Shown here: piece after piece, positions 1 through 64,000 of the stretch
Numbering within the stretch: the stretch's first letter is position 1
Layout of the letters: every line of letters begins with the position of its first letter
Source: Squalus acanthias
Taxonomy: Eukaryota
Direction of reading: 5' to 3'
Assembly (NCBI GenBank): GCA_030390025.1
Contig: CM059431.1
Location: 96,040,001-96,104,000, forward strand
DNA: 64,000 nucleotides
Notes under the pieces: generated by a model
Database searches by the model: none
What the model was told of the DNA's origin: nothing
What the model saw: only the letters and a program-made list of their open reading frames with translations
Translations under genes and position numbers: made by a program

Positions 1-174
1 TGACAGCTGGGTAATTTGCTGCGAACGATGGTACTTTTGAGGTTAGGCGGCTGCTTGAAGGTGAGTAGTGGAGGCGTGGGGATGGCCTTAGCAAGGTGTT
101 CGTCGTCATCGATGACATGTTGAAGGCTGCGAAGAACATGGCGTAGTTTCTCCGCTCCGGGGAAGTACTGGACG
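1..174 (-). mobile_element. Penelope-like element ORF fragment (linker upstream of GIY-YIG), inverted relative to the adjacent 3' part
   Basis: Reverse complement translates VQYFPGAEKLRHVLRSLQHVIDDDEHLAKAIPTPPLLTFKQPPNLKSTIVRSKLPS, matching KAIPTPPLLAFKQPPNLRSTIVRSKLPS of the Penelope copy at 48382. Confidence 0.85.
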
Positions 175-828
175 GTGCTCCGGGGAAGTACTGGTGACTC
201 GGCCAACGTTGTCTACCTGATACGTTGCAGGAAAGGATGCCCCAGAGCATGGTACATCGGCGAGACCATGCAGACACTGAGACAACGTATGAACGGACAC
301 CGCGTAACAATCGCCAGGCAGGATTGTCACCTCCCAGTCGGGGAACACTTCAGCAGTCAAGGACATTCAGCCTCGGATCTGTGGGTTAGCGTTCTCCAAG
401 GCGGCCTTCGAGACACACGACAACGCAAAATCATTGAGCAGAAACTGATAGCCAAGTTCCGCACCCATGAGGACGGCCTCAATAGGGATATTGGGTTCAT
501 GTCACGCTACAGAACGTGACTCGACATCGTTGTCTGTCTTTCCAGTTTTAAAAAAAAAACACAAAAAAAAACTGCAGACAGCAGGGTTTGACATGTTGGA
601 CCCCCTGTGACACATCTCATTGTCTTGGCTGTGCTCTTGGTGTGTCTTTGATGTAAGGACATCTTCCCTGAAAGATTGTACCTCTGCAGTTTCTGTGTTT
701 ATATACTGTGAAATATTGTAGATTCACTCATTGTAACTTTACCTGAGGAAGGGGTGACAGCTCCGAAAGCTTGTAATTTTAAATAAATCTGTTGGACTGT
801 AACCTGGTGTTCTGCGACTTCTCATGTT
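175..828 (+). mobile_element. Penelope-like retroelement 3' end: GIY-YIG endonuclease C-terminus (about 195-519) plus pLTR/3' UTR
   Basis: NVVYLIRCRKGCPRAWYIGET...LRQRMNGH...HF...E...GLN is the PLE GIY-YIG signature; near-identical to 48600-48926; followed by a hammerhead motif and AATAAA. Confidence 0.9.
739..776 (+). ncRNA. Minimal (short stem III) type I hammerhead ribozyme motif
   Basis: TTAC-CTGAGGA-A-GGGGT(GACA)GCTCC-GAAA-GC-TT-GTAA: stem I TTAC/GTAA, core CUGAnGA...GAAA, stem II with G-U pairs, palindromic AGCU stem III. PLE pLTRs are known to carry such motifs. Confidence 0.75.
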
Positions 829-830
829 GT

Positions 831-1363
831 AATGGAGTATTGCGTCCAGTTCTGGTCACCACACTTTAAGAAGGATTTGAAGGCCCTTGAGAGGGTGCAG
901 AGCACTTTTACCAGAATGGTTCCGGGGATGGGGGATCTTAGCTACAAGGACAGGTTGGAGAAGCTGGATTTGTTTTAATTAGAGCAAAAGAGTTTGAGGG
1001 GCAATTTGATAGAGGTGTACAAGATTATGACGGGTTTGGATAGGCTAGACGGGGAAAGGCTGTTCCCACTAGTTGATGGTACAAGGACCAGGGGACACAG
1101 ATTTAAGGTTTTGGGCAAGAGATACAGGGGGGATGTGAGGAAAAACTTTTTTACGCAATGCGTGGTGATGACCTGGAACTCGCTGCCGACGGAAGTAGTG
1201 GAAGTGGAGACACAATGTTTTCAAGGGGAGACTGAATAGGCACTTGAAGGAAATAAACTTGGAGGGCTACGGGGATAGAGCGGGGAAATGGGACTGACTG
1301 TATTGCTCTACAGAGAGCCGGCACGGACTCGATGGGCCGAATGGCCTCTTTCTGTGACGGTAT
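831..1363 (+). mobile_element. CR1-group LINE 3' fragment
   Basis: EYCVQFWSP...RGNLIEVYKIM...TRGHRFK...FF...WNSLP ORF2 C-terminus and 3' terminal stem region; its (TATGACTC)-type tail resumes at 5472 after the Harbinger insertion. Confidence 0.85.
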
Positions 1364-1707
1364 GGGGGAGAAATTCATTATCGCCCCATTTGGGGCGCAA
1401 TTATCGGCCGGGCGCAAAGATTATCGCCTCCGACTGCAAACTTGACTTTTATCGCCCCTGGAGGTGATTGGAGCGCTAAATCAGGCGCTACACACCTGTC
1501 TTAAGGCGCAAAGGTCGTGGAGCAAGGCGCTAACTCAGAGAGTGGGCGCAGCGCAGGTGCTGTCAGTTAGCGATGGAACACAGACACACTGGCGCCGGAC
1601 AGTTCTTAAAGGGGAGGGTCGATCTTGCACTCCAGCCACACCCTGCTCATCGGAGCCTTGAATCTTGGCCTGGAGAGACCTGTGCCTAAATCTTCCAGCC
1701 AAGGACT

Positions 1708-3529
1708 ATGGAGAGGGTGAGAGAACAAGCTCAGCACTTCAGCGAGCGGGCCTTGGATGCTCTGGTTGGCGTGGTGGAGCGCAGAAGATCTATACTCTTC
1801 CCTGAGAGTGGCAGGAGGCCTTTGCCGCGCGAGTACAGAAGAGTGTGGAGGGAGGTGGCTCAGAGCGTCTCCTCCAGGAGCATGGTGCCCAGGACCCATA
1901 TACAATGTTGAAAACAGTTCAAGGACCTCACCCGGATCGTCAGGGTGAGTGGCTTTTTTTCAATACCGCTCCATCCCTCCATCTCAACCTCACTCTATGG
2001 CCAGAGGGTCTTAAAACCTCAATGCCCAACAATCATCCAACACCTATGGCCCGCTCATGAAACACACACGCACATTCCACACTTTGCATACAGTAAGGGC
2101 TATTCACCTTAGGGAGGCACATCAGGCAAGACCATGGCTGCATACAGTAAGGGCTATTCACCTATGGGAGGCACATCAGGCAAGACCATGGCTGTATATT
2201 TACTCAGACGCCGTCCTTTTTCTTGCAGGCCAAGCTATCTCATAATAGGAGACAGCAGCAACGGACGGGTGGAGGGCGGCCTCAGCTGCAACCCCTCAGC
2301 GATCTTGAGGCACACATCCACAGGATTGTGGCAAGCCGGGTGATCGGTCCCGTCGCCCCTGGAGACGCCGACCCCGTTCTGGACAGCAATGGTAAGGTCA
2401 TCACCTTTTTGTCCTCTGTCCTTCCACTTGTCCCTCACAACACCAGCCTTTGACACTTTCAATCCAACTTACTAAATCGCTGCACTCATTCCCCCCTTAC
2501 TGCCCCCCTATCCTCACGCTAAAGCCACTCTTGTACCTCCCTGCTTTCAGATGGTGATTCACCAGCTGAGGAGACGGACCCTCAAGCTGCCAGTGGGATT
2601 GAAGCTGCAGCCGAGGAGGAAGGTGAAGGCGGAGCATCAGCGCCACCCTCTCCCGAGGAAGCCCATGCCCACACTGGGAACACGCCTTCCCTGGAGGGGA
2701 GCAGGGGGGAAGGGTCTGATGAGGGTGAAGCTCCAGGACCCAGCACGCTGCAGCAACGCCATGGGGGGGTAGGGAAGCTCGGGGGCCTTCTCCCCGGAGG
2801 GAGAGTAGGCCAGCGAGTCCTACTGCACTGGACGCAGAGGAGGAGCGGCTCATCGCTGAAATGAACACCCAGGCGGTGGACATGCACACTGAGCTCATGG
2901 GTGCAGTGGGAAGGGTGCCCGAATGCATTGAATCACTGGCAAGGAGTGTGGAGCACTACGCTGTAGCACAGGTGGATGCCACACTAAAGCTTAGTGCTGC
3001 AATTCAGTCAGTGGCTTCCATGACCCCATCTCTGACTGCTCTCACGCAGACTCAGATTGGGGCCACGCGAGCACTGACTGCTGCCATCCTCGATGGTTCG
3101 TACACATTTCCCCGGGGCTCTCACCGCGCCGCAGCAGGCCAGCAATCTGTGCTCCAGCAGATTGCTCCGGATGCTGAAGTGCTGCCCCGTGGGAGTGCCA
3201 GTGTGTCGGTCGAGCAGGGAGTTGCTGTCCTCTCTCAAGATGACAGCATTCCTGCTGCCACCACTGTCACTTCTCCACTGCACTTGCCACTGCCTGTAGG
3301 ACAGACTGCTGCCGCCCATGCAGAGTTGGTGCAGTCTGCAGCCGGGCCCTCCAGGCCCAGAGCTGGTCGAGGCCGTCCTTCAAGGGCATCTGCAGTCTCA
3401 GGTTCTGACAATCAGCAGCCTTCCACCAGCCTTGCTGCAGCCACTGAAGTCCCATTACGGAGGAGCAGTAGGGTGGGAAGGGGGGAAGTGCGCAAGGGAA
3501 GGAGATCACCCTCGAAGGGCAAAAAGTAG
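1708..3529 (+). pseudogene. Harbinger Myb/SANT-like DNA-binding protein gene, 3 exons (1708-1944, 2229-2391, 2551-3529)
   Basis: FSERALDALV...W..VA..V...RT..QC.K.F.DL Myb/SANT-like pattern and RTGGG in exon 2; donors AGG|GTGAGT and ATG|GTAAG, acceptors TTGCAG| and TTTCAG| are phase-compatible; in-frame TGA at 1909-1911 and a frameshift in the G7 run at 2763-2769. Confidence 0.85.
2085..2194 (+). repeat. 54-bp tandem duplication in Harbinger intron 1
   Basis: TGCATACAGTAAGGGCTATTCACCT..GGGAGGCACATCAGGCAAGACCATGGC occurs twice with period 54. Confidence 0.9.
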
Positions 3530-3828
3530 GAGGTGTGACAAAATGTTGGTCATTTTTTAATTAAAGGCTGAGGGTCGTGGTCAAACTTTTGAACATTATC
3601 TCCAGGTTAGGAGAACCAGTTATGTTAATGACTGTGTTTTTGTGTTTCTTTCTATTAGTTTGTCATGAGGAAATGACACACACAGAATTTGTGAAATAAA
3701 TAAGTTTTTGTATTCAAAATGTACATGTTTGGTCTTTGGAATCATTGCTGCCTTGGCCGGCTTAGGGGTTGCGGGTTGGTTTCATTCATGTTGTTCTCAA
3801 TGGCAGAAGCCATTTCCTCAGCAGGGGC

Positions 3829-4957
3829 CTAGAAGCGGCTTGCTATCAGCCGTTGACGGACGCCCCTTCCAGTTTCTACATTGTGGGCCTCCCTCCCGCC
3901 TTGGTGCTGCTGATGATCATCCTCCTCCTCTTCTTCTCTGGTGGTGCTCCAAGGCCTGGTGGCATTGGCTGACTCCTGAGGATTGCCAGGTTATGCAGCA
4001 TGCAGCACACAGCAAAGAAGTGGGAAACTCGCTGAGGTGAGTACTGCAGGGCTTCTCCAGAATGGTCCAGACAGCGGAACCGTTGCTTGAGCACGCGATT
4101 GTGTGCTCAATGATGTTCCTGGTAGCTTGATGCCTCTGGTTGTACCGCAGCTCAGCAGGGGTGTTGGGCGTACGGAGCGGTGTCATCAGCCAGGTGCTCA
4201 GTGGATATCCCTTGTCCCCGAGAAGCCAACCAACTGGCTGATGCGGTGCCTGGAAAAGTTCTGCCACAGTAGTCTGGCGCAGGATGAATGAATCGTGGCA
4301 GCTGCCAGGATAGTGGGCATTGACAGCGAGTATCAGCTGTCTGTGGTCACAGACCAACTGAACGTTTAAGGAATGGAACCCCTTTCTGTTGCGGAAATCC
4401 TCGGCATTCTCATGCGGAGCACGCAAAGCCACATGCGTGCAGTCAATGGCGCCCTGCAGCATGGGGAAGCCCGCTATCCTCGCAAAGCCCATTGTGCGTT
4501 CTTGCTGCTTGTCTGGGGTCATGGGGAAAGAGATGTACTCTCGTCTCCTTTTAAAGAGGGCATTTGTGACCTGACGGATGCAGCAATGCACCACGAACTG
4601 GGAGATATTGGCGATGTCCCCAGTAGCTGACTGAAATGAGCCAGTGGCATAAAAGTTCAGAGCCACTGTGATCTTCACTGCCACCACCAGAGACGTCCTG
4701 GACCTCAGTTGAGGCTGCAGCAGGTGGCAGAGCTCAGTGACTACCTCCTTGCTGAAGCACAGCCTTCGCAAACACTGCTCCTCAGACATATTAATATATG
4801 TGAATTGTTGCCGATATACCCTGGGAGGGTAAGGTCTCCTGTATAGAGGCCTGTTGGCCCTCCTCCGTCTGGCCATGATTGCCACTCTCTCTCTGCGTAT
4901 CTGTGTCCTCCGATTCTGGTGGCGCAGGACGACGCCCCCAATCAGTGCAGCCCCCAC
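3829..4957 (-). pseudogene. Harbinger (HARBI1-family) DDE transposase with two C-terminal frameshifts
   Basis: ALNFYATGSFQ, GAIDCTHV, NRKGFHSLNVQLVCD, YPGSCHDSFIL, LLGDKGYP, RNIIE; continues in other frames as LKQRFRCLD...CCMLHNLA and EEEEEDD...RQRLIASRF*. Lies within TIRs, so it is a transposon copy rather than the domesticated host gene. Confidence 0.92.
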
Positions 4958-5481
4958 AGTCTCTTGGCAATCAAAGTTATGAAGGTCAAAAACCAAAGTA
5001 CCTGCAAAGTTATGATCAGTAGCCAAAACTACCTCACACAGCGTTGACTCAATGCAGAAGTCTCTCTTTCTCTCTCTCCGAATCTCTCTCTCTCTCTCTC
5101 TCAGAACGAGTGGTGCAAAAATGTCAACCACAGAGAAAGACAGGGAGAGGCCCCTTTAAATAGCGCCCCCCCAGCCCCACAGCGACTGGGGAGCGTTCCA
5201 ATCTTCCGGTCGTTGGTTGCGCCAGGCGGAAAGGATGGGGGCGCCACTCAATTTCCACTCTGGGGCGCCACAAGGGCGTTGCACCCTCGTAATGATGTCA
5301 AGATCTGCGTGCGCAGGAGATCGTGGCGGTAAAGTTTAGCGCCGCCGCAAAATGTCTAGTTAATTTCGCGAGCAGCGCAAACATCGCTGCGCCCGGGCGC
5401 TAGTTGCTTTGCGCCACATTAGCACCCTCTTAAGGTGCTAACGGGAGGTGCAACCAACTGAATTTTCCCCCTATGACTCTA

Positions 5482-5810
5482 AACTGTTTCCAATGGCTGA
5501 AGGGTCGATAACCAGAGGGCACAGATTTAAGGTAATTGGCTAAAGAACCAGAGGCGACATGAGGAAAAACATTTTTATGCAACGAATGGTTAGGATTTGG
5601 AATGGAGTGCCTGATAGGGTGCTGGATACAGGGTGCTGGATACAGATTCAATGGTAAATTTTAAAAAGGGAAATGGATAAGTACTTGAAGGAGAAAAAAA
5701 TGCAGAGATATGGGGAAAGAGCAGGGAGTTGGACTAACTGGATTGCTCTTCGAGAGAGGCGGCAGAGACTCGATGGGTCAAACGGTCCCCTTCCGTGCTG
5801 TATTATTCTA
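5482..5810 (+). mobile_element. CR1-group LINE 3' fragment
   Basis: ACCAGAGGGCACAGATTTAAGG (TRGHRFK) and 3' terminal GATGGG..AA.GG..CCTTC.GTGCTGTA.ATTCTAT. Confidence 0.8.
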
Positions 5811-6704
5811 TAAATCAGTTCCATTTATAAGTTAATGTGACCGATCAAATCATTTTAAGTTTAATTGTATCTGGGGTTTGTGTAGAGTGACTGACGGTTG
5901 CAAGTAATGATTTTTACAAAATCTCCACAGCACCTAAATTTCAAATAATTTCTACCATTGTTTGGAAAGGTGCTGAAAGCTATGAATTGTCTTTAAGCCA
6001 GTACAATGTATATAACTGTTCATATTCTGCAATGAGTTTTTTTGTACAGTCAAACTGGAATTATTTTTCAATGAAAAGCAATTTCCCAGTAAAAAGAAAT
6101 GGGCTGAATATTTACGTCTTCCTTCCAGAGCCCATAACGGCCAGACCCCCCAACCTGCAATTCACTGATGAAGCACAAGAAGAGTTTTAGCAGTTAATGC
6201 AAAGCCTCACGTAACCTGAGCATATATCGGAAATTCGATGACGGTGGTCCAATTTGCAACCCATGCAATTTTTTATCAATAGACGGATTCAGGGAGCCTC
6301 GAGGCTGGGTTCAGGGACTTGTGAAGCAGGTTTAACTCAGCGTTCAGATCCCGAGACAATGGCGCTCCAATTGAGATGTGTGACTCCCTCCCCTGGCACC
6401 ACTCTATGATTTACATTATCTGTGACTGCCCACTGTAGGCCAGGAAGGCCCACTGTACATGCTTTTCTGTTGGTGTCACTGAGCTGCTGGTGTCATAGGT
6501 TCTTAAAGCACAGCTCTGGTGCAGCCAGCGTCAACCTCCCTGCATAACCCTGCCAGGTTCACTAAATCTAGCAGCAGGGGAAGACTTAAAATCATAGAAT
6601 GGTTACAGCACAGAAGGAGGCCATTCGGCTGGTCGAGCCAGTAAAAGAGCACTTCAGCTAGTCCCACCCCCCGCACTTTCCTCATAGCCCTGCAAATTTT
6701 TGAA

Positions 6705-7132
6705 ATGGCAGTCGACGTTTGCAACGTACCACTTTTTCCGGACTGATCACTCGTGGAGGCTTGTGTGTATGTATGTAAGTCGGACAAAGAGATTATGAAT
6801 TGCTGGGAAGTGCTTTTATGTGCGGTTGACTTGGGATATGGTTTGCCAAGGATTAGCATAAATTGCGGGGATACTTTTTGTACGTTTAGCTAAACTATGT
6901 AGCATATGAATTGCTGGGGCGGTACTTTTATGTACGAAACTGTGGGCATATTTATTGCAAAGGGATTAGTAATAAACTGTGGGCACATGAATTGCCGAGA
7001 GTGCTTCTATGTACGCTTGAATTTTAAACTGTAGTGTGAATAAAGATAATTTTATTTATAACAAACTTATCTGTCATTGTTACGCTTATTTGTAATTCTC
7101 GAGGTCCGAACAGTAGTAGGAGAAAGTCCTAC
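6705..7132 (+). repeat. Unclassified LTR-like segment with degenerate internal repeats
   Basis: About five degenerate copies of ATGAATTGC...TTTATGTACG...AAACTGTGGGC, then AATAAA and an end in ...CCTACA. No TSD found. Confidence 0.35.
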
Positions 7133-7134
7133 AT

Positions 7135-8135
7135 GACATGGTTGACCACACCATCCTCCTCCAATGCCTCTCCTCCATCGTCCAGCTGTTTGGGACTGCA
7201 CTTGCCTGGTTACATTCTTATCTATCCAGTCGTAGCCAGAGAATCACTTGCAATGGCTTCTCGTCCCTCTCCTACACTGCTACCTCTGGAATCCCCCCTT
7301 GGCCCCTCCTATTTCGCATCTACACATCATCCGAAAACATATCAGGTTCCACATGTACGTTGATGACAATCAGCTCTACCTCACCAACACCTCTCAACCC
7401 CACCACTGTCTGTTAAGTTGTCAGACTGCTTGTCCGACACCCAGTACTGGATGAGCAGAAACTTCCTCCAAATAAATATTGGGAAGAACGAAGCCATTGT
7501 TTTCAGACCCAGCCACAAACTCCATTCCCAAGCCACGACTCCATCCTCTCCCTGGCAATTGTCCAAGGCTGAACCAGACCATTTGCAACCTTGGTGTCAT
7601 ATTTGACCCCAAGATGAGCTTACGACCATTTATCACGCCATCACCCAGACCGCCTACTTCCCCCTCTAACATCGCCCGACTCCACCTCTGCCTCAGCTCA
7701 TCTGCTGCTGAAACCCTCATCCATGCCTTTGTTACCACGAGACTTGACTATTCCTATGCTCTCCTGGCCGACCTCCATAAACTTATGCTCATCCAAAACT
7801 CTGCTGCCCATATCCTAACTCACACCAAGTCTCGTTTACCCATCACCCCTGTGCTTGCTGACCTACATCTGGCAGCGACTCAATTTTAAAATTCTCATCC
7901 TCATTTTTGAATCCCTCCATAACCTCACCCCTCCTATCGCTCTTACCTCCTCTAGTTTTACAACCCTCCGAGATCTGTGCTCCTCCAATTCTGGCCTTTT
8001 GCATATCCTCTATTTTAATTGCTCCACCACTGGCTACCGTGCTTCCAGCTGCTTACGGTCTAAATTCAGGAATTCCCTCCCTAAACCTCCCCACCTCTCT
8101 CTCTCCTCCTTCAAGATGCTCCGTAAAACCTCTCT
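7135..8135 (+). mobile_element. L2-type LINE, degraded RT and C-terminus
   Basis: VDHTILL...WLHSYLS.RSQ, YVDDNQLY, WMSRNFLQ.N..K.E, NLGVIFD, LIHAFVTTRLDY, IQNSAA..LT, in shifting frames. Confidence 0.85.
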
Positions 8136-8194
8136 GAGCCAGTGGTCTGGCGACATCAAGGAGCCTAAGGCTTCAACAGAGGCCGGGGAGGGCG

Positions 8195-8265
8195 CACTGC
8201 AACACTCCCTCAGTACTGTACTGCGGTGTCAACTTAGATTTTGTACTCAAGTCTCTGAGTGGCAC

Positions 8266-8306
<41 letters not shown>

Positions 8307-8315
8307 ATTGAGCTG
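8195..8315 (-). mobile_element. tRNA-derived SINE 5' part (Deu/SacSINE1-like)
   Basis: Reverse strand GCTCAATGGTAGCACTCTTGCCTCTGAGTCAGAGGGTCATGGGTTCAAGT has A- and B-box-like motifs; related heads at about 26335-26450 (minus) and 53685 (plus). Confidence 0.7.
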
Positions 8316-8684
8316 TCACCAGAATAATTGAACAAACTGAAAGGGGACCAAAAGGCAGGGATAGTGACGAGTGATAATTGAATCATATGAAAAGGGGCAA
8401 AAGGAGGTGGATAATTGAACCAGGGGATGTAGATGTAATTTGGTCAGTTCAGGTTGATAAAAATGATCTTCCTGTTCTAAAAGAATTCTAAAAACATGTT
8501 TTCTCAATCATTCGATTACATTTTTCAGCAGAAAACTACTTCCCCTTCCCCAGACACCTACCAGTTGTGGTCTGTCTGTCTGCAGTACCCTCAAATAACC
8601 CTCAGCAAACCAGCAAGCTCCAGTTCTGACTGAAATATATTACTAGCATTACATACAGATAGAGCTAACATCTCTGTGCACATT

Positions 8685-11600
8685 GGGCTAGAAATTCGTT
8701 ATATCCAAGGAATGAACGGTATTTAGGCTAAAAATGATAAAGTAGCGCCAGTTGAACATCGTCTAGATTGCACGCAAAATTCGGCCTCAGTCCTTAAAAT
8801 GATTGCAGTCATGATTCCCGTCTAAAAATCCAAGCTCGTTGGCATTACACTGAAAAGCTGGAGCAATATCGGGTGTAGTCTAAACACAAGTAATGATTGT
8901 CACAGGCTTTTTTCACTACTTAAAGGGGAGGTCCACTGATGCTGCAGCACCTCACTCTTAGCATTGTTGGGTGTGCAGCTGCCTCAACAACCATAAGAAG
9001 AAGGACAAAGAGAAGGAGCACTTATTTACAAAAGCTGATGGCAGATCGCCACCCCAGGACGAGAGCCTGGAGGTTTTCTGAGGAAGCTTTGGAGCCATTG
9101 GTTTTAGTGGTGGAGGGAAAGCGGGTGGTCCTGTACCAATTGGCTGGAGGCCCTTGCCACAAGTCTGACAGACTATGTGGAGGGAGGTGGCACACCACGT
9201 CATTGGCAGCACTGTGGTCCCCAGGTCCCACACCCTGTGCAGGTGGAAGTTTAACGAGCTCACACGGGTGATCAGGGTGAGTGAAGGCTTCAACAAATGC
9301 AACATACCACCATCTGTACCACAAGCTTCACACACTGCTCAATGTACCACACCTCCAGCACTCACCCAACAACAATCTCTACCTAGCAACACTCTCACCC
9401 ACATCTCACACCTTGCACACAATGACAGCTATTCAACTATGGCACGCACAAGGGTCATTATTATTAGAATTCATGTGATGTAGGCTAAGTAAAGAAATTA
9501 AGGATAGTATCCGACTAAAAACAAGGACATATAAGGTAGCCAAACTTAATGGAAGGATAGAAGATTGGGAAGTCTTCAAAAGACAGCAAAAAGTAACTAA
9601 AGGATTGATTAAGAAAGGGAAGATAGATTATGAAAATAAATTAGCAAAAAATATAAAAACAGATAGCAAGAGTTTCTATAGTTATATAAAAAGAAAAAGG
9701 GTGGCTAAGGCAAACGTAGGTCCCTTAGAGGATGAGACCGGGAAATTAATGGTGGGAAACATGGAGATGGCAAAAATGCTGAACAAATATTTTGTTTCAG
9801 TCTTTACGGTAGAGGACACTAAGAATATCCCAACACTGGACAAACAGGGGCCTCTGGGGGGGGAGGAGCTAAATACGATTAAAATCACTAAGGAATTGGT
9901 ACTCAGTAAAATAATGGGACTCAAGGCGGATAAATCCCCTGGACCTGATGGCTTACATCCTAGGGTCTTGAGGGAAGTGGCAGTAGGGATTGTGGATGCT
10001 TTGGTAATAATTTTCCAAAATTCCCTGGACTCAGCAAAGGTCCCGGCAGATTGGAAAACTGCTAATGTAACACCCTTATTTAAAAAGGGTAGTAGGCAGA
10101 AGGCTGGAAATTATAGACCAGTTAGCCTAACATCTGTGGTGGGTAAAATTTGGGAGTCTATTATTAAGGAGACAGTAACGGAACATTTAGATAAACATAA
10201 TTTAATAGGACAAAGTCAGCATGGCTTTATGAAGGGGAAGTCATGTCTGACAAATTTGCTTGAGTTCGAGGACATAACGTACAGGGTGGATAAAGGGGAA
10301 CCAGTGGACATAGTGTATTTAGACTTCCAGAAGGCATTCGACAAGGTGCCACATAAAAGATTATTGCTCAAGATAAAAAAAAATCACTGGATTGGCGGTA
10401 ATATTCTGGCATGGGTGGAGGATTGGTTATCTAACAGGAAGCAGAGAGTTGAGATAAATGGTTCATTCTCGGACTGGCAACCAGTAGCCAGTGGTGTTCC
10501 GCAGGGGTCGGTGCTGGGTCCCCAACTCTTTACAATCTATATTAACGATTTGGAGGAGGGGACCGAGTGTAACATATCAAAGTTTGCAGATGATACAAAG
10601 ATGGGAGGGAAAGTAGAAAGTGAGGAGGACATAAAAAACCTACAAGGGGATATAGACAGGCTGGGTGAGTGGGCAGAGATTTGGCAGATGCAATACAATA
10701 TTGGAAAATGTGAGGGTATGCACTTTGGCAGGAAAAATCAGAGAGCAAGTTATTATCTTAATGGCGAGAAACTGGAAAGTACTGCAGTACAAAGGGATCT
10801 GGGGGTCCTAGTGCAAGAAAATCAAAAAGTTAATATGCAGGTGCAGCAGGTGATCAAGACGGCCAACGGAATGTTGGCTTTTATTGCTAGGGGGATAGAT
10901 TATAAAAACAGGGAGGTATTGCTGCAGTTATATAAGGTATTGGTGAGACCGCATCTGGACTACTGCATACAGTTTTGGTGTCCATACTTAGAAAAGACAT
11001 ACTTGCTCTCGAGGCAGTACAAAGAAGGTTCACTCGGTTAATCCCGGGGATGAGAGGGTGGACATATGAGGAGAGGTTGAGTAGATTGGGACTCTACTCA
11101 TTGGAGTTCAGAAGGATGAGAGGCGATCTTATTGAAACATATAAGATTGTGAAGGGGCTTGATCGGGTGGATGCGGTAAGGATGTTCCCAAGGATGGGAG
11201 AAACTAGAACTAGGGGGCATAATCTTAGAATAAGGGGCTGCTCTTTCAAAACTGAGATGAGGAGAAACTTCTTCACCCAGAGGGTAGTGGGTCTGTGGAA
11301 TTTGCTGCCCCAGGAAGCTGTGGAAGCTACATCATTAAATAAATTTAAAACAGAAATAGATAGTTTCCTAGAGGTAAAGGGAATTAGGGGTTACGGTGAG
11401 CGGGCAGGAAATTGGACCTGAGGCGGAGTTCGAATCGGTCAGGGCCCTGTGGGTGGCGGCGCGGGCCCAGGGGCTGAGTGGCCGGGTCCTGCTCCTACTT
11501 CTTGTGTTCTTTAGATTTGAGGTTAGGATCAGATCAGCCATGATCTTATTGAATGGCGGAGCAGGCTCGAGGGGCCGATTGGCCTACTCCTGCTCCTATT

Positions 11601-12708
11601 TCTTATGTTCTTATATTTGTAGATACATTTACTAATGGTGTTTAGAATATTTTGTGGTCTTTCTCATTTCACCTTTGCGCCCAGGAGGACGCTGTGATAT
11701 GGCGTGAGACAGGGATTCTATGATGGGGATGTGGTGAGCTACAGGGATCTGGGGTTTCATTCATTCGAATCGCTGTCTGATGAGCCGGTCACGGACAGCC
11801 CATCCGGAAGGCCGATTGTCTCGGTGTCTCCTCCATCCCTCCTGTTCCTCCTCCTGAGGTGGTCCCGCAATCCCTGCTGGCAAGGGCTGCATGCCCTCAT
11901 GATGGCAAAGTGGTGGAGCATGCAGCAGACCACCACGAAATGGGACACCCACTCTGGCGAGTAGTGGAGGGCTCCTCCCGAGCGGTCCTGGCAGTAGACC
12001 CATTGCCTCAGTAGCCTGATGGTGTTCCTGGGGAAGCATGGCTCTCATTATATGAGTGCTGGGCACGAGTGTTGGAGTTGCGGAGAGGAGTCATGAGCCA
12101 GGTGGAGAGCGGATAGCCCTGGTCTCCGAGCAACCACCCTTGAGCTTGACGTGGTGGCTGGAAGAGCGCTGGCATACCAGTCTGGCGCAGGATGAAGGCA
12201 TCATGACTGCTGCCAGGATAGCGGGCATTTACATTAAGGATTCGTTGTCTGTAGTCGCACACCAACTTAATGTTAAGTGAGTGAGTATTTTTGAGACGCT
12301 TCAAACTACAACACTTGCTAAAAGGCAATGAGGGAGTTTTTTACTTTCCAGAACACTCCCCGATACCAAAAAACCTTGAAATAACTACAGAAAACACTTG
12401 CAATTGCAGGAAGTACCACATGGCCACTCAAACTGCAAAACCCTGACAGGTGCGAGTGATTGGTGAAGATCCTTTAAATATCATCATTGGAGCCGGCTTC
12501 CTGCTGCTGCTGCCACCTCAACCTGTCGTTGCTTTCTCCAGTCGGTAAGTACATTGGCTAAAACGATGTTGGGAGATTGGGCATCCAGTGAGCGTTGCAC
12601 ACTCACTGACGTCAGGATCTCCATCATGGTGAGCTCCCTGGCAACACCGATATGGCGTACGGTGCTGGAACCAGCGTCAGCTGTCAACGGCAGATGAGTT
12701 TCTCCCCC
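8685..12708. mobile_element. Second Harbinger family copy, internally deleted and interrupted by a CR1
   Basis: Left TIR GGGCTAGAAATTC; Myb exon 1 remnant (FSEEALE...WREVA...KFNELTRVIR|GTGAGT, about 9040-9280); minus-strand transposase remnant 11757-12290 (YPGSSHDAFIL, LLGDQGYP, CCMLHH); right end TGAGTTTCTCCCC. Confidence 0.8.
9483..11614 (+). mobile_element. Young 5'-truncated CR1 LINE (ORF2 RT, 9605-11421, one frameshift)
   Basis: [50 protein letters not shown]; (TTCTTATG) tail. Near-identical to 51079-52170. Confidence 0.95.
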
Positions 12709-13174
12709 CCCCCCCCACCCCTTCTTTAAACAGGGAATTCCACAAATGCACTGCTGTCATGAGAACCTGGTGCTCTGGTGAGCATTATTTTATGCAAAAC
12801 TTTCAGTAAAAACATCTTCAACAATGGCTGCTCTTCCCACTATTTTATCATACTGTTTCTTATTGTGTTCAAGGCAAGAGAGGTTAGTGCTATGGAATGG
12901 AACTTGTCCCCTTTCAGGCACCCAGTGTCAGTGTTGAGGACTCCTGGGTATAGCATAGCTGCATATAGCGTAAAGCTCCCTCTACTCTGTCCCAACAACA
13001 TGCCACAGCCCCAACCTCAGTACCACTCACAACTGCACCAGTGAGACATTATTTCCCATACCAGCCATCCTGTAGCCTCCGAGTGAAACTGCCAATTAGT
13101 GGCAAATTAGGGAACAGTGAGAGTTAATCTTAGAGATATATAAAATAGTAAATGGCATGGAAAAAGTATATATA

Positions 13175-13945
13175 CACGAATATACGAATTAGGAGCAGGA
13201 GTAGTCCCGTCGAGCCTGCTCCACCATTCAATAAGATCATGGCTGATCTGATTACTCCACATTCCCGGTACCCCCGAAAACCTTTCAACCCCTTGCTTAT
13301 CAAGAATCTAACTACCTCTGCCTTAAAAATATTCAAAGACTCTGCTTCCACCGCCCTCTGAGGAAGAGTTTTCCAAAGACTGACGACCCTCTGAGAGAAA
13401 ACATTTCTCCTCATCTCTGTCTTAAATGGGCGACCCCTTATTTTTAATCAGTGACCCCTAGGTCTAGATTCTCCCACAAGAGGAAACATCCTCTCCACAT
13501 CCAACCTGTCAAGACCCCTCATGATCTTATATGTTTCAATCAAGTCACCTCTTACACTTCTAAGCGGATACAAGCCTAGCTTGTCCAACCTTTCCTCATA
13601 AGGCAACCCACCCATTCCAGGTATTAGTCTGGTAAACCTTCTCTGAACTGCTTCCAACGCATTTACATCCTTCCTTAAATAAGGAGACCAATACCGTACA
13701 CAGTACTCCAGATGTGTTCTCACCAATGCCCTGTATAACTGAAGCATAACCTCCCTACTTTTATATTCAATTGCCCTCGCAATAAATAACATTCTGATAG
13801 CTTTCCTAATTATTTGCTGTACCTGCATACTAACCTTTTGCGATTCATGCACTAGGACACCCAGATCCCTCTGCACCTCAGAGCTCTGCAATCTCTCACC
13901 ATTTAGATAATATGCTTCTTTTTTATTCTTCCTGCCAAAATGGAA
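13175..13945 (-). mobile_element. CR1 LINE 3' fragment
   Basis: ORFs 13448-13891 and 13130-13414 match the CR1 ORF2 C-terminus (RDLGVLV, LEYCV..WSP, RGDLIETYKI). Confidence 0.9.
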
Positions 13946-15920
13946 TAGTACTTCAAATTAAATTGTGCAAGGCCAGTTTCAAAGTACTAAAAGACAAATT
14001 TATGAAGAGCTCCTTCATACAAAGTGATCAACACATGGGCTCCCAGATAGAGTAGTAGAGGCATGCTACAGTTATTATATAAGTAGAACGTTGGGGAGAA
14101 GACATTGTTCAGCAAACTAAAATGTCACAGATATTAAATAATTTGCCTTGTAATTCCCTCCATGCTTTTTGTATGGTTAGAAGTACAAATTGCTATGTAT
14201 TGATCAATAATAATGTAAATGATACCTTTCAGAGTGAGAACGAATAGACCAGGCCTTGCCTATTAATTATCAAATAGTCAGACGATTCCATCGGACTAGA
14301 AGGTGGGCTCTTAAGTGAGAAACAAAAACTACAAACTTAGGAAAATATTCAACTAACTTAACAGACAGCCTGACTCATGTTATCCCCTCTCCATGGCGCT
14401 GCACCTACCCCCTTCATATTACAGGGAAGATTTCACAATAATGCTGCACACAAAATATTCAAACATTCCCAAAAAGCACAAACTTTAAGCAAAGCTTACA
14501 TGTAGCAGTTGTGACTGGTCAGTTTCACTGGAAGCTTCCCCAGTGCTAGAAAGAGAAGGTCCTTGAGGGGTCAAAGACAGAATCTATTTGGTTGGAGTTA
14601 AGAAATAAAGAAGCTATTACACTACTTGGTATATTTTATAGGCCACCAAATAGTGAGAAGGAGATAGAGGAGCAGATTTGCAAGGAAGTTACTGAGAGGT
14701 GCAAGAACTATAGAGTAGTGATAATGGGAGACTTTAACTACCCCAATATTGAATGGGGCAGTGATTGTGTTAAGGGCAGAGAAGGGGAGGTTTTCTTAAG
14801 TGTGTTCAGGAGAATTTTCTTGATCAGTATGTTTTCTGCCCAATGAGGAAGGAGGCATTGTTGGATCTAGTCCTGCAAAATGAAGTGGGTCAAGTGGAGA
14901 ATGGCATCGTAGGGGAGCATCTCGGGAATAGTGAACATAATATACTAAGGTTTAGATTAGTTATGGGGAAGTACAAGGAGCAATCTAGAATAAAGATACT
15001 TAACTGGAGGAAGGCTAATTTCAGTGAATTGAGGAGAGATCTGGCCCCGGTTAATTGGAGTCAACGGCTGGCAGACAGAAATACAATGGAGCAATGGGCA
15101 GCCTTTAAAGAGATGATTCGGTTAAAGTCTAGGTACATTCCCACAAGTGGGAATGGGAGAACAACTATAGCTAGAGTTCCCTGGATGACAAAGAAGTTAG
15201 AGAGTAGGATGAAATAGAAAAAAAGGGACGTATGACAGATGTCAGCTTGATAATACAAGGGAGAATCAGGCTGAATATAACAAGTACAGAGAAGTGAAAA
15301 AGGAAATGAGGAGCAAAGAGACAGTACAAGAATAGATTGGTGGCCATCATAAAAGAGAATCCAAAGGCCTTCTACAGGCATATTAACAGTAAAAGAATTG
15401 TCATAGGAGCGGTGAGGCCGATTAGTGAACAAAATGGGCATCTATTGGTGAAGGCAGAAAGCATAGCTGAGGTACTAAATGAGTACTTTGCATCGGTATT
15501 TACCAAGGAAGAGGACTTTGCCAAAGGTGAGGAGGTTGTCCAGATACTGAAAAGATAAAAATAGGTAAGAAGCTATCTGAAAGGCTGGCAGTACTTAAAG
15601 TAGATAAGTCACCTGGTCCAGATGGGATGCATCCTAGGTTGCGGAGGGAAGTAAGGGTAGAAATTGCGGAGGTGCTGGCCACAATCTTCCAATCCTCTTT
15701 AGAAACAGGGGTGGTGCCAGAGGACTGGAGGATTGCAAATGTTACACCCTTGTTCAAAAAAGGGGAGCAGGATAAACCTGGCAATTACAGGCCAGTCAGT
15801 GGTCGAGAAGCTTTAACAAACAATAATCTGGGAGAAAATTAATAGCCACTTGGACAAGTATGGACTAATAAAGGAGAGCCAGCATGGATTTGTTAAGGGC
15901 AAATTGTGTTTGACTAAGTT

Positions 15921-16506
15921 CATAGAATCACAGAAAGTTACAGCATGGAAGGAGGCCATTTCGGCCCATCGTGTCCGCACCAGCCAACAAAGAGCTATCC
16001 AGCTAAATCCCACTTCCCAGCTCTTGGTCCGTAGCCCTGCAGGTTACAGCATCCCAAATGCACAACCAAGTACTTTTTAAATGTGGTTAGGGTTCCTGCC
16101 TCTACCATCCTTTTAGGCAGTGAGTTTCAGACCCCCATAATCCTCTGGGTGAAGAAATTTGTCCTCAAATCCCCTCTAAACCTTCCACCAATTACTTTAA
16201 ATCTGTGCCCCTGGTTTTTGACCCCTCTGCTGAGGGAAATAGGTCCTTTCTATCCACTTTATCTAGGCCCCTCATCATTTTATACACCTCAATAAGGTCT
16301 CCCCTCAGCCTCCACCTGTTCTAAGGAAAACAAACCCAGCCTATGCAGTCTTTCCTCATAGCTAAGATTCTCTACTCCTGGCAACATCCTTGTAAATCTC
16401 CTCTGTACCCTCTCTAGTGCAATCACATCCTTCCTGTAATGTGGTGACCAGAATTGCATGCAGTACTCTAGCTGAGGCCTAACTAGTGTTTTATACAGTT
16501 GAAGCA
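15921..16506 (-). mobile_element. CR1 3' fragment inserted antisense into the 14545-17150 CR1
   Basis: Minus ORF LQLYKTLVRPQLEYCMQFWSP; tail at about 15921; host sequence TGACTAA.TTCAT|CGAG is split, with TTCAT on both sides. Confidence 0.85.
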
Positions 16507-16736
16507 CTTCATCGAGTTTTTTGATGAGGTAACAGAGAGGGTGGATGAGGGCAGTGCAGTTGATGTTGTGTATATGGACTTTCAAAAGGCGTTTGGTAAA
16601 GTACCACATGTTAGGCTTGCTAGCAAAATTGAAGCCCATGGGATAAAAGGGGCAGTAGCAGCATGGATACAAAATTGGCTAAGGGATAGAAAGCAGAGAG
16701 TTGTAGTGAATGCCTCCCTCCAGTCCGAAAAACAGC

Positions 16737-16880
16737 CAATGTTCCCTCTAATTTTTTTTTCATGCGCGGTCCCTTTAACTGCCTGCGCAGCCCATTCATA
16801 TTTTCACACAGGCGCAATTTCTTCCATGTAATATCCGGTGAGCGGCCTGCGCAGGACTCCAGAACGCTGCGCGGCTCAGC
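16737..16880. mobile_element. hAT-type MITE, one end lost
   Basis: Starts CAATGTTCCCTCTAATTTTTTTT, the inverted counterpart of the right end of the 16935-17088 element. Confidence 0.6.
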
Positions 16881-16934
16881 GTCTACAGTGGAGGGAGGTC
16901 TACAGTGGTGTTCCCCAGGGTTCAGCACTAGGAC

Positions 16935-17088
16935 CAACATTCCTGCTAAGCTGCTCAGCTGTCTGGAGGTCCCGCGCATGCTGCTCACAGACTTTTCAAT
17001 GTAAGTAACCGCACGAGCGAAAAATTGGCCAGGCCGCGCAGGCAGGTACAGGGTCCGTGCACCAAAAAAAAAATTACAGGGGACATTG
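16935..17088. mobile_element. hAT-type MITE (154 bp) with 8-bp TSD
   Basis: TSD ACTAGGAC at 16927-16934 and 17089-17096; imperfect TIRs CAACATTCCTGCTAA / TTACAGGGGACATTG. Confidence 0.85.
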
Positions 17089-18139
17089 ACTAGGACCACT
17101 GCGGTTTTTGATATACATTAATGACTTGGACTTGGGAGTACAGGGTGCAATGAGTAGTGTTTGTGGCGCCAGCAGTGTTAGCCTGTAGTCAGCTAGATCT
17201 CAAACTTTGACACTGGCAGCAAGACTCTAGTGCCAGTTTCTACTGCAGCAGTATGATCCTGTGCAATTTCCTGCTTTAGTCTGCTAAAGCAGGATTCTTA
17301 TCTAGTATTAACCTTGCCCATTTAGCAGATCTGTATTTTAATTTTCTCCATAGGAACAAAGGAACATAGGAATTGCTAGGCGAAAAAAGACCAAAGTCCA
17401 TCTACCATCCTGGCAGTTGTATGATACAATGAAAAGTTTGTTGACAATCATATCAATCAATCTCTATCAATTAGTTTACAACAGATCCAGAAATTACACG
17501 AGGAAGACCGCAGTGGTAGAGCGCTTTGGGAACCAAAAGGTACAAAGTCACCTTTTTCCTCCCAAGCATGCTAAACTTACCATACGTCTTGTCTCAAATT
17601 ACTCTCATACTGGATCCCTGATTTTTTCTGAAAAATAAATCTAACTAATTTATATTTGACTGAATCAATAATACTTCCACCATCTCCCCACGGAGTCTGT
17701 TCCATAGCTGGACCATTTGCTCACTGAAATATTGGGCTGAAAATTAACTCCCACTCGGGTGGGTTGGTGCCAGTCACAGGTTACAATTCAAAAAAATTGA
17801 AACAGCAAACCAACCCGTTTCGACTCCGCCCACTTTCGGTTTTAACACCGGCGTGAGGAGGGGTGGGTGACCAATCCGTTCGCAGGAGGCGGGTTGGTCA
17901 TTTAAATATTATAATGAGGCCCCTTGCCTTCATTTTAACAGCCATTCTATTTCCAACTCATGTTGGCCAGGTTTCCCAGGCCTCGGGAAATCCGGCAGGT
18001 GAAAGTTGGCGAGAAGGTAAGTGCCTTTACAGCAGTGCTTGTGGGCCAGGAGGAGCAGGAGTGTTTTCTCCCGGCCCAACAAGCAACCCAATAACCACAC
18101 CACCACCCTCCGCGATTCAAAAGCATAAGAATTAGTAGC

Positions 18140-20210
18140 TAGAGTCAGAGTCATAATGGCACAGAAGATGGCTATTCGGCCCATCAAGTCTGTGCCAGCT
18201 CTCTCTAGAGCAATCCAGTCAGTTACATTCCCCTGCTCTATCCCCATAGCCCTGCAAGTTTATTTCCCTCAAGTGCCTATCCAGTCTCCCCTTGAAAACA
18301 TTGAGTGTCTCCGCTTCCACCACTTCTGTAGACAGCGAGTTCCAGGTCCTCACCACTCGCAGCGTAAAAACATTTTTCCCTCACATCCCCCTGTATCTCT
18401 TACCCAAAACCTTAAATCTGTGTCCCCTAGTCCTTGTACCATCAACTAGTGGGAACAGTCTTTCCCCGTCTGGCCTATCCAAACCAGTCAATCTTCTACA
18501 CTTCTATCAAATCACCCCTCAACCTCCTTTACTCCAATGAAATCAAGTCCAGCTTCTCCAACCTGTCCTTGTAGCAAAGATCCCCCATCCCCGGAACCAT
18601 TCTGGTAAATCTCCTCTGCACCCTCTCAGGGGCCTTCACATCCTTCCCAAAGTGTAGTGACCAGAACTGGACACAATACTCCAGTTGTGGCCTAACCAGT
18701 GCTTTATAAAGGTTCAGCATAACATCTCTACTTTTGTACTCAATACCTCTATTTATGCAGCCCAAGATCCCATATGCTTTGTTAACCACTCTCTCAATAT
18801 GTCCCACCACCTTCAGGGACCTATGCACATTAACTCCCAGGTACCTCTGTCCCTGCACACTCTTTAAAACTGTGCCATTAAGTGTATATTGCTTCTCCCT
18901 GTTGCTTCTGCCAAAATGCATCACCTCACACTTCTCTCTATTAAATTCCATCTGCCAGTTCTCTACCCATTCTGCTAGCCTTTCCATGTCCTATTGCAGT
19001 CGATTGGTATCATCACTGTTTGCCACACCCCCAAGTTTGGTGTCATCGGCAAATTTAAAAATTCTGCTCTGGATTCCAATATCCAGGTCATTAATATATA
19101 TCAAAAAAAGCTGTGGCCCAAGCACTGACCCTTGGGGAACACCACTGTCTACCATCCTCCAGTCTGAAAAATAGCCATTTACCACAACTCGCTGTTTTCT
19201 GTCTTTAAGCCAATTCCTTATCCAAGCTGCCACTGACCCAGCTATTCCATGAGCCTCAATTTTGTTAACCAGCCTTCTATGTGGTACTTTGTCAAACGCC
19301 TTCCGAAAATCCGTATAGACAACATCCATTGCATTCCCTTCATCGATCCTCCCTGTTAGAGCATCAAAAGATTCAATTAGATTAGTCAAACACAATCTGC
19401 CTTTTACAAATCCATGTTGGCGCTCCTTAATTAGCTTAAACCTCTCCAAGTGCCCATTAATTTTTTCATTGACTATTGTTTCTAAAACTTTACCCACCAC
19501 TGATGTTAAACTGACCGGCCTGCAGTTACTAGGATTGTCCTTATACCCTTTCTTGAACAATGGTGTCACATTTGCCACTTTCAAATCCTCAGGCACCTCC
19601 CCCGCATTTAGGGAAGATTGGAAAATTATGGCAAGCCCTTCCGTTATCTTCTCCCCCAATTCCCTTAGCAACCTGGGATGCAAGTCATCTGGACCAGGCG
19701 ACTTATCCACTCTTAGCGTACCCAGCCTTTCTCGTACATCCTGTCCATCAATTTTCACCCCTTCCATTGCTTCTACTTTTCCACTTCTGATATTGTCAGC
19801 ATCCACCTCCTTAGTAAACACCGATACAAAGTACTCATTGAGTATTCAAGCCTTGCCCTAAGCCTCGAAGCATATAACACCTTCTTTGTCCCTAATAGGT
19901 CCCACCCTGCCTCTTACTACCCGCTTACTGTTTACATGCTGGTAGAAGAATTTTGGGTTCCCTTTTATGCTAATCACCATTCTACTCTCATATTCTCTCT
20001 TTGCCAATCTTTTCATCTTCACTTCCCCTCTCAACTTATTGTATTTCGTCTGGTTCTCCCTTGAAGAAGTCACCTGACATTCATCATACACTCGTACCCA
20101 AGTGTTCTCCCACAGACACTTGGTCGACCTGGCCCACCTCATTCCCCAGCACCAGATCCAGCAATGCCTCCTTCCTAGTTGGGCCAAGAACATACTGGTC
20201 AAGGAACTTT
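18140..20210 (-). mobile_element. CR1 LINE ORF2 remnant with internal deletion
   Basis: ORFs 18529-18987 and 18991-19821 ([18 protein letters not shown]); 3' tail near 18140. Confidence 0.9.
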
Positions 20211-21060
20211 ATGCGAAATTCTATCATATTATGATCACTCTGCCCCAAAGGATCCTTTACTATGAGATTGCTAATTAACCCGGTCTCATTACACAATACA
20301 AGATCTGAAATAGCCTGTTCGCTGGTTGGTTCCATGATGTAGTGTTTTAGGAAACTGTCCCGAATGCATTCCATGAACTCGTCCTCCAGACTACCTTTAC
20401 CAATTTGATTTGTCCAGTCTATATGAAGATTCAAGTCCCCCACGATTATTGCATTATCTTTGTTACAAACTCCTCCTATTTCTTGATTAATATTCTGTCC
20501 AACGGTATAGCTACTATATACCACTCCCACCAGTGTTTTCTGCCCCTTGTTATACCTTATCTCCACCCATACGGATTCTACTTCCTGATCTTCTGAGCCA
20601 AGATCCTTTTTCTCTACTGAGCTTGTGTCATCCTTTACTATCAGGGCTACCCCCTCCTTTTCCATTCTGCCTGTCTTTTCGAAATGTCAAGTACCCTGGA
20701 ACATTTAGTTCCCAACCTTGGTCACCTTGCAACCACATCTCTGTAATGGCTATTAGATCAAACCCATTGATCTCTATTTGTGACACTAGTTCATCTATCT
20801 TGTTACAAATGCTTTGTGCATTCAGATAAAGAGCCTTTAATTTAATTTTTTTACCATTATTCCCTGCTTTGACCTTATTCTCTGCCGCACTGCTGCTGTT
20901 AAACTCTCTGTCCCTTCCTGTCACACACTGCTTATTTTTACTCAAATTGCTACACTGCTCTATTGCCTTGACCTTTCTCTTTAGGTTTCTAAATTTGCCC
21001 TCACCTGACCCCCTTCCCCACCTCCCCATTTTTTTTTTTTTAGTTTAAAGCCCTATCTAT
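20211..21060 (-). mobile_element. CR1 fragment: ORF1 end and APE endonuclease N-half
   Basis: LYLNAQSICNK, ITEMWL, GDLNLH, SDHNMI; upstream AGG GCT TTA AAC TAA resembles the ORF1 end. Confidence 0.85.
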
Positions 21061-21514
21061 GGGATTACGTTACAAGTTGCTGTTGTTGAAGAGACAGGCA
21101 GGCAAACAGCAGTTTAGCAGAAAATATTGCACAGGAAATAATTTCATCCACTTACTTGAATGGGCAGAGCCTAACCATGTGTCTCATTGCTACACTACAT
21201 CAAACCACCTGTATGGGTAGGAGACAGAGACTAGGAATAATGGGTGTGCACTCAAATTGGAAGGATGTAAAAGAAAGTTAGTCAGACACGACCTTCCCTT
21301 AACAAATCAATGCTGACTGTCCTTGATTAACCCGTGCCTTTCTAAATGACGATTAATACTGTCCCTCAGAATTTTTTTCAATAATTTGTCCACCACCGAG
21401 GTTAGGCTGACTGGTCTGTAATTACTCCATCTATCCCTTTCTCCCTTTTTAAACAACGGTACAATGTTGCCAGTCCTCCAGTTTTCTGGCACCACACCTG
21501 CAGCCAGAGAGGAT

Positions 21515-24383
21515 TGGAAAATGTTGTTCCCTCAGTCTTTGAGCCATCAAGAAACACCAGAGGATGGCTACTGGGCGACAAGGACTATCCCTTGACCACC
21601 TGGCTCATGACTCCGCAACACAACCACACGTGGGCAGCATGCTTACGAGAACCATTCTGCCACACGAAACATCATAGAGCAGACCATTGGCATCCTTAAA
21701 CAATGCTTCTGTTGCCTGGAATGCTCTGGAGGAGCCCTACAGCACTCACCAGAGCGTGTGTCCCCAATTCGTCGTGGTCTGCTGTATCCTCCACAAAGAG
21801 GCCATCATGAGGCCACAGCCCTTGGTACCAGGGATACAGCCACCAGCTCAGGAGGAGGAGGAGGAAGAGGAGGAATGGGAGGAAGAGGCGGCAGAAAAGG
21901 AGGCGGCAGCGGAAGAGGAGGAGGAGGAGACGGCGGAAGAGGAGGAGGCAGAAGCGTAAAGAAGGAGGCAACCCAGACAGCCCCTTTCTGGACAGGATAT
22001 CCAGGATCAAATCATCTGCCTGCGGTACGATTAAACACAACCCCTTTAGCTCATTCAACATTAGTCCCACACCTTACCTTCCCTCTGTTACTGACCATCA
22101 GTGCCCTCTTGGCCACAATGCTGAAGCAAAAGGCATCACAAAGCAAACTTTCCAATCAAGCTTTATCCATATATCCATCCAATATTACATAAAAAATTTA
22201 AACTAATCACCCTTAATGCATTCCCTTAGTAACCGTCTTGCGAGTGCCTTTGCCTATCCTAATGCTCCTACGTGGTTCCACCCCAATGGTTGCAGCATGG
22301 CTGGTGGAAGGCAGCTGACTTTCAGTGGGGAGACTGCAGATGGCCTTGCAGGATGACCAGGAGGAGCTCTAGGCCTAGTGGGCCCGGCTTCGAACTGCAC
22401 CACCTCGGCATGGGCGTCAGCAATCTGGGCTGGCTGGGTGACAGGCAACACCAAGAGCACTGGCAGAGTGGCAGTGGTGGGAGGACAAATGCGGTCATCC
22501 TGAGAGAGGACAGCAGAGTCGGCCTCCACGGATCCAATGCCACTCACCAAGGGCAGCGCCTCAGCAATCCTAGTAATCTGCTGGAGGACTGACTGCTGGG
22601 ACACCCTGCAACATTTCCACACTGGTAAATTCAGCCATGATGGCAGCAGTCTGTGCGTGCATGACTTCAGCTTGCGCTTCCATTGCAGCAGTCAGACGTT
22701 GGGTGGCTTCTGCTTCAATGGCAGCTGAGACTTCGGCCATCAGACACGGCATGATGGTTGGGTCCACAAGTGCGTTAATGGATCTGCCCAGCCCTTCCAC
22801 GCTGGAAAGGATGTGCTCCAAGCTCTGCCCAAAGCCCTGAGCATGGCTGGAGCTGGACTCCTCCATGCTCCTTGGCAGTGCATTCAGGCTTTCTGGCAGG
22901 CCTGCAATTGCACCAAACATTTCATTGTGCATACCCATCAGTGTTCTACTATAGGCCACCTCATCGAGGTCTTCCTCGGAGTCCTGTGCAGCAGAACTCG
23001 TGTGCGACCTCGCCCTCCAGGGAGCTAGCACCTGGGCTACCCTTTCCCCCTGCCCTGGCTGTAGGCCACTCATGCCCAGTGTCTCACCATGTGCAGATCC
23101 CACGTCAAACCTATCCTCTAAAGTAGGCAGTGTGTCAGCATTTGAGCTGGTGGCTGGGAGTGTGAAATCAAGTGACCATGTTTCTTCTTCTTCACTCTCC
23201 TCTCCCTCTTGTTCTTCGATCACTGGCTGGGCAGGCTGCAATTCTTGGGTGCCTGAAATGAGAAAGGCACAAGGGTAGGGTTGTGGTAAGGGGAGGGGGG
23301 AAAAGCAATAGCTGCATACTTACACCAGGCGCAGATTGTAAATCAGAAGAGATTGTGGGATGAGGGGGAAGTGGGATGTGAGAAGGAGGATAACGTATGA
23401 GAATACCGGCATCTTGAATTGTTTCAGCCCCGCCACTGGCTCAGCCATGGCCCTGCCAAGAATGGCCAGTATCCTCCAAGCAGGTGAGGTGATGCAGGTG
23501 AGCCTGTCCCATGCCGGTTGAGCTCTGCTGCCTGCAGTTATGCGCCACTTTTTCCTGCAAGAGAAAGGGAAGTGTGTCAGTGAGCGTGGTGTAATGTGTT
23601 TAGATGATGCGTCAGTCATGCTTGAATAGCTGACAGTCTGTTGAAGCTGTGACATGTGGGTGAGAGTCTTGCAGCAGTGGTAAGCGTGTGCGGGTGAGGT
23701 GAAGCTATGAATATAAGGTATGAGTCATGTTTGGTAGAGATTGTTGGTAGGTAAGTGATGGGGGTGTGGTGTATTGAGCAGTGTGTGAGGCTAGTGGTGT
23801 AGATGGTGGGATATGACACGTGAAGATGAATTCACTGACCTTGACTACGTGTGGGAGGTCATTAAACTTCTTCCTGCACAGAGTCCAGGTCCTTGGGGCT
23901 ACACTGCTGGCATTGACCACAGTGGCTATCTGCTCATACTATACTCTTGTCTGTTCCTGGAGGGCTTCCTGCCCCCCTGTGGAAAGAGGACCTCTCTCCT
24001 CCTATTGACGTCCTGGATCAATGCCTCTAGTACTGCAGAGAATATTGGAGCCCATTCTATGGCCTGTTGAGCCATTACTTGATGATCTTTTTCTGATTGC
24101 AGCCTTCACAATCACTTCCACCAGCTGTTGCAAGCAGAAGGCATCTCCCCTTTAAGAGGTGCAGACTGCCTTTAAGTTGGGCAGGCTAGCTTGAATTGGT
24201 GTGAGCCTCGCACAAACTTGGACCCCCTGCTGAGCGTTCAGCCACGTCGGCTGAACACTACAATCATGCAAAGTGGCAGGCAGCACGAATTTTACATGCT
24301 GCCTGCATCCTCCGAACAGGTGCGGGCTCCTATCGCATTGTGATCCCCGCGCCCATTTTCGGGGGCTATCTGATTTCTAGCCC
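21515..24383 (-). mobile_element. Third Harbinger copy (same TIR type as 8685), one end truncated
   Basis: Plus-strand transposase tail 21515-22030 ([14 protein letters not shown], acidic run); minus-strand 3-exon Myb gene 24075-23840, 23554-23407, 23252-22213; terminal GATTTCTAGCCC (reverse GGGCTAGAAATC). Confidence 0.85.
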
Positions 24384-26726
24384 AAGATGATTCCAAACAG
24401 CCTTTGGTGATCAAAAAGTACTAACATGTTAGAAGGTAATATCTTCAGTGGGTGTGTGAGTGGACTTCACTTGAAAAGTAATCCTTTGACTATAAAGGGC
24501 TTTGGGGCATCCTGAGAACATGATAATAATCAAAACAAATGCAAGTTCCTTCTTTTATGAGTGTACATTTTTGGAGGCTCTGCACTAGTGCAGAGTCCTG
24601 ATTAACGTTGGTGCTGAGCCTGATTTGCAGTACTCCTGATTTTCAGTCTTAATGATCAGAAAAATCAGGAACCCCGTGAATCTAGCATGCTAAATTCTGC
24701 ACCTGAACTTCCAATCAATCAAGTGTCAGGAAAGGAGTCAGCGAGTCTCGGAATAATCTTACCCCACATCCCAGTAGCTATATTATGACCCATTTTCTCC
24801 TCACAGCCAGGTTTTTGATACTAGCAACAGTAATCTCTTCGCTAGCTACATATATACCTTTAATTACACGTCTAGTCACATTTCTTGCATTAGTATGAAA
24901 GCTTTTAAAATAATTTTCCTTTTCTCACCTTATTTCAATTGAAGCGCTTTATTATATTTGCATTCCTCGTTTTATCTTTTAACATAATTTACTTGAAGTC
25001 AGCAATTGCCAGCTATATTTACGAACTATACCCACTCCCTCCGTATCTAGTTCAAACAATTGATAAATTCTGTCCTTATGCTCTGAAACAGCACTGTTTG
25101 AGTCCCATCTGATTAATACAACTCATCTTTGCTGTGCAAGGTAAATCTATATGTGAAAACAATCCATTTATCACCTGAGTTAATTCCAGACATGCACATC
25201 ATTTTAGTAACCACACACTGAAGTCAAACCTTTTGCTCACTGTTCCCACGACCCCAGAAAACACTGGGTGCGACCCAACTATCACCATCTCTGCACCTTT
25301 TCAACAGCAATTCATACTTATATCACACCTTTAGCATGACAAAATGTCTCAAGAAGGTGCATAAGAGGGGGAGAGAATGAACAAGCAGGAGTTAGGAGAA
25401 GACATAGGGGAGGTGACCAAAGGCATGGGCAAAGAGGTGAGTTTTGAGGAGAGCTCTGAAAGTGTTGAGCAATCTTTTGAGGTGGAGGAGTTTAGGCAGA
25501 AAACCACAGCACACGGGGGAGTGATGGATTAAGGGTCTTCTTTGTTGATTGCAAATTAGAAAATCGGTCCTGTAATACAATTGCTTTGTTCCCTTGTTTA
25601 GACCTGGAAACAATTTCATAGAAATTGTCCCTTATATTTGTGAAATCTGAACTACTACTTTGTCTGGGAACATTGACATCAAAGGACATGGGGTCTGAAT
25701 TTGCGGTCGGAGGCTTCCCGCAGGCGAATGCCTCCAAACCGGAAGAAAAGTATGAAGCTACCTGATGGTCCCAGAGGTTCACAGACTCACGCTCCTGGGC
25801 CTCTAAACGTACGCACGCGTAAAGGCCCACGTATCCCTGGTTCGCAAGGGCCAGGCCAACCAATGAAAAAGGGGGATCCCCATTATGATATGGGGATTCC
25901 ATTTACGTACAGAATCCCCATAAGCATGAATAGGAATCCCCTAAAACACAATTACACACCAGTTAAAGAAAAATAAATTACATGTTCAAAATTAATTAAA
26001 ATACAATTAAATTAAACATTTAAAAAAATGTAATTTTTTGAAAAATAAATTTAAACATTTCAAAGGGGCTAAAAATAACCTATAACTAATTTTAAATGTT
26101 TTTATGTTTAAATAATTTTTTTTTAAATTATTTTAATATTTATTTAAACTTTTATGCTGGTAAAAGCAGGCCCTTGGCCTGCTTTTACCAGGCATAATAG
26201 TTTCATGTGCATTCGCTGGGCAGTAGTTGGGCAAACAGCCCAACTCTCCGCCAGACAATGTCCATTTCCTGGGGATGTGGTGGATCTGTGAAGCTGAAAC
26301 TTGATCGATCACAAGTTCCGGGTTTTCGCACATGCAGCACTCCCTCAGCACTGCATTGGAGTGTCAGCCTAGATTTTTGTGCTCACGTCTCTGGAGTGAG
26401 ACTTGAACCCACAATCTTCTGACCCAGAGGAGAGAGTGCTACACACTGACCATGGGTGACACATGGCGAGGAGGCGGTTTGGTCCTTTAAATATTTTAAT
26501 GAGGCTACGTGCCTTCATTTTAACAGTGATTCTAATATTAACCACAGGCGACTGGTTTCCCTGGCCTCGGGTAACCCGACAGGTGAAAGGAGGCAAGAAG
26601 GGCTAAATCCATAAGGTAAGTGCCTTTATAGAAACATAGAAACATAGAAGATAGGAGCAGGAGTAGGCCATTCGGCCCCTCGAGCCTGCTCCGCCATTCG
26701 ATGAGATCATGGCTGATCATCCAAAC

Positions 26727-29717
26727 TCAGTACCCTGTACCTGCCTTCTCCCCATATCCCTGGATACCTTTAGCTTTAAGAAATATATCTAACTCAACCT
26801 TGAATATATTTAATGACTTCGCCTCAACTACCTTCTGTGGTAGAGAATTCCACAGGTTCACCACTCTCTGGGTGAAGAAATTCTTCCTCATTTCTGTCCT
26901 AAATGGTTTACCCGTTATCCGTAGATTATGACCCCTGGTTCTGGACTCTCCAACCATCGGGAACATTCTTCCTGCATCTAGTTTGTCCAGACCTGTCAGA
27001 ATTTTATATGTTTCGATGAGATCCCCTCTCATTCTTCTATACTCCAGTGAGTACAAGCCCAATCGACCCAATCTCTCCTCATATGTCATTCCTGCCATTC
27101 CAGGTATCAGCCTTGTGAATCTTCGCTGAACTCCTTCCATGGCAAGAACATCCTTCCTCAGATAAGGCGACCAAAACTGCACACAGTACTCAAGGTGTGG
27201 TCTCACCAAGGCCCTGTACAACTGCAGCAGGACATCCCTGTTCCTATACTCAAACCCTTTCGCTATGAAGGCCAACATACCATTTGCCTTCTTCACCGCC
27301 TGCTGCACCTGCATGCTTACTTTCAGCGACTGGTGCACAAGGACACCCAGGTCTCGTTGCACTTCCCCTTCGCCAAATCTATTGCCATTCAGATAATAGT
27401 CTGCCTTTCTGTTTTTGACACCAAAGTTGATAACCTCGCACTTATCCACATTATATTGCATCTGCCACGCTTCTGCCCACTCACCCAACCTGTCCAGATC
27501 ATCCTGGAGTTTCTCGGTATCCTCCTCGCAGCACACACTCCCACCCAGCTTTGTGTCATCTGCAAACTTGGAGATATTACATTGAATTCCCTTATCTAGA
27601 TCATTAATGTATACTGTGAATAGCTGGGGTCCAAGGACCAATCCCTGCGGTACCCCACTAGTCACTGCTTGCCACTCGGAAAAAGACCCATTAATTCCTA
27701 CTCTCTGCTTTCTGTCCGCCAACCAGTTCTCTATCCAAGTCAATACCTTGCCCCCAATCCCATGTGCCTTAACTTTACCCGCTAATCTCTTATGCGGGAC
27801 CTTATCGAAAGCCTTTTGAAAGTCCAAATACACCACATCTACTGGTTCTCCCTTATCTATTTTCCCAGTTAAATCCTCCAAAAGTTCCAGTAGATTAGTC
27901 AAGCACGATTTTCCTTTTGTAAATCCATGTTGACTTTGTCCGATCCTGTCACTGTTTTTCAAATGCTCAGCTTTTACATCCTTTATAATGGACTCTAGCA
28001 TTTCCCCACTACCGATGTCAGGCTTACCGGTCTGTAATTCCCCGCTTTCTCTCTACCACCCTTTTTGAATAGTGGGGTAACATTAGCTACTCTCCAATCC
28101 ATGGGTACAGTTCCAGATTCCATCGAATGTTGGAAGATGATCAGCAATGCATCTACTATTTCTAGGGCCACTTCCTTAAGTACCCTAGGATGTAGATTAT
28201 CAGGCCCTGGGGATTTATTGGCCTTCAATACCGTCAATTTCCCTAACACCATTTTCCTGCAAATACTGATTTCTTTCAGTTCCTCCCTTTCATCAGACCG
28301 TATGTTCTCCAACATCTCTGGGAGCTTATTTGTGTCCTCCTTTGTGAAGACAGAACCAAAATGTGTGTTTAATTGGTCTGCCATTTCTTTGTTCCCCATT
28401 ATAACTTCCCCCGCTTCTGACTGCAAGGGACCTACACTTGATTTCACTAATCTTTTTCTCTTCACATATCTATAAAAGCTCTTAGTCAGTTTTTATGTTC
28501 CCAGCAAGCTTACTTTCATATTCTATTTTCCCCTTCTTAATTAATCCCTTTGTCCTCCTTTGTTGAATCCTAAACTGCTCCCAATCCTCAGGGCTACCGC
28601 TTTTTCTGGCCAATTTATATGCCCTCTCCTTGGATCTTATGCTATCCCTAATTTCCCTTGACAGCCACGGTTGAGTCACCCTTTTTGTTTTATTCTTATG
28701 CCACACAGGAATGTACAAATTCTGTAGTTCATCCATGCAGTCTTTGAATGTTTGCCATTGCCTATCCACAGTCAACTCCTTGAGTGACATTCCCCAATCA
28801 ATCCTACCCAATTCACGCCTCATACCATCGTAGTTTCCTTTATTTAAATTCAGGACCCTAGTCTCTGATTCAACTACTTCACTCTCCATCCTAATGAAGA
28901 ATTCTATCATATTATGATCACTCAGACCCAAGGGGCCTCTTACAACAAGATTGCCAATTAATCCTTTCTCGTTACATAATACCCAGTCTAAGATGGCCTG
29001 ATCTCTGGTTGGTTCCTCGACATATTGTTCCAGAAAACCATCTCGTAAACATTCTAGGAATTCCTCCTCCACAGTATTTTTACTAATTTGGTTAGCCCAA
29101 TCTATATGTAAATTAAAGTCACCCATGATGACTGCTGTGCCCTTACTGCATGCTTCTCTAATTTCCCTTTTAATGCCGTCCCCAAACTCCGTATTACTGT
29201 TTGGAGGTCTATATACCACTCCCACTAACGTTTTCTGCCCCTTGTTATTTCTCAGTTCGACCCATACAGATTCCGCATCATCAGAGCTAATATCCTTCCT
29301 TTCAATTGTGTTAATCCCCTCTTTAGCCAGCAATGCTACCCCACCTCCCTTTCTTTTTTGCCTATCTTTCCTAAATATTGAATAACCCTGGATGTTGAGT
29401 TCCCAGCCTTGGCCACCCTGGAGCCATGTTTCTGTAATCCCAATCAAATCGTATTCATTTACCTCTATTTGCGCAGCTAATTCATCCACCTTGTTCCGAA
29501 TGCTCCTTGCATTAAGACACAAAGCCTTCAGGCTTGTTTTTTTAACGCTCTCAGACCTATATGAATTATTATTTACTGTGACCATGTTTGATTTAAACCG
29601 TTGAGTTCGTTGCCTTCTACTTTTGTTTTTCTCCTTCCTGTCTTTTGCTTTTATCCTTGTTTCCCTTTCCTCTGTCTCCCTGCTCAGGTTCCCAACCCCC
29701 TGCCACTTTAGTTTGAA
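26727..29717 (-). pseudogene. CR1 ORF2 (APE endonuclease + reverse transcriptase) with two compensating frameshifts
   Basis: [25 protein letters not shown] (APE); QHGF, GVPQG, FADD (RT); breaks near 28480 and 28000. Confidence 0.93.
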
Positions 29718-30652
29718 CCCTCCCCAACAGCACTAGCAAACACTCCGCCTTGGACATCGGTCCCGGCCCTGCCCAGGTGCAGACCATCCCGTTTGTACTG
29801 GTCCCACCTCCCCCAGAACCAGTTCCAATGTCCAAGGAATTTGAATCCCTCCCCCTTGCACCATTCCTCTAGCCACATATTCATTTGAAATATCCTTCTA
29901 TTTCTACTCTGACTAGCACGTGGCACTGGTAGCAATCCTGAGATTACTACCTTTGAGGTCCTCTTTTTTAATTTACCTCCTAACTCCCTATATTCTGCTT
30001 TTAGGACCTCATCCCGTTTTTTACCTATATCGTTGATGCCTATGTGCACCACGACAACTGGCTGTTCGCCCTCCCCCTCCAAAGTGTTCTGCAGCCGCTC
30101 CGAGACGTCCTTGACCCTTGCACCAGGGAGGCAACACACCATCCTGGAGTCTCGATTGCGGCCGCAGAAACGCCTATCTATTCCCCTTACAATTGAGTCC
30201 TGTATCACTATAGCTCTTCCACACTTTTTCCTCCCAACCTGTGCAGCAGAGCCACCCATGGTGCCAGGAAGTTGGCTGCTGCCGCCTTCCCCTGATAAGT
30301 CACCCCCCCACACAGCATCCAAAGTGGTATATCTGTTTGAGAGGGGGATGGCCACAGGGGACCCCTGCACTACCTGCCTGCACCTCTTACTCTGCCTGGT
30401 GGTCACCCATTCACTTCCTGCCTGTACACCCTTTACCTGCGGTGTGACCAACTCGCTAAACGTGTTATTCACGACGTTCTCAGCGTCGCGAATGCTCCAA
30501 TATGCATCCATCCGCAGCTCCAGCGCCGCATTGCGGTCCGTCAGTAGCTGCATACATTTCCCACACACATGGTCGTCAGGGACACAGGAAGTGTCCCTGA
30601 TTTCCCACATATTGCAGGAGGAGCACACCACGGCGCCGAGCTCTCCTGACAT
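29708..30652 (-). CDS. CR1 ORF1: N-terminal Cys zinc finger, coiled coil, SGNH/GDSL esterase domain
   Basis: CSSC...CGKC; (G>Q)DSIVR block I, HIGIND block III, DGLH block V; open for 314 aa, but the GDS glycine is replaced by Gln. Confidence 0.85.
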   Translation of the reverse strand: MSGELGAVVCSSCNMWEIRDTSCVPDDHVCGKCMQLLTDRNAALELRMDAYWSIRDAENVVNNTFSELVTPQVKGVQAGSEWVTTRQSKRCRQVVQGSPVAIPLSNRYTTLDAVWGGDLSGEGGSSQLPGTMGGSAAQVGRKKCGRAIVIQDSIVRGIDRRFCGRNRDSRMVCCLPGARVKDVSERLQNTLEGEGEQPVVVVHIGINDIGKKRDEVLKAEYRELGGKLKKRTSKVVISGLLPVPRASQSRNRRIFQMNMWLEEWCKGEGFKFLGHWNWFWGRWDQYKRDGLHLGRAGTDVQGGVFASAVGEGSN

Positions 30653-30922
30653 GACTTACCCTTTAATTAATTAATTAAAATTAAACTAATTGAATCCCAC
30701 CAATTTCACTTCAATTAAATGATATACTCAAGGGCCCTTGCTTAACAGCAGTCCCCGCTACACCACAGAGACTCTAGAAACTATAAACCACAGAATTTAA
30801 GTATGGAAAAAAGGAGAAAAAGAGAAATACTCACCAACCAATCACTTACCTGCTTTCTGGTGACGTCACACTTTGATTATTTTCTACTTCTCTCTCTCCC
30901 ACTCTCGGGGCTCAGATTGGTA

Positions 30923-31368
30923 GCCTACCTGTTCACCACCGCCTTTTCTCAGCTCCGCCTCGCCGCAGCCGCTCCACCCAGGTCCGCAGCCTCTGTGGGC
31001 CTACCTGTTCACCACCGCCTTTTCTCAGCTCCGCCTCGCCGCAGCCGCTCCACCCAGGTCCGCAGCCTCTGTGGGCCTACCTGTTCACCACCGCCTTTTC
31101 TCAGCTCCGCCTCGCCGCAGCCGCTCCACCCAGGTCCGCAGCCTCTGTGGGCCTACCTGTTCACCACCGCCTTTTCTCAGCTCCGCCTCGCCGCAGCCGC
31201 TCCACCCAGGTCCGCAGCCTCTGTGGGCCTACCTGTTCACCACCGCCTTTTCTCAGCTCCGCCTCGCCGCAGCCGCTCCACCCAGGTCCGCAGCCTCTGT
31301 GGGCCTACCTGTTCACCACCGCCTTTTCTCAGCTCCGCCTCGCCGCAGCCGCTCCACCCAGGTCCGCA
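30923..31368 (-). repeat. Tandem array of a 76-bp GC-rich monomer (about 5.9 copies) at the CR1 5' end
   Basis: Copies start at 30923, 30999, 31075, 31151, 31227 and 31303 and appear identical. Confidence 0.97.
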
Positions 31369-31929
31369 CGCTTGTGGGCCAGGAGGAGCAGGAGTGTTTC
31401 CTCCAGGCCCAACAAGCTACCCAGTAAACACCCACCCCACCGCGATCTGTCTACTCCAAATGATCAAAAAGGCTAATGGAATGCTGGTCTTTATATCTAG
31501 AGGACTTGAATACAAGGGGGTAGAAGTTCTGCTGCAGCTGTACAAAGCCCTGATTAGACCACACCTGGAGCACTGTGAGCAGTTCTGGGCACCACACCGT
31601 AGGAAGGATATATTGGCGATCGGCAATCCCCCTGACCACCACACCTATCCCCCCCCCCCCCCCCACTACACCTACCTGCTCTGCCTAGCTCAGGTGCAGC
31701 CTTGTACTGCAGGATTTCCCACCCGACAAGCAGCCAACCTATCAATCAGGCTAGCTGTGGGTGGGAAAACTACAGAAAAAAATATATAAAGATGTCCTGC
31801 AGTTAAAAACCATACTTCCGGTTGTCCCGGCCTCAAAATAGCCCGCACTGCCCCCCCCCCCCCACCCCGCCTCAGAGCTAATATCCAGCCCATAGAATGT
31901 TCAGCAAAGAAACAGCTTCCCCTTAAATG

Positions 31930-33080
31930 CATCTATGCTATTCGCCTCAACTGCTCCATGTGGTAGCAAGTTCCACATTCTCACCATTCTCTGGATAAAG
32001 ATGTTTCTCCTGAATTCTTTATTGGATTTATTAGTGACTATTTCATATTTAGTTTTGGACTCCCCTACAAGTGGAAACATCTTCTCTTATGTCTACCCTA
32101 TCAAACCCTTCATAATCTGGAGACCTCTATTAGGTCACCCCTCAGTCTTCTCTTTTCTGGAGAAAATAGCCCCAGTCTCTTCAATCTTTGCTGAGTTATG
32201 ACCTCAGTTCTGGTATCATCCTTGTAAATCTTTTTTGCACTTTCTCCAGTGCCTCTATATCATTTTTGTAATATGGAGACCTGAACTGTACAAGGTACTC
32301 TATGTTTGGTCTAACCAAGGTCCTATACATGTTTAACAGTTCTATTCCTCTAGAAATGAACCCCAATGCTTTGTTTGCATTTTTATGGCCTTGTTAACTT
32401 GCGGTCACTTTTAATGATTTGTGAATCTGTACCACTAGATCCCTTTTTTCCTCTACTCCATTTAGACTCTTATTTTCCAAGGCGTATGTGACACCCTTAT
32501 TCCTCCTACCAAAATGCGCCACCTCACACTCTACATTGAAATTTACACACTCATTCTGCAAGTTTATTAGCATCTATTGTATTTTGTCGCAGTCTTCCTC
32601 AGCATTAACTATAACCCCCAACTGGGTGTAATCCACAAATTTTGCAATAGTACTTCAATTCTTGAGTCCAAATCATTTATGTAAATGGTGAACAGCAGTG
32701 GTCGTAGCACCGATCCCTGCGGAACAACACTTCCCACCTTCAGTTAGTCGGAGTAAATACCTTTAGCCCCTACTCTGTTTTGTAGCCAGCTTACTATCCA
32801 TTCTGATACTTGTCCCCCGTCTCCACATGCTCTGACCTTAGTCATGAGTCTACTATGCAGTACCTTATCACAGGTCTTTTGAAAATCCAAGTATATTGCA
32901 TCTACTACATTACACTTATCTACTCTTTTTGATACTTCATCAAAGATTTTGATAAGATTGGTCAAGCATCACCTTCCCTTTTGAAACTCGTGTTGACTAT
33001 TCATTATTATATTTTCGGTTTCTAGATATTTTTCTATTACATCTGTGAATAAAGATTCCATTATCTTTCCTACCATCGAC
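31930..33080 (-). mobile_element. Old degraded CR1 fragment
   Basis: QHEF.KG, YLDFQK..DKV.H, PQGSVL remnants on the minus strand. Confidence 0.75.
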
Positions 33081-33182
33081 ATTGATTCATAAAATATCCC
33101 CATTATCATCTGATGATCATTGTGCTTTACATGGCTCTTTGTAAATAAATGTTTTAGTTGCTTTATTCTGTAAACCTTTGGG

Positions 33183-33348
33183 CTACATGGGAATAATTTC
33201 AAGGAGATTTAGCTGTCTAGCAGGAGTCTCTGTTAAATCCCGTAATGTACTAGTTGATAGCGCCTCGGGCATGCACTCTATCAGGACAGAGCTTAGGAAA
33301 GAGGACAGCTTCTGGGTCCTAGGGATAAATGTCTGCTTATGGGAACAG
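33183..33348 (-). CDS. Candidate terminal coding exon of an unidentified host gene
   Basis: Strong acceptor TTTCTTTCAACTTCTAACAG|, 55 codons CSHKQTFIPRTQKLSSFLSSVLIECMPEALSTSTLRDLTETPARQLNLLEIIPM*, AATAAA 16 nt after the stop; not recognisably repeat-derived. No homology recognised. Confidence 0.4.
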
Positions 33349-34679
33349 CTGTTAGAAGTTGAAAGAAACATATTAATAAAAGTTTGAAATGGTAACACTT
33401 CTACAGAGCAGAAATGAGTGAATGATTCTAATCCATCTATTGCTCCCCATTAGTTTTTTTTTAAACTGTACAAAGGTCATGAATGTGGAGAGTTCTCTAA
33501 TTCAATTGGAATGGTTTAATACTATTACAACACATTCTATTTATATAGCTCCTTTTGCATAACAAAATGCCCTATAGGACTTTGACCACAGAAGCATTGG
33601 ACACCAAGTATGAAACAGGTGAAATATTTTGGGGAGTTTACCAAAACCAAGGCCAAATGATTAGTATTTCGGTGTGGAGATGTAGCAGGTTTTAGGAAGA
33701 GACCTAGCGACTGAATACTCTGAGGAAGGAAGTTGGGCCATAGACGAGAGTTGGAGCTGTGGGCTGGGGAGTAGAGTTGAAGAGATGGATGTGGCAAAAA
33801 GGGTCCTGAAAATGGGGGCAAGGAACATAATTTCAATTTGATTGTGGGGGGAGGAACAGGGACTAGGAGTTTGGAGAGGAGGGACATGGGAAATAGGTGT
33901 GTAGGACCTTGTGCAGGAAAGTAAACGAATTGTGGACTTCTACACAACTTGGTGTTTGAGTCAGATGGAGGTGCAGAAGCTGGAAGAAGTCAGAGACAAC
34001 AGAGCAGATGACCTCAATTTTGGAAAGAAAAAGGTTGATAATGCAGATTCTGATGGAGGGAGAGGGAGTTGGGAGGAGGTAGATTTTGACAAGAGAAGAG
34101 TTTGGGATCATTCTTGCCTTTCATATTGTCCTGCTTTTAGCTTTGTTGAGGAAAAGGAGATACCTCTTGAGATGGTCAAGTCAGATCAGAAAGTGAAAAA
34201 TGGTTGTAAGCCATGAAGTATGTGATCACTTCTGCAGTTCTCCAATTTGAAGTCACAAAGATATACCACAGGGATCAACAAAGGTGGCAACCAGGTAGGA
34301 ACAGATGCAAAGCAGTTGTTGAGCAGGTCAACAGAGGTGCTGGTGTCATGGTAGGTGGTGAACATGAGGAGAGGGTGTTTGGAGTTAGACAAGAGTGCGT
34401 GTGAGGCAGCGGTTCAAGATGAGGGTAGAAGGAGGTAGACAAGGGGGCGCAGATGGTGAAGGAAATGGGGAAAATGGTTGACTATAACACTAGAGGTAAA
34501 GAAGCCGCCCATGTGGTGCACAGTGACTCTGGAAATACTCCAAATCCTAACCTGCGCTCATCCACAGCGAAGCCCCACACCATCAATACAGTTTCACAAT
34601 TTTGTGGCTTATATTCTGAAATGCAACCAATAGGAGGGAAAATATAACCACACTCCAAGCATCCAAACAAATAAAACAT

Positions 34680-37410
34680 CATAAAACAGCTGCAAGGAAA
34701 CGGTCAAGACTTATCCTGCCACATATGGGCAATGGCAACATCCTGGCTGCCATGCTAAAGACTTGTGCTCCAGAACTAGCTGTGCCTCTGGCATCTACCT
34801 GACAACGTGGAAAATTGCCCAGGTTCTTGAACGTATTGTTGCCTCCCAAATCAGTGTCCATCTTTCCCAGAACTCCTTGTTCGAGTCCCTCCAATCAGGC
34901 TTCCGCCCCTGCCACAGTACTGAAACTGCTCTTACCAAGGTCACAAATGACATCCTAATTGACTGTGACATAGGTAATCAATCCCTTCTCATCCTTCTGG
35001 ACCCGTTTGCAGCCTTTGACACGGTTGACCACAAAATTCTGCTCCAACACCTCTCCACCGTCGTCCAGCTGGATGAGACTGCAGTCGCCTGGTTTAATTC
35101 CCATCTTTCCAGCCATAACCATAAAATCACCTGCAATGGCTTCTATTCCCGATCCCGCACCGTCACCTCTGGCGTCCCCCAAGGATCTTTCCTTGGCCCC
35201 CCATCCTATTTCTCATCTACACGTTGCCTCTAGGTGACATCATCCGGCAACACAACGCAAGTTTTCACATGTACGCTGATGATATCCAGCTCTACCACTC
35301 CTCCACCTCTCTCGAACCCTACACGGTCTCTATACTATCAGACTGCTTGTCCGACATCCAGCAGAAATTTCCTCCAATTAAATAAATATCAGGAACACCA
35401 AGACAATTGCCTTCGGTTCATGCCAGACTCAGTTCCCTTTCCACTGATTCAATCTCTCTCCTCGGTAACTGTCTAAGGCTGACCAAGTCTGTTCGCAACC
35501 TTGGTGTCATATTTGATCACAAATTGAACTTCCTGCCTCATATCCATTCTATCACTAAGACCGCACATTTCCACCTTTATATCGCCCGTCTCCGCCCTAA
35601 CTTCAACTTATCTGCTGCCAAAACCCTCATCCATGCCCATCACCTCTAGACTTGACTATTCCAACACACTTCTGGCCTGCCTCACTAATTCTACCCTCCA
35701 TAAAATTAAGGTCATCCAAAACTCTGCCACCCGTGTGCTAACACGCACCAAATCCCTCCATGGCCTTAACCCTCCTTATTTCTAATCTCCTCCAGCCCTA
35801 TAATCCCTCTAAACCTCTGCACTCTGTCTATTCTGGCCTTCTGAACATCCTCGATTTTAAATGTTCCACCATTGCTGGTCGTGCCTTCAGCTGCCTAGGT
35901 CCTAAGTTCTGGAATTCCCTTGCTAAATCTCTCCACTTCTCTTTCCTCCTTAAAACCTACCTCTTCGACCAAGCTTTGGGTCATCTGCCCTAACATCACC
36001 TCATATAGCTTGGTGACAAATTTTGGTTTTTTTTGATAACACTCCTGTGAAGCTCCTTGGGATGTCTTATTATGTTAAAGGCGCTATATAAATATAAGTT
36101 GTTGTTGTTGTATGTCCTGTCCACAAAAAAGCAGGACAAATGCAATCCAGCCAATTATCGCCATATCAGTCTACTCTCAATCATCAGCAAAGTGATCGAA
36201 GGTGTCGGCGACAGTGCTATCAAGCGGCACTTACTCAACAATAACCTACACACCGAAGCTCAGTTTGGGTTCCGCCAGGACCACTCGGCTCCAGACCTCA
36301 TTAAAATGTTGGCCCAAACATGGACAAAAGAGCTGAATTCCAGAGTCGAGGTGACAGTGGTTGCCCTTGACATCAAGGCAGCATTTGACCGAGTGTGGCA
36401 TCAAGGAGCCCAAGTAATATTGAAGTCAATGGGAATCAGGGGGAAAACTCCACACTGGCTGGAGTCAAAGCTAGCACAGAAAGATGGCTGTGGTTGTGGC
36501 CTAGTGTCCTAGGCCCAGCCATCTTCAGCTGCTTCATCAATGTCCTTCCCTCATAGGGTCAGACATGGGGATGTTCGCTGATGACTGCAGTGTTCAGTTC
36601 CATTCACAACTCCTCAATAATGAAGCAGTCTGTGTCCGCATGCAGCAACACCTGGACGACATTCAGACTTGGGCCGATAAGTGGCAAGTAACACTTGTGC
36701 CAGGCAATGACTATCTCCAACAAGAGAGTGTCTAACCACTGCCCCTTGACATTCAACGGCATTACCATCACCAAATCCCCCAACATCAACATCCCGGGGG
36801 GTCACCATTGATCAGAAACTTAACTGGACCAGCCACATAAATACTGTGGCTACAAGAGCAGGTCAGAGGCTTGGTATCCTGCGGCAACTGTCTCACCTTC
36901 TGACTCCCCAAAGCCTTTCCGCCATCTACAAGGCACAAGTCAGGAGTGTGATGGAATACTCTCCACTTGCCTGGATGAGAGTAGTTCCAACAACACAAGA
37001 AGCTCGACACCACTCAGGACAAAGAAGCCCGTTTGATTGGCACCGCATCCACCACCTTAAACATTCACTCCCTCCACTACCGGCACTGCAGCAACTTGCC
37101 AAGGCTTCTTTGACAGCACCTTCCAAACCCTCGACCTCTACCACCTAGAAGGACAAGGGCATCAGGCGCATGGGAACACCACCACCTGCAAGTTCTCTTC
37201 CACGTCACACACCATCCTGACTTGGAAATATATCGCCGTTCCTTCATCGTCGCTGGGTCAAAATCCTGGAACTCCATCCTTAACGGCACCATGGGAGTAT
37301 CTTCACCACACGGACTGCAGCTGTTCACCACCACCTTCTCAAGGGCAATTAGGTATGGGTAATAAATGCTGGACTTGCCAGCGACACCCACATCCCATGA
37401 ACAAATAAAA
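34680..37410 (+). mobile_element. Non-LTR retrotransposon of a different clade (CR1/L2 group, clade uncertain), split by an L2
   Basis: WKIAQV|CPVHKKQDK.NPANYR.ISLLS, QFGFR, ALDIKAAFDRVWH, FADD; 3' end GGCAATTAGG.ATGGG.AATAAATGC...AAATAAAAA. Confidence 0.8.
34824..36110 (+). mobile_element. L2-type LINE, 5'-truncated, with (GTT)n tail
   Basis: QSGFRP.HSTETAL.KV.ND, AAFDTVDH, GVPQGS.LGP, YADD; 3' AAAGGCGCTATATAAA...GTTGTTGTTG. Confidence 0.9.
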
Positions 37411-37635
37411 ATAAAGACAGCTTACATTCGGTTGGCCACTAAAGACCAGAATTCTTAAAAAGCCCTGGTCAAGCTGCCCCATACACTCCATGTTGAAGAG
37501 GACAGTATGGTGGCAAGATGGCTGTAATGAGTAAAGATAAAATTACAATAGCAGAACTTTATACAAAGAAAAAGATGCATCCTGATTTTATGACTTTTTT
37601 TTAATAGTTATGATGAGCAGCATAGTACGAAGGAA

Positions 37636-38080
37636 CAACAACTCGCATTTATATAGCGCAGTTGACATAGTAAAACATCCCAAGCTGCTTCACTTGAGCA
37701 TTATCAAACAAAATTTGACACCGTGCCAAATAAGGAGATATTCGGACAGGTTGGTTGAAGAGGTGGCTTTTAAGAGCATGTTATAAGGAGAGAGAGATAG
37801 AGCGGCAGAGAGGCGACGAGCATAGGGAGAGTATTCCAGACCTTAGGGTAGGCAGCTGAAGGCATGGCCGCCAATGGCGGAGCGATAAAAATCAAGGATG
37901 CACAAGAGGCCAGAATTGGAGGTGTGCGCAGATCTCGGGGGGTTGTAGGGCTGAGCTGGAGGAGGTTACAATGATAGGGAGGGGCAACACCAAGGAGGGA
38001 TTTGAAAACAAAGATGAAGATTTTAAAATCGAGGTGTTGCCAGACCAAGAGCCAATGTAGGTCAGTGAGCACTGGGAGTG
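37636..38080 (-). mobile_element. L2 3' fragment
   Basis: LTDLHWL.V...DFKI; reverse of the GCGCTATATAAATGC.AGTTGTTG 3' end. Confidence 0.8.
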
Positions 38081-38824
38081 AAGCTTTAGCAATTTATCAA
38101 ATGATCTGAATTGAGCGATTCTAGTTTTGAAATCAATCCATAACTTTTCCATCTATATAAACAATAATTGGCATTATTGGCCCGGATTTTGCCTTACGAA
38201 TAACAATGAGGCTAACCGCACTTACCGTTATTATGGAGTTAATCAGACAGGAACTTCCGGAGTACACACATGCGCAGTTAAATGCAGAAATCCGGAAGTT
38301 GCGGTCTGAGTTACCCTGCTCCTCCACAGGCTGCACTATAACAGTACCTCACCGATAGACTCGGCATTGAAATTAATGCCAGGGTGTGAAGTTGCGGTAC
38401 TTACCCACTAAAGATGGCATAAAAAGTTTGGGCTGGTACATTCCGGTGTGAGTGAATTTGTATCAGCGTGATGTCATAATTACTGCCAAACAACCTCGGG
38501 CCCTGAAAAAATTAATTTTATAATTGTGGAGTATCATTCCTTCAGAATCTAATTAGTGTTAGAGATTTTTAAAAACATTTATTACTTTTCCTGTCTGTCT
38601 CTTATATGTCCCTCTCTTAATCCCATCCTTCTTTCCCAATCTTTATTTCGCTTTCTGTACATGATTTGAATTTAATTTATACTTCCTAATTTAGACTGTG
38701 CGTGGCTCAGGTGAGGATTCTGCCATCTGATTGGATGTAGAGCCACCCTGTTGCTTGTCCCGCACACTTGCCACAGATCCCCTGTAGAGGGCGCCATGCA
38801 GGATCAGACACTCAATGACAGCAA

Positions 38825-39375
38825 GGGGGAAATATTCAGTATCGCCCCATTTGAGGCGCAATTATCGGCCGGGCGCAAAGATTAGCGCCTGGCGCTAATT
38901 ATCGCATCCGACTGCAAACTTGGCTTTTATCGCCCCTGGAGGTGATTGGAGAGCTAAATCAGGCGCTACACACCTGTCTTAAGGCGCAAAAGCCGAGGAG
39001 CGTGGCGCTACCTCAGAGCGCTGGCGAAGCTCATGTGATGTCAGTCAGCAATGGAACACAGACAAAATGGCGCCGGCCAGTTCTTAAAGAGGAGGGTTGA
39101 TCTTGCTCTCCATCCACATCCTGCTCATTGCAGCCTTGAATCTCCGCCTGGAGAGACCTGTACATCAAATCTGCTGGAAAGAACAATGGAGAGGCCACAG
39201 GAAAGAGCTCAGAGTACAGCCCCCACAGTCTCTTCTAAATCGATACAAGGAAGGGCAAATCAAAATGAATCTGCAAAGTGCTGCTCAGTACCCAAAACTC
39301 CTTCACACACTGTTGAATCTCTCCAGAAGTCTCTCTCTCTCTCTCAGAATGCGTGGTGCAAAAATGTCACCAACA
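38825..39375 (+). mobile_element. Internally deleted derivative of the 1364-5471 Harbinger family
   Basis: 38825-39210 aligns to 1364-1735 and 39211-39375 aligns to about 4943-5130; the right end is replaced by the CR1 at 39383. Confidence 0.85.
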
Positions 39376-39931
39376 AAAAAAGGCAGGAAGCGGTCACCTC
39401 GGGAGCGACGAGACCGGAGGTGCTGTGAGTATTTGAACTCACTTTCGCGGGCTTTTCTTCACAGGCTGTTGTCGGGAGCGACGAGACCGGAAGCGGACCA
39501 GGTGGGAAGCACCCAGGTGAACGGCATTTAAGGAGGGTGGTGGCTTAAACCCGAGTTCCTACAGAGTAGGAACCCCCACCCGCCCTCCTCCTCTAACCGA
39601 CTAGTCTTATAGCAGTCTAAAAACAGAGGTCACAATTTTTTTGGTCTCAGTTTCTTTTCAGCAGGGCAGGAACCGGGAGGAGCGGGAAGTCGGCATAGGA
39701 CCAAGGGGACACAAGACCGGGAAGTCAGCAAAAGACCAGGGAGGTAAGACTAACTGGTAAGTACTTTCCTCAAACCTTCCTAGAAAGTAAAACTAAAACT
39801 AGTGGGATTTGGTTAGTTTAAAAAGGAATAAGAGGAGTACAGTATACATTGGTCTAAGTAAGCTTCGGGAAAACAAAAGTCAATAAATAAACTAAAACTA
39901 GAAAATTAAAAAGGAATATAAGGGTTAAGTC

Positions 39932-40879
39932 ATGGCAGTAGAGCTCGGACCTGTGTCATGCTCCTCCTGTAACATGTGGGAAATCAGGGACGCTTCCTGT
40001 GTCCCTGACAACCATGTGTGCGGGAAGTGTGTCCAGCTGCAGCTCATGTGGGACCGCATGACGGCCCTTGAGCTGCGGATGGACTCACTTTGGAGCATCC
40101 ACGATTCTGAGAGGGTTGTGGATAGCACATTTAGTGAGTTGGTCACACCGCAGGTTAAGGCCAGCGTAGATAGTACATGGGTGACCAAAAGGCAGAGCAA
40201 GGGCAGGAAGGTAGTGCAGAAATCCCCTGGGGTTGTCTCCCTTAGCAACAGGTTCACCGCTTAGGTGCTGTTGTCGGGGGGGATGACTCATCGGGGGAAG
40301 GCACCAGCAGCCAGGCTCATGGCACAATGACTGGCTCTGTTGCAAAGAAGGGAGGGAAAAAGAGTGGCAGGGCTATAGTAATAGGGGATTCGATTGTAAG
40401 GGGAATAGATAGGGGTTTCTGTGGTCGCGACCGAGACTCCAGGATGGTATGTTGCCTCCCTGGTGCAAGGGTCAAGGATGTCTCGGCGCGGGTGCAGAAC
40501 ATTCTGGAAGGGGAGGGGGAACAGCCAGTTGTCGTGATACATGTTGGTACCAACGACGTAGCTAAAAAAAAGGGAAGAGGTCCTACAAGTAGAATTTAGG
40601 GAGTTAGGAGCCAAGCTAAAAAGTAGGACCTCGAAGGTAGTAATCTCTGGATTACTACCAGTGCCACGTGCTAGTAAGAGTACAGAGAACAGGATAGTTA
40701 GGCTAAATACGTGGCTTGAGCAGTGGTGTAAGAGGGAGGGTTTTAAATTTTTGAGGCATTGGAACCAGTTTTGTGGTAGGTGTGACCTATACAAAAGGGA
40801 CGGTCTACACCTGTGCAAAGATGGAACTGATGTTCTCGGGGTAATTTTTGATAAAGCAGTTCGGGAGCATTTAAACTAG
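39932..40879 (+). pseudogene. CR1 ORF1 (zinc finger + SGNH esterase) with two frameshifts
   Basis: CSSCNMWE...CGKC, GDSIVRG, HVGTND, DGLHL; breaks near 40260 and in the A-run near 40565. Confidence 0.9.
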
Positions 40880-43747
40880 TATGGCAGGGGGCTAGAAACC
40901 TATGTAGTGAAATAGAGGAAAGTGAAAGGCAGACAGAAATAAATGGTAAAAGGGTAAGGAACAAAAAACAAAGGGCCAAACTAATTCATAAAAAATGTGA
41001 GCATAAAAAAAGCCTGAGGGTTTTATACCTTAATGCGAGAAGCATCAGGAACAAGGTAGATGAATTAGCTGTGGAAATAGAGGTTAATAATTATGATCTA
41101 ATTGGGATTACGGAAACATGGTTGCAGGGTGAGCAGGGCTGGAAGCTTAACATACAGGGGTATTCAGTATTTAGGAAGGATCGACAAAAAAGAAAGGGAG
41201 GAGGGGTAGCATTGCTGGTAAAAGAGGGGATAAATGCAATTGAAAGGAAGGATATTAACTCAGTTAATACAGAATCTATATGGGTGGAGCTAAGAAATAG
41301 CGAGGGGCGAAAAACATTAATAGGAGTGGTATATAGGCCTCCAAATAGTAAAATAGAGGTTGGGGAGGGCATCACGAGGGAAATTAGAGAAGCGTGCAAT
41401 AAGAGCACAGCTGTCATCATAGGTGACTTTAACTTACATATAGATTGGACTAGCCTAATCAGTAAAAATAATGAGGAGGAGGAATTCCTTGAGTGTTTAA
41501 GGGATGGTTATCTGGATCAATATGTCGAGGAACCAACTCGGGAACAGGCTATATTGGACTGGGTACTGTGCAATGAGAAGGGACTAATTAGTAATCTTGT
41601 TGTACGGGGACCCTTGGGTCAGAGCGATCATAACATGATCGATTTCTCACTCGAAACGGAGAGCGAAGAAATTGACTCAGAGACTAAGGTCCTGAATTTA
41701 AACAAGGGGAATTATGATGCCATTAGACGGGAACTGAGTAGGTGTGATTGGACAATGTTCCTGGGAGGACTGGAGGTAGATAAACAATGGCAAGCATTTA
41801 AAGATAGAATGACAAAATTGCAAAAATTGTTTATACCAATCTGGCATAAAAGGAAATCTAAAAAGGTGACTCAACCGTGGATAACAGGGGAAATTAGAGA
41901 CAGCATAACATCCAAAGATAGGGCATATAAAATAGCCAAAAAAAGCGCCAGAGCGGAAGATTGGGAACAGTTTAAGATAGAGCAAAGGAGGACAAAGGGC
42001 TTAATCAAGAGGGGCAAAATAGCTTACGAAAGCAAGCTGGCGGAAAATATAAAAACTAACTCCAAAAGCTTTTATAAGTATATCAAGAGGAAAAGACTGG
42101 TGAAAACCAAAGTTGGTCCATTGCAGTCAGATACGGGGGAATATATAACGGGAAATAAGGAAATGGCAGACCAACTAAATGCATACTTTGGGTCAGTCTT
42201 TACGAAGGAAGACACAAAAAACCTCCCTGGGATATCGGGAAAAATAGGGACATTGGCAAAGGAGGAACTGACGCAAATCAATATCTCTAAGGATATGGTG
42301 TTAAGGAAGCTAAAGGGATTGAAGGCGGACAAATCACCAGGGCCTGATAACATGCATCCTAGGGTACTGAAGGAGGTGGCCCTAGAGATAGCGGATGCAC
42401 TAAGTATGATTTTTCAGAATTCATTAGACTCGGGAACAGTGCCCATGGATTGGAGGGTAGCTAACGTTACCCCACTATTCAAAAAGGGGGGTAGGGAAAA
42501 AGCAGGTAATTACAGACCTGTAAGCCTTACATCAGTTGTGGGCAAAATGCTGGAGTCCATCATTAAGGATGAAATAGCGGAGCACTTAGCAAATGGGGAC
42601 AGGATAGGACAGAGTCAACATGGATTTACAAAGGGTAAATCGTGCTTGACTAATCTATTGGAATTTTTTGAGGGAGTAACTGGTAAAATAGATGGGGGAG
42701 AGCCAGTAGATGTGGTGTACCTGGACTTCCAAAAGGCCTTCGACAAGGTCCCACATAAAAGATTAGCATGGAAAATTGAAGCTCATGGGATAAAGGGGAA
42801 AGTATTGACGTGGATAGAGAACTGGCTGTCAGATAGAAAACAGAGAGTTGGAATAAACGGCTCATTTTCTGAATGGCAGGCAGTAACAAGTGGGGTACCA
42901 CAGGGATCTGTCCTGGGTCCCCAGCTGTTCACAATTTACATTAATGACCTGGATCAGGGAGTCGGATGCAGCATTTCCAAATTTGCAGACGACACTAAAC
43001 TAGGAGGGGGGGGGTGGGCTCAGAGAAGGAGACCAGGAAGCTCCAGAGCGATTTGGACAGACTGGGTGATTGGGCGGATAAATGGCAGATGCACTATAAT
43101 GTGGACAAGTGCGAAGTTATCCACCTTGGGTGCAGGAACGGGAGGGCAAATTATTATTTAAATGGCAATAAATTGGGAGAGGGGGAAGTACAGAGAGACC
43201 TGGGTGTTCTTGTACACCAGTCACTGAAGGCGAGCATGCAGGTGCAACAGGCGGTCAAGAAGGCAAACGGTATGCTGGCCTTCATAGCAAAAGGGTTGGA
43301 ATACAGGAACAGGGATACCTTGCTGCAGCTGTACAGGGCACTGGTGAGACCACACCTCGAGTACTGTGTACAGTTTTGGTCGCCTCATCTGAGGAAAGAT
43401 GTTCTTGCCATGGAGGGGGTGCAGCGGCGATTCACCAGGCTGATACCAGGAATGGCGGGATTGACCTATGAGGAGAGACTATGTAGTTTAGGGATGTACA
43501 CACTGGAGTTTAGAAGATTGAGAGGGGACCTCATAGAAGTGTATAAAATTCTGACAGGTCTAGACAGATTAGATGCAGAAGGAATGTTTCCCTTGGCGGG
43601 TGAGAACAGAACTAGAGGACATAATTTAAGGATAAGGGCTAAACCATTTAGGACAGAAATGAGGGGGAATTTCTTCACTCAGAGGGTGGTGAACCTGTGG
43701 AACTCATTGCCACAGAGGGCAGTGTACGCCAGCTCAATAAATATATT
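40870..43747 (+). pseudogene. CR1 ORF2 (APE + RT), one frameshift in the G-run near 43007-43014
   Basis: Frame open from 40831 through [21 protein letters not shown] and FADD; C-terminus continues in ORF 43014-43796. Confidence 0.93.
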
Positions 43748-43999
43748 CCCCCCCCCCCCCCCCCCCCCCCCCCAAGTCTCTACAGAAAACCCGTGAAAAC
43801 TCTCTGGCAGCAATCAGCGTAGGGAATGGCGAGTGCCATTCCTTCGCCGCTGACCACAAAATCCGAGTCCTTGTCCTTGAAATTCGTTAGGTCCCCACTG
43901 TTTTTGAAAGATTTTGGCAGTCTGCCACTGCAGTTCTGATGGGAGAACGGCAGTCAATCATTTTTAATTATAAATAAATCTGACATTAGTTTAGCCTGT

Positions 44000-44760
44000 A
44001 AACAACAACAACTATTTATATAGTGCCTTTAACGAAGTAAAACGTCGTTAGGAGCTTCATAGGAGCCTTATCAAACAAAATTTGACACCGAGCCACATAA
44101 GGAGATATATGGGCAGATGACCATAAGCTTGGTCAAGGAGGTAGGTTTTAAGAGCATCTTAAAAGGAGAAAAGAGGTAGAGGTGGCAAGGTTTAAGGAGG
44201 GATTTCCAGAGATTAGGGCCTTGGCAGCTGAAGGCATGGCAACCAATGGTGGAGCGATTAAAATCAGGGATGCTCATGAGGGCAGAATTAGGGAAGTGCA
44301 GGTCTCGAGGAGTTGTGGGGCTGGAGGGGATTACAGAGATAGGGAGGGGCAAGGCCATGGAGGGATTTGAAAATAAGGATGAGAATTTTAAAATCGACGC
44401 ATTGCTTAACCGGGAGCCAATGTAGGTTAGCGAGTACAGGGGTAATGGGTGAACGGGACTTAGTGCGACTTAGGAGACGGGCAGCAGAGTTTAGGATGAC
44501 CCCAAGTTTACGGAGGGGAGTACGTGGGAGGCCGTCCAGGAGTGCACTGGAATAGATAATAGTTGGAGAGGCTAGGGAACAGAGTTTGTGGCGGGGACCA
44601 AAGACAATGACTTCGGTCTTCCCAATATTTAGTTGGGAGGAAATTTCTGCTAATCCAGTACTGGATGTCGGACAAGCAGACTGACAATTTAAGAGACAGT
44701 GGAGGGGTAGAGAGATGTGGTGGTGAGCTGGAGTTGGGTGTCATCAACGTACATGCGCAA
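44000..44760 (-). mobile_element. L2 3' fragment
   Basis: Reverse strand YVDDTQL, CLSDIQYW.SRNFL and (GTT)n-like tail near 44000. Confidence 0.8.
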
Positions 44761-45179
44761 ACTGACGCTGCAAAAAGTGGTCTAGCACTTAATATTTTGA
44801 ACGCTCGTAGTGGGCATCCTTTTTGCTCTTCAGTAAGCAATTTACCTGGGCTACGCTAAATGGAGTGTGGCAGAGAGTGAGATATGGGCCTCGATTTTAA
44901 CTCACTCACCCTCGATGGGCGGGCAAGTGTCGGGTCAGTGATTAAAATTTTAAAACTCCAGATCCCACCTACAATCCTACAAATTCAGGCCCTGGACGAG
45001 GTGCCCGCTAAAAGCGGGCGGGAGCCTATGTATGATTCAAAAGTCGTACCCTGATGATATCGTCACATTTACAGAATTTTACGGTCCACGCAGGGGGAGT
45101 CCTGTGCTGTCTGACACTGGGCAGCAATCAGAAGGAGGGATAAGACGAATGGCCACATTTTAATCGAACAATGGGCTGC

Positions 45180-46740
45180 CTTTCTCGATCAGTATGTTTC
45201 CGCCCAATGAGGGAGGAGGCATTGCTGGATCTGGTTCTGGGGAATAAGGTGGGTCAAGTGGAGCAAGTGTCAGTAGGTGAACATTTAGGGAACAGTGAGC
45301 ATAGTATCATAAGGTTTTGATTAGCTTTGGAAAAGCACAGGGAGCAATCTAGAGTAAAAAATACTTAATTGGAGGAAGGCTAATTTCAGTGGGTTGAGAA
45401 TGGATCTGGCCCAGGTAAATTGGAATCAAAGATTGGCAGGCAAAATTGTAGTGGTACAATAGGCTGCCTTTAAAGAGGTGATGGTTCAGGTACAGTCGAG
45501 GTACATTCCCACAAGGGGGAGAGGTAGGGTAACCAAAGTCAGAGCTCCCTGGATGACGAAAGAGATAGAGAGTAAGATGAAGCAGAAAAAGGGGGTGTAT
45601 AACAGATGTCAGGTTGAGAATATAATTAAGAACCAGGCTGAATATAGAAGGTTCAGAGGGAAAGTGAAAAAGGAAGTAAGAGGGGCAAAGAGAGAGATTG
45701 GCAGCTAATATAAGAGGGAATCCAAAAGTCTTCTATTGGGATATAAATAGTAAACGGGTAATAGGCATATAAATAGTAAACGGGTAGTAAGAGGAGGGGT
45801 GGGGCCGATTAGTGACCAAAATGGAGACCTACGCATGAAGGCAGAGGGCATGGCTGAGGTACTAAATGAATACTTTGCATCTGTCTTTACCAAGGAAGAA
45901 GATGCTGCCAAAGTCATAGTGAAAGAGGAGGTAGTTGAGATACTGGATGGGATAAAAATTGATAAAGAGGAGGTACTAGAAAGGCTGGCTGTACTTAAAG
46001 TAGATAAGTCACCAGGACCGGATGGGATGCATCCTAGGATGCGGAGGGAAGTAAAGGTAGAAACTGCGGAGGTACTGGCCATAATCTTGCAATCCTCCTT
46101 AGATATGGGGGTGGTGCCAGAGGACTGGAAAATTGCAAATGTTACACCCTTGTTCAGGCCAGTCAGTTTAGCCTCGGTAGTGGGGAAGCTTTTAGAAATG
46201 ATAATCCGGGACAAAATTAAAAGTCACTTGGACAAGTGTGGATTAATTAAGGAAAGCCACCATGGATTTGTTAAAGGCAAATCATGTTTAAATAACTTGA
46301 TTTGAGTTTTTTGAAGAGATAACAGAGAGGGTTGATGAACACAATGTGGTTGATGTGCTGTACATGGACTTCCAAAAAGTGTTTGATAAAGTGCCACATA
46401 ATAGGCTTGCCATGCTTCCACTGTCGTATTTATTCCCCATGGATAACCAGAGGGCACAGATTTAAGGTAATTGGCAAAAGAACCAGACACGAGACGAGGA
46501 AAAACAAATTATGCAATGAGTGGTTAGGATTTGGAATGCACTGCCTGATAGGGTAGTGGATACAGATTTAATAGTAGCCTTCAAAAGGGAATTGGATAGA
46601 TTCTTGAAGGTGAAAAGATTGCAGGGATATAGGGAAAGAGCAGGGGATGGGCCGAACTGGATTGCTCTTCGAAAGAGCCGGCGCAGACTCAATGGGCCGA
46701 ATGGGCCTCCTTCTGTGCTGTACTATTCTATGACTCTTTG
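45180..46740 (+). mobile_element. Degraded CR1 ORF2 pieces with 3' end
   Basis: LNEYFASVFTKE, KSPGPDGMHPR, HGFVKGKSCL, TRGHRFK, (TATGACTC) tail. Confidence 0.85.
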
Positions 46741-46906
46741 ATTCGTGTAATGATACAAATTATGAAAAATGCCACACTTCCCTACATCAGTGGGTTATCT
46801 TACAAAATAACTTATAATTCTCATGCATTCTAACCTACTCCAAGGAGTGAGCTTAAAGCTTAGTGGGTTTGAACCCCACTCCAGACAGTGGATACCGAGA
46901 TTTCAC

Positions 46907-46949
46907 CTTGGTTCTTTTGTTTCTAATCTTGCATGAATATACTTTGTTT
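46907..46949 (-). CDS. Candidate 43-nt internal exon, phase-compatible with the exon at 33348
   Basis: TTTTTTTAG| AAACAAAG...AACCAAG |GTGAAA; reads (x)TKYIHARLETKEP and ends in AG, which with the C at 33348 makes a Ser codon. Confidence 0.3.
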
Positions 46950-47137
46950 CTAAAAAAATTGAAAAACAACACTTTTTCCAAATCCTTCCCGTGAAGAAAT
47001 GTTAAACAAAATCACAATATGTGGCAGGAAGCATGGGTGTGCAAACTGCTGAATCCAAATTATGGGGAATATCTTGACTGATTAGCCTCCTTGGTTTTTG
47101 AGGAAAAATGTAGGCACCATCTAAGGAAAAGCATATA

Positions 47138-47531
47138 CAGGTTGAGCGTCCTGAATCCGGCAACCTCGGGACCGAGGCCGAGCCGGTTTTCGTGTCTTTC
47201 CGGACTTCGGAACGTGTTTCTGATGTCCGAAGTCCGGAAATATCGCAACCTGGGCCCAGGCATTTCTGGACTCGGAACATGTTTCTGATGTCCGAAGTCC
47301 GGAAACGCCCGAGCCCAGGTTGCGATATTTCCGGACTTCGGACATCAGAAACTCGTTCCGAGTCCAGAAATGCCTGGGCCCAGGTTGCAATATTTCCGGT
47401 TTTTGGTAAGCCTCCCTCAGGGTGTCTGGATTCCAGAACATTTTACGAATTCCGGACGACCCTGCCACCAATTGTCCCGGAGTCCGGATCATTCCGGATT
47501 CCAGAACTCCGGATTTTGGACGCTCAACCTG
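47138..47531. mobile_element. Tigger/pogo-type (Tc1/mariner) MITE, 394 bp
   Basis: TIRs CAGGTTGAGCGTCC / GGACGCTCAACCTG with TA TSD (47136-47137, 47532-47533). Confidence 0.9.
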
Positions 47532-48381
47532 TAACAGTACCTAGGTTACCAAAAAATCCTTTGATTAAAGTTCTGCATGGAAGGCTTAAGGATAAAGAGT
47601 TGGCTGAAAGGAACAATGCAGGAGGTACTTGTTAGAAGAGTGATGTCTCGGTGGAGGAAACAGGATGAGAAAAGCACTCAGTGAAGTGCCACAGGGTTTG
47701 GTGCTAGTCACCTACTGTCCCTAATCTACATTAGTGACTAGGATTCAGAAATCCAATTCAACCTATTCAGATTTGCAGATGATACTAAAGGAATCAGTTG
47801 AATCAGAGCAAGCAGCCAAGAATCTATAAAATTGGATAAAATTTGCAAATGCACAAATCAGTGGCAAATGAAATTCAATTCAGACAAATACAAAATACTT
47901 CGTGGAAGGGGGAAAAAAAATCAATATCACAAGTAAGCTATGAATACTTTTGAAAGCTTTCTTAAAGCTTGTCTTTTCATGAAGCTTTTTGGTCACCTCT
48001 CTCAACTCTCCAATCATGGATCAGCATCTGTTCCTTTTTTTAATTTTTTCTTCTGTAAAGAGCCTTACAACATGTTGTTGCTTTAAAAAATCTATATAAA
48101 TACAAGTTGCAGCAGATTCATTTTAGGGTCAGTTAGATGAGTGACAGGAGGAATGTATGGTCTATTATTCTGAATAGTGGAGCTAAGGTGGGCTGAATGG
48201 CTCCCCTCGTCTGTATCTCTTGTAACCTTATGATCTAATAGGAAGACAGTGATCTGCACATCACATATGCCTTCCACTAATACTACACAGAAAATCAAAT
48301 TACAGGAACTTCAGCCCCTACTATTGACCTGCAGGCAGTGTAACTGCTTCAATACACTACCATTGATTACACTCCTTACTC

Positions 48382-49362
48382 CTAAGGCCATCCCCACGCC
48401 TCCACTACTTGCCTTCAAACAGCCGCCTAACCTCAGAAGTACCATCGTTCGCAGCAAATTACCCAGCTTTCAGGATAACAGCGACCACGACACCACACAA
48501 CCCTGCCACGGCAACCTCTGCAAGACATGCCAGATCATGAACACAGATACCATCATCACACGTGAGGACACTACCCACCAGGTACATGGTACATACTCAT
48601 GTGACTCGGCCAACGTTGTCTACCTCATACGTTGCAGGAAAGAATGCACCGCAGCGTGGTACATCGGCGAGACCACGCAGACACTGCGACAACGTATGAA
48701 CGGACACCGCGCAACAATCGCCAGGCAGGATTGTTACCTCCCAGTCGGGGAACACTTCAGCAGTCAAGGACATTCAGCCTCGGATCTTCGGGTAAGCGTT
48801 CTCCAAGGCGGCCTTCGAGACACACGACAACGCAAAATCATCGAGCAGAAACTGATAGCCAAGTTCCGCACTCATGAGGACGGCCTCAACCGGCATCTTG
48901 GGTTCATGTCACGATACATGACGTAGAGTCATCCAGACTCGAGTCGTCGTTGGCTTGTTCACAGATGTGATTTCCAGTAAAAAAAAGTAAAAATTTTAAA
49001 GTTTATCGTTTTCCATAGACTGCAGCTTTTGACACATTAGACCCCCTGTAACCCCACCTCATTGTCTCAGTTGTATCTTGCTATGTCTTTGATGTGGTGC
49101 CTTCCTGGCTGACCTGATTGTTTATCTGCCGAGGTGTGACAAAAGGCAGTCAGGAGGATTAAATGTAGGCGTCTGCCATTGTACGTTACACATGCATTGT
49201 TCTCTATCTATATATGCTTTGTCGATTTGTATTCCTTTACTTCACCTGACGAAGGAGCAGCCGCTCCGAAAGCTTGTGATTTCAAATAAAACTGTTGGAC
49301 TAGAACCTGGTGTTGTGCGACTTCTCACTTTTGTCCACCCCAGTCCAACACCGGCATCTCCG
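48382..49362 (+). mobile_element. Penelope-like (Neptune-type) element 3' end: Cys-rich linker, GIY-YIG (ORF ends 48926), pLTR
   Basis: PCHGNLCKTC, YSCDSANVVYLIRC..C...WYIGET, GLN; hammerhead, AATAAA and inverted-repeat tail. Confidence 0.92.
49242..49279 (+). ncRNA. Minimal (short stem III) type I hammerhead ribozyme motif
   Basis: TCAC-CTGACGA-A-GGAGC(AGCC)GCTCC-GAAA-GC-TT-GTGA: perfect stems I and II, AGCU palindromic stem III, predicted cleavage after CUU (49275). Confidence 0.85.
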
Positions 49363-49489
49363 CATCCTTACAGCATGGCAGTTCTTTGTTTACTGTCCAC
49401 ATGATACCAAGGTGGAAGATGTCATGAACTCCTGTGTGGGGACAATGTTAAACCATGTGTCCTTTACCAGACTGTAGTACACACCATAA

Positions 49490-51078
49490 TTTTTAAAAGA
49501 CCTCTGTTAAGTCACCCCTCCGCCTTCTGTTTTCTAGAGAAAAGAGCCCAAGCCTGTTCAATCTTTCCTGATAGATATAACCTCTCAATACTTATATCGT
49601 ACTTGTAAATCTTTTTTGCACCTTCACCAGTGCCTCTATATCCTTTTTGTAATGTGGGGAACAGAACTGTGCACAGTACTTCAAAGTGTGATCTAACCTA
49701 GGTTCTATAAAAGTTTAACATAACCGCTCTGCTTTTCAATTCCATTCCTCTACAAATGAACCCCAGTGCTTTATTTGCATGTGTTATGGCCTTGTTAATC
49801 TGCATTGCCACTTTCAATGCTTGTGTTTATAGCGGAGCTTGAACCCACAATCTTCTGACTGTGGCACTAGACCGATTCCTGGGATGAAGCAATTGTCCTA
49901 TGAGGAGAGATCGAGTAGACTAGGCCTATATTCCCCAGAGTTTAGAAGAATGAGAGGTGATCTCATTAAAACATATAAAATCTTAAGGAGCTTGACAAGG
50001 TAGATACTGGGAGGATGTTTCCCCTGGCTAGGGATTCTAGAACTAGGGGTCACAGTCCCAGAATAACGGGTCGGCCATTTAGGACTGAGGTGAGGAGAAA
50101 TTTCTTCACTCAAAGGATTGTGAATCTTTGGAATTCTCAATGACTGAGCATCCACAGCACTCTGGGATAGAATATATTCAAGACAGAGATTGGTAGATTT
50201 TTGGATACTGAGGGACACAACAAATGAGGATCATAGAAATTTACAGCACAGAAGGAGGCCATTCGGCCCATCTTGTCTGTGCCGGTCGACAAAGAGCTAT
50301 CCACCCTAATCCCACTTTCCAGCACTTGGTCCGTAGCCTTGTAGGTTATGGCACTTTAAGTGCATATCCAAGTACTTTTTAAATGTGATGATGGTCTCTA
50401 TCTCTACCACCCTTTCAGACAGTGAGTTCCAGACCCCCACAACCCTCTGGGTGAAAAAATTTCTCCTCAAATCCCCCGACCAATTACTTTAAATCGATGG
50501 CCCCTGGTTATTGACCCTTCTGCCAAGGGAAATAGGTCCTTCCTATTCACTCTATCTAGGCCCCTCATAATTTTATATGCCTCAATTTGGTCTCCCCTCA
50601 GCCTCCTCTGTTCCAAAGAAAACAACCCCAGCCTATCCAATCTTCCCTCATAGCTAAAATTCCCCAGCCCAGGCAACATCCTTGTAAATCTCCTCTGCAC
50701 CCCCTAGAGTGCAATCACATCCTTCCTGTAATGTGGTGACTAGAATTGCACACAGTATTCTAGCTGCGGCCTAACTAGTGTTTTATACAGTTCAAGCATA
50801 ACCTCTCTGCTGTTGTATTCTATGCCTCGGCTAATAAAGGCAAGTATCCCGTATGCCTTCTTAACCACCTTATCTGCCTGTCCTGCTACCTTCAAGGATC
50901 TATGGACATGCACTCCAAGGTCCCTCTGATCTTCTGCACTTCAGTGTCCTACCATTTATAGTGTATTCCCTTGCCTTGTTAGCACTCCCCAAATAGTGCG
51001 GGAAGGTGGAGATGAGGTAGAAGATCAGCATGATCTTATTGAATGGCGGAGCAGGCTCGAAGGGCCTACTCCTACTTA
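49490..51078. mobile_element. Cluster of nested CR1 3' fragments in both orientations
   Basis: Approximately 49490-49820 (minus), 49865-50215 (plus), 50230-50990 (minus; QRRFTRMLPG, RGDQIE) and 51000-51078 (plus tail). Confidence 0.8.
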
Positions 51079-52170
51079 CATAAGAACATAAGAAATAGGA
51101 GCAGGAGTAGGACAATCGGCCCCTCGAGCCTGCTCCGCCATTCAATAAGATCATGCTGATTTGATCCTAACCTCAAATCTAAAGAACACAAAAAGTAGGA
51201 GCAGGACCCAGCCACTCAGCCCCTGGGCCCGCTCCGCCACCCACAGGGCCTTGACCGATCCGAACTCAGCCTCATGTCCAATTTCCTGCCCGCTACCCGT
51301 AACCCCTAATTCCCTTTACTTCTAGGAAACTGTCTATTTCTGTTTTAAATTTATTTAATGATGTAGCTTCCACAGCTTCCTGGGGCAGCAAATTCCACAG
51401 ACCTACTACCCTCTGAGTGAAGAAGTTTCTCCTCATCTCAGTTTTGAAAGAGCAGCCCCTTATTCTAAGATTATGCCCCCTAGTTCTAGTTTCACCCATC
51501 CTTGGGAACATCCTTACCGCATCCACCCGATCAAGCCCCTTCACAATCTTATATGTTTCAATAAGATCGCCTCTCATTCTTCTGAACTCCAATGAGTAGA
51601 GTCCCAATCTACTCAACCTCTCCTCATATGTCCACCCCCTCATCCCCGGGATTAACCGAGTGAACCTTCTTTGTACTGCCTCGAGAGCAAGTATGTCTTT
51701 TCTTAAGTACGGACACCAAAACTGTATGCAGTATTCCAGGTGCGGTCTCACCAATACCTTATATAACTGCAGCAATACCTCCCTGTTTTTATAATCTATC
51801 CCCTTAGCAATAAAAGCCAACATTCCGTTGGCCTTCTTGATCACCTGCTGCACCTGCATACTAACTTTTTGATTTTCTTGCACTAGGAGCCCCAGATCCC
51901 TTTGTACTGCAGTACTTTCCAGTTTCTCGCCATTAAGATAATAACTTGCTCGCTGATTGTATTGCATCTGCCAAATCTCCGCCCACTCACCTAGCCTGTC
52001 TATATCTCCTTGTAGGTTTTTTATGTCCTCCTCACTTTCTACTTTCCCTCCCATCTTTGTATCATCTGCAAACTTTGATATGTTATACTCGGTCCCCTCC
52101 TCCAAATCATTAATATAGATTGTAAAGAGTTGGGGACCCAGCACCGACCCCTGCGGAACACCACTGGCTA
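51079..52170 (-). mobile_element. Young CR1 3' fragment (same subfamily as 9483-11614) inserted in another CR1 tail
   Basis: 283-aa ORF nearly identical to the 10500-11400 translation; CTACTT flanks both ends; host tail CTTATGTTCTTATG resumes near 52174. Confidence 0.93.
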
Positions 52171-52779
52171 CTTCTTATGTTCTTATGACTTGAAATAAGA
52201 GTGCCACCAAGTGAGCCAAACTGATACTGTAAATAGGTTCATAGCTAATTATCCTAACAGTGCTCTGAAAATTTGCACTCCTGTTAAAACACTTAGAAAG
52301 TTAGTGTAGTTTGATTCTCAGTTAATTTGATACTAGTTTGCCACCCCCCAATATCACAGTTCTTTTCATATTAAGTCCCAGCGTAATATGGACTGCAAGT
52401 ATGGTTCTGTATCAGTTTCCACAAAGGACAATTTGGTAGCACAGACTAAGAGGCTACACAGGCCTAGCTATCTAGGCACCAGAAAGGACAGCATAGGTGT
52501 ATGATTAACACACTAATGGATTACGTGGTGACCCAGCCTTCGAGCACTGGTGCCATAGAATGATAGGATGTGGGCTTTGTGCCCACAACTTTCCACATGG
52601 TAACTTTCCCAAGCCATTCTTGCACATCTCCTAGCAGTGATTAGAAGTGGTCTAGGAACAGATCTCCAACCTGTCTTGTGAGCCAAGGTATAGCCTGTGG
52701 CACTGCAAAACTCGGGAAGGGGAGAAAAGAAACTACTTTTTTTCTCTTAAAAAGGTATAAGGTTGTCCTTAAAACCTAG

Positions 52780-53515
52780 GAACAGTAGTAGGCCATTCAG
52801 CCCCTCGGGCCTGTTACACCATTCAATTAGATCATGGCTGATCGGTATCTTAACTCCATCTACCCACCTTGGTTCCATAACCCTCAATAGCCTTGATTAA
52901 AAAAAAAAAACAATCTCAGTTTTGAAATTTTCAACTGACCTAACCTCCAGCTTTTTGAGGGAAGAGAGTTGTAGATTTCTCCTACCCTTTGTGTGAAGAA
53001 GTGCTACCTGACATCACCCCTGAATGACCTAGCTCTAATTTAAAGGTTATGCCTCCTTGTTTTGGACTCTCCCACCAGAAGAAATTGTTTTTCTCTCTCT
53101 ACCCTATCGAATCCTTTAATCATCTTAAACACCTTAATTAGATCATCCCTTATCTTCTATGTTCAAGGGTATACAAGCCTAGTCTATGCAACCTGTCCTC
53201 ATAATTTAACCCTTTTAGCCCTAGTATCATTCTGGTGAATCTGTAATGCACCCCCTCCAAGGCCAATATATCCTTCATAAGGTGAGTGCCCAGAACTGAA
53301 TGCAGTACTCCAGATGCAATCTAACCAGAGGTTTATACAACAGTAGCATAACTTTCACCCCCTTGTATTCCAGCCCCCTTGAGATGAAGGCTAACATCCC
53401 ATTAGTCTTTTTAATTATTTTTTGTACTAGTCCACTAGTTGAGTGATTTATGTACATGGGCTCCTAAAGCTCTCCGCTCATGCATAGTTCCTAACTTCTC
53501 ACCATTTAGAAAATA
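52780..53515 (-). mobile_element. CR1 3' fragment
   Basis: NGMLAFISRGLEYKG, LEYCIQFW and the 3' stem motif. Confidence 0.8.
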
Positions 53516-53679
53516 CGGGTGGGGATCCTGAAATGTTTGCATTTTTCACCCTGCTACCTACAAATCACTGGAGAATTTGCTGTTTAGTTTGCTGTTGATT
53601 AGTTTCCATTAATAAGAAGTGCAGTGATTGTTTAATGTAATAATGTAATGTGACAATATTACCAGAGCATTTTAAGTGT

Positions 53680-53990
53680 CAGCTAAGCTCAGTAACATTC
53701 TTGTCTCCAAGTCAGAAGATTGTTGATTCAAGCCCCACCCGGGACTTGAGCATGTAATCTAGGCGGAGATGCCAGTGCAGTATTGGGGGAATGCAACATT
53801 GCCAGAAATGCTGTCCATCAGGTGAGAACTTAAACCAAGATCCTCATCTGCCTGTTCCAGTAGTTAAGTTGGATATTATATATCTCATGGCACTATTTGA
53901 AGAGCAAGGTGCTCTCCTAGTGTCCTGGCCAACATTCATCCTTAATACAATACTACCAAAAATAGATTAACTGGTCATTCGTTTCATTTC
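53680..53990 (+). mobile_element. Deu-domain SINE (SacSINE1/AmnSINE-like)
   Basis: Degenerate tRNA head, then TAAACC.AG.TCC.C.TCTGCC...CATGGCACTATTTGAAGAGCA.GG...GTGTCCTGGCCAACATT, resembling the Deu core (recalled, not searched). Confidence 0.7.
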
Positions 53991-56900
53991 CAGTGTTGAA
54001 ACTGTAATCCATGGGCTACAAGCAGATCCTAGCCCTGAGATTTCACTCCTCAAGACTCAGGCAATTCAGTAATTCAGTCCTATTTGTTATGTATTTTCTT
54101 ATATTTACTAGCTTGTCCTGTTTGAATGTTGTGGGCCTGGTGGAGGTTTGCTAAGGTTTATTGTCTGTTTGGTGCATAAATCAGATCAAGATCTTGAGAT
54201 ATGTGCAACTTAATTGGAACAGGGACTTAAACTTTTCATGTGGCACCCAAGACTTCATTGTATGTACTTGTGTGGCCCACGGAGTCTTGGCGACCACATA
54301 TACAGGCACAAAGCTTGGAGATGAGTGGGACAACTACTCCAATTGGTAATGATACAATTTAGCCATATTACATTACACAGAGTAGTATACACCTTGTTGG
54401 GGCTACTGTTCTGTGAAGGATCAGCCTATTATTGAAAACCATTGATATTGGGGTGTAGGAGCAGTTCTGGTAACCAAGTACTGTTCTTCGAAGTAGGTTT
54501 CAAAACAAACCTTTTAAAACAGTGAAGAGAGGAATTTGATACGAGTACATTCAACCGTCATGCGATGGCATCACCGACAGTCACTTCCAGGTTTATTTGC
54601 CCCTTGGCTGCCATGTTGTATCAAGAGAAGAACACAGTGCACAGAAGCAGTTCTATAAAATGTTTTAATGCAATTTATTTGATTTAATTCAAACAAGCTG
54701 AACTTTGCAGCAGTACTAAAAGCTTTTTCTGTGGTAAATGTTTGTACTAATCAAGGTGAGCGATGTCAATGCAAGTGAATAGAATGAATGATTGCTTCTT
54801 TCACTTGGGGCACCTAGTGACAGCATCAAACATCCCCAGGTTAGTTATAGCATAGCCAGGTGCAGCTCCTGTAGTGCACCAGTGACCCATCCTTAGAAAA
54901 ACAACTTCCTTCACCCGACAGCACTAGTGTGACATTTTCATTTCTTGCACCAGCCGTCAGAGCGATATTACCAATTTGGCACAGATGACACTAAACTGGC
55001 AGCTGGATGTGTGCTATGGGTCTGTGTCCTCTAAGAACTTGGCTGAGACTGACCAAACTCATTTCACTAATACGATAGCAAAATACTGCGGATGCTGGAA
55101 ATCCGAAATAACAACAGAAAACGCTGGAAAAACTCAGCAGGCCAGACAACATCCGTGGAGAGAGAAACAGAGTTAACTCATTTCATGCAAGGTCCTGATA
55201 GCCAGCAAACAGTAAACTTTCAGTCCTGGCCAGATTCAGATCCAGGTCCCTCAGGTGAAAGAACCATGTGCTAACACACTGTCGCAGCTAAGTCTACAAG
55301 TGGTTCACCTTCTCAGGGCAACTAGGGATGGGCAGTAAATGCGGCAAACTGGTGTCAGCTATCGGATAAACAAACAAAAACTTAAAAATGTAAGAAATCT
55401 GTGCTGTATGACTGATGCTGTACATTGGGTACATGAACTTGCTGTAGTGCGAATATCATTGAAGATTGTGATTTATTTTAGCTTGTTTAATAATAAGGTT
55501 AGGTTAGGTCATGTAGCAATTCAGTATGAGATAACAATCAACATGAAATAGGTAATAAACCAATAAAAGTGGGAGGGAGTGGGCTCAGTCAGAAATAAAA
55601 ATAGCCTAAAGAAAAAGGAATGAGAGCAAAGTCCAGATCATCAATAATGTTAAAAGGTAATATAAATACTTCAAGTTTAGAAAAAAAATATAGGAAATAA
55701 CAAAATAACTGATAAAAGTACAACAGAAGTAATGAAAAACAAGGAGTGTGATAAGTTAAAATATGTGAGAAGAACAGCATCAAGACAGATGAGTAGGGTC
55801 TGTTGTTCAACACACTAATGCACAGAGCATAAAGATTAAAACAAGTGAATTAGCAGCACAAATTTAGCTTAAAGGATATGACGTATTGGCCATCACGGAG
55901 ACCTGACTAAAAGCTGGGCGATAAATATACCAGGTTATAAGGGCATTAGAAAGGACAGGGAAATTGGAAAAGGAGGAGTAGCAGCAATTTTGACAAAGGG
56001 CACTATTACAGCATTAGAAAGTGGAGATCTCAGTCCGGGTGAGCAAGCAGTAGAAACTGCTGATTGGTGGTCAAAATGCTATTGAGATAAGCTTTGATGT
56101 TGTTTCTCCATAGACTGTAAATAATAGGGAAATTGTTAGCTTGCCTCACCAATCTATAAACACCTCATACCCATTGGGTTGGGAAGGCACTGATCTATTC
56201 TGGCTGTGAACACAGGATGATGGAAAAAAAGAGACACAGGCAGTCAAGTTTGAAACAGAAAGCTGTGAAGGCAAGCTGTGGCCAGGCTCAGGAGAATACA
56301 AGCAGCTTTTTAGGAGTTAGCTTAAGTCAAGGAAGACAACCCACTGATAGGAGAAAGCATAGCAAATTCATTTTTGTATTATAATGTAAAGACAAGAAAA
56401 TATTTTATATAAACAGAAGTTAAAAGGAAAAACAAAACAACGATATCTTGAAAGAGATTTCCATCCCCGAGGACGCCAACCATAAACAAAAACATTTCTC
56501 AGATCAGCACGTTGGGATACCAACATACTGCCCCAAAGCAGTGGGGAACGAAGTTTCAGCTTCCACATTGCTGATTTTTGCTACACTATTCTTGGAACGT
56601 GTCAAATATCCTCTATGCAGAAACAGAGAGGGAATTTTAATCAGGAGGAGTTTAGTTGCGGGAGGTTAAAACTGGCAAAAATGTCAACGCACGGGAAGCC
56701 AGCGAACCCACTAACTTCCGAGTTTAACTTGAGCACGTTAGGCTGCTTGCCTGCAACCCCCTCGGGAGAGGCGGGTTGCCTATTAACAGATGCTAATCGC
56801 TCAATTAGAGCGATATTTCAACTCACTTTAAAGTTTAACGTGTCCACAGGTTTCCCGGGCTTCCTGAAAGTTGCCAGTGAAGGCAAGGTGAGAGCACAGC

Positions 56901-59900
56901 AGCAATTGAGGGGGCTGAATAAAACTCAAGGAAATATTGCAATATTCAGTGCTCACAGCTGCTTTCTTACCTGCTCGTGGGAGAGGGTTTGTTCACAGTA
57001 CTTTTGCTGAGAGGTTACTTTCGACACTTTCCGCAGGCTTTCTTGATCACATCAGGATGTGGCACTATGGCTGCCTTAGATTGGACCTCGGACATGGACG
57101 CCAGCTGTTCAGAGACTTGTAGCTGGACAGCAGAGAGGGGAGCTGTGGAAGAGGGGAGCTGCAGAGCTGCCTTCTGTTTTATTTTGGCCCAGAAATTCCT
57201 CTGACTTCACCATTAATTTGCTAGAAACAGTATTTCCCCTGCACTACCAGCAAAGTTACTGCAGCGCAGTGACAGAAAGTACATGGAAATGCAGTGCCAT
57301 CATGGCAAGTTGGTGCTGGGAATAGAAGTCTTCCTAGTGTCAGCAAACACTCCTCCCAGGTCAAGTATAGAAAAGCCAGGTACGGACAAATGCTCCCCTA
57401 CTCAAAAACATGCCTCAGCCCCAACCACACAAGAGTGTGGATTTTTTTTCCATTTCTCACACCAGTCATCCTGAGTCCTGAGTGAGATTAACAATCAATA
57501 GCAGTTTTGTTCTGTAATCCCATTTCCACTATGGACTGGATTGAGACAAGCCAAAGTCAATTCACAGAGCACCCTCAAAGCTAGCAGAAGAGACTTTCAT
57601 CCCATCAGTTTGGGCTTATTTGAACCCAGGTCCCAGAGATAAAAGCTAAGTCTCCAACCCACGGCACTATCTCGTTCCCGATTAACTACAATGAACTGAA
57701 AATTGCAGGCTGCACGCCCAGATTTCCCGACATTAACTCTCTACAAGCACCTCTCCCTGCTGCAAGCACCAGATTGGAGAATCACCTCTACAAAATTATG
57801 CCAACTATCTCTTCAATAACAATGCATCACTTAAATCTGATTATTTATTTTTTGGAGAGTCGTTTGGAAGAAAAAGCCTTTGTGCATCATCAAAAGAGAT
57901 CTGCAGTTTCCATAATCCATTTCCATGGAAGAAACTTTCATTGACACAGCAAATATTGTCCAGTTGACCATTTCAAGCGGTCTTCGAGCATGTATACTCA
58001 GATTTACTGATCCACACATACAGAAGGAAAACATTATCCACACTTCCTGAGGTTGCGTTCAGTCAGTCACATTAATGTGCCACTTGTGTCCACACACAGC
58101 CACAAGCCCCTTGAGTGCTAATATGCCTTTCCGCATACAGAACTCAACCATTGAAGAGGTACCTACCACAGTCCTTTTGATGCTCAGTCAGCACACTGGT
58201 ATGCTTTCGAGTGCCACTCTTCCTTCCCAAGTTTACCTTGAAAATATGAAAAATACATGGTAAAAGAAAAGGTTGAAAATAGGCATCTCAGGCCCCTTAT
58301 ATTCTTAAATACAATGCATTAATTTGACTTCCAGAGGGTTAGGATTACAAAAATTCTATAATTTCTGGGTTTAGCTTGATCTTGTAATACTGTCTAATGA
58401 AAGTTTGATACATGTAATCAAAGGCCACACTGAAACATGTGTTTGAACAATATCATTGAAGATACTCCAGCTTGCATTATATAAAACCTTTAATTAAATC
58501 CAGTTTTTAACATGCATTTTTTTAAGAAAAGATGTGAATGAAGCAACTCTTTAATTCCTTAGAAAAACAAGCACCACACAAGACCTTTAAATTAAAGTAA
58601 CTAGTACAAATGGTTATGAAGTTTGAGTGTCTGAACTGACTATGTTGAATACTCGGATATTGGAGTTCTGAATACAGACTGAGAAACCACAAGAAAGGGA
58701 CACTCATTGCCTCTTCTGAAAGCAGCATGCAGAAACTGTAAGAATAAATTTTCTCTGATAAATACAATTAGCGTTTTGAATTTTTAACAAATCTTAAAAT
58801 AAGATTAATTTTGTAATTTTACTATTTTTTACTTGAGCTCAGTTCAGCCATTGAAACAGATCGCAGATAAAACCTAGATCCTTTTGAGTTGTGTTGACTT
58901 ATTTAATCCCTGTTAATCTTCTGAAAACTATACCTACCTATCGTCTTCTACTTCCAGATAGCCCCTACCTAGAGCACTGCCGTATACTCAAATACAGTTT
59001 AAATAATAAGGGCAATTGAGTTAGGATTGATTAATGAACTAAGTTTGATCGTACTGAGCATTTACCATCTACCACACAAGCGACATCATGTGATATCCAA
59101 TTGTATCCGTGCACTGATGTCTGGGTTGGGTTGATACGGGGCGTGGCGGCAAATATCCGGTGGCAAGTCGAATCAAATGCTGCGTTTAGATTGTGCGAGA
59201 CCCCCGTGAGTGTAGCACGGTTCCTGAAGCGTGAGCTTCTTGTAGCTAGCTGTAAGCCAAATGGAAAACCGCCAGGATTCACTGCCACGAAGGCTCGTTT
59301 TCAGGGGGTCTTTGAGGACGCCAATTTCAGCGAGTCCTTTTAATTCGGATTCGATGAGCCCTCTGTGAGTCAGCTCTTAGGGTCCCTACAATTTCCGCTG
59401 ACAAGCAGTAGACCCAGTTAAAACTGGTCCATACATTTCGGCTTGCAGCTGTTTGCTAGTGGCTAACCCTTCAAAAGCCAGCAGCACTATAAAAGCTGCT
59501 ACTGTTTGATTTGCTGAAATTTTATCCAACAGAAAATACAATTGGCGTTTTGAATTCGCGCAATGCACTAATTTGGACTGTTAAATGTACAGACTTCTGA
59601 AGCTCAGCGTCGCCTACTCGTGGAGGTTTTTCCCTCACTCGCACTGTTAAACGCAGTACACATTTGTTCCATTGACGAGTAATTGAAGACCACCACAAAC
59701 CTGCCCCACTATCGTCTGCCATGTTGGATCGTTCAGTATAGACAGTTTGAGGACATTTAGGAATTTCTAGATTGCCAGCCCCGGCCCCACGGTATCCTGT
59801 GCTAGATGGAGAGGCTGAGTCACTGATCCAAACCATGACCACTCGACTTATCGAGATGCATAATATACTCTACCGCCTTCCGTGCTTTCAATATTAAAAA

Positions 59901-60296
59901 AAACAATTAGAGGCTTGTAAAAAAAAATTAAACCGATCTAAACTTAGTACTAAATTACTTCCCGTATATATTACTAGCATGTTGAATTAATTGCCTTGAA
60001 GTACACAGACCATAATTAGGTTAAATTATGGCTTTTAAAGTGTTGCTGAGGAAACAGCTGACACTCGAAGTTTCCCTTCCTTTGGACCAGATCCTTCCTC
60101 AATGTAGATGATTTTCTTCCGTCAAATTCCTGTTCTTTGCCCCCCACTGAAGGTGCTGACCCCTTCGTTGGGAACAATTCTATGGGGGTCAGTCACACTT
60201 TGCTACCTCACCCAAGGGCCATTATTCATGTTAGAGCCTTGATATTGAATGTTGGTAGGCTATTTTTTACCATGGGGGAACCACACAAGCCCGGTG

Positions 60297-61348
60297 GCTA
60301 CACTCGATCGAACGAATGATCACTTGTGCAGTGATAGAATGAACGATTCGAGCGAACGCACGCAGGCGCGCACTTAGACAAATGATACGCACGCACGCAC
60401 TCATATATACATATTGGAACTTACGCTCGATCGAACGAACGAACGCTTGAATGAACGAACGAACAATTGAATGAATGATCGAATGATCGAACGAACAATG
60501 CCAGTCGGACTGGCGTAAAACAGGTTTTCTTGGTTTATTGGAATAAATGTTATCTGTAGCATTTAATTGGATTATGATGGTGCTATGTGTTTGTACACTG
60601 GTGTTGAAATGGTTTGTTTTATGTGGAGTTAACTTTGAGATTTATTATTTTAAATCTAAAAAGTTGTGTGGAATTGCTTAAGGGTATTTGTACTGTAAAC
60701 ATTATTGATTATTTGTAAAAGTAATCATTGCATTTATATTAATTATAAGGCTGTTTTTAATGCTTTATTTTTTTACTGTGATGGATGAATGTAATGGATT
60801 TACTATGTAATGGATTTACTATGTAATTGATGAGTTGTACAGGTATTATTGTATTTGAATAAAAATATTTCAACCACCTCAGCCAATGGAATGAATGATC
60901 GAATGATCGAATGAACAATGCCAGTAGGACTGGCGGAAAAAGGGAAAAAAAACACGTTTTTTTTCTTGGTTTATTGGAATAAGTGTTATCTGTAGCATTT
61001 AATTGGATTATGATGGTGCTATGTGTTTGTACACTGTGGTGTTGAAATGGTTTTTGTTTTATGTGGAGTTAACTTTGAGATTTATTATTTTAAATCTAAA
61101 ATGTTGTGTGGTATTGTTTAAGGGTATTTGTACTGCAAACATTATTTGTAAAATTAATCATTGCATTTATATTAACTATAAGGCTATTTTTAAGGCTTTA
61201 TTTTTTAGTGTGATGGATGAATGTAATGGATTTACTATGTAATTGATGAGTTGTATAAGTATTATTGTATTTGAATAAAAAGATTTCTCCAGTCCCTTGT
61301 TCAGGGCCCGGGGAGGCTGTGGGCCTTTATTCCCCTTATTGGAAAAAA
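60297..61348 (+). mobile_element. Unclassified 1052-bp non-coding retroposed insertion
   Basis: Flanked by direct repeat AAGCCCGGTG (60287-60296, 61349-61358); ends in an A-run; has an internal 420-bp-period duplication. Confidence 0.75.
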
Positions 61349-61673
61349 AAGCCCGGTGCCGTCCTCGTCCAATTTCTACGCGTGCGCATTTCCAGCAGGG
61401 GCAACTGCATAGCGATCAGGAGATTATCCTCTCTCTAACCATGCAGAATGAAGCCAAGTGTAGTGTAGCGTCACATCCATTTCCTGGCCTCAAATCGCTA
61501 CTGACCAGGGATTGAGACTGTGACTTCCTTGGTCTGTATAGCTCATACTGCACACTGGATAAATTCACAGCCATTACAGAACAAAAATATTTTTTTTAAA
61601 AGAGATTCACCATCAGGATACTTGGTTTTTCCCCTGTTTTTCACCTGCTTTCCTGAAAGGAAGTCCTCACAGT

Positions 61674-62167
61674 GGGAGCAGGAGACTGGGCTTCAGAGAG
61701 AAGGGAGCAGGAGACTGGGCTCCAGAGAGAAGGGAGCAGGAGACTGGGTTCCAGATAAAAGGGAGCAGGAGTCTGGGCTCCAGAGAGAAGGGAGCAGGAG
61801 ACTGGGCTCCAGAGGGAAGGGAGCAGGAGACTGGGCTCCAGAGAGAAGGGAGCAGGAGACTGAGCTCCAGATAAAAGGGAGCAGGAGACTGGGCTCCAGA
61901 TAACAGGGAGCAGGAGACTGGGCTCCAGAGAGAAGGGAGCAGGAGACTGGGCTCCAGATAATAGGGAGCAGGAGACTGGGCTCCAGAGAGAAGGGAGCAG
62001 GAGACTGGGCTCCAGAGAGAAGGGAGCAGGAGACTGGGCTCCAGAGAGATGGGAGCAGGAGATTGGGCTCCAGAGAGAAGGGAGCAGGAGACTGGGTTCC
62101 AGATAAAAGGGATTAGGAGACTGGGCTCCAGAGGGAAGGGAGCAGGAGACTGTGCTCCAGAGGGAAG
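61674..62167 (+). repeat. 29-bp minisatellite, about 17 copies
   Basis: Unit GGGAGCAGGAGACTGGGCTCCAGAGAGAA; copies start 61674, 61703 and so on. Confidence 0.97.
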
Positions 62168-64000
62168 AACATAAGAACATAAGAAATAGGAGCAGGAGTA
62201 GGCCATTCGGTCCTTCGAGCCTGCTCCACCATTGAATGACATCTGCCTCTCTTCCGCCACTATGTTCGCGCCCGGGTGGCCCTGGAGATGGAGCACGCGG
62301 TGTCCGCCGGCACGCTTGACGCCTTTCGAGACCGGTGGGTGCCACGGGGACTGGAGTGCATCGTCACCCCCGGCAAGGTAATTGTAATTTAATTTGATAA
62401 GTTTTATTTAAAGTTTTGTTAATTTTCAGTTAATTTACAGTTAATTTGGTTCAATAAAAAAGAGGACCATTCAGTGACATCATGGCTGATCTTCTGCCTC
62501 AACTCCATTCACCGGCCCTATCGCCAAATCCCTTGAAGCCCTTACTAGTCAGAAATCTATCGACTTCTGTTTTGAATATACCCAATGACTGAGCCTCCAC
62601 AGCACTCTGGGGTAGAGAATTCCAAAGATTCACCACCCTCTGTGTGAAAAATGTCTTCTCATCTCAGTCCTGAATGGCCTGTCCTTTATCTTGAGGCTGT
62701 GGCCCCTGGTTCTAGACTCCCCAGCCAAGGGAAACAATCTCCCAGCATCCATCCTATCAAGCCCTGTAATAATTTTGTATGCTTCAATGAGATCCCCTCT
62801 CATTCTTCTGAATTCAAGAGAATACAGGCCTAGTTTACTCAATCTCTTCTCATATGACAGACCCGCCATCCCAGGAATCAATCTCGTGAACCTTCGTTGC
62901 ACTCCCTCTATGGCAAGTATATCCTTCCTTAGGTAAGGAGACCAAATTTGTACACAGTACTCCAGGTGTGGTTTCACCAAGGCCCTATATAATTGGAGTA
63001 AGACTTCTTTACTCCTGTACTCAAATCCTCTTGTAATGAAGGCCAGCATACCATTTGCCTTCCTAATGGCTTGCTGCACCTGCACATTCACTTTCAGTGA
63101 CTCATGTACAAGGACACCCAGGTCCCTTTGAGCATCTGCATTCCCCAATCTTTCGCTATTGAGGAAATACTCTGCCTTTCTGTTTTTTCTACCAAAGTGG
63201 ATAACTTCACATTTATCCACATTATATTCCATCTGCCATGTTCTCGCCCACTCACTGAGCCTGTTGCGATCCCCTTGAAGCCTCTTTACATCCTCTTCGC
63301 AACTGACACTGCCACCTAGCTTTGTATCATCAGCAAATTTGGAAATGTTACATTTAGTCCCCTCATCCAAATCATTGATATAGATTGTGTATAGCTGGGG
63401 CCCAAGCACCGATCCTTGCGGTACCCCACTAGTCACAGCCTGCCATCCTGAAAAAGACCCGTTTATCCCTACTCTTTGCTTTCTGTCTGTTAACCAATTC
63501 TCAATCCATGCTAGTATAATACCCACAATTCCATGTGCCTAATTTTGTTCACCAACCTCTTGTGTGGGACCTTATCGAAGGCCTTCTGAAAATCCAGATA
63601 CACCACATCTACCAGTTCCCCTTTGTCTACTCCAGTAGTTACATCCTCAAAGAACTCCAATAGGTTTGTCAAACAGGATTTCCCTTTCATAAATCCATGT
63701 TGACTCTGCCCAATCTTACTATTAGTTTCTAAGTGCCCAGTTATTGCATCCTTTATAATAGATTCCAGCATTTTCCCAACTACTGATGTGAGGCTAACAG
63801 GTCTGTAGTTCCCCGTTTTCTCTCTCCCTCCTTTCTTAAATAGCTGGGTTACATTTGCTATCCTCCAATCTGCAGGAACCGTTACAGAATCTATAGAAAT
63901 TTGGAAGATGAAAACCAATGCGTCCACTATTCCAATGGCCACCTCTTTCAAAACCCTAGGATGTAGGTCATCCGGTCCGTGGGATTTATCGACTTTTAGT
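62168..64000 (-). mobile_element. CR1 LINE RT and 3' end, runs off the window
   Basis: ORFs 63511-63951 and 62630-63526 ([18 protein letters not shown]); (TTCTTATG)n tail at about 62168. Confidence 0.93.
62244..62465 (+). mobile_element. Tx1/L1-clade retrotransposon 3' end inserted into the CR1 3' UTR
   Basis: Translates LFRHYVRARVALEMEHAVSAGTLDAFRDRWVPRGLECIV...*, like Tx1 ORF2 C-termini; T-rich UTR, AATAAA; diverged 16-bp TSD ACCATT(G/C)A(A/G)TGACATC at 62228-62243 and 62466-62481. Confidence 0.75.

Follow-up and report, generated by a model that had tools for sequence, protein, structure and literature searches.

Introduction

To our knowledge, how the ORF2 of LINE elements is translated is a long-standing open question, with experimental answers only for L1 and SART1, and these are incomplete. 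Among the transposons of birds, reptiles and cartilaginous fishes, CR1 is the dominant one. Frameshift sites of the −1 type are used in gag-pol (or pro-pol) expression by retroviruses and LTR-retrotransposons, and the heptamer U_UUA_AAC is the ORF1a/1b site of coronaviruses and arteriviruses. Without further signals, a heptamer usually gives about 1% frameshifting or less. Potato virus M has a “shifty stop”, AAAAUGA, at which −1 slippage takes place in the P site. Protein-stimulated frameshifting is found with the C-rich motif of arterivirus nsp2TF and with cardiovirus 2A, the linear motif being situated about 11 nt downstream.

L1 and SART1 are the only LINEs studied in this respect, and in both the established mechanism is termination-coupled reinitiation, according to the portions of the sources consulted (PMC3894237, PMC2881922, PMC5009743). 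L1 has a spacer between its ORFs and SART1 has a UAAUG overlap that contains an AUG (PMC5009743, PMC3894237, same portions). Chicken and turtle CR1 are described as having “two closely spaced ORFs” (Haas et al. 1997; Kajikawa et al. 1997; Kapitonov and Jurka 2003, as cited in the portion of PMC4316615 consulted). The literature searched, including open reviews and CR1 surveys, gave no description of a CR1 frameshift site; these three papers lie outside that coverage and an earlier mention is possible.

The CR1 junction analyzed here resembles retroviral gag-pol in that an upstream “structural” ORF has at its end a heptamer of the same class and phase, and an enzymatic ORF lies in the −1 frame with a short overlap, no start of its own and an expected minor fusion product. 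In contrast to gag-pol, no downstream pseudoknot or stem-loop was found, and every lineage has its zero-frame stop abutting the heptamer; here a non-LTR element is the host, with an ORF1p of the esterase type and not a Gag. With human L1 and Bombyx SART1 the element shares a bicistronic LINE RNA, a signal at the ORF1 stop, and an ORF2 expression that is presumably low and dependent on ribosomes that have translated ORF1. It is unlike them in that lineage A of CR1 lacks an AUG, ORF2 overlaps ORF1 in the −1 frame, and a canonical slip site is conserved at synonymous positions. The stop directly 3′ of the slippery codon is as in potato virus M. Reminiscent of arterivirus nsp2TF and cardiovirus 2A is the conserved purine tract, which is unstructured and lies at a constant distance of 10 nt from the slip site. 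Unlike in these systems, the stop and the G-tract of CR1 are no more than candidate stimulators.

Results

The CR1 element and its ORF1/ORF2 junction

The window is the entire stretch of DNA analyzed, 64,000 nucleotides from Squalus acanthias. To judge from its sequence, the element in it is a CR1-clade LINE, with an esterase ORF1 and an ORF2 that has an APE-type endonuclease followed by a reverse transcriptase. Among named proteins, those closest to it are CR1-like ORF1 proteins from sharks, rays, turtles and squamates. Table 1 lists the features.

Table 1. Features of the CR1 junction in the window (positions are those of the window).
Feature	Position	Strand	Basis
ORF1 of the CR1 element	39932..40879	+	tblastn with intact ORF1 matches 39932..40876
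Last −1-frame (ORF2-frame) stop, TAA	40852..40854	+	Reading frames
Slippery heptamer T_TTA_AAC, last two sense codons of ORF1 (Leu-Asn), zero-frame phase	40870..40876	+	Sequence; lineage tallies
ORF1 stop TAG directly 3′ of the heptamer, candidate “shifty stop” pause	40877..40879	+	Sequence
G-rich tract TGGCAGGGGG	40882..40891	+	Sequence and alignment
ORF2 frame, −1 relative to ORF1: linker, APE-type endonuclease, start of reverse transcriptase	40855..43161	+	ORFs, Pfam
First ORF2-frame ATG (..SDHNM..), 3′ of almost the whole endonuclease domain	41635..41637	+	Reading frame
Junction of a second, older CR1 copy (lineage B, 78% identical; copy about 30652..28845)	29711..29717	-	Sequence

ORF1 consists of an N-terminal Cys-rich and coiled part followed by an SGNH/GDSL esterase. 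The esterase domain is detected by Pfam in an intact copy (L002:733-1677; Lipase_GDSL_2, 4.4e-11; OSK, 1.3e-8), and the GDS, GxND and DxxH blocks are kept in an alignment of 11 ORF1 proteins. Several intact genomic copies of ORF1 are 315 aa in length; the ORF1 of the window is split over three frames. The ORF2 of the window shows matches to Exo_endo_phos (9.4e-10), Exo_endo_phos_2 (3.4e-10) and RVT_1 (2.8e-26), and is broken near 43000-43160, where it continues in the frame of 42999..43796. With both ORFs disrupted, the window copy itself is dead.

The C-terminal frame of ORF1 (40562..40879) ends in CAT TTA AAC TAG (40868-40879), which places the heptamer in exact X_XXY_YYZ phase. The −1 frame across the heptamer reads TTT AAA CTA GTA TGG CAG GGG and is that of a 768-codon ORF, the one carrying the endonuclease and reverse transcriptase motifs. 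The phase of the heptamer directly before the ORF1 stop and the −1 frame of ORF2 are as described in an earlier note made from the letters of this DNA. Its placing of the first in-frame ATG past almost all of the endonuclease is also correct; this ATG is codon 260 counted from the frame opening (at about 41635) and cannot be the ORF2 start. The same note had the −1 frame open from 40831, which is wrong: a TGA (40849-51) and a TAA (40852-54) close it, and it opens at 40855, five codons before TTT. Because the frame opens only there, any shift is confined to 40855-40879. A further ATG, at 40881-40883, belongs to the third frame, which closes after four codons. The linker from TTT to the endonuclease is 53 codons in the window.

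The window contains TTTAAACTAG once, where 0.15 occurrences are expected. An ORF1 of roughly 316 codons has one to three in-phase XXXYYYZ heptamers; thus the chance of finding one on the last two codons is about 1 in 100, conservation uncounted. In the second, older copy in the window, decay has turned the heptamer into TTCAAAC, and a TAA comes directly after it.

Conservation of the heptamer in CR1 lineages of the genome

Nine CR1 lineages of this genome were compared (A, A2, B, the C/C′/D/E set, F and F′), which have a common ancestry; C, C′, D and E were picked from the Pfam table. A Pfam-guided hunt for distant in-genome lineages gave only the C, D and E types. Distant lineages were found instead with public turtle-like and other ORF1 proteins as queries.

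Lineage A is the family of the window. It gave 63,089 first-look candidates, and the 150 that were scored are all 99–100% identical. All 37 loci that were fetched, two of them the window itself, have an identical CAT TTA AAC TAG. In lineage A2 the heptamer is present in 10/10 and the stop in 9/10, and in lineage F in 19/19 and 18/19, respectively. TTTAAAC is found in 26/30 genomic copies of lineage B, and slip phase together with the stop in 28/41 copies of the C/C′/D/E set. One copy of lineage F′ has the heptamer, the stop and ORF2 in the −1 frame. The stop is TAA in other lineages and TGA in rare copies.

The divergence spanned is deep: the ORF1 proteins of lineages A and F are only 43% identical. 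The sequence TTTAAACTA is invariant in 10 aligned representatives, and A2 and F carry the same TTTAAACTA in the locus tally. All other codons among the last 25 of ORF1 vary in the alignment of lineage representatives. The codon preceding the heptamer is CAT, GAT, TAT, GGT or GCT; thus the residue varies and the final T is constant. TTA is used for a minority of the Leu residues of these ORF1s (11/82), and AAC accounts for 16/29 Asn codons. This agrees with the expectation in the earlier note that heptamer and phase would be kept among CR1 copies, as both are invariant in the nine in-genome lineages and in three amniote-like contigs (see below) amid variable flanking codons. The synonymous variants that were named there as a contrary sign, CTN for Leu or AAT for Asn, are the majority state in no lineage. 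A conserved KLxWQG, also anticipated, is present in lineages A–E only; lineage F has FKLISGG and the amniote-like copies have FKLGSKG.

ORF2 is in the −1 frame in all nine lineages, never in +1 or 0, and this frame opens five codons 5′ of TTT in every in-genome lineage. Since it opens only at that distance, no alternative slippery site can be accommodated. From TTT to the endonuclease, the linker spans 51–70 codons; it is hypervariable, cannot be aligned across lineages, and always shares the frame of TTT. It is free of stops in 7/10 representative copies; those of C2, E and B have one or two stops each.

In lineage A there is no ORF2-frame ATG for 255 codons after TTT. The second contrary sign named in the earlier note, an in-frame AUG upstream of the endonuclease, was found in the eight other lineages and is absent in that of the window; its position differs between lineages (16, 18, 19, 27, 43 and 58 codons after TTT, among others). 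No ORF2-frame ATG is close to the ORF1 stop in lineages A–F. Thus these lineages do not have a stop-start overlap of the SART1 type.

Related sequences in other organisms

Nucleotide evidence from outside the genome consists of three clean and two decayed metagenome contigs. The clean contigs (L190, L192 and L195), which are of an amniote-like CR1, read GCT TTA AAC TAG and their ORF1 ends in ..ALN. Here the −1 frame opens 1–2 codons before TTT, and in L192 the endonuclease is in the −1 frame relative to ORF1.

Among 150 public ORF1 representatives, 46 end in Leu-Asn, against 0.7 expected, and in 29 of the 46 the end is exactly 21 residues after the DGLHL block. Ten of the Leu-Asn enders were looked up; they span sharks, a ray, a sturgeon, turtles, a lizard and a snake, with Pristiophorus, Narcine, Acipenser, Chrysemys, Macrochelys/Chelydra, Zootoca and Erythrolamprus among the named sources. 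In the 11-protein ORF1 alignment, Leu and Asn are two of only 29 invariant columns, a pattern that in protein data looks the same whether the heptamer is conserved or the esterase needs a C-terminal Leu-Asn.

Different arrangements are present as well. Another esterase-LINE lineage from metagenomes has an in-frame TGA with an ATG or ACG three codons on, and contig L242 has an ATG overlapping the ORF1 end. A public ORF2 prediction, P0001, begins MQGDG where sharks read WQGDG, with Met in place of Trp.

The region 3′ of the heptamer

A GGGGG (40887-40891) is situated 10 nt 3′ of the heptamer. It shows no variation among the compared lineages that extend this far, and the peptide that it encodes differs. 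By this alignment, the shared downstream feature is a G-tract in the nucleotide sequence and not a peptide.

Compared with shuffled sequences, the 100 nt 3′ of the site show no advantage in folding (z = +0.63 for lineage A and +0.41 for lineage F), and RNAalifold on six lineages gives two pairs at −0.7 kcal/mol with no covariation. The G-tract is outside every structure predicted in these analyses. This is in keeping with the earlier note, which had seen a G-rich tract and no clear pseudoknot. As far as general-purpose folding can show, a hairpin or pseudoknot as stimulator was rejected: the single-sequence folds of eight representatives disagree, a consensus is absent and the z-scores are positive. 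A G-quadruplex was also considered. A two-tetrad form is possible in lineages B–E (GGCAGGGGGNTGGG), but it was dropped as a general explanation because lineage A, the most active, has no fourth G-tract nearby as seen by eye. We therefore class the heptamer signal as one that would work like canonical −1 frameshifting, and not as a member of the class defined by heptamer plus structure, as no such structure was found.

Two raw RNA-seq runs, with 600 and 914 reads over the lineage A junction, show no joints there and no indels at a level of at least 2%. Therefore the change of frame is not made in the RNA.

In-frame fusions in lineage D

A run of eight G residues adjoins the heptamer in lineage D. 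Forty-nine evaluable copies were taken regardless of frame: base gains have brought ORF1 and ORF2 into a single fused frame in seven, and one is shifted the other way, a small excess for which mutation bias of the homopolymer or assembly error could account. Some of the fused copies are open over 878–898 aa, which is consistent with a fusion protein that is tolerated. No fused copies are present among 37 A, 10 A2 and 19 F loci. Public data include predicted proteins in the fused phase (P0013, P0064, P0103, P0112 and P0135). A 200-aa query over the fused D junction matched six longer public proteins, none of them across the junction and with a best query coverage of 64%, which is weak evidence.

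Discussion

Proposed frameshift and alternative explanations

These comparisons point to a −1 ribosomal frameshift of low efficiency, helped by the adjacent stop, as the probable route to an ORF1–ORF2 fusion in these elements. In the CR1 mRNA, the frame of ORF1, for the esterase-type ORF1p, would overlap that of ORF2, for the endonuclease and reverse transcriptase. Most ribosomes would stop at the ORF1 terminator and release ORF1p. A small fraction may slip back by one nucleotide on U_UUA_AAC, either in tandem (UUA to UUU and AAC to AAA) or by P-site slippage of tRNA-Asn while the adjacent stop codon occupies the A site. The stop and the G-tract may both stimulate slippage. Ribosomes that slipped would read on in the ORF2 frame and produce a single polypeptide, ORF1p-linker-EN-RT, with the junction ..Leu-Asn followed by Leu-Val-Trp-Gln-Gly.. 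in the lineage of the window, and this fusion would be the active form. The logic would be that of retroviral Gag-Pol, with a low ratio of ORF2 to ORF1 and an enzyme tethered to the ORF1p/RNA particle. The Gag-Pol-like esterase-EN-RT fusion put forward in the earlier note thus has the support of comparative conservation, and its mechanism is inferred from sequence.

The main rival is stop-coupled reinitiation, or initiation independent of AUG, where ribosomes would restart a few nucleotides from the ORF1 stop and make a separate ORF2p, with TTTAAACTA and the G-tract as the restart signal. It has the precedent of L1 and SART1. The stop always adjoins the conserved block, and the linker, being open beyond the stop, is equally compatible with restarting and with slipping. 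The metagenome lineage with TGA followed by ATG or ACG, the overlapping ATG of L242, the initial Met of P0001 and the lack of a frameshift-stimulating structure are all in its favor. Reinitiation does not predict a frozen T, a rare TTA and an AAC in X_XXY_YYZ phase amid drifting neighbors, nor does it require the constant −1 frame of ORF2 in nine lineages. Lineage A moreover has no ATG, and by eye none of its first ORF2-frame codons 3′ of the stop (CTA GTA TGG CAG) is a near-cognate start that differs from ATG by a single base. We consider this explanation possible but rather unlikely, and the frameshift remains the preferred one.

A much less likely explanation is that the heptamer is a by-product. 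Leu-Asn would be needed by the esterase or ORF1p, the nucleotides would be kept by some other RNA signal (packaging or ORF1p binding), and ORF2 would be translated from downstream ATGs by leaky scanning or internal entry, with a non-AUG start in lineage A. The Leu-Asn pair is as invariant as the catalytic residues, its distance from DGLHL is fixed in 29 representatives, and eight of nine lineages do have ATGs. Against this, the codon choice is frozen and not the amino acids alone, and the T before the heptamer is kept within codons for five different residues. The ATG positions are not conserved. The linker 5′ of them varies in length by up to 19 codons and nevertheless keeps an open frame that is locked to the heptamer, and the most prolific lineage (A) has no ATG at all.

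Joining at the nucleic acid level, whereby slippage of a polymerase or reverse transcriptase on G-runs, or DNA variants with extra bases, would give one-frame RNAs that supply ORF2 activity, is suggested by the fused lineage D copies (7/49, open up to 898 aa) and the fused-phase public predictions, but is very improbable given that such copies are a minority even in D and were not seen in the A, A2 and F loci, that the most active lineage, A, lacks a homopolymer 5′ of the heptamer, and that its junction reads are free of indels and joints at the level stated.

Significance and relation to other CR1 elements

A conserved canonical slip site at the CR1 ORF1/ORF2 junction makes the question of ORF2 translation testable with a 120-nt reporter. 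If the frameshift occurs, it would be a Gag-Pol-style fusion in a non-LTR element and would explain the frequent lack of a sensible start codon in CR1 ORF2. Annotation of CR1 ORF2 would also change, the “start” being currently set at arbitrary downstream ATGs. For recoding research, the abutting stop and G-tract represent a candidate frameshift signal that is free of structure.

A broader proposal, which we regard as doubtful, is that all vertebrate CR1s with an esterase ORF1 make EN-RT as an ORF1–ORF2 fusion through U_UUA_AAC, and have done so since before the split of sharks and bony vertebrates. The signal would then be of a new type, with a slip site, an abutting stop and an unstructured GGGGG 10 nt on. 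A protein, possibly ORF1p itself, would bind the tract, such that the ratio of ORF1p to fusion tunes itself, and the sister lineage with the in-frame UGA would reach the fusion by readthrough.

Chicken and turtle CR1 belong to the same clade and have the same order, an ORF1 with a zinc-finger-like part and an esterase followed by ORF2. The amniote-like metagenome contig L192 displays the typical ..KCIYTNARS.. sequence in its ORF2 start region.

The junction of the window element

The window lies in a eukaryotic genome of 3.7 Gb, and the element under study is a CR1-type LINE. Its ORF1 has a Cys-rich N-terminus followed by a GDSL/SGNH esterase (Lipase_GDSL_2, 4.4e-11), and its ORF2 consists of an APE endonuclease and a reverse transcriptase. 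The best-supported interpretation of the sequences compared here is a -1 ribosomal frameshift on U_UUA_AAC, in which the slipping ribosome would produce an ORF1p-linker-EN-RT fusion.

The junction (positions 40865–40891) reads GAG CAT TTA AAC TAG TAT GGC AGG GGG. Frame 40562..40879 encodes the C-terminal end of the SGNH esterase and is terminated by the TAG at 40877–40879; directly before it, TTTAAAC at 40870–40876 lies in the T_TTA_AAC phase, as the earlier note had stated. The -1 reading, TTT AAA CTA GTA TGG CAG GGG, belongs as claimed to the ORF2 frame, which extends over 768 codons (40855..43161), contains both Exo_endo_phos and RVT_1, and has its first ATG as late as codon 260 (about 41635). 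This frame had been described as open from 40831; it is closed by TGA at 40849 and TAA at 40852 and opens at 40855, which narrows the possible shift region to eight codons. The window's copy, of the lineage termed A, is dead, since its ORF1 lies in three frames and its ORF2 is broken near 43000–43160.

Other CR1 sequences in the window are an older copy of a second lineage, B, and further 5′-truncated ORF2 fragments of other lineages, none of which reaches the ORF1/ORF2 junction. A tandem array 5′ of the lineage B copy (31500–30700, minus strand), whose units translate as ..GGAEKRRW*TGRPTEAADLGGAAAARRS*EKAVVNR.., is probably a 5′UTR subunit repeat; such repeats are described for some CR1-group elements in a 2026 CR1 survey (PMC13343379).

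CR1-type sequences in the window besides the lineage A junction copy
Feature	Positions	Strand	Remark
5′-truncated CR1-like ORF2 fragment	14556–15004	+	other lineage than A/B junction copies
5′-truncated CR1-like ORF2 fragment	20207–20840	-	other lineage than A/B junction copies
Lineage B copy	about 30652..28845	-	older, 78% identical
5′-truncated CR1-like ORF2 fragment	45463–46305	+	other lineage than A/B junction copies
5′-truncated CR1-like ORF2 fragment	55805–56070	+	other lineage than A/B junction copies

Lineages within the genome

Copies of lineage A are very young and numerous. With 105 aa of ORF1 as the query, 63,089 first-look candidates were obtained; all 150 of these that were scored display 99%–100% identity, with a 316-codon open frame as a very frequent value, and an intact 315-aa ORF1 is present in fetched copies (e.g. 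locus L002). CAT TTA AAC TAG is found in 37/37 fetched loci, a number that includes the window itself twice. In addition, sequence nearly identical to window positions 40600–41200 (0.89 of the 31-mers sampled) occurs in runs that carry seven different coded organism labels, so that several labelled taxa have lineage A in almost unchanged form, by recent common ancestry or transfer.

Because identity among young A copies is uninformative on selection, diverged lineages were sought with four kinds of query: the window's older copy, the Pfam esterase model and two public ORF1 proteins. Eight lineages beyond A were found, all high-copy. The lineage B junction is GGT TTA AAC TAA, with TTTAAAC in 26/30 loci (24 with TAA, 2 with TGA) and TTCAAAC in the other four, including the window's own B copy. 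Lineage A2 has GAT TTA AAC TAA, single copies having TAT or CAT instead (heptamer in 10/10 loci, stop in 9/10). Lineages C, C′, D and E have GGT TTA AAC followed by TAG or TAA. Their 41 loci came from the Pfam table, the first 20 picked for long open frames and hence enriched for fusions; 28 show the slip phase with the stop, one the slip phase with the stop lost, four a fused phase and eight a mutated heptamer. In lineage F (GCT TTA AAC TAA) the heptamer is present in 19/19 loci and the stop in 18/19; ORF2 is in the -1 frame in 16/19, and the length of the downstream G-run is changed in the other three. Lineage F′ is a single copy with a different linker, a chance find in locus L045. ORF1 protein identity is 72% between A and B, and 43%–44% between A or B and F. 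As the lineages are related to each other, their agreement is not fully independent.

Conservation of the heptamer

Lineage representatives were aligned backwards from the ORF1 stop. The earlier note had named an alignment of CR1 copies as a check on the site; heptamer and phase are invariant among the representatives, whereas the flanking codons vary. The T before the Leu codon, TTA, AAC and the TA of the stop are constant, and all other codons among the last 25 of ORF1 differ in at least one lineage. The codon on the 5′ side of the heptamer specifies His, Asp, Tyr, Gly or Ala, with T as the third base throughout. Elsewhere in these ORF1s, TTA accounts for 11 of the 82 codons for Leu and AAC for 16 of the 29 for Asn; further in-phase XXXYYYZ heptamers occur once or twice per lineage, none of them common to lineages.

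On the 3′ side, three to four variable bases are followed by a G-tract, TGGCAGGGGG in lineages A–E and GTGGGGGGGAGG in F and F′, over which the encoded peptide differs (WQG versus SGGE). GGGGG at +11..+15 from the heptamer end is invariant in all compared representatives that reach that far.

Relatives in other organisms

A phmmer search of 1.84 billion representatives, with the last 62 ORF1 residues and the linker of a fused D copy as query, gave 262 matches. Among the best 150 of these, 46 have a Leu-Asn C-terminus (0.7 expected from composition), and 29 of the 46 terminate exactly 21 residues past a D-G-L-H-L block; the other C-termini among these 150 belong largely to a DGLHPS.. lineage. 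Organism sources were checked for ten Leu-Asn proteins; those with a named source, 30%–66% identical to the lineage A ORF1, come from a shark, a ray and a sturgeon (Pristiophorus japonicus, Narcine bancroftii, Acipenser sinensis) and from reptiles (Chrysemys picta, Macrochelys and Chelydra, Zootoca vivipara, Erythrolamprus reginae). Leu and Asn account for two of the 29 columns that are invariant in an alignment of 11 proteins, and the preceding ten or so residues are unconserved. That the heptamer is a by-product of constraint on the protein, for which this constant Leu-Asn end might speak, is less likely than a frameshift site; the codons for these two residues are themselves fixed among the representatives of the in-genome lineages. 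One 966-aa CR1 EN-RT protein (P0002), filed as bacterial (Carnobacterium maltaromaticum), evidently derives from vertebrate DNA that contaminates a bacterial assembly.

Nucleotide sequences outside sharks come from one scan of metagenome contigs (65 loci), with junction evidence in five contigs. In three amniote-like contigs (L190, L192, L195), whose ORF1 is 45%–54% identical to turtle or snake ORF1, the ..ALN end is encoded by GCT TTA AAC TAG. The L192 endonuclease (..KCIYTNARS..) is encoded in the -1 frame; this frame opens just two codons 5′ of TTT, and GGGGGAAGGGG starts 10 nt past the heptamer. In two decayed copies (L191, L200) GCTTTAAAC is still visible.

The linker, and possible reinitiation at the stop

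In ten of ten representatives, the opening of the -1 frame is exactly five codons 5′ of TTT. From TTT to the endonuclease motif (L/F)NA(R/Q)S there are 51 to 70 codons; this linker is unalignable between lineages, yet in all ten it is in frame with TTT. It is without stops in 7/10 representative copies and has one or two in each of the others (C2, E and B). The first ORF2-frame ATG after TTT is at 16, 18, 19, 27, 43, 57/58 or 255 codons, depending on the lineage; linker ATGs are present in every lineage except A, at positions that are not conserved. Since frame and openness are kept through many length changes, upstream of the ATGs, the sequences indicate that translation passes through the linker from the region of the ORF1 stop, which fits a frameshift and also a restart at the stop.

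The main rival is a stop-coupled, AUG-independent reinitiation, as described for L1 and SART1 in PMC3894237, PMC2881922 and PMC5009743. Reinitiation accounts for the open linker and its adjacency to the stop, and a different esterase-LINE lineage from metagenomes, with a single TGA between the ORFs and ATG or ACG three codons on, is in its favor. It leaves unexplained the frozen in-phase letters of the slip site, among them a Leu codon that is otherwise rare and the third base of a codon that varies, as well as the constant -1 position of ORF2.

Copies with fused frames

Lineage D has a G8 run directly 5′ of the heptamer. A sample of D copies (the first 50 rows from an ORF1-only query, frame disregarded in the choice; 49 evaluable) shows the standard phase in 40/49, with heptamer and stop intact in 36 of these 40. 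In 7/49, run length places ORF1 and ORF2 in one frame (..GGFKLTWQG..), some of these copies being open for 878–898 codons; one copy is shifted the opposite way and one has two indels. The fused phase is also present in public predicted proteins (P0013, P0064, P0103, P0112, P0135). This suggests that a fusion protein is tolerated, although the numbers are small and may include homopolymer artefacts. It is a speculation that RNA with fused frames would supply ORF2 activity in cis at a much higher level and so be copied in preference, explaining the fused excess.

G-run length at the junction varies between copies of D (L088–L127, L179–L188) and F (L153, L163, L166). The D run ranges from 8 to 15, and its frame-fusing changes stand to others as 7 to 1; the F run, 3′ of the heptamer, is G7, with G6 in two and G8 in one of 19 copies.

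RNA structure, transcripts and proposed mechanism

The 100 nt 3′ of the site fold no better than shuffled sequences (z +0.63 for A, +0.41 for F), predicted folds of eight representatives are mutually discordant, and RNAalifold on six lineages gave two pairs only, with no covariation. The earlier note had likewise seen no clear stimulatory pseudoknot.

Two raw RNA-seq runs under the same species label cover the junction (bin 40873–40893: depth 36+48 in one, 83+41 in the other). The reads are on both strands and so demonstrate transcription of these repeats rather than a defined mRNA. Neither run shows joints at the junction, or insertions or deletions at a level of 2% or above; in lineage A there is therefore no detectable joining of the frames by editing, polymerase slippage or splicing. 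Frame joining at the DNA or RNA level, as displayed in DNA by the fused D copies, is a less likely explanation than a frameshift.

In the proposed frameshift, the abutting stop, kept in every lineage, may serve as a pause: with release factor still awaited in the A site, tRNA-Asn would move back from AAC to AAA. The invariant G-tract, at its constant spacing of 10 nt, might work via a bound factor. A low frameshift rate is expected, as there is no RNA structure downstream. LINEs require ORF2p at a level far below that of ORF1p, and a low slip rate would be suitable for this small need.

Such a junction would resemble Gag-Pol in its -1 style, but in a non-LTR retrotransposon, and its structure-free signal would be unusual. 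No description of a CR1 frameshift site was found in the searchable full-text literature, a scope that does not extend to the founding CR1 papers. The accessible text of related work has none either: the 2016 recoding review (where HeT-A, TART and L1 are the only non-LTR elements mentioned), reviews on how non-LTR elements make their proteins, the paper on the esterase structure, a survey of ORF1 in the Jockey superfamily, the amniote CR1 paper of 2014 and the CR1 survey of 2026.

Other junction types among esterase LINEs

In metagenome contig L242 the endonuclease-match frame is -1 to the esterase frame and opens 13 nt before the stop, and an ATG overlaps the end of the esterase frame (..ATGTGTAG..). 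The apparent ORF1 end is only tentative, because the stop is in an acidic linker well beyond the esterase and the read-on of that frame is full of stops.

A separate esterase-ORF1 lineage from metagenomes (L210, L211, L215, L216, L220/L222, L225, L233, L241, L249, L250, L207) has ORF1 and ORF2 in the same frame with a single stop between them, in the context TGA CTA or TGA CCA, except for a TAA in one copy. In 10/12 contigs an open ORF2 frame begins with the very next codon; the identical pair L220/L222 has a stop later in the linker. ATG or ACG is often three codons past the separating stop. This lineage may use stop-codon readthrough or a stop-restart, which would be a second route to an ORF1-ORF2 product.
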